Part shown: positions 1-64,000 of the stretch, piece by piece | Layout: every line of letters starts with the position of its first letter | Position numbering within the stretch: the first letter of the stretch is position 1 | NCBI GenBank assembly: GCA_012295275.1 | Contig: CM022667.1 | Location: forward strand, 7,440,001 to 7,504,000 | Source: Chrysomallon squamiferum | Taxonomy: Eukaryota; Animalia; Mollusca | Length of the DNA: 64,000 nucleotides | Direction of reading: 5' to 3' | Program-made: the position numbers and the translations under genes | Notes under the pieces: model-generated | What the model saw: the letters and a program-made list of their open reading frames with translations, nothing else | Databases searched by the model: none | Told to the model about the DNA's origin: nothing

Positions 1-1689
1 TTATTATTGTTTCAGGGAAAATTTTTTATTTTAAAGAGACAGAAATTCATGATGTCTGCATATTTTCAAAGTCATTCATAATTTTATTGACACCTATGTT
101 TTGTAATGTTATTTTACATATATATATATATAACTCTTTATTTTTTTAATTATTATTTTCAAATTTATTTGTTCAGCACTTTTAAACATTTACAGCAAAT
201 CGTTTTTTCTGCATAGCATTAATCACTTTTATAACTTTCATCTTATAATCTTGTACCAGCATTTAGCATCTGCATTTAACAGTAAACCAAAGAATAATTT
301 TCCATAGGCCTGTTTCCTGATCAGGTGTCCAAAATACTATACAGTCACTTTAAATACAGGTTACATTTTGTACTCATTAATGTCTGATAGCAATACACGT
401 ATAATGTAACCTTTTTGTAATCATTTTTAATTTCTTGCAATTTTTAAAAGATTTAATAAAAAAGCTAACACATTTCTTGTTTTGTGTAAGAATGCTTCGT
501 TTTAAGTCATATTCCAAAAATATGTAATCTGATACATATTTAGCTTCCATCTTGTTATATTTTTACCAGTGTACCCTTTTTGATATATATGTATATATCA
601 TATATTTTGCTTTATTATATTTTTAACTGTTACTAGTTTGTATATATATATTTTTTATATTTTGCAAATCTGATAACATATTAAGAAAAAAACAACACAA
701 TGACATTTCAGATGTTTTCAGAAAAGCAAAGAAAACATATTTGATGAGTGAAGAATATAGAAATATATAAACACAAACATATCTGATTTTGAAAGAAAGA
801 ATAGCTGTTAAGTGTCTGTTTTGAGAACTGTTTTTTTTTAACTAACAGCAGAATTGTACATTTCTTGTTTTAAAAAGTAAAAAAAAGAACTGATTTGATT
901 TACCTTCTTTGTTTTTCCTAATTCTTCACATTTGAATATATTTATACATAAATATACAAGTAATTTAAATAATGATAATTTTAATCTTAAAAAGTGGCAT
1001 TATTTATTAATAATGTTTGAAGATATTTTTAAAATAATATTAGTAAGTTTCTATCAAATATTGATGCTGGTATAAATTCACAAGCTTTATCAATTTCTTG
1101 ACAAAATGGTACATTCTTTGATTTTTAAAAAAATGTGTTACCTGTTATTTTATTAGCTTCATGCTTTTATTTATAAGCAATAAAACAGTTTTACTATTCA
1201 TTGTTTTTGTTTTCGTTTTTTTTTTATTAACAGGAGTGTGTTAACTCTTGGTTTCATTATTGTCTGTTTTCACTTTAGATTTTAATAAAATGAAGAAAAC
1301 AACATAGATATGTTAGCATTCCAGCAGGAACATATAACTGTATGTGAATTGAAATGTACTTTGCATGTTAAGTATGCAGACATGGTAAATTTATTTCATG
1401 TTTCATTCCAGTTAAGACAAATTAATATTTTATCTATACCAATAAAAATAGCGTACACCTACAGAACGCAGATGTGGACATTATTATTATTATTATTATT
1501 ATTTAATGAATCTACTTCTAACACCCGCGTCTTAGGGGACTCTGGAGGTCGAAAAGATGGTTTCAAACAAAGTATTTTGTAAAACATAAATATACCTTAT
1601 GCATATTATGAGTTTTATGATGTGCAAAATATGTTTTATTTACATCTATGAAGGAATTCCGTGTGTTTGCAATTGTGTTTTAACAAAGA

Positions 1690-1900
1690 GCCGTGACACT
1701 GATAGTGCCAATGGGTTCTGTTGACTGTTGTGGTGGATGTTCAAAAAAATTGTCTGTGATGTAAGAACACTTCTGTTCCGCCCCACAGGTGTCCGTCCCT
1801 ATAAGACAGGAACCACTGAACCCTATATTCCGCGACCAGGCAATACAAATTATTCTGATTTGTTTGGCTAAGCTTTGTATTTGACACGTAAGGGGAGATA
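1690..1900 (+). promoter_or_regulatory. Putative core promoter / first non-coding exon region of the alpha-arrestin gene
   Basis: Locally CpG-richer stretch with CCAAT (~1708), GC-box-like CCGCCC (~1777), TATA-like CCTATAAG (~1798) and a donor-like GTAAGG at 1888. The arrestin ATG exon is preceded by an acceptor (ttaacttcag, 3030), implying an upstream 5'UTR exon. TSS not demonstrated. Confidence 0.35.
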
Positions 1901-3043
1901 ACTATATTCCGGAAATAAAATGTAATGACAATTGAATTCGAGAAACATATATTATTTTTAGGTGTTTTGCCATCAGGATATTCCAGTAACAGCAAATATG
2001 TATGAGTGGTACGTTTTTTTAATTATTAAACTTATGACAGGTGTTCATTGTTTATGTTAATTAGCAATAAATAATTTTCAGTAACATTGGTATGTCGGTG
2101 ATGTTCTAAGAATTTAAATTGAAGCAAAATTTAATTTTTTATCTTGTCTGTAAAACTTTTAAGCAAAAAGTAAACGTTTGCGCATAATATTTAAATATAT
2201 ACAAAACAGTATTTGTTTCGAAAATTATTTTAAAATATTTCGTCAGTACTATACATAAATATATTGATAAAATATAATCACGATTGTGTATCTTACAATA
2301 ATATTTGTGTATAATCTGATTCATAGTCACTGATAATAAAATTATATAACGCTGTATTTCTTAATGCAGAGTATTTAAATAGTATTAAATGATTCCTTTA
2401 TCATCATGAAATACTATTTGTTAAGAAATTTTAAATTAGGTCACTTTTGTTGTTGTCAATTAAACACCGAATCCATCAGATCTCAGTGAAATTTGATATA
2501 CTAGATGACTTACAGGAAATAACATATCAGTCTCTACGTTTTGAGATGTAGGTCAACAAAATATTGTTAACTAACAAAAAAATACAGTGATATAAGCTTT
2601 TGTAAAAATGCATATTTTTAAAACTTTTCATAAAATACAGTTACAGATGCAAGAGGACAAATTTCAGATGGGACAGATAAACATTTCTAACGAGGAACTT
2701 GTTGATATCTGCACCAGTAGTTACTATTACATAATTAAATAACAGAGTTATGTTACACATTGCCTTTAACTTCTGTACTGACCTCAGACTACTGACTGTA
2801 GTGTTAGGCAGATCATGTGACAAAGGCTCAGCTATGTATCAAAACAGTATCATATATAAACAATATAATTACATCTGTATTTTTCTAAATGATTGTTTTC
2901 TTTGATGCTGATCTTACTTCTTTGCTAATAATAAAATAAGTGTTTTTAATGTTCCAAAATATTTTCAATACCTTTTTTTTTTTATTTGTTTTAATTCTGT
3001 CATAGTGAAATATATCTATTTTAACTTCAGAGTAAAATAAAAA

Positions 3044-3297
3044 ATGAAATTGGAGAAATTTGAAATTGCTTTTGACAATCCCCGAGGTGTGTTCTGTTCT
3101 GGTGAGCAGGTTCGAGGAAATGTCATCATCTCTCTCACGCAGCCTATGAAGATGAGAAGTGAGTTATCAGTTACCAAAATGTTGTATCTAATTTAAAAAG
3201 TTAAAAAAAAAAAAAAAAAATAATAATAATAATTAATGAATATTCTCAAAGTGCCTGTTAACAATATATCAGTCATGTGTGTAACCATCAATTTGCT

Positions 3298-3358
<61 letters not shown>

Positions 3359-6339
3359 CTGTGTAATCTATTGTGCCGTAGAACTGACTTACCAGTTAGA
3401 AAGCTATGTCACTTTTTTTTGTGTTCAATTTCAGAAATTTCCTTGTACTTTGAAGGCCGTTCAAAGTCACATTGGGAAGTTAAACATGGACGCAGTAAAA
3501 CAGATTACAGAGCAAATGAACCTTACATTCATCATGTGATGCTCTTGTTTGGAAGAGGTAAAAAGGAACTTTGCATTTACTCTGTAAAATCCCACAAGAA
3601 AAAAAATGTTAATAATTCTTACCTGTAATAGTTTCTATTTGTTTACAGATGAATCCAGTCAAGAACATCCTGCTGGTTATCATACATACCCATTTGCTTT
3701 GATGTTGTCACCAAACTTACCTTCTTCATTTGAGGGTCGCCGTGGTTACGTCAGATACTTCTGCAAGGCAACTATTAACCGACCATGGAAATTTGATGAG
3801 CACACAAAAAGAGCTTTCACAGTAATCCACCATCTGGATTTAAATTTCATGCCTGAAGCAATGGTAATAAAATTTGTTGACATCTTTTAGTTCAAATTAC
3901 TGCTTTTATCCAAGTCTGTATACATCATCACACTTTATTCTTAGTAAACAGACTGGCTTGGAGGAACAAATAAAACAGTAAGGAATTATATATATATTTG
4001 TTTTCAGATAAATATAGTTTTTATAACAGTCAGTGGAGATATCTTGTTTTTTGCAGATGCCGATAGTTGCTGAGCAGGAGCAGGCAATTGAAGGATTCTG
4101 TTGTTCTGCTGGGTCAGTGTCTGCACGACTACAACTTCCAAAGACAGGCTACGTTCCAGGTGAACCCTTAGCTTACAGCGTCGCTGTGTACAACAGATCT
4201 GACAACAAAGTTGACAAAATACAGCTAGAGTTAAAACAGGTCAGTGAGCACATCATTTACATTTTTAAATCTTTACATTGAGTAATATATATATTTATTG
4301 AATTACTTACATATTTATTCAGTGCATTGAGATGTTTACATATCTAATGTATTCACTTAGATATTTACTTTGATATATACACTAAGTTATTTACATAATT
4401 TATTGAATACACTGAATCATTTACATATTTATTTAATACACTGAATAATTAACATATTTTTTGAATACTTTGATGTTTATGTTATGAAATAATGATGTTT
4501 GATAATGAATTAAACTGTAACTAATTTTGTTAACAGATAGTTAACTACACAGGCTATTCTGACAGCTTATTTTCGTCTGGTCATCCGAAACAGCACACGA
4601 AGGTTGACCAGATTTCTCTCTACACACACCCATGTAATGTGAAGAAACACTCAGAGGAGCACCTCAGCCAGATCGCCACCATTCCAGCTCTGCCTCCTTC
4701 AAAACTGGAGGGCTGCAGCATCATCGACATTACATACATCTTGTCTGTGAGTTTTTTACAAGTAACGTTTACTTATTTCTTGTCTGTGAGTTTTTCACAA
4801 GTAACTTTTACTTATTTCTTGTCTGTGAGTTTTTTACAAGTAACATTTACTTATTTCTTGTCTGTAAGTTTTTTTACAAGTAACGTTTACTAATTTCTTG
4901 CTGTGAGTTTTTTCACAAGTAACTTTTAGTTATTTCTTGTCTGAGAGTTTTTTTACAAGTAACTTTTAGTTATTTCTTGTCTGTGAGTTTTTTACAAGTA
5001 ACGTTTACTTATTTTATGTCTGTGAGTTTTTTACAAGTAACTTTGACATTTCTTACTTGTCTGTAATTTTTCTTACAAATAACTTTGAAATATTTGTTTA
5101 CATATTTCTGATAATGATAATATGCTGGGAGACATGTCTTTTTAAATTTTAAATGTAAATATGTGTCTGTTATTTTGTGTTTGTACAAGTTTTGTCAGAT
5201 GTGTTGAAGTCAAAGAATGTACAATGTGCAAATCCTTGGTTTTCATTGATGTTTTATTTATTTTAATTTTGACACTTCTTGTGTGAAGTTGAACATCAGT
5301 GTGGGTTGGACGAGTTTTACCGTGGAGAGGATGATCATCATTGGAACTATTCCTATACAGCAGATTCCTCTAGTGCCTTCCTCTGAACCCTCAGCACCTC
5401 CATTAGAACCACCAGAATATTCAGAACGTGTGTATCACCCTTAATTCAAACAAAAAACATATTTACTTACAATCAGATATATATTGCATGGTCACTGAAA
5501 AATACAGAATCCATAAAATAGAAATAAATTTAAAAGTAAAAAATATGTTCATTATTTTTAAGTTACATACTAGAACTGTTTGACATCACAATACAGTTTA
5601 TTGTTATACAAGAGTTGATATTAATGTTATCTAGTACAAGAGTTAATATTAATGTTATCTAACTCTAGAGTTAATGTTATCTAACACAAGAGTTGATATT
5701 AATGTTATGTAACACTAGAGTTGATATTAATATTAATATTATCTAACACTAGAGTTAATATTAATGTTATCTAACACTAAAGTTGATATTAATGTTATCT
5801 AACACGAGTTGATATTAATGATATCTAACACTAGAGTTGATATTAATGTTATCTAGTACAAGAGTTGATAGTAATGTTATCTAATATGAGAGTTGATATT
5901 ATCTAATACAGCAATTGATGTTAATGTTATCTAAAACTTGAGTTGATATTAATGTTATCTAAAACTTGAGTTGATATTAATGTTATCTAACACTAGAGTT
6001 GATATTAATGTTATCTAGTACAAGAGTTGATAGTAATGTTATCTAACACTAGAGTTGATATTAATGTTATCTAACACTAGAGTTGATATTAATGTTATCT
6101 AACACTAGAGTTGATATTAATGTTATCTAACACTAGAGTTGATATTAATATTATTTCTGTATTTAGCTCCACCATCGTATGAGGAGAGTTTTCTACACGT
6201 TGCTATGGGAGATGAGGTGGAGGAGGCTCACACAACTGGAGGTATGGCCAACTGGACCCCGTCGTACATCTACTACAACTGGAACCAGCCCACTCAGCCT
6301 GTCCCCTCCATTCCTCCACCTGCCTACAACCAGCTTTGA
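3044..6339 (+). CDS. Alpha-arrestin / arrestin domain-containing protein (ARRDC family), 7 coding exons, 385 aa
   Basis: Exons 3044-3158, 3435-3557, 3649-3863, 4057-4239, 4537-4746, 5289-5427, 6167-6339 join in frame through GT-AG introns (1158 nt). Translation has alpha-arrestin hallmarks: MKLEKFEIAFDNPRGVFCSGEQVRGNV, GYHTYPFALMLSPNLPSSFEGRRGYVRY..KATINRPWKFD, LPKTGYVPGEPL, IPALPPSKLEGCSIIDITYIL, IIIGTIP, then a Pro-rich tail with PSAP, PPEY, PPSY and PPAY. Paralogue identity cannot be assigned. Confidence 0.93.
3299..3357. repeat. (CA)n microsatellite in arrestin intron 1
   Basis: Pure AC dinucleotide run. Confidence 0.97.
4741..5090 (+). repeat. 39-40 bp tandem repeat containing the exon-5 splice donor of the arrestin gene (~8-9 copies)
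   Basis: Unit TTGTCTGTGAGTTTTTTACAAGTAACGTTTACTTATTTC. The first copy overlaps the last 6 nt of exon 5 and the true donor (GT at 4747). Confidence 0.92.
5610..6150. repeat. 28-bp minisatellite (~19 copies) in arrestin intron 6
   Basis: Unit AGAGTTGATATTAATGTTATCTAACACT, running up to the polypyrimidine tract of the last exon. Confidence 0.95.
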
Positions 6340-6661
6340 GTTTCACTTCCACTATACAATGTGAAATTAGTTACAACTTAAATTATCCTTTTCTGTCTCT
6401 GTCTGTGTTCAGAAAATTCTTCTGGTCAGAGAATTAAGAAGAAAATTGATTTCAAACAGTGTCCGTGAGATGTGTTTAAAAATAATATTTTAAAATCTGT
6501 GGACATGCTTACTGTTTGTCTAACGTATTTGTTAGATGTTATTTCTTTTGCTTGCAGACTAAAAAAATACAAAATATTATAATCATGCTTGGAAAGTTTT
6601 GCATAAAAGTGCTCATCCTGGATTTTCTGGCAAATTCATCATGTTTTCTCACTTTTACTTT

Positions 6662-6692
<31 letters not shown>

Positions 6693-8209
6693 GCGCGTGT
6701 GCCCACATGTGTACATATGATTATGTATCAAACACATTTTTGGGGCAATATCCTGTGCTATATCTTTCAGTTTTTTCACACAGTACTTCAAACATTTGTT
6801 GTTAGTTTGGGAAATTTATTATTATTTCTTGTCAAGTGAATGTTTATGAAATTTATGCTTTAAAGAAGTAAATAAGAAATTTATTATTTTCTTGTGTACC
6901 TTTTCCCTTAGATTACTATTCATGGGGAATTAGAAAATATTAATGCAACAATCATGGTAAGTGTGTATGTTTTCTTTATAAGTTCATCATTCACTTTTTA
7001 TTGTGTTTCTTCAACTGATTTGTCTAGTTTAACTTTTTTATTTTATAGAATCAGATTTATTATGTTTAAGAAACCAAATCCCCGCTTTCTTTCTTGTTTT
7101 CTTTCAACATATGATTGACTGTTGCTGTGATAAAATTTTTGCCTTGTTGGAAATATTTTTAAATAGTACTGTTTTACACAAATTTAGATAAATATTTTTG
7201 GAACGTAGGGATGGTTTCTACTGTATTAAACATACTGAAGCAGTTTTAGATAAAATTTCTTTTCGTATTGTTTATTGCTTTTACTAATCATTCTGGTAAA
7301 AAACAAAGAAGTGTGGCATGCATAATTTGCAGACATGCAAACACACATACACAAGCAGAGATTATTTTTGCTTGTTTTGATTATTCATTGTTTTTCTGTT
7401 TTATTTGCATGTTTCAGTATGCTTCTGTTGTTAGAAAACATAGAACAGTCAGTAACAGTTACAGTCTGGAATAAGAAACACTGGATTAAAACTATAAAAA
7501 TAAACCTGCACAACAACAACAAAAGTTGTTCTAAATTTTAGGTGTGCAGGAATTCCAACAGAGACTACATCAGTTGTCCAGTTGAAGTTTAGACTTTCTG
7601 TAAAAAATGTCTGAGTTTTTCTTAAATTGTAAAATAATCACAGGATAATGTACTACTCTTTATTAGCTGCATTCTGATTATGTTTTATCTATAGGTATTT
7701 TATTATTTTCAATGTATTTTTTAATATAAAAATATTTTCTATAAACAAAATGAAAAGATTTTTTTTATTATTATTTGATTTTTCATTGTAAGAGAAATGA
7801 AGATAACTGAATATTGACTGAGACTTTTTTAGTATTCTATTTTGTTCAAAACTAATCTGTTAAAATATCCATGACCCTGCACTACCTTTTATATCTCATT
7901 TTTACACATTTCATTTTTATTTCTTATTTCTTATTACTTTTTTTGTTACGTGCATTTTCTTCTTCTTTAAAATAACATAATACTGAATTTGTTTTGTGGT
8001 GATCATATTTACAATTTGTTGGTCTCAAGTATGAATTTGTAAAGTTGTAGCTGCTGAAATTTTGTCATTACAAATACAAAATAGTTATCTGTCACAGATA
8101 GTTTCTGTGATACAAGTTGTATTATTTTCTCTTGTGCATTTTGTAATTCTTTATTTTTAACATTATGTCAATATGTAGGGAATATGAATCATTAATTGTG
8201 ATGAATTAA

Positions 8210-8211
<2 letters not shown>

Positions 8212-8242
<31 letters not shown>

Positions 8243-8300
8243 GATCATCATCATTACTACTGTTATTATTATTATTTTCATCATTATCATTATTATTACC

Positions 8301-8341
<41 letters not shown>
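8212..8341. repeat. (ATT)n imperfect trinucleotide microsatellite
   Basis: ATT runs interrupted by ATC/ACT/GTT variants. Confidence 0.9.
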
Positions 8342-8342
<1 letters not shown>

Positions 8343-10432
8343 TAAACTTCAGCTGATTATTAAATTTGAGCACATTGTTTTGAAGCTTGGACTGAACATG
8401 ACATTATTTATTTTTTGAAAAATATGTTAAAAAAATATGTCATCATGTCTCAGAATGAAGGTATCATGAAGCTGGAGATTTTGATGTTTGTAAATAGTTT
8501 TGTTTGTACTCATACACCTCAGTGACAGTGTAAAACATCTTATAGTAATAGATACTTTTTACTCAGCATATTTAACAGGTTTTGTATTACTGCTGTGTAA
8601 ATACAAAATAAACTCCCTGATCTCTTCTCACCTGTAATTGGTCATCATGTGCAGAATATGCAGTGCGTACTCATGAGTTGAAATATTTTTATACAATGTC
8701 TAAAATAAGTACACTGGTTATTTGGTTATTGCCAGAAATTAACAATCTTGTAAAAACAATCAGTAAAGATTTTTTTTTTTTTTTTTTTTTTTTAATTATC
8801 CTTATAAGGTTATTCAGTAATAATACATGTATTTAAAAATATTTTGTGTGTTTGTTAGAAAGAATGATTCATAATGTGCAGTTTCATTTACCTTTTTATA
8901 GATTTTGTGAAATGTTAGTGTATGTTTATATATATAAACATACACTGTGTTAACATAATTGATAGAAAAAACTGATTTTAAAATGGTGTCTTGTTAAAAC
9001 AATCATTTTTTAATATTCATTTTCAAATTCTGAAGATTCCAGATCATGGAAAGAAAATACCTCAAGAAATTAATATTTCATTTTTGTTTAATTTGGAAAA
9101 ATTAATTATGTAACATTCTGATACATCCTTATGTTTTATTGTTTATTATTAGTATTATTTTTCAGTTTTCCAGTTGTCCTTTCTGTTTCCATAGAATTGT
9201 CTCATTTTCTGATTGTTAAAAATGATATTAATGTCCAGTTAAGTTGAACTGCATCAGAGTTATATATGTAATATTTTGAAATTAACTGTGGTTAATTTGA
9301 CAGATTCATTATTTGTGTTTGCCAATTATATTGCTCAGTTCTGTTTCTTTCCAATGTGTATTCCAGTAATTGTGTTTGTAAATATGTTTGATTTCTTACT
9401 GTGCTTTTTGTTAAATAGAAGATTACTTTAAACAATTTTGTGATAGTCTTTCAGTAATACAGAGACTTGTAACAGTCTGAATATGCATGAATTCCTTGCT
9501 TTATGTACATAAAATGTATGTATATGTCATAGATTACCGTTTTATAAATTATTTTTGTTTTGTAAATAGATTTTTTTGTTTTGTTCTTGTTTTTAAACAA
9601 GTTTGAAAAGCAGTTTATTACAAAGTTAATAAAAAATTATAATACTGCAATTTATAAAAGTCCTATGTAGAAGTTTATAAAATAATGTGAAGTAGTACTG
9701 AATATTAACCATGCATTGCTTGTTACAGAAACATGAGCTCTTACGTCGTATAAACTATGTCAAGTTGACTGCAACAAATTAACTGTGGAAATAAGCTATT
9801 TCCTTTACAGTAGAGTTTTAGCTGTGAATTGGTGGTGTTCTCCACACAAAACTAATAATATATTAATGAAAATTATGTAACAGAATTTAAAACTTGGAGA
9901 AAGAGGATAAATATTTAAAACAAGCTTCACGTTGCAGTTATTAAATTATTATGAGAGAATGTATATTTAATAATCACAGTAATCAACAAATAACAAGTTT
10001 GTATCAGTGTATTTTAAATTTAAAAAGTTTGAAATGTGAAGTAAAAGATTTTCTAGTTAAAAATCAAATTAGAGATAATACAAGTGTATCCTGGAATTTC
10101 AGTTTCACAAATCGATGTATAAAACTTTTAATGTTTCTTTGGGTTTTTTTTTTAAAGATAGTTTTAATGGCTGATTTTATGTGAAGTTCAGTTTGAAAAG
10201 TTTTATAAATTAATTTTTCAGAAACTGCTAAATTGATGTTTATGTCAATATTGGCCAAAATTGAAAACTGTAATTTGGAATTGGATTGTCTTGTAAATAG
10301 TATATGCATTGATTTGTGAACTTTTTAAAACATTTTAAAATATTCTTAACAGCGTTTTTTTCATTTCGGTCTTAAGCATATTTATGGAAAATTTAATACA
10401 AAATGCTTAACATTTGTGTCTTTTAATTTTTT

Positions 10433-10463
<31 letters not shown>

Positions 10464-13400
10464 ATTGATAATATAATTTTTCTATTATTCTCATTATTGA
10501 TACTCAATAAGACATTATTATAAACTAGTTAATAATTTAACAGGTAAATTAAAAATAATTCAAATTGAAGATGTATTTGGTAATAAAATGAAGATAAAAT
10601 TTCATCAATAAATATTTGAATATTACTAAGTCAGTACAAAAAACATTCTAATAAAAGATACATAAAAGTTATTAAAAGTTAATTTTTAATAATTCACTGA
10701 AAAAAAAATTGAAAAAGAAACTTAATAAAATGTAGAATGTTTTCATCATTTGCTAGATCTCTGAAATGCTTACAAGATTATTTTTTATTAAATTTTTTAA
10801 ACATTGTTTTATTATTATTTATTTTTTAATGAAGACTTACAAAGTAATAATTTGTTTATTAAAATCACACATTTATATTAATGGTGCATTTTTACTTTTG
10901 TCGATTCATATTTTATCATTTTGTGAAATAAAGCAATTTTTACAGCATTTTGTTTCTATTTATGAAGTTTTGAGATTGATTTTTACCACCATGGTTGACA
11001 TCTGTCTGAACTATCAGTTACAAGAAATGCATTTACATGAGGAAAAAAGTCATTTTAGATGTTCAAACTTTGTTTTGGACCTTAACATAGTTAATTAGTG
11101 TGACAATGAAATATAACCATAATGTATGGAAATGTAAAAAAAGATTTAAGCATGTTGCAGTTATTTACTCAATCCATCTATAATTTTATGTAAGAAATAA
11201 AAAAAAAGGGATATTAATATAATTATATGTGTGCCTTTCTATACACTTCATTAGTAATGAAGGTCACAAAAGTCACCTTAAGAATTGGAACTGGCAGTTT
11301 GCTCAAAGGATCAGTATGAGTATGTTTAAATACAAAACTTTCTGAAACATTTCTTAATTCCTTTTTGGGCTCCTGTGATCCATTATTTTATTTTTTTTAA
11401 TAAAACATTCCACAACAGTGTAAACAGTTTGGCTTTACAAAACACATCTAGTGTAAGACAAAAAACTGCAAATTTTCTTGTCACCAAAGGGGATATAAAT
11501 CACTTATATGCAGAATACATATTTCAGTATTAAAAAGATCTAAGTGTGTTCTATTAATATATGATTTCAAGATTTGAAATAAAAACAAAAAACTGATTGA
11601 GCTAGTATAAAAACTTTTATTACTGTTGTTAACTAGTTGTTGGGTAGAAATCCTCACTTGTAACAAAATACTGAACAAATGGACATATTAAAATATAGTG
11701 TGTTTAAAACAGACTGGTAAAGGAGAATTCTCACTGTAAGACACTCAAAGTATTTCTCAACAATGTTGTTATCATTCAGTGGATATCAGTATGTCACTTA
11801 ATAATTTTGATCACCAACTCAGTAAATAATGAAGCAAGGTTGTCCATCACATGTAAAAATTTACAATAGATAAAAATTTTGAAAATTCTATACTTTGATT
11901 AGTTTTCTTTGAAAAATAAGTATAAAAATGCATATGAAATGCACAAACACCAGATAAATGTGCTGCAGCCATTCTGCTTGATGTTGGTAATTTTGAACAA
12001 GATGTTAAACTTGTATTAACATCAATTTGATAATGCAAAATCTTTTGTGATGAACATTCATGCTAAATATTGATAATTAAGTAAAGACAGAGATAATGAA
12101 AAATTGTGGAAATTTAAAAAAATAAGATATGGACAATGAAATGTGAGACTAGAATATATTAATAAAGAAAACACATATCAAATAAAAACTGCCAAACGTA
12201 TCTTAGCACTGATTTCTTTTTTCTGTAAATAAATCTGCTGCCTGAGTTCAAATGTAAAGTTACAGTTAACTTGGTCCTCATCAACATTTATTCAACACGG
12301 AATGGTGGGATTAGAATGTAACAATAATGATTTAATCATATTTTTCCCACGTTTGTACTGACAATTCATAGACACTAGCAATTTGTATCAAAAAATGCTA
12401 TTTGGTTTTTAGAAAGAAAAAATAATACATACATTTGTACAGACATATCCTGAGAAAAAATGAAAAAGTAGTTGTTTTTGTTTACAAAAGAATATATAAA
12501 AAAGAAATTACACCAATTACATGGTGACATGATGCATTAAAACAAATAACATGATTCAAAACTGTGAAATCTTTAGCTCAATGTATCTCTGTCCCAACAT
12601 GACTAAAACTGAAAATAGCAACAATAAAATAAGTAAACACAAGTTTAACATTGTGATCTGAAAAACTGTTACCCTATTCCTCACATACAAAGTTTTTCTT
12701 AAAAAAAGGTCTTTCACTTATAACAGCATGTCTTTATTTTTGTTGTGTGGTACTGGTGCATAGATTTAATATGATCAAAGTCCAAGGGACATCCAGCTGA
12801 CTTACTTTATATGTGAGGTACTTTGGTAAAAATAATTTCACATTAATACATCAAAAAGTGTCTAGTCTAAGTTAGCAAAGTGATAATTCCAGACATTTCT
12901 TAACAAGATCATTTTAATGGAAGAATCATAATTTGATCAAAGCAAATCTTTTTCTTTTTCTAAAAGCATAGAATCAGTATCATCTAGCGCAGATGTATAT
13001 TCTATTAAAACAAAAAAAACAAAAATAAGCACTATGGAAATCAGAGAATGTCTGACCTGTTTGGCTCTGCTAACACCAAACTCTAATACCTTCATTACTA
13101 GCCTACAGTTTAGCTTTTTTCAAGTAAGTGTTTAAACATGATTATAATTAGGTTTTTTCCTCTAAAACAGCTTACAGAATGTTTTTTTAAAACACTTTCA
13201 ACCAGAATACAGAAATGCTATTTTAGAACTCTTTCAAACAGAATAATACAGAATGGCTGTAATCTGTCAGTAACTGAAATATCAAATACACTACTGTGTG
13301 ACTGATTTGTAATATCAGACTAAACAACAGTGGCAGTTCTGAGTTGAGTGTTAGAAAATACAAATGAGCTTATAAAAACAGTACATAGTGAATGTTAACA

Positions 13401-13980
13401 AATGAATGAATATGCAATAAAAACACAATTTAAAGAAAAACTGTCATCTCGGTGAACTTTAACACTGTGACATCTATACATTTAATTCACCATTATCAAA
13501 AATTAAAAATCAGTAATATATATATATATATATATATATATTTAAATTTATTTTTTATAACAGTAAAATTAAGTACATGTTAAGTTTTAAAATAATAGTA
13601 TTTTCAGTAACAAGTTCAAACTGTTTGGCCTGGATCAATTTACAGTTTTTAATATTTTCTTTATTTATAAACATACATTTTTTAACATTTCTTTTAACCA
13701 ACAAACATTTTAATTAAAAAAATCTGTCCCTTCATAATACTGATGTCACAATTTATTTTAAAAAGATGTAGAAAAATATTGGTAAATTAAATAAGTCAGT
13801 TCAGAAAGGTTACTTGTTACACAATTTGAAGTTGATATTTATTCTCAGTAACCCGTTCAAAGAAAACATTATTGCTTATTAAAATATATTCATTCACCCA
13901 GTGAACTGCCATGAGTTCAGTTTAAATGCTGGAACAATACAAACGTTTATAATAAAAGTTATGAAAAATAATTATAATTT

Positions 13981-16900
13981 TTAATGTTTGGTGATTTTTG
14001 ATGAAGTGTTGCCAGCGACTGCCTGCCAGATGTTGCCTGCACCACTGTACACTGCTTTCACTGCTCCAGACACTGCAGTTGTCACAGATGAGAACACACC
14101 TGTTAGATCAGGTGGACTGGAATAGGACAAATAAATAAATAAATAAATAAATAATGATATATCTATTATCTGTTTAAACAAAACAAAACAAATAAATAAA
14201 AGTTAAACATTAATTAAAAAATAAAATAACACTGGCCAGTTTTAAATCAGAGAAAGATATTCATGATCAGACATTTTTTAGAAACTTTCCACATACTCAT
14301 GAGTCCCAGAGGAAAGTTTTCTTATGTAAATATCTGTGAATACAAGTGTGCATGTTCTGTATAGGTGTTTCTATAGATAAATACAATTATATGTTGAATA
14401 CAAGTGTGCATGTTCTGTATAGGTGTTTCTATAGATAAATACAATTATATGTTGAATACAAGTGTGCATGTTCTGTATAGGTGTTTCTATAGATAAATAC
14501 AATTATATGTTGAATACAAGTGTGTATGTTCTGTATACGTGTTTCTATAGATAAATACAATTACACGTTGAATACAAGTGTGTATGTTCTGTATATGTGT
14601 TTCTATAGATAAATACAATTACACATTGAATACAAGTGTGTATGTTCTGTATATGTGTTTCTATAGATAAATACAAGTGTGTATGTTCTGTATATGTGTT
14701 TCTATAGATAAATACAATTACACATTGAATACAAGTGTGTATGTTCTGCATGTGTTTCTATAGATAAATACAATTACACATTGAATACAAGTGTGTATGT
14801 TCTGTATATGTGTTTCTATAGATAAATACAATTACACATTGAATACAAGTGTGTATGTTCTGCATGTGTTTCTATAGATAAATACAATTACACATTGAAT
14901 ACAAGTGTATGTTCTGTATGTGTTTCTATAGATAAATACAATTACACATTGAATACAAGTGTGTATGTTCTGCATGTGTTTCTATAGATAAATACAATTA
15001 CACATTGAATACAAGTGTGTATGTTCTGCATGTGTTTCTATAGATAAAAACAATTACACATTGAATGCAAGTGTGTATGTTCTGTATATGTGTTTCTATA
15101 GATAAATACAATTACACATTGAATACAAGTGTGTATGTTCTGCATGTGTTTCTATAGATAAATACAATTACACATTGAATACAAGTGTGTATGTTCTGTA
15201 TATGTGTTTCTATAGATAAAAACAGACCCATCTACCTGACGTACTTCTCAACGATGTAGCTGAGAACGAAGATTGTCACACAGATGAAGAGGATGAGGGC
15301 TGCAGTGTCAATGGTCTGCCAGATGTCGTGGAAGTAAGTTCCTATAGAATACACGTCAACAGTCGGCTTTGGTTTGATGTCAGCTTCGATTGTTTTAACT
15401 TCAAGTTTGGACTGAACAATGCGAGTTGTGTTCTCAACATGATCAATCTCATCCTTGTTGCTTGTTTCCTGCAAACAAAATAAACTTTTATCTATCTATG
15501 TATAACTAATTCTTTTACAGCAAGATTTTTCTCAATTTAAGTTTCAATTAGTCATAAATATATAAATATTTCTTTAAAACTCAAACATGACACAATGTAT
15601 GATTATCATAAAGCACACAGCTTTACAGGCAAAAATTTAGTAGCAAATATATATGTTAATTATTTCGATGGAGTAACAAACTAATTATTTCTATCTCATT
15701 CAATACTTCCTAAACCTTAATGATCTGTGTTTCCTTTTCAGTTCGACCCTGAGTTTTGAGTGTAGTTGTTTTAGTAATTACTTCAGTCTGACGTGACTGT
15801 CGAACTGCTTTCTCTTTCTCTGCAACACGACTGCGAGACGACGAACGTGATCGTGAGCGACTGGATGTTGTCTTTGGTGATTTGGGTTTCTTTGTGCCAG
15901 CTCGACTTCTCGAACGAGATCTTGACCTCGACTTGCCACGCGATTTCTTCAGTTCCTGAAAGAGAATCAACTGATGTACAGTATACTCAACTAACTCCAT
16001 TTTAGATATATATTACTCTAAGGATGTTCATGAAAATAAGTACTGGACAAAAGTATTGATATAGAAAAAAAAATAAAATAAAAATGTCCACAAATAACAA
16101 CAGCCATTCTCATGATTATGTTCTTTCACAATATTGTGTTATTGAAACTGTATAATTATTAATTTTTTTTAATGAATATCAATTTAATAAACATTACCTG
16201 TGCAAATCATTTTTTTAAACTGAAAATGAAGTAAGCTATATATCTCTCTTTTTTTTAAAACTATATTAATTATATAAAATCAAACATACAGTACTCTTCT
16301 TGATGAAGTTTTTAATGACATTAGGACAATGCTGCAAGTTCTTTTCTGGTTCCCAGGTGTCCTCGGTCTCCTCAAATCCTTTCCACCGTACAAGGTATTC
16401 GAGAATACCCTTACGTTTTCTTTGTTTTAGAATTGTGTCAACCTGCATAGAGTCAAAAATATTATTCTGTATTTTATAATTGCTTTTTTAATTTTAAGGG
16501 AAGAAATAACTGTTTAGGAGATTGTTGTTATATGAACTGTTACATTTATAGATATAAGAAATTAATTTTACTTAAAGCACTCCATCAAAAACAAAATATC
16601 AAATCAAAACAACTGTGCACTTTTTGCATGAAAAGTAAATAATCTAAAAGATTTCACATGGGCAACATATAACATTTAACTAATTAAAACTTATAAAAAG
16701 TTAAAGCAAACTGGTAAATTATTATTTTATAATATTATTAATAAATAATACATGTACAAGCAGTGTTGAATGATTTTTTTTTTTTTTTTAACACAGAAGA
16801 AGCAATCGGCGCCTTCACTTCATGTCAGACAACCATAAAATAGCTGGTCTCAAACTATGAAAGAATAAGGAACATTTACGATAGCAGGTGTTACCCTTTC

Positions 16901-17309
16901 GACGCTTTGTTAAGTATTTAACAAAATAAACAAAGAACAATAAAAAATATCCAACATAACATGAACACCTTATCCAGCTTGAAAACACTTTTTAAAAATA
17001 TATATAGACATAAATACTCAGCATGTTATTAAATTATAAAATGCTAGAGGTTTACATTTATGAGATGACAGCTGAAAATCTAAGATTTGGATTTGACAAC
17101 AAAAGGGACGCTACTCCCAAACTGGAACTGGGACACTTGATAAAGTATAATATAATCAGTAACAGATTACATAACGTTACAATTTTAGTTAGTTCATAAC
17201 AGGCATTTATTGAGACAGCAAGGCATGATAAAATATTAATTCATATTACGAAAAAAAATAAGATTTCCATACAAACCTCATAACCACTATCACTGTCGGA
17301 ACTCGCCAT
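13981..17309 (-). CDS. Chromodomain-containing protein with RS-rich region and one C-terminal transmembrane helix, 5 exons, 264 aa
   Basis: Minus-strand exons 17309-17277 (MASSDSDSGYE), 16442-16290 (VDTILKQRKRKGILEYLVRWKGFEETEDTWEPEKNLQHCPNVIKNFIKKST), 15955-15716 (RS-rich), 15468-15236 (ends with hydrophobic TAALILFICVTIFVLSYIV) and 14116-13981 (TAA). All introns are GT-AG and phase-consistent (795 nt). The chromodomain signature YEV..I...R......EYLVRWKGF....DTWEPE.NL is canonical. Confidence 0.85.
14338..15222. repeat. 56-58 bp minisatellite (~15-16 copies) filling most of the last intron of the chromodomain gene
   Basis: Unit GAATACAAGTGTGTATGTTCTGTATATGTGTTTCTATAGATAAATACAATTACACATT, with variant sub-blocks. 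It begins about 13 nt from the exon-4 donor. Confidence 0.96.
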
Positions 17310-17970
17310 TTTTTAAAAATAATTCCCATGATGCAACGGAAAGGACTTACCATTTTTTTTTTTTTTTTTTTATTTGGTTGTCGCAATTTATTAGTATTAT
17401 TATTTCCATGTTGACAAAGAAATATTTCAAATATTATAAAGAATAGAAAACAAAAACTATTTTAATTTATATAATTATTTTGAGTTATTTTATGTTTTAA
17501 TCAGATTCAAATGGTTCACTGAACATTACTTGAATTGTTACGCTTGACTGAACAGTACTAGGTCCGCTTTAGCATCGACCCACATAATAGACAATTTATC
17601 TCCAGGCTGAACACCAGATTTCACAATATAGAAAATGGATTTTTCTGTTCCGTTGCTGTAGTTGGTATTATAAAATTGCTTTTATTCTTTGAGATACATG
17701 GTTTTTTCTGTAATTGGGTTACTAAAATATAAGCAAATGTAGGCTCTAATCTGATACTTACGCCAGTTACGGGTTATATAACACTACTGACGGGCTATCC
17801 AATCGTATTATCGGTAAAACAAGACATCAGTCTTTACTAAAGTTATCTGCATAAGTCCATATATTTATATTGGATATATCATTTAAAACTTTATGCATTC
17901 AGTCGCACTGTATCAGTGATATTTAGGTTCATTAAGGACGATTAGAAAAAAACCACGCATTATCGAAAAT
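17310..17970. promoter_or_regulatory. Putative bidirectional promoter between the chromodomain gene (-) and DUSP22-like gene (+)
   Basis: Head-to-head start codons at 17309 (-) and 18946 (+). CpG dinucleotides are locally frequent and there is a CCAAT near 17799. The DUSP ATG exon has an upstream acceptor (ttccag, 18816), implying a 5'UTR exon closer to this region. Confidence 0.45.
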
Positions 17971-18945
17971 AAAAATAATAAAATTGAATTTCATTCCAAC
18001 TGCATTAAATTCTGCCCAATTTTTTAAACAAACTTACAAAGGTTTTATATCAGTGTTAGAAAGTTTAAAATTAAAAACATTAATTATTAATGGAATTATA
18101 TAAAGAATACAGCATCCATTTATTTCTTTAATGAAAATGTGTTGCAGTAACATTAATGAACTGATCGCCATAATTGACTTTTCTAGTAGATACATAGATT
18201 GATAACGATATATAGACAGAAACATTCATTACGTAGAAGTTGAAAAAATTCGAATTATTATAATTTATATCGGCAATGAATCAGAACTGTTGACTTAAAA
18301 ATATAAACAAATATATATATATTTTAAAATTCACTGACAAAAATCTGTTTGCATTATCATGATTATGTATTACATATGAACTTTTATTAAACATGATATA
18401 TGCAAATGTTTTTGAAAATAAAGAATAATATATTTTTCTTTAATTTTTTTTATGTCTGTATTATAATAATTTGTATTAAATATGAGTTATGTGGAAATAT
18501 GTTTTTGAAAATGAAAAAGAATATTTTAGCTTTTTTGTTTAATAAATTTGCAATAATTCACAGTTATAAAAAAAATATTTTTGTGAAGTATAGTCAACTG
18601 TACATGTTTTACTGTGTATAGCTCACTGGTTAGAGTTACAGGCTAAATATTAATCAATTCAGTTATATACCATTCTAACCAGTACCCTCTGATTTAACTT
18701 CCTTGCTGATACTGAAAAGTATTATTGTTTTAGTATTGTCAGTAATAACATGTTAAACACTATGTTACTGTATTATCATAAAAACTTTATTTCATATACT
18801 TTAGTTTTCATTCCAGATTTCACAGAAAAAGGTTAATGATGAGCCTTATTAATAAAGAAATATTCATTTACTGACAGCATTTGAAAAAACAACAACACGA
18901 GAACTGTTGTGAGGCAATTTTTGCTGAAAGAGAAAATATACAATC

Positions 18946-21590
18946 ATGGGCAATGGTATGAACAAGGTATTTGTAGAAAGACAGTTATTATTATTAATAT
19001 TTTTCTTATGTCTTCTTTTTCTATGTCTCCATCTTATTATTATTAATATTATTATTTGTAAGGTATAAAAATCTTATATTTTTGTGTAATAAATTGAAAG
19101 TAAATTTATTTTTTTCAGATTATTGAGGGTCTGTATGTGGGTAATTTTCGAGATGCCAAAGATGAAGAAGAGTTGAAGAAAAATAGAATCACTCACATTT
19201 TGTCCATCCACGACAATGCTAAACAGCTCCTAAAGGTTTGTCTTATCTCATGTATGCTTTTGTTTATCTAAATTATCCCTTATCTGGAACCCTCTGTGAT
19301 AGAATGTAAATAATCTACAAAGTCTTTATGTTACAAAGAAAACATTCAGTAACATCTTTTACATAAAATACATAGACAAACACATTCAAATTAAAATAAC
19401 TAAACATTAAAAATTATACTTCATTTTATTTTTAAAAGCTTATTAGATAATACAGCTGATGTCTTCAGTATCAGCACATATAATATTTAATTACTTTTGT
19501 TTTTTTAATTTTTTATGGAAATTTCGGAAATAATAGTTAATGTGTCATGCTGTTTAAGTTGAAGTTAGTGTTAATATTTAATGTAATGTTGATGTCTGTT
19601 GAGGAATTCATACTAAAATACTTCAGATGAGATAATTCTGTTTCTATTGTGTACTGTATACCAAATGTTGTAAGATTATTTATAAAGTACCATACTAGAG
19701 TTGAAGATTATTTACACTGGAAGTTAATAAATTATACTAAATAATTAAATAAATAAACCCACCTTTTGTTTATCTCGTGTTATTATTTAGCTGATGGTGT
19801 AATATGTGTTATGTTTTATGATCTGTTTGCAGGTCGTGACATACCTGTGTATTACAGTCAGATTTAAAACATTCAGCTACACTTAATTTCACTTCTGATA
19901 AAATTAATGTATTTGGTTTGCAGGACAAGACATACCTGTGTATTACAGTCAGATTTAACACATTCAGCTACACTTAATTTCACTTCTGATAAAATTAATG
20001 TATTTCGCTTGCAGGACAAGACATACCTGTGTATTACAGTCAGATTTAACACATTCAGCTACACTTAATTTCACTTCTGATAAAATTAATGTATTTCGCT
20101 TGCAGGACAAGACATACCTGTGTATCATAGCTAGTGACAGTCCGGATCAAGACTTGACTCAGCACTTTCCGCAGTGTGTTGACTTCATACACAGCGCTCG
20201 ACTCAACAATGGCCGAGTTCTTGTTCACTGGTGAGAAACATTTGTCACGGTTATTTAATGGAATGTTTAGGCACATTTCATAATTCTCTTCAAGATGCTA
20301 CGTAGTTCAGGTATTTATCTACAGGTATATAGATAAAACTGAGCATGATACAAACTACATGCACTCATTGCACATACCAATACTGAATTTTAAAAATGTG
20401 AAAACCATGAAATCTTGAATTTGTTATGATTGAGAAACATAAAATACATTAACAATTCTTTTTATGAAGCAGTGTCATTTGAAAAATATCTGATTTTACT
20501 TATAGGTTGACATCATATCACAATTATCATGTTTATAAAATAATTTTTTGTGACATGTCACTGTTTAAAGCTTTTTTATTTTTTTTATTTTATTGAAATA
20601 CGTATTTGTTACAAATGCTTTTTGGACTGTGTTTGGCTAATAAATAACTGTAATTCTGTTTGAAATTATTTCAGTTTGGCTGGAGTGTCTCGGAGTGTCA
20701 CTATAGCAGCAGCCTACATAATGACTGTCACTGAGTTCGGCTGGCGCGACTCTCTGCACGCTATACGAGGAGCTAGAAACTGTGCAAACCCAAACTTTGG
20801 CTTCCAGAGACAGCTAATGCGTTATGAAAGTGAAAAACTCGCTGAGGTAAACATTTAAAATATTGATTTCACTTGATTCTTTTTCTCTCTTTTTAAACAG
20901 CAGTTCTATTATTAAAAATTGTTTTGGACAAAAGTATACACAATATACACAATAAATAAAAGGAGACAATTCATCTTCAAACAAACTGCATTTGTCAGAG
21001 TTTAGTGTGCTGTTGATTATATCTGTTATAGTAATTATTGATATTTATAAACAAAATTCACTGACAAATATCAAGCTTTTTTAAAGATAGCAGTAGTTTA
21101 TATCAGTGTGATTAATAGGAATATTACTAACAGACATTTTTTCTTATTAACATGAATGTAAGTAAAGTTGTTTTGTTTCAAGGAGAGGAAGCGACTGAAG
21201 GAGGAGTTTGCGTCAGTGGTGAATGACGATGATGCTGAGGTGAGGCAGCTGCTGGTGGCCTACAACAAGTTTGTACTGCATGGACCTTCCTGCGACGACT
21301 ACCCCCTGCCCCTCGACGCCTACAGCAACCGCAAGAAGTCCAACAGATGTGACAATGATGATGAAGAGGAAGTTAATGGGAACACAGTTGCTGTCAGTGA
21401 TGATGTTGATAAACAGAACATGAAAGGAGATATAGCTACAACTAGTGATGATGATGATGATGATGATAAGCAGGTTAATGGAGATGGAGCTACTGCTGGT
21501 GATGTTGATGTTGAAGACAGATGTAGTACACATCAGACCGATGTAAACAGTGGTGATGATGTAGAGTATGTGAGAGAAACAAACAGGTGA
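18946..21590 (+). CDS. DUSP22: Atypical dual-specificity protein phosphatase, DUSP22/DUSP15 family, 5 exons, 280 aa
   Basis: Exons 18946-18966 (MGNGMNK), 19119-19235 (IIEGLYVGNFRDAKDEEELKKNRITHILSIHDNA), 20106-20230, 20675-20846, 21183-21590 join in frame (843 nt). The catalytic motif VHCLAGVSRS is split by a phase-2 intron (TG|T). General-acid loop ASDSP, AAYIM and ANPNFGFQRQL motifs are present. The N-terminal MGNGMNK matches the myristoylated DUSP22/15 start. Confidence 0.93.
19826..20126 (+). repeat. 91-bp tandem repeat (3.3 copies) containing the exon-3 splice acceptor of the DUSP gene
   Basis: TTGCAG-GACAAGACATACCTGTGTAT recurs with CAG at 19830-32 (variant copy), 19921-23, 20012-14 and 20103-05. 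The last is the functional acceptor. Confidence 0.93.
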
Positions 21591-23399
21591 AAGTGTGTAA
21601 CGCTGAGTTTTAGTTTTATTTGTTCCTCACCATCCACCTCCCTGTCACTAAATCACTTTTCTGTTTCTTTTCACGTTCACTGTCATGTTTTTGTTTGTCA
21701 ACCGAATGTCATATTCTGTATGAAATTTTTATTAAATAAATTTTTCTTGCATACTGAAAATATATTCAATTTAGTTATGAAATACTAATAGACAAACATT
21801 CTTTAATTTTATATTTTTATATTTTTCTTTTTATAAAACAGAAGTATTAGTTTTGATAGGTCACAAATATGATTTGTAATTAAAAACCTTCATTCTAATA
21901 AGTGTTAAAATGTTCAGGATAAAATGTCATTTGTAGTATTTTAGTATTTATTTGCCTGATAGACCTTGATTAGATATACACTGTGTAATTGAATGGTTAG
22001 ATGTTAAAGTTTTTAGTAACAGTATCATACAGTTCACTTCTCTCTGTCTGTCTGTAAAGTGTATGAACATGGTCAGTATTTTTACAAAAAGGACATGCTT
22101 CAACGATAACTTTGTTAATGAATTTTTTTTAATTATCCGTGTACTCAAATTGCTTTACTTGTGTGATAATTATAGCAGATTTAATCAAATAAAAATAAGG
22201 CTAACTATTTAAAATTAATAATCAGTTTCAGAGATAATGAATAGTTTTTAAAACATAAAAGTGTCTTTAAATAATTTTAAATTGTAAAATCTTTTGTCAT
22301 AATGTTTGTATGACAAAAGATCTTGAATACATATTTACACTGGAAAAAAAGCAGACATGTTGCTTTCATTCAGTAATGGGTTAAATTGTCTTGCCAATTT
22401 TTGAGGTTCATTTATTTTTGTTTTGTGTAAAAATAACACAGATGTGTTGTTAAATTGTTTAGTGCATGATTTTCTCTTTTCATTGAATTCTGAATACTCA
22501 ATCTGATTTTCCATTTCTTGTCAACTTACAATGAAAATAGGATGAATACTTTTATACCTTTGTAGAATTCATTAATTTCCTGCCTAGATTTGTAAATAAG
22601 TTTACATTAAGTATCTTCTTTTTTTTCTTCTGTTTTTAAAAATAATTTAATCAAATTTTGTCAAATTCCACCACTGCCAATATTTTGATATTATGAATGA
22701 TTTTTACAATTTATTTTTTGGTGATCATAATTGTAAACGGTGTTACATATGCAAGTGCCTCAGTATTAAGAAAACAGATGCAGCAGTTTCAGTGTTTGTT
22801 TATGTCCTGTGTTTTATGCAAAATGGCAGCACTGGAGTAGGTTTGTTTCAGTACTTTCTGAAGTGAAATATGAACTAATTTGAAGTTTACCACGTTGTAT
22901 TGTGTTCATTTTTTGTCAATAAACATCAGCATCAGCCATTTACACCTTTTACATAAATGCTGAAGTATGTGTCAGTTTTATTGACCTAATCATTCTTAAA
23001 AATGGCTAATATTTGTAGTGTTTGAAAATGTCTGGTACTAACTATCCAAGAGGTATTTAGCTGACTTAAATTTATGTAACAAAATATGCATAGTGCCTAA
23101 TATATACACATTTATACATTTTTTTTTTTTTTACACCTGTCAGCAGTTTCAGTTTTGATTTCATGCAGTGTGGAAAGTTGCCTGTGATAGAGAAATACAC
23201 ATGTACTGATGTAAGTGAAATTCATTTTGTTTCACTCATTTTAAAATGGTGGTGATTAGAACTAAAAAACATTGTGCTTTGTGAATAATTTACTCAGTTC
23301 AGTAAATGACAACTTACATTAAACAAGATACATCATATATTGTTTAAAAAGAAAAGTTTCTAAATTTCATGTTGAATTTCTGTCATAACTGTCAGTTTT

Positions 23400-23431
<32 letters not shown>

Positions 23432-24589
23432 TTTTTTTTACAAAATACAAATGTCATTGATGTAAAAGCAGCATGATCAGACACAGAACATAAATTTTGA
23501 GAAAGTTGAAGATTTCATCAGATAAATAAAGAATTGTTCTAAGTGTTGTTGTTTGACGCTGGTAAACATTTGTGATTACTTTTTGGATTCTCATCCCATC
23601 ATTGACAGAACACTTTGAGTAGCGTTGTACAGTAGAATATTAATACAACTTGAAATGTTGTCTTGCCATGAGTGCGGAGCACCTCCGACCCACAAACAAA
23701 ATGATTGGGGTAATGAATATTGATTATTATTTTTTAGTAAAGTCTTTGTTTTATTCCATCTGATTTTAATAAATGAATGACCTTTGTCTTTTGAACTTAT
23801 ATAGACTGTATGCAGTGTATTATTATCTAAACTTGTTTTGTGGTTTTTGCCTATTAATAAATTTGAAAGTTTTGTACATTTTTAAAAACTATTTTTAGAC
23901 TGTGATATGATTTGCTTGAAGCAATAAATGTTTACTATCAACGTTTGATTAATGTGTTTGTGTTTGTTATATTTACATAATAAACAAATCTGTAATAGTT
24001 CAAGTTTTGGTGATATTTATTAAAACTAACAAGACACAGGGGAGACTTAAGAGATTTTGACTGCTTGTTAGTAACACATACAGCTAACTGTATATTTGGT
24101 TAAATGAATTTTAGAAGCAGCATGGACAAACCCACAGAAAATATTATTTTATATAACTGATAATGAAATGTACTAAACAAAACTTAATTTATGAAGAAAA
24201 AAAAACATGACAAATTTGACCTGTGTCAGTGTATAATCAGATCCCTTCAAACCTGAGTTTGACTTTCTGGTTCCTAGCTCATCAAGTGATCTAATATAAA
24301 TAAATAAAACAATTTTTAACTTGGTCATAATTTTATTACTTAAGAAAAATACATGTATTAGATTAGAAAACAGTTAATACTTTTATACACCAATAAACTA
24401 ATATCAATTTCTTAATTAAAAAAATCTTACAAATCTTAAACAGTGTTCAGAATATAAATCAATAAACACTGAGTCCATGTAAAATCTTCATCATTTTGTA
24501 CTAGAAGTGTTTATGAGAAAGGAAATTTTTGTTTTTATAACCACATTAAAAAATAAGTACATAATTTTCAGCAGTTGGTATTTTCATAA

Positions 24590-24721
24590 CCATCTGAACC
24601 TCAGGGTATCCCATATCCCAGCACCACAGACAAAATGGCTGACATTTGCAAATTTTTTTTTTTTTGTTTCTAAAAGCTGAACAAAAATGAGACAGGAACA
24701 ACACAACTTGGGTTCAAAGGA
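24590..24721. mobile_element. Possible degenerate piggyBac-like MITE in the RECQL4 3' region
   Basis: Left end ATAA-CCATCTGAACC and right end GGGTTCAAAGGA-TTAA form an imperfect terminal inverted repeat with TTAA-like flanks. Weak. Confidence 0.3.
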
Positions 24722-25008
24722 TTAAATCTATATGGGATTGAAGAATCCAATAACATAAAGTCACAATGAAATGTTATATTTTCCCATTTCGACATTCAAC
24801 ATTAGAAGGATTACTGAGTTGCAACTGGGAGGACAGCAGCAAACAATAAACAAAAGTCTAATATTTCTTATTTCCATCCAAACAGTTTCCAAGTTGTGTT
24901 TTACAAATTTACTAATACCTCTAGCTGCGGAAATTACTAGACTATTTTAAACAAATGAGCAATAAATTAATATCACAACCCTGTTTGTCAGTCACATTTA
25001 AAATAACA

Positions 25009-25877
25009 TCATCTCTGTCCAATCAGCTCCTGAGTAGCAGTTTTCAAAATCACACTGAAATCTACTGACAAATGACTTCTCCAGAACCTTCTGACTCTTC
25101 CCCAGGTTAGACTGGGAAAACAGGGACTGGCAATCCCGTGAAAGATTCGAGCAATGACTCTGCCAGTCAGACTGTGTTCATGTCCATACAGACCGATAAA
25201 CTGACGTATGTCCATTACCAGCTGATCTAAATCTCGACTGCTGGACAAGTTCTAAAAAAAAAAAAAAAAAATATAAAACATATAAAAAAGGTAAAAAAAA
25301 AAAAAAAAAAAAAAATTATCAGTGTTAGAAATTTTGATTTTCTTTAATACTATACAAATAAAGCCATTGTTGTCCTTTCATGTGCTATTTCTAATTCTTT
25401 TTTTTTAACAGCAACAAAAATATTTTCACTTAATTTACAATCAGAAATGTGTATTTCAAAATCTTTATTAAACCAGTAGTCAGACTGGACAAATAGCTGG
25501 GTGTGAGTGTGTGTGTGACCTGGTCAGTTATCTTTACCTGTGTGCACATTTCTTCTTCCTTTGCTTCACTCATGCGTGACTCGACGGATGTGTCATTTTC
25601 AAAGTAGTCTTCGATGAAACTTCTCAGTCTGTTACTCTTGTTCACATCTGCTTCATCACAGCACATCCAGTAGTTTCTGTGAGCAGTGCTAGATTACAAA
25701 CACTTACTGTGAGCAGGACTTTTTTTTAGAAAAATTACATAATAGTTACACTCACACTTACAAGTGATCAGCAACACAAAAAATCTTCATAAGATGTTTA
25801 AGTGAATATCAGTAATTATAGATTTTGCTGTTCTCTCAGTCTTTCTCACTCAGTCTGTCTTTTTCACACATATATCA

Positions 25878-25911
<34 letters not shown>

Positions 25912-27712
25912 AATAAATAAATAAGTAAATAAAATATAATATGATAAAACAAAACAAAAAAATAATAAAATAAAACAAAATAAAAATAATAAAAATAATA
26001 AATAAATAAATAATAAAAAAGAGAAAATTACGTTTTGAGAGATTTGTGTAAGAGATGAAGCTGGAAGAGTTCTCTTTCTTCCTGTTTGCGAACTCTCTCA
26101 TGCAGGAAGTCAATAACTTCATCAATTTCCTCCTCACTCAGATCTCCGGGGGAACGAAAGTGAAATGCCAAATCAGAAAACTCGACCATCACCCCAGTTT
26201 TTGATGCTCCTCCTAAAACATATCAACATACTATAAAGATATGTTGCAGATGAAAAAGTTTTAAAATAAACATACAGTTTGCATTTTTGCTTTGAGTGTA
26301 GCCACTGATTTACTATTTAACTTGTGTATAATTCAAGAAATCTGTAAAGAAACAAATTACAAATGTACAAAACTAATGAAGAATAACTGTTGTGTAAGAA
26401 TTTCCTAAACTGAGTTATTTCCCCTGTCCCTATCTCTCTGATGAGCAGTCAGGTTTTGACGTAATTATTCACTCTGAGATGGCCAGCTATTGTTATTTTT
26501 TTTTCAAATAAAAAATTAGGGTAAAGGCAACTGTCTAACCACCCAAAAAAACAACAAAAGAAAACAAAAAACAGTAGAAATAATCCTTTCTGTCAGAACT
26601 TGATAGATATTGTTCTCTTTGAATAATTATGTTGTAGCCTATGTTTTTTTTATCTCCCTAATTATCGGAGCACCTGCTTTTACATTTTTAAACAGCTCTG
26701 TTGGATACACTAAGTTACAACAGACTTGTAACAGTTACCTGTCATTAGAAGCATCTGTTACGTACATGAAAAAAGAAAAAGACGCAATATTAAAAAAATT
26801 CTGTGTGTTTGTGTGTGAGACTATTTGTGTGTGTCTGTGTATATCTATATATCATTATATGAGTGCATGTTTATCTGTATCTGTGTATATGTGTGTGTTT
26901 TTTTGGGTGTATGTGTCTGTGCATGAACAAACATAGTAAATACATTGTAATTAATGTTAACTAGGAGATGAATGCATAAAAAAATTTTTCATTGTCATTT
27001 CAGAGACAGTAATGATTTCATAATAGAAAAAAAAAAAAGAAGAATAATCAAATAAGGGAATCATTGATTACATCAGGGTTTTTTTATTGCAATATTTTAT
27101 TATCAACAAAGATTTGCCACCTATCTCAAATATTTTATTAGTAGTAAATATTAGTCACCTGTAATACAGAAAAAAATTGTATTTCAACTAAAAGAAAAAT
27201 TCAAGTGAAATATTTATTTCAAGTTAATTTATATTAACAGAAAAATATATTTTTTTTCTTAATGGACCTGAACAAAAAAAACATATTTCCACTAATAAAT
27301 CTATAAATGCTATAAATAATAAGTTATTTAGCTGGCTAATCACTAACACAAATGTTTGTTAGACTAGCTGTTTTCTTTTCTCTTTCCATTCTCAGGTTGC
27401 AGGGAAATGAAAGATCTGATGTCTTCAAAGCTGACATGAGAATGGAAGATGAAACACTTGTGAGAAGAAAGGTCAATATAATTTGATTATTCAGTAAAAA
27501 GGAATCATGTTCACGTAACACTTTGATTTGTAACAGAATTATCTTCATTGTCCAAGTCTATATTGAGACAGAGGATTAAATGAGATTAATTAGGAAGTGA
27601 CATTTCAGTTAGCAATAATAGGTTAATTATATACTATTGTCCTTACAGCATCAGCATATATATATATATATATAATGTGTGTGTCTTTAGTGTAGGTGTT
27701 TGAGAGATAGAC

Positions 27713-27806
<94 letters not shown>

Positions 27807-29875
27807 TAGATATGTGTGTGTTTATTTTGTGTTTCTTGTTTGCCTCTCTTGCTTGATATTTATGTCTCTTTGTATATATGTGTTGTGCAGTGTGTGAGTA
27901 TATGTGTCTGTGTGTATTTGTTTAAAACATTTATATACTGATGCATTTGAAGTCTGAAGAAGATTGAAAGTTTTCTCTTACATCATCTGTTTCACTAATC
28001 TTTTTCTTCTAACATTTATTGATTTTAAAATCTGCTGAAAGAAAGAGAGCACAAAAAAACCACAACAAAAATGTTTTAGAGATGAATGTTTTCACCCACC
28101 AACAAAATGTCATTATACTGCTACATTTTCACTTCACATGAATAATGCTGCTTAGTAAAAGAAGGCAAAAATGTTGAGTCAGCAGAATTCTTCTTTCACA
28201 TTAAAACACATGTAATGTCTGTAACTTCAAAAATATTCTTTTTGTGATTTAAATAAATGGTGACAATACTTTACACTGATGTTTTGGTGTTTAAGTTCAA
28301 CGTACCTGGTTGCAGATTCCACTGTAGTAGTCGTAGTTCCCGTTTCACTGGCCCAGAGTCCCAGCCCATGCTGTCACTCACTTCAACAACATCAAACTCA
28401 ACACTGCTGCAGTCACCAAACATCTTACCCTCCATTCTCTGCCTCGCTATAGCAACCGCGACTGGTGGGCACTGAATTAATGTTTTTATTTTTATTTTTA
28501 GTATTAGTATTATACTGATATCATATCAAACACACACATCACAAATACGCACATATACCTATACACAAATACACATATTTAAAACTTATCTATTCTTTTT
28601 ATGTCATGTATTAAGTTTAATAATAATAATAATGTTAATAATAATGATAATAATAACAACAACAATAATAATTATAATAAAAACATTTAATGGGTATGGT
28701 TTATATTTTAAAAATTCTAATGTGTATGCAGTATTTCACTATGTAGAAGTTCTTGTATTCTATTCACTTTATTCAGTGAAATACTCAGTAAATTAATACT
28801 GAGTTAATTAAATTTAGTGTTTGATGTAAAACATTCAAATTGTGTTTTAAAAACTGTGATGTCCTAAAGAAGATAAAAATAAACTTAAAATAACAACTCT
28901 CAGTATAAAAGCATTATAAAAAAATACCTAATAACACTGATATAAAAACATTAATTACTTATTCACATATAAATTTTGTGACCACTAATCTCAGCATCTT
29001 TTAACAAGAGATTAAAATAGACAACACTACCCTCCAAAATTAAATTGTTCTCAAAACATAAAAAGAAAGAAATAGTTTGAACAATTTAATTTGTTACAAA
29101 AGTCTAGAGAGTAAATTGGTTCATGTAAGTTCTGCTAAGAATGGAGTCAGAATCAACTGTTCTTCATAAAACATTTAGAGAATTTAATTTTCCTATGACC
29201 TTGTCTCAAATCATACTGAATTAATTTTTGTATATTATAATTATTGTAATATATATATATTATTTTATAATAAATGTATTTTCACTGTTTGGGTGAAGGT
29301 GGACTGAGATGTCAGACAGTAATGTTATAAATATATAAGAGTTTATTAACTTCACTTGACAACACAGTACCTGAACAGACTAACTACTTTTAATTTGAAG
29401 TATTGTCCTTAAGTTTATTTACACCATAAGCAAAAAACAAAAGAATAACTATTTATTTAATTATTTCAATTATTTTCTCATTGTAATATCAAAATGAAAT
29501 AAAGATTATAATTCACTTAAAATGATTAAACAGGAAACTAAAATTAATTTTTTCAACCTTTTTGGCGACAGCCTGGAGCTGGGCGGGGCCTGCGTAACAC
29601 TGGAGTCTACACGTGGAGTAGACTGGCTGCAGGTTCTCCAGCCACTCATACCCGTGAAGCTCTAGATAACACAGCAGTGTGGAAATTCCTGCAAAATAAT
29701 GAACACAACAATATAATAACTAAACAAAGAAAACAACAAAATAAGTAAATATAAAAGAGGTAATTTCACCTTCTTCTCTCACATCGAGTGTGTTCACTGT
29801 GTGCTGGATAGAAAGAGCTCGCTCATGTCCCGGACACACCCGGTCAGCAGACGTCCCTCGGCTAGAACTCTCATC
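25009..29875 (-). CDS. RECQL4: ATP-dependent DNA helicase Q4 (RECQL4), last six coding exons (5' part not seen in window)
   Basis: Minus-strand exons 29875-29770, 29688-29558, 28471-28306, 26212-26032, 25688-25538, 25251-25009 join in frame (978 nt including TGA). Translation [105 protein letters not shown] matches the RECQL4 zinc-binding/C-terminal region. Helicase core exons are absent from the window. Confidence 0.93.
27716..27801. repeat. (GA)n microsatellite in a RECQL4 intron
   Basis: Pure GA run of about 43 units. Confidence 0.97.
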
Positions 29876-30215
29876 CTGAAATAAACACACAAATAAAACT
29901 TTCATTTTCTCAGAAGTTTCTCTGTGTTGAGTTAACAAACGTTTAGAATTTCTGCAAGTCATTAACAAATTTCAGACATAAGTTTTCATCTGCAGTTATA
30001 AATGTTTGAAGTTGAAGACTTCAGCATACAGTTATAGCCATACTAAAACTATAAAAATGCTGTTAAAACAAAGTTGCCAGCCATTCCATATAAACATAAA
30101 ACTTGTTTCAAAACAGAATATTTGAACATTAAAAGAACAAAATGTTTTGCTATGATTATGTTAGGTTGACATCCAGAATGTTTATTTTTAAATTTCTGCC
30201 AACTTTTGTCTTGGT

Positions 30216-30621
30216 AAATTGTCTACGATCTTTTGAAAATTATTATTTGTTATTTGATTTTTTAATTGGGTGTACATAATGATTTCTTTCAGTGTAACAG
30301 GTTTGTTTGTTGTTTGTTTTTTTTAGGTTTTTTTTATTCTACTTTTTTTTTTAAAGAATTTTTAAAAAATGTCTTTCTTGATTCTAAATGAAAGAAATGC
30401 CATTAATTATATTTAAATATTAGTTTCTGTTTTATATATATATATAAAAAAAATAGAATAAAAATACAACTAAAAATAAAAAAAACCCAAACAAACCTGT
30501 TACACTGAAAGAATCCATTATGTCATTATACACCCAAACAAAATTAAAATAAAAAATCAAATAACAAATAATAATTTTCAAAATATTGTAGACATTTATT
30601 AATTATATTTAAATATTAGTT
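30216..30621. repeat. Long imperfect inverted repeat (foldback) with an associated 24-bp direct repeat
   Basis: Left arm GTCTACGATCTTTTGAAAATTATTATTTGTTATTTGATTTTTT...TTCTTTCAGTGTAACAGGTTTGTTTG is the reverse complement of the right arm CAAACAAACCTGTTACACTGAAAGAA...AAAAAATCAAATAACAAATAATAATTTTCAAAATATTGTAGAC. ATTAATTATATTTAAATATTAGTT occurs at 30402-30425 and 30598-30621. Confidence 0.88.
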
Positions 30622-33600
30622 ATATATATGAAAGAAGACACATCTTAAAGAAACTGAGTAAAGATAGATAGTCAAATAAAACCGATCACAGAGTCTGAAC
30701 TTTTGAAAACAAACAGAAATGTTCAGAAATATCATCACTAATATATTTTGTACCAGATTCTTTATTTTTAATGACAAACTATAAACAATACTCTGTCCAC
30801 ACCAGACTGACTGTACTGAACTTTAGAATTAATGAAAATGGGAGAAATGCAAACAGAAATTATTGAAATAGAAAGATTTGGTTTCTGCCCTTTTTGGTGA
30901 AATGGTGGATACTGGAGAGAACAGTATGATAAAAACAGACAATATCAGACATCACAATAGACTGTCAAGTTATAAGTTACTGTTTGTTATTAGCATGAAG
31001 AAATTAATAATAACAATCTTCCCATAGACAGTGTTTGATCAATCAGTGGCTAATGGTCCAAACATAAACAATAAATCAGTAAACCTAGAAAGAAAAAATT
31101 GTAACTAAAAAAAAAAAAAAACCTTCTCTGTCTGGAATTAAAAAATCATTTTGTCAAACTTTTTTTTAAAAATGTAACAGTAAAGTATTTTTGACTTATT
31201 TTTCACTGAAAATTCAATTTTGTACTTTTACAACAGAGTGCTTGTTATATCAGATTTGACTGGTCAAATGATTTGAAGCTGTCAGTCTGATTGGTCGAGC
31301 TTCATTAATAAGCATAAAGCAGGATATTTTTGTCTCCTCTCAAATGGCACAAATAACCTGAAGACAAATTTAGTAACCTTGAATAAAAAAAAAAGGAAGA
31401 AGAAAAAATATATCTGACATTTTTTTGTTTCCTTCAGTCTGTAAGTAAAACTGTGTTAAATGTGCTGTTATCAGGCAGTAAATTTAAAGTACAAATTTTC
31501 TTCTTCTTCTTCTTTTTTTTTTTTTTTTTTACAAAACTGCACTTTATCAATCACCTCATGTCTTTTAAACTTAACTTAGTAATTTGCCCTAATCTGTTTA
31601 AAACATTCCAACTTCTCTTGAAATCTTCATGAATTTGACAAATCTTGATAAACCTAGTTGCTGATTTTCTGTTTGATATATTTTGTTTTTTCATAACAAT
31701 CATTGTTTATCTGTTTCAAATGTCAGTTGTCTACATTGTTCTAGAGAGGAAAAAAAATAAAAGAATAATAATAATAATAATAATATATATATATATATAT
31801 ATATATGTAGGAGAAACTTTATGTCTACTCCTACCAATTTACTTCCAGTCACAATTTAGATTTAGGGATATGATTATGAAGATGTAAATGTCAGAAAAAT
31901 TATTATTTTGATTTTCAGAGTCATTATCACACAAACAAACAGAATTTAATAAATTACTTTTTACAATTTGCTTTTAAAATCAGTGCTTCATAATCCGTGA
32001 CTTTTTTAGCCAGAACAGATGACATCAAATCAAATTTTCAATAAAAAAATCAAAGACATTTTTTTTTTTTTTTAAATTTGTTAAAAAAAGTCAGGTTAAT
32101 TTTATATTATAATATTAGTGTATTAAAATATTGCAAACAAACACAAATTAAACTTCCCCCAAATATCTATTACTTTCATTTCCTTGGAAACAAACACTAT
32201 AACCGATTACAAATTATAATAATGAAATCTATTATGGATACCGTATCATAATCAGTACAACACCAAAAAGGTGATGAGAATATGTTGAAATATGTGATTC
32301 AACCTCTTTAAGAACATAATGAATTACATAATCAGACTTTTCATAGAGAACTGGTTGGAATGGGAAATCTGAACCTAGTTCACCAAGAAAATCTGATCCT
32401 GTGACTTTCATCTTTCTTGTGCTTAGCTTCATGTTAATAATGTCAGAAGTGTTTGTAGTAGAAACACAGTACAGGAAACTAAACAACATTACTTTCTGAT
32501 TTGAACAATGGTGGCATGTCTCTTTCTGTGACTGCTAATCACATCACAGGCTTGTAGATAGGTTAAAAAAACAGGCAAATGATTGTTTCATTATTTTACA
32601 AGACAAAGTTAAACATCAAAATAACTTCTATATCAAAGTGCAAAAATGAACCAAATAGATAAAAAAACAAAACAACAAACAACACCCCCCCCCGACATGA
32701 ACAACAAAAAAACAAAAAAAAGAATAAAAAAATAAAACACAAAGAATAATACATAAATCCATAAATTTTCAGGTAAAGTTTCCCTTTAATAATTAATTCA
32801 CACCAAGTTTAGACTCAAACGAATTAATTTCTTTTTCCAAATCTGTCTTTGAAACAAAATATCTACCACATTAACTGATATTATAATCTTATTTGAAAGA
32901 TAAAACATATGAAAGAGAATCATGACTGTAAGAAGAGAAGTATTGTTTTCATTCAGTGTAACAAAATAAAGAAGTCAAGGTTGTTTTTTAAGTGAAACAT
33001 TTTTAATGAAATGGTCACTCTGTGTTGGTCAGAAGAGAGACAGATTTCACTTCACTTAAAAGCTTCTCCATTTTTTTTCTATTATCTCACATGCAATTTA
33101 ACCAGTTAATGAGGATAAATTGATATTAGTTCTTAACTGACACACACAGTTAACCCTTTTACCCTTGAACATTGTAAGCTGGGTTAAACATATTTCCATG
33201 TGTGTATAAGCATGTAGTGATTTTTTTTGATAAGTGCGTATGTATGTAATTTTTTGTGTCTGTCAGTGTGTACTTGTGTGTATGTCATAAATAAAATGAT
33301 TGAAACCAGCCTGCAAAAGGAAAACATTTTGCTGACAAAATCAGAAGATACATATACACTGAAAAAAACTGGCATGCTATTATCTAAAACACATATGAAA
33401 TGAAAAAGTTGTACATTTGAGATTCTTCCATTAGTAAAGTGTCCCTGCCAAGTCAAAGCGTGCTGTACTCTTTGACATGACATGAAAATGTTCTCTGTTG
33501 CTAATCCAGTAATCACTGTTCTGTCACAGCTTACTGATCACTTCCTGATCCACAACACAGCACACTGATTAGCAGCAGTCAGGTGAGTGTTTGAAAACAG

Positions 33601-34910
33601 AATAGTTTAAATTAGTTTAAACCCTGTGAATACCAGTGTGTTTTGTGAATAAAATAAACCTATCACATGCTTGTCTGACTGCAGTGAGACACGTGAATGG
33701 GTATCAGAGAGTGATCTGTGTAATTCATTTTGTAATTCGCTCTCACTGATTCACAGATTACACTTATTAATACTTGACTGAAATTATTTTGTGATGGAAG
33801 ACAGTTAACCACTTAACCATTTATTGATGTTTTTTCAGAATCATCTCAGAAAAGACTGGGTACTTGTAGTAGCAGTTTGCCTCATTTAAGAGAAAACAAA
33901 CCCAAAACCACCACAATGCTTCAGAAAGAATTAAAATGACTGACTGTTTTGGGCAGGCATACACACACACATGCACACACACAATAACATAAGCATATAC
34001 AGTTATCATTTAGAATACATTTTTACAGTGCTGCTTTTAAACAGTTAACAAACAAGTTGTTTCTCCAACTACTACATTCAAACACTTTAAAATGGATGAT
34101 GGGTTGGTTATCAGCTGTTTTAGTTCAGTTTAGAAAACAATCCAAAAATAATATAAAAATTTATATGACATTATGATTATCTTTCTTACTGAAAACACTA
34201 TTAACTCTGTGAATTCAACACTAAACAACTTTGACAAGTTAGAACTCGTATAAAATTAACCTCATTTTTCAAAAACTGTCTATTAAATATATCTGACAAA
34301 ATACTGAGAATTCATAGAATACTATTAACTATGTGAATTCTATAGTAAATATATCTGACAAAATAAGTTTAAAAAAATACTGAAATGTGGCTTCTGTATT
34401 AAATATATCTGACAAGATGTGGTCAGATGGTTTTGAGAATTTGTAATAACATGTTTACATAATGATGTCCAGTGGACAGATTTGACCAGTAGAAAAACCC
34501 AGTTTGTAATTATCACAGATAATAGCATGCTTCAACTAAGACCATCACGAACTGGTCACCTCATGCATCACTTCCAGGCAATTAAACTGCCCACTGTCCA
34601 CTCAGACACAATTACTTGCTTGATGATTTAGACTCTTCTGAGAAACAAGATGAAGTGTTTAGACTGTGACAAACATAATTTCTCACATTTCAAGTTAGAG
34701 GGAGGAAGAACAGTTTATATTCTAAGCTTGCTTATCATGGCACAAAATCTATGTCTGACAGATCTGTGGCAGACAGACGTACAGACATACAAATTTGTAT
34801 GAGATATGTCAGCAGCTTCAGATGTTTCATTTGCAATAGAAATAAATATAATTAACTATATAATAATTTGAAAATGCAATGACTAGAGGTGTCCAAATAG
34901 ATATCTGTTT

Positions 34911-34931
34911 ACACACACACACACACACACA

Positions 34932-35004
<73 letters not shown>

Positions 35005-35090
35005 GGGTTGTCTTGATGGCCAATTAGTAACATTGTCCACCTTCAGAGTGCAGGTGAATGAGTGCGATATCAGACACACATAAGACAGAG

Positions 35091-35146
<56 letters not shown>

Positions 35147-35163
35147 ACACACATACACACACA
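34911..35163. repeat. Compound (CA)n/(CT)n microsatellites
   Basis: (CA)n(CT)n(CA)n at 34911-35002 and (CA)n at 35093-35163. Confidence 0.95.
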
Positions 35164-36794
35164 GGAAAGTAGTATGATATGGCTATTTAGTTATTATAAT
35201 AAACAGATATTTGTTACATTTCACACCAATACCACTAGACCAAGAAAATGTCTCAATCAACATGAAGAACACACACGAAAACAAAATAAAAAATTACTTT
35301 GGTTTGAAGTTTTCAGAAAATTTACTATCACATCTGTTTTTTAAAAAATGCTAGATTTTTTCATGCAAATAAGTTTTGAATATTTAATTATAACATGAAA
35401 GATGCAGTTAGGCTCTGCATGTTCTGATGGTAGTTTTTAAATTAGTGTATTTCAAACTGCTAAAGTGTCTTTTATCTAATTATGACTTTCAATCTCGAGA
35501 CACTGGATTCAACCCAGAACTGGATACACTTATTCGCACTCACTTCATCTTTATAACCCAGAAGTAAATTAATCTCCACTAATCTGATTGTTAGTAACTG
35601 TACACAAATAGCTGCACTTGTATCAGAGATGATGTAAATACAGTGTCAGTGCTGTCTCTGTTTAATAAAAGCAAACAGATTCAGGCGATGATGTCGTTTC
35701 TGTAATGTCTTATTTTCATGTTACCTAATTTTCTCAGCCCAGCACAGAGCCAGAGGACATCTCTAAACCAATCTCTCTCTACCACTAGTAGACTGCTGCA
35801 CTAATTCTATTACTTTTATTATTTATTATTATTACTTTTTAAAACATTTTATAATCAGTGTTTTCAGCTGATAGCTACATAACTGTTCTTATTTCTAAAT
35901 GTCTAAGTATTATCCCATTCCAAACAGTAACTGTTAATATGTCACCAGCTACACATCCCTGTGTTTTGTAAACATACAGTGATTGTTTTAAAACACATAT
36001 AAACACAAAAAAATAAAAACTATTTTGTCACGAAGTGAAAAACTTGTTAATTCTGTACTGTATTTTAGTAATTTTTCAGATTTTCAGTTTAATTAGCTCA
36101 ACAAATCAATCATCAATAAAATTCATAAATAATAATGATAAAATAACTAAATAAATACACATAAAAAAAAAAAAAAATAAGCTCTTGAAAATTTTCAGCA
36201 GATTGCAATTTTTTCTTTCTTAGAATTTTAGGATTTAAAAAAAACAACAGAATTAAATAAACAAGTAAGTAAAGTCAATTTAAATTTTATGACATTAAAT
36301 AAAACAAGTTTACAATAGTAAACTCTTAATAAAAATGGATTCTGCCATTGTTATAAGACAAATGAGATGCAAATAACAATAATATTTTTTTTAGAAATAA
36401 CAAAAAATAAAAACAACAAAGAAACAAACAGTATCTTTCAGAATTACTGAGGCCAAACTAACATTTCAACTATTTTCAAGTAAAGAATAGATGGAAAAAA
36501 AAGAAAAAAAGTAGAGACACATGTACACAGACAATGATTAGCATCAAGAACAAAATTAATAAAATTGCAGTATTAAAAAATATTTTTTGAAAACAGCAAC
36601 ACATTTACATAACAACACCAATTAAACACAATTCAGCGGATTATTAGTTACCTCTCTTTAAAACTGGGACATGAGAAAGTAGGTCAGATGTACTGTTAGT
36701 TAAACATGCTAAACATGTCTGTATCACACTCTAATTACTTTGTGAGCACAGACAAACTCGGTCATTTGTCTACATTAAGTTACTCATCTATCAG

Positions 36795-37237
36795 ACTTCA
36801 TTCACTACTGTCACTTGTAACACTTCATTCACTGGTACAGTGTTACACTGCCACTTGTAAAACTTGTTTTACTGGTACAGTGTTACACTGTCACTTGTAA
36901 CACTTCATTCACTGGTACAGTGTTACACTGCCACTTGTAAAACTTGTTTTACTGGTACAGTGTTACACTGTCACTTGTAACACTTCATTCACTGGTACAG
37001 TGTTACACTGTCACTGGTACAGTGTTACACTGTCAGTTGTAAGACTTCATTCACTGGTACAATGTTACACTGTCAGTTGTAAAACTTCATTCACTGGTAC
37101 AGTGTTACACTGTCAGTTGTAAGACTTCATTCACTGGTACAATGTTACACTGTCAGTTGCAAAACTTCATTCACTGGTACACTGTCACTTGTAAAACTTC
37201 ATTCACTGGTACAGTGTTACAATGTCACTTGTAAAAT
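36795..37237. repeat. 40-bp minisatellite (~11 copies) with an internal palindrome
   Basis: Unit CACTTCATTCACTGGTACAGTGTTACACTGTCACTTGTAA, containing CAGTGT-T-ACACTG. The first copies alternate A/B variants. Confidence 0.93.
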
Positions 37238-38527
37238 GTCATATATTATATCTGGTTTTAAAGGATCAAAAACTGGAAAAAACCTGTAGCTATATCTAAT
37301 TAGGGAATTTAAGAGGTGTAATAGAAATCATTTCTCTTTATCTAACAAAAATACTATTTTGATAATAATAATTTAGAAATGTTAGATCTGATACATGAGT
37401 TGGATTGGGAAATAGCTGGAAGTGTGATGTAAGGAAAACTACTGATCCAGGCACAGTCACATCTGAGACAAACTTGACTGATCTCATGTCTACAGATCAA
37501 CACGTTGTGTTACTAATTGAACTGTGATACAGTTCAGTCAGACACTGACAGAAAACATCTTCAAACTGCTAAACAGAACAGATGTTTATTTAATTTGAAC
37601 TTACAGGAAAAGATGTCTGGAACAATAACAACAGGCGACAGCTATGAATGATTAATCTACATCTGTATATTATTAACCTAAAAACTCTATTTGTTACAAA
37701 ATGTTACAGCAGAATAACCATTTAAAACAATTCATTTGAAATCTAGCAACAAACTACAATATTAAAAACAAGTAAAAGATTTCATTCCAAGTGTTTTGTG
37801 AAAACTTATAAGCTTATTTCAGTAAAAATTATATGGTTTAATACTATCTTTTATCATTATTTTACTCTTATGAATCTTAAATAATTGTAAACATATTACA
37901 ATAAAAATTAAAAAGGAAAATGTCTTGTTTTTTCACTGTGATCATTTATGTTGAAAATAAATAATTGATAAAACCATTTTGAATGTTTTTTTTTAAATAG
38001 GGTTAAAACAAAAATTCAAATATATAAATAAAAAATTACGACAAATTAAAATTACCCCCCCCAAAAAAACCCCAAGAAAAACTGAAAAAAAAAAAAAAGT
38101 TGAAAGACAAAGAAAATAAATTGAAAAGTGAAATGTCAAGGATAAAAACAAGATAAAAACAGTTTAGTATAAATGATTCAGTTTTCTCCTGTCTCTGTGA
38201 GAGTTGTGAAATGAGAAATGAGAATCTGAAATCAAATCTTTATAAACTTTCTTGTCTTGAGTATTAACCAGCAACCAAACAGGTTTTAAAAAATGGAGAC
38301 ATCAGAACTATGTTAAATTAACTCTGAACTGGGGTAATTTTTCTTGTCACATTTTCTTTCTTCTTTCATTATTTTTCTTCCTTTCTTTCTTCTTCTTTCT
38401 TTCTTTCTTTATTTATTTTGTCTTATTTTAATTTATGTAAACAATAACTATCAAGGACATATTCAAAATGTATCTGATGTGTCTAATTGGGTTAGCATGT
38501 TAGTTAATTAAATATTTCCCTGTCTGT

Positions 38528-39315
38528 CTGTACAGGTTGGTATGTTAGTAAATAAACCAAATATGTCATTGTATGTCATTACAGGTTAGCATGTTAGTAA
38601 ATAAAACAAATATGTCTCTGTATGTCATTACAGGTTAGCATGTTAGTAAATAAACCAAATATGTCATTGTATGTCCGTACAGGTTAGCATGTTAGTAAAT
38701 AAAACAAATATGTCACTGTATGTCATTACAGGTTAGCATGTTAGTAAATCAAACAAATATGTCATTGTATGTCATTACAGGTTAGCATGTTAGTAAATAA
38801 AACAAATATGTCATTGTATGTCATTACAGGTTAGCATGTTAGTAATTAAAACAAATATGTCATTGTATGTCCGTACAGGTTAGCATGTTAGTAAATAAAA
38901 CAAATATGTCATTGTATGTCATTACAGGTTAGCATGTTAGTAAATAAAACAAATATGTCACTGTATGTCATTACAGATTAGCATGTTAGTAAATAAAACA
39001 AATATGTCACTGTATGTCATTACAGGTTAGCATGTTAGTAAATAAAACAAATATGTCATTGTATGTCATTACAGGTTAGCATGTTAGTAAATAAAACAAA
39101 TATGTCATTGTATGTCCGTACAGGTTAGCATGTTAGTAAATAAAACAAATATGTCATTGTATGTTCCGTACAGGTTAGCATGTTAGTAAATAAAACAAAT
39201 ATGTCATTGTATGTCATTACAGGTTAGCATGTTAGTAAATAAAACAAATATGTCATTGTATGCCTGTACAGGTTGGTATGTTAGTAATTAAGCATAAACA
39301 TCACTGTATGTCATT
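38528..39315. repeat. 49-bp minisatellite (~16 copies)
   Basis: Unit ACAGGTTAGCATGTTAGTAAATAAAACAAATATGTCATTGTATGTCATT. Confidence 0.96.
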
Positions 39316-39955
39316 ATAGCTTATCACTAAGATGTGTTCAAGATGAAGCCTTCCAATTTCCTATTCCTTTAACTTAGTTTTATGTGTTTATCAGCAATCT
39401 TTGTTAAAAATAAAGTGAAATCATTTGTTTTATTTTTCTATGTATAAAAATTGATAATATCAAGATTAAAAGAACCCCACCAAAACCCCCCACAAAAAAA
39501 CATCTTCATTAGATACTTTTTTGTTATAATATTATTAGTAGTAAAGATTAGCTGGCAGAATAAAAACAACAAACTAATACAAAGAATTCCTCCAAACACT
39601 GGATTAACTAAGATGTATTTAGATGTGAACTACTGAAATGACATTAATATAAAAAGCTCACTGAAGGAAAAGTGAAAAAAAAAAAAAAAAAATAAGTGAA
39701 AGAATAATTTTGTTTTCACAGAGTTACAGTTTTAGCAACAAACTGAGGCTGAACTGTGCAGTTTTTGGATAATGGTTGAAATGCCTTTAATGGTTTCATT
39801 TAATCTGTTGACAAGAGAAAATAGGCCAAGCAAAAGTATTTAAGTGGAATGTGTGTGAAGTAGCCAAGTCACAAATTAATCAAAGTATGAATCAGACTGT
39901 GATGTCAGTAAAATTGTAATAACTTTAAAAAAAATAAAAAATTCTTTTGCTTTTT

Positions 39956-40081
<126 letters not shown>

Positions 40082-40423
40082 TTTATACTCACTTTATACA
40101 CTTTTAAATTTATTATTACCACCATTGATTATTAATAAAATGTCAAACTGAAACAGTAAGAAGTCAGGTAAGTTAAACAGTGAAAAAGGAGAATTCAAAA
40201 CTGGTATTTACACTCTTGTCAGTTGTTCATAATTAGCAGCTTTTCTCTGCAAGTAAACAAACCTGGTAAATTTACTTTTTCTTGTTTACATCTTCATCAA
40301 TAATATTGACTAACTTGCAGTTGCTATCTTTCTAATAATAATATGTATGTGTGTATGTGTCCCTATATGTATGTATGCATGCATGTGTGTGTGTGTATGT
40401 GTCCCTATATGTATGTATGTATG

Positions 40424-40425
<2 letters not shown>

Positions 40426-40466
<41 letters not shown>

Positions 40467-41184
40467 TTAACAAATAAATAATAAATGATTCCATGTGCTT
40501 TGTGAAAGTTTTAAAATTAAAGAAAACAATAAATGTTTGGTAATAAGAAATACATGTGGTGCAAGGATTCAGAATTAATGAAGCAGTATATGTTCACTAA
40601 CAGAATTTTACACTTTAAAGCTTTCACATATTTGAAGCTGTGATTGATTCCTCATAGGCGTCATAACTAAAACTGCATCACTGCGTTTAATAAAGCATTT
40701 TGATTACATATCTATCTATCTATCTATCTATGTATATATCTCTCCATCCATCCACCCATGTATGTGTGTATATATATATATATAAATATACACAAGTGTC
40801 TTCAAGCATTGTGGTGTGTAAACTACAGTGGGAGAGAAGAGGAACGCTGTCTACGCTAACATATCTTATCTACAGGCTGTGACATTCTGTTTTACAGTGA
40901 GTAGACAGACATTTCTAAATAAACCAGACTTACCAACAGACACACAGTAAAGACAGACAGTTCATATATTTACAGTTTCAGTAAAATTATTGAAAAAAAA
41001 AAGAAGAAAAGAAGTTAAAAAAAAATTATTTATTTGATTTTTTTAAACCATAGAAATGTTCTAGTAAATTAAACTTTTTAATGTTGGATAAATCTATAAA
41101 GGCTGGCATTCTGGTTTCCTGAGTAATGTTGTTTATTTTTTCTATGTGTTAAACTGTGTATAATTATTTGGTCTCTTTGTTATG

Positions 41185-41232
<48 letters not shown>
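40426..41232. repeat. Two (TG)n microsatellites (about 40426-40462 and 41187-41232)
   Basis: Pure TG runs flanked by TGCA/TGTA-type variants. Confidence 0.85.
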
Positions 41233-41233
<1 letters not shown>

Positions 41234-44200
41234 ATGCATGCATTATTGCCTGCACTGGTAATAATTCAAGAGAGGAAATATCCTACCATTATTCGTTAGT
41301 CTAAAAATATAACTTAGCAAGAAGGAAACTTTTACAACATACCCTCTCACAGGCAGCTTTTGACTGTTTTTGACTTGAAAACTTATTGAAACAGAAACAG
41401 AAAGAGAACCACTGATGTCAGACAGTTAAGAATGGACACTGTCCACTTGTCTCAAAATCTCACTTGAAGTTTTCTCTTGTCACTACAAAGAGTCCCAGAT
41501 TTCTGTGTAAGGGAAACAACAAACAAACAGATTAGTTAAACAGTGAACTGTTTCTTAATTAACTTAAACAAAACAATGTGAAACTACTGCACAAGGCTGT
41601 GTTGACCCATGGCTGGGAACCTGAACTTTCCCATGTTTCTTATTTTTCTGGTCCTTCACCTCACTGCAGATATAATAGTAACTTAACAACAATAACAAAA
41701 ACAAAAAATAAAAAAAATAAAAATAAAGAAATATTTTGAAATCACTTTATAACATTAGCTTTTAATGACAGACACAACAGAGGTTTTTCAAATGTCACTA
41801 AACTTCAAGTTTCAGCCAAGAACCTGCTGACCTGTTTCATGAAGCACTAGTAGTGTCCTCAGTTTAAAACAAGCCCTGAAGAAAAGTCAACGGCCTTAAA
41901 TAAAATAATATGTCAATAAATATATAAATAAAATAATAGATAAATAGACTGATAGAAAGATAGATATAAAATAAACATGTGTAGAAGTTTATTATCATAG
42001 TTATTATTTTAACTTACTATTTTTGGCTAAGATAAATTAATTAAAAAATTAGTTTAGCCGCTGTTTGTGTTTCAGCGACTTTCTCACATTTTTGATATCA
42101 TTAAAACTTCTCAGTGAGACAAAATAATGTATTTTTGTTACACATACACAAACAACAACAAAATAAACAATTACTGTGTTTAAAACAAATAAAATAAATG
42201 AATAAGTAAATAAATAAAGAAAAATATATAAAAGAGAAAATTACCCTCTAGGGAAAGAAAAGAAAGAAAAAATCTAAAAAGATAACAAAATAATAATAAA
42301 AAAAATAATAAAAATTAAAAAAAACCTACAAATACAATCAAACATAAATAAAATAAATAAATATATTTTCCTCCTTAATACAAGTCTGTATTCAGAAAAC
42401 TGAAATTTTCTTTGTGAAATTTGTCAACAATACTCTTAACTCTAAATATTCTGATTCATTATTTTATTAATACCTACTGTTTTATTAACAGTCTGATAAA
42501 AAACAATTCAGTTAAACATTTCAAATGAACAAAAAGAAAAAGAACAAACTAACGAACAAAAAAATAAATAAGTAAAAGTAACACCCATTCCAAAGAATCA
42601 GATTACAATAGAAAGGACAGAAACATAATTATCCCCTTAAATAAAATTAAATTAAAATTAAACATATTCCACATTTTTTTTGTTGTTTTTTTAATTTTTG
42701 TTATTTCCATATGAACAATATTCTAATATTTTAAAATTAAAATTAACTGTTGTAAGAAAAACTGAGATGGTTTTTGATTAGTAACAGAACAAAGTCTAAT
42801 TCTGATGTCATTCAGGTTTGATTAAATTAGGAAATACCAGCAGAGACAGCCAGTTACAACGTGATGACTGTCAGCTCTTGAAATGTGTTCTCACAAAGCT
42901 GGAGAGTTCCGAGCAGGGCCAGTCACCTGTCAGTGTTGTCATACAGTAACATCCACTCACTTTGATCAGACACACTTTATATATAGTCAGTGTAGCTGCA
43001 CAGTGAAGATTTATTTATTTATTTATCTATCTATCTATATATCTGCAGTCACTATAAACAATGGCAAGTTATAGAACTTCTACATTTTTAATCACTGATA
43101 AAAAATGAAGCTTCTTATATCAATACAATACTTAGTATGTACTTCATACACTGTTTAAAGTTGATTCATTAGCATTTAATTTCTGGTTTAGATCTTAACA
43201 GACCATTTTTCATAAAGCAGTTTTCATTAAAAAAAAAAGTCACAAATAAATTGTTGTTATTTAAGAACCATTTTGCTTTGAGGGACTCTGACAATGGAAT
43301 CAATATGCTGGAATAGTCAAGAGTTTTAAGTTGAGAACTAAATTACTTTTAGTTTTTTGATGATTCAGGATTGCTGGATAAAAGAAAAAACTGGTGTCTT
43401 AAGATGTCAGCTTTATCCTGCTCACACTGAATGTTGTTGGCCATTCTGTCTTTTGCAGATAACACTGATATCTTATGAGTGTAACCAGCTATTTCCTATC
43501 TGTCTGTCTGTCTGTTTATCCATCCACCCATCTATCTATAAAACATGGTATTTCATCAAACTGGGATTTCCTGAGCACGGGTGGCATGGGAAATTGTCAA
43601 AGAGACAAATTATTTCAGTCTGTTAGTGTCAGAAATACACATATGTGTACATGTGTACAAAAGTAACAACTAAATAAATAAATATTTAAAAAGCTCATAC
43701 ATGTACAAACTGTTAACTAAAAATCAACAAATTCCTAGTGTTTCCCACAGTCAGGAAGTCAGTGTACCACAGTGTTCAGGTGCCACAAATCTTAATTTCT
43801 TTCACTTAAAACAATCCCTCTTTGATGTGTATTATTAAAAAAAATTAAATATTCAAACTGATAAAAATTTTAAATAATAATAATTGTAAGAAATGTAGTT
43901 CTTGTATTGGACAAATTCACATCACTTTAAGGGTAAAGAAAAAATAAAGGATGAAATTATAAGAAATGAATTTCAGATTATTTTCTTAATTTGACTATAT
44001 CTCTTATATTGGACACAAAACATTTTAAATTATTATGAATATCAAATTAGCAAATTGTATTAATCCAAAAAAAAAAAAAAAAGTTTATACAGAGAGAGAG
44101 AGAGAGAGAGAGATGTTAAAAATTTAAAAATACTAAAACATATAATAAATATATAATACTAATAATAATGATAAATAATATTCATCATTTCATGTATTCT

Positions 44201-45534
44201 TTTTTACACTGTTTAATAAAACTTGTTTATAGATTCAAGTTTAGTAACTGATTTAACTCATAATGCGAGTGAACAGAGGTTAAATAAAATGCTCTAGTAG
44301 AACAGTTAATGAATAACTGCATGAGGAGCTGGTAACAGAGGTTTCACTGTAACAAAAACAACTCAGACTAATTTGAGTAAATATCATATTTTTATTTCTA
44401 ATCTTTGCAATCAATGACATCCATCTGACAGCAGTGGATTCCCGAATCTTCATTCATTTACAAACTTGGCAAACATCTTAAAGCACACGCATTGATTAGC
44501 AGACTGTGAGAAAAGTTATTATTATTACAACCATTTAGAAACATTTAAACCATTTCCAGCTGTTTACCATCCAAACATTGTCTCCCTAAGTCCATTTACG
44601 TGTGGCAGCGCAAAGCCCTAATAATAGAGAGATTCTTTTTTAATCCCCCGCTGACGAGAAACCAGGTTTTATATTTGACGACTAATTCGCTTTCATGTCA
44701 TTTAGTGGTCAGTGGAATTAAGCAGGAACATCGACTGGTATTTTCCCATCAACCAACGACAGCTGGAAGCTGTGCAAAATAAGAGTTTTGTTTGTATTTG
44801 ATATCCGTTATTTCTGGTTGACTGCATGATAGAATGTTAGTGACCACCAACCAGCAAGAACTAACTCTGTTTGTTTTGTCATCTGTGGAACAAATCTTTT
44901 CTTTAATGAAAACAAGAAGAAATTGCCAGGTTTTCTGTCAGTAATGAAATTTCTTCATCATTAATAAGAGATTTTCTACTCATAAACACTCAGTTTAATG
45001 TTTGAAGTGTTATCAGTTACACTAATAGTATAATCAAACACAGATCAAATAAATAAAACATCAGCAATACCTAAAACAAATAACACAAATAAATAAGTAT
45101 GTATGTAAATAAAAAAATAAATAAAAATACTAAAAAATTAAATATAAATAAAACCCAACAAAATATAATTATGAAATGCATTGTCTTTGCAGTGACTGAT
45201 TATAATTTTAGAATGTGAGAGGAAAGTTAGCAAACAGCAACCAGTAACATATTGTGTTTCAGAGACATTTTCTACTACTGACATAGAATTACTTCTACCA
45301 GAAAGATGCCCCAGTAAATCATGAATCGTGGTTTTCTTTGACAGAAAGTTTAAATAAAAACATGAGTTATCAGTGAGTTTTAAATAAAGCTACAAGTGTT
45401 GACTGTCAGTGTTGTGACACAACACTAGAAACAACTTGATCAGTCAAGAACTGATCTGGCTCCTAGGTCATCTCAACTAGGTCTTCTTAAACCAGAGAAA
45501 AATTCAGAACTGTAAATCATTAAGATCAGATAAG

Positions 45535-45712
45535 ATATGCAATGTATACAATGTATACTGTTTTACAAACACTTTTATGGATCAAAAGTGCTTTATGCAT
45601 TGTGTGCTCTCTTTTACAAATATCTTTATGGATTAGCAATGTTTATACAATGTATACTCTGTTTTACAAATAGTTTTATGGATTAGCAGTGTTTTATGCA
45701 ATGAATACTCTG
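45535..45712. repeat. Degenerate ~52-bp tandem repeat (about 3 copies)
   Basis: TTTTACAAA..TTTATGGAT..TTTATGCA/TACAATG recurs three times. Confidence 0.7.
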
Positions 45713-47507
45713 GGTCTGAATCTCAAAGGTAAACACATGAGTAACATTTGACAAATGAAGGAAACTGAAGAGCTTTCGTAGATTTATTAAACGTCAGATA
45801 CGTATACATTGTTCAGTTGACACAACAACACAAAGTTGTCTTGTTCTTCTGCTGTGCACACACAGATTGACATGAAAGAGAGAAAACGATGCTAATTATC
45901 AATTACATGCTGATATCAACTGTCTGGATTACACTGCCTGCTACGTGATTAAGAAAACTGGTTTTACTCAGTGATAATGACAAACAGCAGATCGTCAAGG
46001 AACATGATACTTGCCTTCCAGGATTGAAATTCATTCTGCTGATTGGGAGGAAATACTTCACTCTCAGATTTCATTCAGAAGGCAAATGTCTGAAACTGTT
46101 TTTGTTCTGCAGTAAGACAGGATGGTGAAAATTGAGATTGAAAATGATAATTAAAATTAATTAGTTACATGCCTTCTAATAATGTGTAATAAAGAAGACT
46201 TGCTTATTTCAACACTTGTAGATTTTAATATTAAAACCAGAAAATGAACTATATTTTTTGTATCACTTAACATTAATGTTGCAGTTCTAAATTAAATATT
46301 ATTTATCACCCAAATTCTAAACCTGTGTGCACACCCGTGTGTGTGTGTGTAAGTAAATATGTCTGCGTGTTTTTGACTGTTTTAATATCTATTGAAAACT
46401 CTGAGATAGTTGAGCATATTTTTTCAAAGCAGAAAATAATTTATAAAATATTTGTATTTATACAACTACAATATATTTTAAAAAACAGTTTGCACTACTA
46501 GACTTGTTTACCAGTGCTGATGATAATCTGTTTTACGTCCACACCAACCCAGTGAGGTTAGAATTGATTTCATTGCTATTTAATTACTTTTATTAGTCAC
46601 TGAAATAGTTTTGTCTGAACACTGATAGTCTGAGGAGCAGAAATAACACAAAAGTACACAACCTGGAAAAGAGAAAAAGGAAAAGTAAGAATACATGGAG
46701 TCACTAGATTTTCTTCTTTGTGTAGCTCTTCAGGAAGTGTCTGGAGAAGATGAATAAATATATTACTTCCTGTTTGTGCTGTTTTACCCAGAGCTGGAAC
46801 AGGAAGACAGAAGAAAAGTTGAATGTAAATAATTATCCACAATCAGTAAACAACCCTGATCTTAATTTAAAAAACAAAAAAGAAAAAAAAAAAAAGAATA
46901 CAATAAAACTAAACTAATTAACTAACTAAATAACTAACTAAATAAATAAAATCTATACCTAAAAAGATAACTGAATTATGTTGTTTTTTTAACAATGATA
47001 ATAATATAGTAAATTACAACAAAACATAATAATCAGAACAAAAACAGAAACCCCCACCCCAATAACCTAATAAAAATAAATAAACATAAATAATAGAAAC
47101 AAATAAAAATATAAGAAAACAGATTTAGAAAACAAACCAAGCCTGCTGAACACTGAAAGGTAAGAAGTGTAATATTTGTACATCATCCTGAGTAGTGACA
47201 TCAGTACACAAACAGTTAGACAGGTTTTAATTATTACTCAGTTTGTTGGGATTGCTCTAAACTAGATTAGCTAACTGTGACAATAAGAAGGAAAATATGA
47301 ACAAATAAATCAGTATTAAAGACAACATGTTTTTCTGTTAACAATTATTGATGAATAAATGAATGTTTAGCAATACTTTGTACAAAACAGTAAAAAGAAA
47401 AGAAATGAAAAGAAAAAGAAAAAAAAAAGAAAAACTCTACTGGGTCTTAGTATAAATATAAATATGTAATCTGTGCAAAAACAAATATCTTAGCTATATT
47501 AAAAAGA

Positions 47508-47522
47508 ATAGTAATAATAATA

Positions 47523-47576
<54 letters not shown>

Positions 47577-47582
47577 GTAATA
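47508..47582. repeat. (TAA)n microsatellite
   Basis: TAA run with occasional TAG. Confidence 0.92.
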
Positions 47583-48282
47583 AAAACAACAAAAAGTTTA
47601 ATAAGTATTTGGTGGCAGATTACATTACATATATTTTGTTTCAAATCTGAGACAGAAAACTTGCTGGTATACTCTGTGGGCTATATTTAACAGTTAGCAA
47701 GAAGAGAAACTTTATATATGCCTCCTCATAAAAAAATACAATATGCTGATCAAGTATCTGAAACTGACTGGAATGAAATTTAATGACATGTTCCACTGAG
47801 AAGAATTGACCCCCTAGCCCATTATACATCACATCTGTGTTTTATGAACACAACTACTGCCAACCCAGCAGCAGAATTGTTTACATTTGATTTCAATGCT
47901 GTCTGAAAGTCTGTTTGTCTGTGACAACATCCTTAAATTAATCTTACACTAATCAAACAACTTTACAGCAGCGATTGATTTGCTTAAATGAAATATGAGG
48001 ACAAAGTACAGTGAACTGTGAGTCCAGCAAAACAGATTAATTAGAAACAACATAAACTGTATCAGTAATGACAAATCTTTTTTATATGATCAATGTAGGG
48101 AAATAATTAGACAGAGTGGGGAAACAGGTACTCACAGAAATAGAGAAAGAGACAGAAATATACAGAGAAAGATAAATATACAGATACATATATAGACAGA
48201 CAGCAGAAGACAGAAAGTTTGAAGGACTAAGAAAGAAAAATATATAGAGAGAAATACACAACTGAGAGAGAAATACACAACT

Positions 48283-48384
<102 letters not shown>

Positions 48385-51367
48385 AGATTATTTGCTTTTT
48401 CAAATAAAAATCTCAATAAAATCAAACCCTGACTACATTAACTTGCTACTAATTGATTATTTCTCGAAGTGAAAACTCTACAATATAAATGTTTGTATTT
48501 GCAGTTATTTCACATGCAGTTGTAATTAATTTACATACAAATATCCAACAACTATATTTTGTGTCAGCATCATCAACACAGACATCAGTTGACTCTGTAA
48601 ATCACTTACTACAACTGGATTAACAATTAAAACTCTGCTAGTTGTGAGTTTATGAATTAAGTGTGACATGCTTCACCAGCCAATCAAATGGAAGCTTTCA
48701 TCAGTCAGCACTCAGATTAATTTGTTAATTAATTTTTATTAATTACTGTGATTAGTTTAGAAAATAATCATCAGTTATTTACTTTGCTTAGCAGAATTAT
48801 TTTGAAAGTATGTTTATGTCAGAATTTTGTGTGCATAAATGTGCAAATGTGTATTTTAATGTGTGTTTGTATGAATGTATGCATGTTTGTATGTCTGTGT
48901 GTAAGTGAATGTATGTATGTATGAGCGTGTTTATGTATATATGTGTTTGTATGTATATATATATATATGTGCATGTGTATATGTGTGTTGTATGTACATG
49001 TATATATGTGTTTATTTGAATGTGTGATTTTGTATGTGTGCATTTGTATTAAAAATATTGTGAGATTACATTATGAGATATAAACATGTTCATGATGAAG
49101 GATCAACAGACAGACAGACAGGAGCCTGGTCATGTTCTCTTATATCTTATGTACCAGTTATGAATAATAATTTTAAAAAACACAGAACAACAAACATATT
49201 GCAAACAATTTTTATTTTTATTTTAAAAACACAGAATTTTGTCTATCAGTAAATAATAACACTGACTCAGTTTCACTACAAAGACACTTTAAAAACTACA
49301 AACTACAAAGATACAAACTAATGAACCTAACAGATTTCCTAGGACTTACAACACCAGCTAAACCTTTGTGTTAAAAATACCAGCATTACTCTTTCTATGG
49401 AGTCTTATCAGATGTATCTATGACTGGTATCACTGTTACTTAATTTACTGCTATCTAGAAATGAAAAAAAAAAAAAAAAAGCATTCAAACTCTTCTTAAT
49501 TTCAAGGTGCATGTAAAGCTATATCCTGTTTTCATGTTCTAATGAATAAAAATTGTGACAAAAAAAGATTAAAGTAAATCTAGATAAATGTCCAATTTGA
49601 GCTAAAAGCATTATGAGGGTGGAGGAATGAAAGCTGGATTATCACTTGTTCCTGACTCTTTGTAACACAAAACCTTTTATCAGTACCTTTCTTCTTTCCG
49701 CCATTTTGTTCTCAGCAATTCTCATTAAATGTTTCTCAAAGTAAACAGTCAAAAAACTTTAAAAAAAATTACTTTAGTTTTGAAAACTTGTTGCACTGTT
49801 CATGTACATTAAAAGCATGAGAAGCAATCAGTTAACAAAAGATAATGTTTTATACAAACCTTCCCATTAACTGTATTAACATTGCTTCAGACAGTTAGAT
49901 TTTCATGTCTGCAGCAAACTTTATGTAATGTGTATAATCAAAGAGATAAAACGAAATATCTAATTAATTTAACTTTCTGTCTGTTTTATCTGTGTGATCA
50001 AGACATGAGACTGTGGTAAATATCTTCTATTACATTTTTTTATAGATACTGGAAGTGAAAAAAAAAACACCATTAAAGGTTTGTTTTTCACTAATAAAAA
50101 CAAACATGTCTGCCTCACAGACTCCAAGTAAACAGTAAATAATTATCTCCTGGTCAGTGTTAGTCACTAGACTGTTAGGTCAATCAGAGCAGCAGAACTC
50201 TCTACATTAATTACCAATCCAGACAGCGTCTCCTGATTTGTTTGTACAACAAAGTTCTATGTATTCTTCTGTCTGTTCAAAGTTTAAGTAACAAGTTACA
50301 ATCTATAATTTAAATAGTTATTAATTTGTAAGTCATAGCAGGATTTAATAATAATAATAATAATAATATTATAAAAACAAATAATGAAAAAATAAAAATT
50401 TCTAAAACATTTCTGTCAAACTTTTGTAAATTATTATTAATCAATTACTTAAATGCCTTTATTATTAATTTTTTGTATGTGTGTGTGTGTTTTATTATTT
50501 TTATTTCTTTTGTGTGTTTTTTATTTGGTTCTTTTCTATTTCAAAAAAAAGAAAGGAAGTTTAATGATGCTAAATTAGCTTTAACATTTGATGGAAAAAT
50601 ATTACATTGTCTCCTTTTCATAAAATAAATTATACTTTTTATTATTTTTATTATTTCTTAAAGTCTTATCTACAAAATAAATGAACATATTTCAAATAAT
50701 AAATGAACAAATTTACAATGGAAACAATAAAGAAAGAAAGACAGGAAAAGAAAAAAATGTTTTTGTTTTTTAAAGTAAAAAAAAAATTAAGTTAAATTAA
50801 TTTTTTTTTTTATAATTCTAACAAGACTAATTATGTTCAATTTTATTTCTATTATCAAGAAATATATAAAATAATAAACAAAGAAATGATGAGAAGATAC
50901 AAAATAGAAACAATATTAATAGAAATATATAATAATAATGATAAACATTAATTATACTGATAATAATAATAATAACAACAATTTCAACCACAACAATATT
51001 AAAATAATACATATTCTAGTTAAGGTATTTTAGATTTATCATAACCGCTGCATAGGTTACTCTTATCAGTCAACAGAAAAAAAAACACCAGTCAGTGATA
51101 AACCAGTGAGATCTGTTTAGAATGGGAAATTACACTGTAAATCCACCAGGACTGAGCCTTTACATCAGTAGAACTGAAGAATAATTTATAAATTAGACCT
51201 CTATACATATAAAAAAAAAAAAGATTAAAAATGTCTAATTCACTGCTGTTTTTTTTAATTTTTTTTTTAAAACAAACATAGGTTATATTTCAAAGTACTC
51301 TTAATATTCTTAACCGTTTCATTTGTTACCATAGGAAACCAACCTTTGATAATAACAAAGTAAAGTG

Positions 51368-51404
<37 letters not shown>

Positions 51405-53204
51405 AATGTAACATACTTTTGTTTTCTGTGACTCCATTTTGTCTTTAGTGGAAGAATTAATGTTACACAAGTAGCAGTTTTATATTTAACTTTCAGTTTA
51501 TTGACCACACAGAATAGTTTACCTGTCCAATCTCATGGAAATGGATAAATACATAACAGAGCACTTGTCTGGACTGGGAAATAAGTTCAGTAGTTACAAC
51601 TATTTACTTATGTAAATAAATATCACAAATTTTCATTTTAGACATTTGGCAAGATTTCCTGAAAAATATACAAAAGTGTAATTTAAAACAGTGACTGATA
51701 CAAAGAGTTGCGTGACTTATCTTTAAAAGGAATATAACACTTTTAGCAGACGTCGTTAAAAATCTAGTTTAACCAGCAGCTTTATTATCCTCAACAGATT
51801 TAACATGGATATATTATAAGATTAATTTACTACTCCCAACAGTAACAGCAGACATTTTAATTTTTTATGAATAAAATCCAAATCAGTCACTGAATTTACA
51901 AATAAATATAACAATAATAATAAATAATACATATATATATCTATATATATATTAACTTAAAAAGCCCTCGCAGAATGAAATAAAAACACATAAAAAGAAA
52001 ATAAGAGATTTGTAAACAGATATTATTAACTGACATCAGATATACAGTTATGACAAGTTGTAGGTGTATATTCTAGATTGTGAGATCAACCTTTTTTTTC
52101 TTTCTTTCTTAAATCAGTGATTGCTTTGAAAGATGCATAGAAATTATATGTTACTATTAATCCATTTGACCAATAAGCAGTTTGGAATTTTCTTAAATTT
52201 AATTTTTTTAAATTTAGTTTTGGTCACTATGTTGAATTGACCCTGGGCCTGTCACATCTGAGTAGAATCTATTACAAACTGAAATCTGTTATAAACAGCA
52301 ATAAACTGAAATTTGTTACACAGCAAAGAACTGAAATCTGTAACACAGCAACAAACTGAAATCTGCTTATGAAATAGCTGCACAATGTCATTGTACTAAT
52401 TTAGATTTCTCACTTAAATAATAATCAAATATGTTAGAAAATCAAGACTAAAATTAAAGCTTTTGACAACAGTTACAGCACAGACACTTTCATGTTTCTA
52501 TCATTTCTGCCTGACAACCTGAAACCACTGAGGAGTCATCAAAACCACGAGAACAAGTGAAAACAGTGAGCAGCTCACTCCTCTCCTGCATCAAGGTCAT
52601 ACAACCAATTCTTTTTATCATTAACCTCTGGTGATGCCTGGGACATGTATCCTACTGATGAGTGTCAGGTGACAATTAACTCAGAGTAGCAGCAAGTGGA
52701 CACAAGTACAAACCTAGAACATGTCTATATGTTGATTCTTTCTTCTCAGTCTCTGTTGTTAATGAGAAATCTAAGTTTTTCGTCTTACAGAGCAATGTCA
52801 ACTGATAAACACACCTTCATGCATGAAATATCTGTACAAAAGTCTTTTAATGATAGCAGCAGGAAAAGTAATGAAAGCAGGAACAGATGTTATAGATTTT
52901 CAGTTTTTAGACTTAACAGCTAAAAATGGAAGGATATAAATTCTAATAATTGAGTCATTTACAACAATCGTTTTGACACTAATCCAACTAATGAGTTTGA
53001 AATTAAATTTTACTATGGTGACTGTGAAAGACATTACCATGGCAACAGGAGAGTTTAGAAATAAAACCAATGATCTGTCACAGATTGGTGAAAGTTCAGT
53101 AAACAATGAGTTCATGTCTGCAGGTTAGAGGTCAGAGTTCACAGTCAAGTACAGTAGGTGACTGGATCCATTCTCTTTACCCCATCCACTGACCTTTTTC
53201 TCAT

Positions 53205-54323
53205 TCCACTATGTTCCACAAACACTGTGTTACACAAACATCAGACACTGTGTTACACAAACATCAGACACTGTGTTACACAAACATCAGACACTGTTAC
53301 AAACATCAGACACTGTGTTACACAAACATCAGACACTATGTTACACAAACATCAGACACTGTGTTACACAAACATCAGATACTGTGTTACACAAACATCA
53401 GACACTATGTTACACAAACATCAGACACTGTGTTACACAAACATCAGACACTGTGTTACACAAACATCAGACACTATGTTACACAAACATCAGACACTAT
53501 GTTACACAAACATCAGACACTATGTTCCACAAACCTCAGATGCTGTGTTACACAAACATCAGACACTATGTTACACAAACATCAGACACTATGTTACACA
53601 AACATCAGATACTGTGTTACACAAACATCTGACACTATGTTACACAAACATCAGATACTGTGTTACACAAACATCAGATACTGTGTTACACAAACATCAG
53701 ATACTGTTACACAAACATCAGACACTATGTTACAAACATCAGATACTGTGTTACACAAACATCAGATACTGTGTTACACAAACATCAGACACTGTTACAC
53801 AAACATCAGACACTATGTTACAAACATCAGACACTGTGTTACACAAACATCAGGCACTGTGTTACACAAACATCAGACACTATGTTACACAAACATCAGA
53901 CACTGTGTTACACAAACATCAGATACTGTGTTACACAAACATCTGATACTGTGTTACACAAACATCAGATACTGTGTTACACAAACATCAGACACTATGT
54001 TACAAACATCAGACACTGTGTTACACAAACATCAGGCACTGTGTTACACAAACATCAGACACTATGTTACACAAACATCAGACACTGTGTTACACAAACA
54101 TCAGATACTGTGTTACACAAACATCTGATACTGTGTTACACAAACATCAGATACTGTGTTACACAAACATCAGACACTATGTTACAAACATCAGACACTA
54201 TGTTACACAAACATCAGACACTGTGTTACACAAACATCAGATACTGTGTTACACAAACATCAGATACTGTGTTACACAAACATCAGACACTATGTTACAA
54301 ACATCAGACATTATGGTACACAC
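53205..54323. repeat. 23-bp minisatellite (~49 copies)
   Basis: Unit CTGTGTTACACAAACATCAGACA with 21-bp deletion variants. It generates the long overlapping + strand ORFs in the ORF track. Confidence 0.97.
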
Positions 54324-56875
54324 TTTTGTCTGTGTGGAATGGTGCTCAAAAAATCCCTCTTACTCTTACTGTTACTGATGTACCATAGCCTTGCTTTTCC
54401 AGTCTTTTCTCATCAGTAAACACTTACAAGTAAAACCATTGCAAAAATAATTTTAATAATGTTTTTGATTAATATTGGCTTCTCTGTCCCACAGAACAGC
54501 AGTATGCAAAGTATAACCACTGATAAAATATTTGTGTAATGAGTCTGAGAACTGAGAGTTTGACCTGGCGACAAAGATACGTGCGAATGTCAAATCAAAT
54601 TATCTTAGTTAAGAGGGAGATTACAATTTTTTTTTTTTTTTTTCCTTCACATTTTGAGTGAAAATTTAATTTGATAAATTCCCTATCAACTTAATTCTAT
54701 TTACTGGAACTGTCAGTCAGCCAACAGAATCATCACTGACAATTCTGTCAGCATAATTATTTTTAAAATTTATTTTACTACTTTAAACTGTTTATTTATC
54801 TGAATTCGTTTTCTTTCATAATGGCATCAGGTTATGAGGTATGTGTTTTACTTTCTATAGGAAGGTAATGAAAAAAAAAAATGTGATGTGTAAAATACAT
54901 GATGGAGTGCAAAAATAATAAACTTTATTGAATATTTTCATAACAGATTTATAAGAAGCAAAACACATTTATGATATCTCTCTCTCTCTGTCTGTCTCTC
55001 TCACACAAACACTGGTTACAACAGTTTGCTGTCTGACTTGAGACTGTTTTTATTAACTTAGAGTATCTGCCAGAACTCCAGTTTTCTCTCGTTTCTACTG
55101 GTTTTAATAAATCAGTTATCTTTATTTTCATTCAACAACAAAAGTGTTATCTGCTCTGAGGCAGTTATAATTAAACAGAAAACTTCACAAGTAATACTGG
55201 TATTTTTTTACAACAAACTGGAGATTTATTATTTTTTGAGTTGTAAATTATAGAAAGAAATTATTATTATCATCATCAATCTACTAATTATTGACATTCT
55301 AATCATACAATTCTCTTGTTTTATTGATTAAAAATCCTATTAGAGCTAGTTTATTAGAAAATATCACAGACAGAATAATTCTTTTCTCACATAAATGTCT
55401 CAGTCTATGACAGTTAAAGCTGCTAAAGACAGAGTGACACAGGATATCTTACTCTGCCACAAGAACAGCTACTTCAAAAAAAAATACTGAGTAATTAGCT
55501 CTTTCATTTAAGAGTCATTATATTTACTAGTAATAAAGTAATTGTCATATTAAAGTCCATACCACATGATAATAAAATAATTATGATATTAAAAAAGTAT
55601 TAGTTAAAAAAGGTATATAATATTTATTACAACAATTGTATTGCAATCAAGGAGATTGATCCTAACTAGAAATAAAGGTGACACTGAAAGTAATAATGAA
55701 GTCTGTTTGTGGCTATCTAATCAAACACTACACAAACTTGGTCAGTTTGTGTATTTTCAAGGACAATAAGAAATCACTCTTCATGTCAGAAACACCTCAC
55801 TGACCAACTCCTGTACAGAATTATAATTAAAACATGCCAACAGCAAGAAGTGTAACAATTCTGTAATGAGAGAGAGATGCAGAGAGAGGGGAAGAACAAG
55901 AGAAAAAAAAAATCAGAGATGAGAGAAAAAACACACAATTAATTTTAAAATTATGAAACAAATAATAAACAATTATAATAATAATAAATAAATAAAATGA
56001 AAAAAAAAAAAAAAAAAAAAATGCCACAAAACCTAAACCATCACCTGTTACTGCTAACATTAGACAAAATTAATTGGATCTAAATTTATACTAAAAGATG
56101 TTGATATGATTTTGATTTAGTTAAGAAATCTGTTCATTCTTCACATAAATTATGGTTTAATGATAGATTGTTTCTTTACAGTTTCATTTTATGTAGATTT
56201 CTTTTTCTTTTCTTTATTAAAAAAATCAAAAAACACAACAAAACTTCAGTTATAATAATAAATAATTAAATAAATAAATAAATTAATTAGAATAATAAAA
56301 ATTATCAATAAAATATTTTTTAAATTTCAGAAGATACAAAGGTTATACTGTTCTCAGAAAGATTTTTTTATTATTTTAACTACTGATATTTTAAAACTGT
56401 TATTTTTTTATTTTTGTTTTATATTTTAATTTTAGTTTTGTTTGTTTTTTTTGACTGTAAAAAACAAAACATTAACAAAATGAAGGTACATTAAAATGTC
56501 ATTCTCAAATTTGAAATAAGATATTTAATTTAGACACTAAAATATCAGTGAGCTGGGTCAGCAGACTGTAATAATTCTTTCAAAGAACAAATCCTATTTT
56601 GTAAGAAGAGAGAAAAATAAAAAGTGAAGAAAGATCAACAAAGAACAGTTTTTTACTTTTTCTTCTCTCATGACAAAACAAGATTTCCCAGAAGTCTTTT
56701 CTTTATATGCTATCAGCTAAAAAAACAACAAACAAAACAACTTTTCAAGTTAAATTTGATCTGGTGAAATATCAGTATGGTTTCAGTTATTAAAAAAAAA
56801 TGTTTTTTTTTTTTTTTTTTTAAAACTGCTCTTCAAGTGTGCTCATGTCATTGGTGACAATTGTTAACACACATG

Positions 56876-57642
56876 CCACAGTTTTAAATTTTAATATTGA
56901 TTTACTGAGAAAACTCTAACAGGAGCCACAGTTTTAAATTTTAATATTGATTTACTGAGAAAACTCTAACAGGAGCCACACAGTTTTTAAATTTTAATAT
57001 TGATTTACTGAGAAAACTCTAACAGGAGCCACACAGTTTTTAAATTTTAATATTGATTTACTGAGATAACTAACAGGAGCCACACAGTTTTTAAATTTTA
57101 ATATTGATTTACTGAGAAAACTCTAACAGGAGCCACACAGTTTTAAATTTTAATATTGATTTACTGAGAAAACTAACAGGAGCCACACAGTTTTTAAATT
57201 TTAATATTGATTGACTGAGAAAACTCTAACAGGAGCCACACAGTTTTTAAATTTTAATATTGATTTACTGAGAAAACTCTAACAGGAGCCACACAGTTTT
57301 TAAATTTTAATATTGATTTACTGAGAAAACTCTAACAGGAGCCACACAGTTTTTAAATTTTAATATTGATTGACTGAGAAAACTCTAACAGGAGCCACAC
57401 AGTTTTTAAATTTTAATATTGATTTACTGAGATAACTCTAACAGGAGCCACACAGTTTTTAAATTTTAATATTGATTGACTGAGAAAACTCTAACAGGAG
57501 CCACACAGTTTTTAAATTTTAATATTGATTTACTGAGAAAACTGAGACAGTTTTTAAATTTTAATATTAACAGGAGCCACACAGTTTTTAAATTTTAATA
57601 TTGATTTACTGAGAAAACTCTAACAGGAGCCACACAGTTTTT
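56876..57642. repeat. 53-bp minisatellite (~14-15 copies)
   Basis: Unit CCACACAGTTTTTAAATTTTAATATTGATTTACTGAGAAAACTCTAACAGGAG. Confidence 0.96.
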
Positions 57643-59842
57643 GTTTATTAAAAAAATGTTCACACCAAACATGTCACAGAATAAGTTTTTGAAATTTTTA
57701 TTTATTTGTTTTTGTATTTTATATCAATACATACACAACATTAATACTTAATTGACAGAAATTATTTTTATTAATATAAAAAGACACAATCTCTGTTAGC
57801 TTGAATTTGAGCACACAAAGTGAATACTGAAAATAAGATTATGGATCTTAAAAACAATTTATTTTCACAATATGCTAATATTTGCAAAAAGTTGTTGAAC
57901 CTAGAATTATTCTTATTTTTACTGCTACTACCACTACTGTTATTGTTATTATTATTAATTTAGTAATAATTTACTTTTGTAATTTGATGAAAATCTTATA
58001 ACCTATCACTAGTTTTACACATAAAGTTAATCTAGAAAGTTGTTGCAGTGGATGTTGTGATGTCATCAATACACAAGGATGATCATTATTGTCATGTGCA
58101 TTATGAGCTAAACAGATTCCTCCTCAAATACCTGTAACATAATTTGACTAACATTTCTTTTATTATCAAAATTATCAGCGGTAATTTTCTAAGTTTAGTT
58201 CAGTAAGTAATTCTGACTATACTTTGTGCTCTTTTAACACAGTCAGTCAGTTAGAGATTTACTTGTGTATTTGTGTCGTCAAGTTAACCAGTGTAAAGAA
58301 TAACATTACTTTTAACTCACAAAGAGAAAAAAAAATAGTAATAAAAAATAAAAAAGATAATAATATGTAAAATAATAATACATTTGTTAAAATAATAAGA
58401 TAAGATAAAAATCAAAAATATGAATGAATAATTAATGCAAAAACTATATAAATATATAAGTAAATAAATAAGTATATAAATAAATCAGAAATTAAAAGAA
58501 AAGGAGAAAAAGGTTAAAAAATGTAAAAAATAAAATAAAATAAAGTAAAAGAAAAAATACTAAAAACAATTATAATAATATAAATTATTAAATAAAATAA
58601 GTAAACTAAAATTAAGATAAAAAACAGGTCAGTGTCTTTACAAACATCAGTTTTACATTTTACAGCAGACAACTTTCTGTTTAGAACATTTTCAATGCTT
58701 TTATTTTCACTAAATTTAGAAACTTAACAAATATAGAAACAACAGTCAAACATATCTGTTTTTAGTTTCAATGAGAAAAAATGTGTCACAACTGTAACTT
58801 CATCTTCCAAGTGTTTTACATAAACAACTTTTATCTAACCAAAGTTTTATCTAAACAAACTTTCATCTAATTAAAATGTTATTTAAATAGTTTTATCTAA
58901 ACTAAGTGTTCTGGTGTAGATTGTACGTTATCTAAACACAGGCTGGACTATCACAGAACATACAGACAGAGAGTCAGACAGATGAACAGCAATTCAACTC
59001 ACAGTTCTTCAAATGGCAGAGTGAAAGTTTGAAGGAGAAAATCTTTCAATATCATTTGGTATTGTCTCCACTATTTCAAGGATCTGAGGACAAGAACATT
59101 TTTATTGATTTCAGTCACACTGCAAGAATGAATGTGATGTTTATTGATCTAAATTTGGATTTCTTCAAAAGAAAAAGAAAAAAAACAATAACAGCCAAAA
59201 ATAAATTTAAAAATATTTCAAGTTCAAACATCAATACACCAATTCATGTCACAATAAAAACAATCCTGTCAAAATTTTTAATTCTAGTCAGAAATCATTT
59301 AAAAAATATTAAAAACATAATAATAATAAAAACAAATAAAAATAAAAACAAAATAAAAAAGGAAATAAATAAATAAAATATAACATATATAAAAATAAAA
59401 TAAAATAACATAAATAAAATAAATAAATAAATAAATTATGTGTTGAGAGAGATGTTTAATATTTAAAAATTACAGGTTATTAAAAATGCAGATGTTTACC
59501 TCAAGACATAAGTTAGTTCATACACATTTGGTACCTGACTTTTTTTTAGATAAAAAATTTCACAAGCAGAAATCATTACTATATAAAAAAAACACAGGTT
59601 TCTTACCCAGCAGTCTAGAAATACTAAAATCTCAAAACGTTTTTAGAAAATATTTTTGAAGCACATTTTTAATTTTTGTTTGTTTTAAATATGTTTAACA
59701 AAAATCAGATCATTAGCTCAGCAATGCAGAAATAAATATCCTGATTCTAATTGTAAGATATTATTTAGTTTAAGGGAATATTAAAAGAAAACCAATCTTT
59801 TTTTTTTTTTTTTTTTGTATATATATAACACAATCTGGAACC

Positions 59843-60103
59843 AATTTTGTACACATATTCTACAATGTATAATTTTGTACACATATTCTACAGTGTATAA
59901 TTTTGTACACATATTCTACAGTGTATAATTTTGTACACATATTCTACAGTGTATAATTTTGTACACATATTCTACAGTGTATAATTTCATACACATATTC
60001 TACAGTGTATAATTTTATACACACATTCTACAGTGTATAATTTTGTACACATATTCTACAGTGTATAATTTTGTACACACATTCTACAGTATAATTTCAT
60101 ACA
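59843..60103. repeat. 28-bp minisatellite (~9 copies)
   Basis: Unit AATTTTGTACACATATTCTACAGTGTAT. Confidence 0.95.
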
Positions 60104-60502
60104 AATGTTGCTTATACTAATTCTGTGTTTTGCTCAGGCTGTTTGGTCCTCTGGAGACTAAGTCTGATTTGTTCAATATGGTCTAAATTAGTGAATTAAG
60201 CCAAGCTTCGTGATTGCTTGGTGATAAACAAGACAATCATAAAGTCTGTCAATTAATATCATTCCTCTGAACACACCAAGGTCTCACAAACTAACCAAAA
60301 CATTTCTTTCAGCTTCAAAACTAAAATTAAAGAAAAAAAGAAGAGAAAAATAAGCAGATTTAAGCTTGTTGTTATAAATTTCTAACATGAACATTCAAAA
60401 AACAAAATTGTTATACACAATATCTGATATTTTCTTCAAACACGACAACCATATTTAACTAGTAAAAAGACTTCAACTATTCATTCATGTGAATTTTATA
60501 TA

Positions 60503-60639
60503 CAGTGGTACCTTGACTTATGACTTTAATTCATTCTGTGAACAAGCTCATAACTCAGTCTGCTCGTATATCAAATCAATTTTCCCAACTGAAATTAACT
60601 GAAATACCATTAATCTGTTTCAGCCCTCAAAAACCACCT

Positions 60640-60676
<37 letters not shown>

Positions 60677-60835
60677 TAATGTGTTTTAAATAAGAAAAAT
60701 GTATTTATATATGACAAATATTGTATAAACACAAAACAGATTTTGGTTTGCAACTCAAAGCAAAAAATCGACCGGACGATTGCTCATAACTCTAAAAACT
60801 CATAAGTTGGGGCACTCGTAAGTTAGGTACCACTG
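60503..60835. mobile_element. Non-autonomous Tc1/mariner-superfamily (pogo/Tigger-type) DNA transposon (MITE), 333 bp
   Basis: Terminal inverted repeats CAGTGGTACCTTGACTTA ... TAAGTTAGGTACCACTG, left flank TA (60501-02), right flank TG merging into a (TG)n run. Several subterminal CTC(A/G)TA(A/T) motifs and no transposase ORF. Confidence 0.8.
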
Positions 60836-62009
60836 TGTGTGTGTGTGTGTGTGCGTATTAATCAATATGACCATAATAAAGAATTTAAACGTATTTCAAA
60901 AACTGAAATGAAATTATAAAAATCACTTATTATCCAACAATATTAAGAAAAAGAAACTGCTGTGATTTAATTAATTTATTTCTGTGAAATAAACTTTATC
61001 AAAGATTTAGTGAACAGGCAGTAAGAATCATTGTTTCTGGCTAAAATAATTCCTGTTCAGCAGATAGTTGAAGTGATCAGTCAGAGTTTGACAATTTAAC
61101 TGTTGTTTTCTTGATAAATGATCACTTTAACATTTGTGCTATGTCAAAGTGTTTTCACTTAACCAACTTCACTAACACACAAACGTTCTTTTATTTTTTA
61201 TATTTCACTGTGTGCTGACATTTAACTGTGGCCCAGAGCTACACTTTACTGTATTTCATTTGCACCATTTACTGTTAACTGTTACTTGTTACCATTACAG
61301 TAGCAGAAACAGTGGAGTTGATACTGATGTTATCATGTTGCTGATCTTTAGATAAATAAAAACAACAATTATAGCATTAACACTTACCTATAGATATTCA
61401 CATACACACCCACCCACACCTCTTAAACATCCACCAACCCACTGACTGTCATCATCTCCACAGATCTTATTGTAACATTTCTCATTAACCAATACTTTTT
61501 TATCTAAATATCAAAAACATTTTAATTAGCAGTCTAGCAACAATATATCCAGACATTTAAAAATTGCAAAGAACACATTTTTCATTGCTATGTTTTGGTC
61601 AGTTTGAAATAATCCCTCATCTCTGAATTCTCTACCCAGACATGCTAAACTTCACAGTTTTGTTCAGGAGATAAACAAAGGAAGTTTCACTGGTCACCAT
61701 TTATCAGTTTTCTGTTCTCACATCAGCCATGTTCTTTTGGTGACTTCAACACCTTACTGTCATCATTTTAACTGTTTTAGATAAATTATTTGCTTTTTCC
61801 TCCAGTGACAGGAATCAAATTAATCTGTCACCAAGCACACAACTAAAAAGCTGCTAGTGTTTTATTAAAGAATCATTTTCTTTCCGCAAAAATTGAAGTG
61901 GATTTTGTTTATAATAAATTTACAGTCACTCAACATTTTTTGTTTTTAAAGGGGATTTTAATTTTTTCCTGTACTTGAATCGTGACATGCTGGTTGAAGC
62001 AGTCTGTGT

Positions 62010-62721
62010 CAGACAAAGCTGTGTAAGACAAAGCTGTGTAACGACAAAGCTGTGTGATGACAGAGCTGTGTGATGACAGACCTGTGTGACGACAAAGCTG
62101 TGTGATGACAAAGCTGTGACAACAAAGCTGTGTGATGACAGACCTGTGTGACAACAAAGCTGTGTGATGACAAAGCTGTGTGACGACAAAGCTGTGTGAT
62201 GACAGACCTGTGTGACAACAAAGCTGTGTGAGGACAGACCTGTGTGACGACAAAGCTGTGACAACAAAGCTGCGTGATGACAGACCTGTGACAACAAAGC
62301 TGTGTGATGACAGACCTGTGACAACAAAGCTGTGTGATGACAAAGCTGTGACGACAGAGCTGTGTGATGACAAACCTATGACGACAGATCTGTGTGATGA
62401 CAAAGCTGTGTGACAACAGCTATATAATGACAGAGCTGTGTGACGACAAAGCTGTGATGGCAACTGTGTAAGGACAGAGTTGTGTGACAACAAAACTGTG
62501 ACGACAGAGCTGTGTGATGACAAAGCAGTGTGATGACAAAGCTGTGACGACAGAGCTGTGTGATGACAGCTGTGTGACGACAGAGCTGTGTGATGACAAA
62601 GCTGTGACGACAAAGCTGTGTGACGACAGAGCTGTGTGATGACAAAGCTGTGATGACAGAGCTGTGTGACGACAGATTTGTGTGATGGCAGAGCTCTGTG
62701 ACAACAAAGCTGTGTGATGAA
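62010..62721. repeat. 14-16 bp minisatellite (GACAAAGCTGTGTGAT variants)
   Basis: Dozens of GAC(A/G)ACAAAGCTGTG(TG)-type units. It explains the overlapping minus-strand ORFs in the ORF track. Confidence 0.95.
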
Positions 62722-64000
62722 AAGTCTCTGCTAATAGGTCTCCTGGTGAACCAGACAGTTAACTCTGACAATGATCACATTTTAATGGTGGTGAAAAGTG
62801 CCTGTAATTTACCCTGGGGAAATTTTATAAACTTGTAAATGAAATTCTCTTGGGCCACTTAACCAGAATTAATGTCACAAGTAAGTCATGAAAGTATAAT
62901 CACAGAGGACACGAATAACCTTATCACAGACTGTTTAGTTTAAACATTGACACACACACACACACACAGACAGACACATACATACAAAGACACACACAGA
63001 CTTACACATATATATACACACATAGACATATACATATATATATACAATCACACACACACACATACACACAGATAGACAAGCAGATACACACACATATACA
63101 TACGAAGACATATAGATACATAGAAACACATATATGCACATATACACACACACACATATATACATAATAACACACACACAAAAGTGTACAGAAAATGAAT
63201 GTTTTTTAAATCTTATTTTTTCATTATAGAAGTATTTTCAATATAGCTAAATGTTAAGGAAACAAGTGATAAACTTGTTACAAACAGACAGAACAAAGTA
63301 AACACTGCAGTCTTTAGATTAGTGTACATACAACAGTCCTTTCATCGTGTTTTTTCTCAACATTGCCTTCCTAAAGAATACAACAATAAAATTATTCGCA
63401 TCAATTTGTATTTTGCCTTTTAAATACAAAGAAATATAATAATAATGATAAAAATAAATCTTTTATACACTTTTTTTATTTTAAACTTCTACTGATTTTC
63501 ACACCCACTTTCCCCAGTCAGTGAAACCACAGTTTACTAGGTTAACTGAGGAGCACTGTTAGAATGGGATATTGGTGTAGTGAAAGCTGTGTGGAGGACT
63601 GGTTCTGCAACCTGAGCTTGTGTAACACTATCTGATAACTGATAAACTGGTAGTGTTTTTAGTTGTTTCTATCTCAAACACACGGTGACCAAACATCACA
63701 TCAGAAAAAACCCAGTTTACAATGGTTGTTTTTTTGGGGTGGTAGTGCTGGTGTTTTTCTTTTTAAATTGTTATATATGCATGCACAGAATCGAACTACT
63801 TCCTTAATTGCATGCTCCACATCATTTTTCAAGTGAAATGGAAATCTTTTATGAAAATTAATTTTTTTCTGAAATTAAAATCCTGTACTGATTTCAGTAA
63901 ATTTAGGTTAAAAAGTTTAAATTCCATACTAATTTGCTAATTTTGTGTTTTAATACCAGATAGAGATAGAGATGTATTTGATGTTTAAAATATGATTTAA

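Follow-up and report, generated by a model that had tools for sequence, protein, structure and literature searches.

A gene on the minus strand of a 64,000-nucleotide stretch of Chrysomallon squamiferum DNA (the window, below) is real, transcribed and spliced, and encodes in one chain a chromodomain, a basic RS block and a predicted transmembrane helix. This architecture is apparently undescribed. By analogy with known proteins, we put at about even the chances that the product is an integral inner-nuclear-membrane tether binding methyl-lysine chromatin, which would combine a build like that of LAP2beta or emerin, a reader like that of CEC-4 and an RS block like that of LBR.

The anchoring of methylated heterochromatin at the nuclear rim differs between mammals, which use LBR, LAP2 and PRR14-HP1, and worms, which use CEC-4. 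Mammalian anchors reading histone marks and bridging to the inner membrane were described in a 2016 review as still to be found (PMC4783997). If the tether reading is true, this 30-kDa chain, with its reader, RS switch and membrane helix, would represent such an anchor in its simplest form. It would also give a first entry point to nuclear organisation in molluscs, and would lend itself to testing whether chromatin is moved or silenced by tethering as such. Lineage-specific tethers would have a precedent, since the Tudor-reductase LBR is reported from animals only (PMC5630835) and worms, described as lacking LBR, use CEC-4 (PMC7111258).

Structure and splicing of the gene

Scripted joining of five exons yielded a frame of 795 nt with zero internal stops, encoding 264 aa, and GT-AG borders were found at every intron. 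All features of the gene lie on the minus strand. The coding part of exon 1 (17277-17309) provides 11 aa, comprising the start codon, a Ser/Asp-rich leader and the cage residue Tyr10, and an in-frame stop is placed two codons 5′ of the ATG. Exon 2 (16290-16442, 51 aa) encodes most of the chromodomain, including W31, F34, E38 and the Ala-pocket residues V12, V29 and L47, and is supported by Pfam, PDB neighbours, a structural model and RNA. The long form of exon 3 (15716-15955) consists of a core (15782-15955, 58 aa) containing the RS/basic block and the start of the linker, with RNA joints, and of an alternative extension (15716-15781, 66 nt) adding 22 aa of linker. Exon 4 (15236-15468), also seen in RNA, encodes the polar linker, an aromatic, amphipathic-looking stretch (around residues 180-197) and the hydrophobic segment, whose predicted transmembrane helix maps to 15250-15306. 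The coding part of exon 5 (13981-14116) ends the protein with a Ser/Thr/Ala/Gly-rich tail, the sequon N256 and the stop codon. A probable 3′ UTR (13518-13980) was deduced from the lengths of RNA contigs, which cannot show RNA ends; candidate 3′ ends near 13629 and 13518, obtained in the same way, each fall some 30 bases past an AATAAA. GC content is 0.40-0.50 in the exons, 0.35 in the optional extension of exon 3, and 0.22-0.27 in the introns. Most of intron 4 is filled by a satellite of 56-58 bases (14337-15224), which stops a short way from the exon 4 donor.

Of five public runs that contain the stretch, four, from one study, are recorded as RNA, and the transcript evidence consists of assembled contigs, not reads, from these four. 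Contigs were compared over 15225-16460; exons 1 and 5 lie outside this interval and were judged from the loose ends of contigs. Intron 2 (334 nt) was spliced out in all four runs, and so was intron 3, whose length is 247 or 313 nt depending on which of two donors is used. As these donors are 66 bases apart and both in frame, isoforms of 264 and 242 aa are produced, the two joints to exon 4 being present in 4/4 runs. The shorter side of the exon 3-4 joints counts 23-29 letters, below the 31-letter threshold for a bridging record. At exon 4, the contig loose end is identical to the start of exon 5 over 30 bases (4/4 runs), and at exon 2 it corresponds to exon 1 (2/4 runs). The sequence-only reading had proposed five phase-consistent exons, and the GT-AG introns, the open frame and the RNA joints for introns 2 and 3 agree with it. 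Its single 264-aa product does exist, but the alternative donor, and with it the 242-aa isoform, had been missed; use of this donor would alter the length of the tether by 22 residues. The junction of exons 4-5 to the chromodomain exons, on which the proposal depended, is upheld by the intron 2 and 3 joints and the exon 5 loose ends in all runs, although no single contig from the four runs spans from chromodomain to helix. As for a helix-less isoform, zero contigs of the four runs extend into intron 3, an observation that contigs cannot turn into proof of absence. One low-depth contig from one run continues from exon 3 into intron 2 (15935-16184), and corresponds to pre-mRNA, a retained intron or DNA.

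A chromodomain with a complete aromatic cage

The canonical N-terminal chromodomain predicted at first sight was confirmed by a Pfam match in exon 2 (PF00385, Chromo, E 1.7e-17). Its aromatic cage (Y10, W31, F34) is complete and spaced as in HP1alpha, Y10 being assigned by this spacing, as exon 1 was outside the aligned and folded query. The PDB neighbours closest by sequence are CBX5, CDYL2, HP1 and CDYL, and MPP8 aligned over 48 residues with zero gaps. A model of exon 2 built from an 18-row alignment (pLDDT 93.4) was superimposed by Foldseek on the MPP8-H3K9me3 structure with an rmsd of 0.7 Å over 49 columns. Matches to HP1alpha, MPP8-H3K9me3, CBX1, CDY1, CBX2 and Rhino were about equal, which means that no one chromodomain subfamily is favoured. 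The pocket that accommodates Ala(-2), formed in CDY1 by V8, V26, W28 and L44 (bioRxiv 10.1101/820647), is kept here as V12, V29, W31 and L47. Three-residue cage and Ala(-2) pocket, the hallmarks of a canonical methyl-lysine-binding chromodomain, are thus both present by sequence.

The clasp positions are occupied by G9 and Q48, that is, neither by the acidic polar fingers of HP1 (Cbx5 E19, D58) nor by the hydrophobic pair of Polycomb (Cbx7 V10, L49), so that a choice between K9 and K27 marks is not callable from sequence. Changes in the clasp of Cbx3 and Cbx7 abolished binding, and the same report links a basic chromodomain to weaker histone binding (PMC3013012); the present domain is basic, with a pI of 8.8. 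We expect the domain to bind ARKS-type methyl-lysine, with an affinity that is possibly low, and consider it likely that a histone mark is the ligand.

RS block, predicted membrane helix and tail

Residues 63-107 form an RS repeat block of the LBR type, with 18 K+R, 1 D+E, 8 RS dipeptides (four of them consecutive) and five RxRxxS/T motifs. The basic RS region of the sequence-only reading therefore stands, but its SPK CDK-type site is reduced to S88-P, the sole minimal S-P site in the block, with a Thr at +3, which falls short of the full CDK consensus. Pfam matches of the block to coronavirus nucleocapsid and CBP30 were sub-threshold and compositional, and were discarded. The polar linker that follows has 74 residues, or 52 in the short form.

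The helix of 19 aa (residues 197-215) contains zero charged residues and has a Kyte-Doolittle mean of 2.64, as judged by simple scales and not by a trained predictor. Of 5000 shuffles of the whole protein, 1 had a mean this high, as did 11 of 5000 when the part encoded by exons 4-5 was shuffled. In a single-sequence model of exon 4 (pTM 0.36), exon residues 39-76 make one helix, with a pLDDT of 95-97 over the transmembrane segment. We conclude that the helix, already noticed by eye, is very likely real. The tail after it does have 49 residues and the sequon N256, as had been described, but its amphipathic look is only modest, being reached in two runs by 95 and 128 shuffles out of 5000, and a second sequon, N155, had been overlooked in the linker, N-terminal to the helix. 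With sequons on both sides of the helix, a sequon alone says little on topology. Pfam assigned no family to exons 4 and 5, even with E values of up to 10 allowed, and searches with exon 4 in Atlas clusters and with its model against PDB folds both returned zero matches.

Comparison with envelope and chromodomain proteins

LBR is described as having an N-terminal reader, an RS block in which four RS dipeptides follow one another, basic segments and a membrane anchor (PMC5617974). According to the same source, its basic segments together with the first helix are enough to bring it to the envelope, and the RS block oligomerises and helps to compact chromatin, which is released upon phosphorylation by SRPK1, Akt and CDK1. 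The likeness lies in the order of parts: a Royal-family reader at the N-terminus, an RS block with a run of four RS dipeptides, then a membrane anchor. The differences are that LBR has a Tudor domain, eight helices and a sterol reductase, whereas a chromodomain and one helix are found here, that the SRPK1 docking motif RSRSPGR is absent, and that no sequence match was detected. The lack of Tudor and reductase stated in the sequence-only reading was verified: Pfam found no LBR Tudor family in the protein, whose fold matches are chromodomains, and no C14 sterol reductase domain, in keeping with the one helix and the stop in exon 5. The sterol reductase family was also absent from the 161 GC-rich window frames scanned (180 had been selected, and the frames overlapping the gene itself were set aside). 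Nothing in these comparisons suggests descent from LBR. In the earlier description as an LBR-like single-pass anchor, the likeness is confined to the RS block; the single helix, placed near the C-terminus, is closer to that of LAP2beta, emerin and LRRC59, and the reader to that of CEC-4, a protein not known to have a transmembrane helix.

Like the present protein, CEC-4 has an HP1-like chromodomain. It is described as envelope-associated, and as anchoring H3K9-methylated chromatin at the rim, the perinuclear role proposed here, without silencing it (PMC4783997, PMC7111258). With LAP2beta, emerin and LRRC59 the protein would share a chromatin-binding part at the N-terminus, an extended polar linker, a single helix close to the C-terminus and a short luminal tail, the last being a prediction. 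LRRC59, whose one helix is followed by a luminal tail of 40 residues, is inserted into the ER and then enters the inner nuclear membrane in a way that depends on size (PMC6359192), and membrane-anchored forms of LAP2 tether heterochromatin (PMC12992122). Contrary to these proteins, ours has neither a LEM nor an LRR domain (no LEM or LEM-like domain was matched by Pfam in the protein), and would read a histone mark directly instead of through BAF.

The closest structures, by sequence and by fold, belong to HP1/CBX5, CDYL1b/CDYL2 and MPP8, but those proteins are soluble and differ at the clasp. No HP1 chromoshadow domain was matched in exons 3-5, a weak match (E 0.074) falling on the chromodomain itself. 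Besides the Polycomb clasp, the PcR box is missing, exons 4-5 containing no Pfam family, and the enoyl-CoA-hydratase part of CDYL is absent by Pfam. Nor did Pfam match in the protein the ankyrin repeats found at the C-terminus of MPP8. By domain content, the protein belongs to none of the LBR, HP1, CDYL, MPP8, Polycomb or LEM families, in line with the initial impression that it matched no named family. In the literature searched, which leaves out most subscription journals, no report was found that combines a chromodomain and a transmembrane helix in one protein. A lead on its origin may come from the placement of intron 1. In human CDYL1b, a splice site at the start of the chromodomain sets the first cage residue apart, on the exon upstream (PMC2787366). 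Here too an intron lies just past the first cage residue, an arrangement that is alike in outline, the text compared giving neither the phase nor the precise position in CDYL.

Searches for relatives

Word-based searches with single exons, which are insensitive, found neither exon 4 inside longer proteins (0/56 candidates) nor a relative of exon 2 (0/4 candidates, E 1e-8). An HMMER search of 1.84 billion representatives produced no orthologue among the best 150 of 5312 matches, all of which have at least two matched stretches, and a profile search with exon 2 (7984 candidates) produced none among the best 120 of 2550. Tandem-chromodomain proteins dominate the matches listed, a single domain being present in 2 of the 251 proteins scored. 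The listing thresholds were 68 bits for HMMER and 78 for the exon 2 profile, to be compared with self scores of 107 and 131, and domains about 55% identical score some 55 bits. It follows that chromodomains more than roughly 65-70% identical are excluded among the scored proteins; more distant relatives could sit among the 5162 and 2430 lower-ranked matches. For the profile search, which covered 5.8 billion clusters, this means that the best-ranked matches include no relative with a single chromodomain and an identity above about 70%. In Atlas, exon 2 hit generic chromodomain clusters.

Among 253 chromodomain proteins that were fetched, nearly all with several chromodomains, identity to the present domain was at most about 55%, and the C-terminal 124 residues matched none (best E 0.3). 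A Kyte-Doolittle mean of at least 2.5 over 19 residues was reached by none of them, and a mean of 2.0 by two. Exon 4 did match 19 metagenome loci, at 41% over 29 hydrophobic residues on gut-metagenome contigs, which we take as chance. Viral contigs gave 0/27 candidates, exons 2, 4 and 5 were absent from the sequence collection upon exact look-up, and tblastn revealed no second copy of the gene within the 64-kb window.

One of the two fetched proteins that reach a mean of 2.0 is Cimex lectularius XP_014255481.1 (“chromobox protein homolog 5-like”), in which three chromodomains are followed by a hydrophobic stretch of 15 residues (Kyte-Doolittle 2.57), nine residues before the protein end. It resembles the window protein in its chromodomains only. 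A near-identical relative is carried by a Logan contig of 1030 bases, and the closest fetched relatives have no such stretch. This is possibly an independent tail-anchored chromodomain protein.

A candidate chromatin tether and the alternatives

If the protein is a tether, it would sit as a single-pass protein in the inner nuclear membrane and hold chromatin marked with methyl-lysine, most likely H3K9me2/3, at the rim. On insertion in the ER, the helix is predicted to leave the 49-aa tail in the lumen and to keep the N-terminal part, of 22.6 kDa, on the other side of the membrane; as this part is folded and highly charged, such an orientation is the most likely. This small basic part would then pass the nuclear pore and be retained by chromatin binding (diffusion and retention). 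The chromodomain would bind ARKS-type methyl-lysine, probably weakly and without a strict choice between K9 and K27, while the RS block may add DNA or histone contact and self-association; its phosphorylation by SRPK, Akt or CDK could free chromatin in mitosis, as for LBR. By analogy with the proteins above, a location at the nuclear envelope is probable. Counting for the tether are the splicing, the spacing of the cage, the Ala pocket, the fit of the model to MPP8-H3K9me3 and a helix far beyond shuffles, whose hydrophobicity none of the 253 fetched proteins equals over 19 residues, as well as the parallels offered by the four-RS run and targeting of LBR, the topology of LRRC59 and the precedent of CEC-4. 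Against it count the lack of a detected orthologue, and with it of any sign of joint conservation of helix and chromodomain, the atypical clasp (G9/Q48), the basic domain (pI 8.8), the absence of the SRPK1 docking motif, the minimal CDK site and the use of simple scales for hydrophobicity.

Unlikely, though the best placed of the alternatives, is that the protein resides in the membrane of the ER or envelope with a chromodomain that binds a non-histone methyl-lysine, nucleic acid or little at all, any chromatin contact being provided by the RS block. The clasp and the basic domain would fit such a protein, and structure entries show related chromodomains on non-histone methyl-lysines (MPP8-DNMT3A, CBX7-SETDB1). 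LRRC59, with the same topology, is located in both ER and envelope (PMC6359192). However, the residues of the cage and of the Ala pocket are all kept, and so basic an RS block favours nuclear retention (PMC5617974).

It is rather improbable that the gene is a recent, lineage-limited chimera, made of the duplicated 5′ end of a CDYL-, MPP8- or HP1-type gene and two captured exons, with little or no selected function. Such an origin would account for the failure to detect relatives of exons 4-5 or, in the best-ranked matches from the 5.8 billion clusters, a relative with one chromodomain and more than about 70% identity. The short first exon carrying the first cage residue, as in human CDYL1b (PMC2787366), fits it as well. 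Exons 4 and 5 nevertheless have a coding-like GC content (0.43 and 0.49, versus 0.22-0.27 for introns), both donors are in frame, and splicing was seen in 4/4 runs. Moreover, the cage is intact despite an identity of at most about 55% to any fetched protein, a sign of long-lasting selection.

That the protein belongs to an invertebrate family already annotated, and possibly described, beyond the reach of our searches has a small probability. The matches listed were the best 150 of 5312 and the best 120 of 2550, almost all tandem-chromodomain proteins, which leaves room for such a family, but the literature searched (most subscription journals being outside) contains no such protein, and exons 4-5 are without a Pfam family even at E 10.

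Least probable of all is a membrane-held precursor from which a protease frees the chromodomain-RS part: the predicted topology would suit it, as SREBP- and ATF6-type factors have a nuclear-type domain outside the lumen and a short luminal tail, but the helix is devoid of Gly, Pro and Asn and the tail of Arg, so that the features usually needed for site-1/site-2 or SPP cleavage are missing.

Neighbouring genes

An arrestin-domain (ARRDC-like) gene, the last exons of which contain PPxY-type motifs, occupies 3041-6339 on the plus strand. GC-rich frames at 25000-30000 on the minus strand and beyond resemble exons of at least one further gene, and have no Pfam match. Pfam matches to DSPc identify a dual-specificity phosphatase gene (18945-21590, plus strand), which we assume to be DUSP22/15-like. 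The phosphatase and chromodomain genes are arranged head to head, with start codons about 1.6 kb apart, and a shared promoter is possible. Within the phosphatase gene, a tandem repeat of 91 bases in 3.3 copies (19827-20125) duplicates a 3′ splice site and the first bases of an exon, so that several candidate acceptors are available for this exon.
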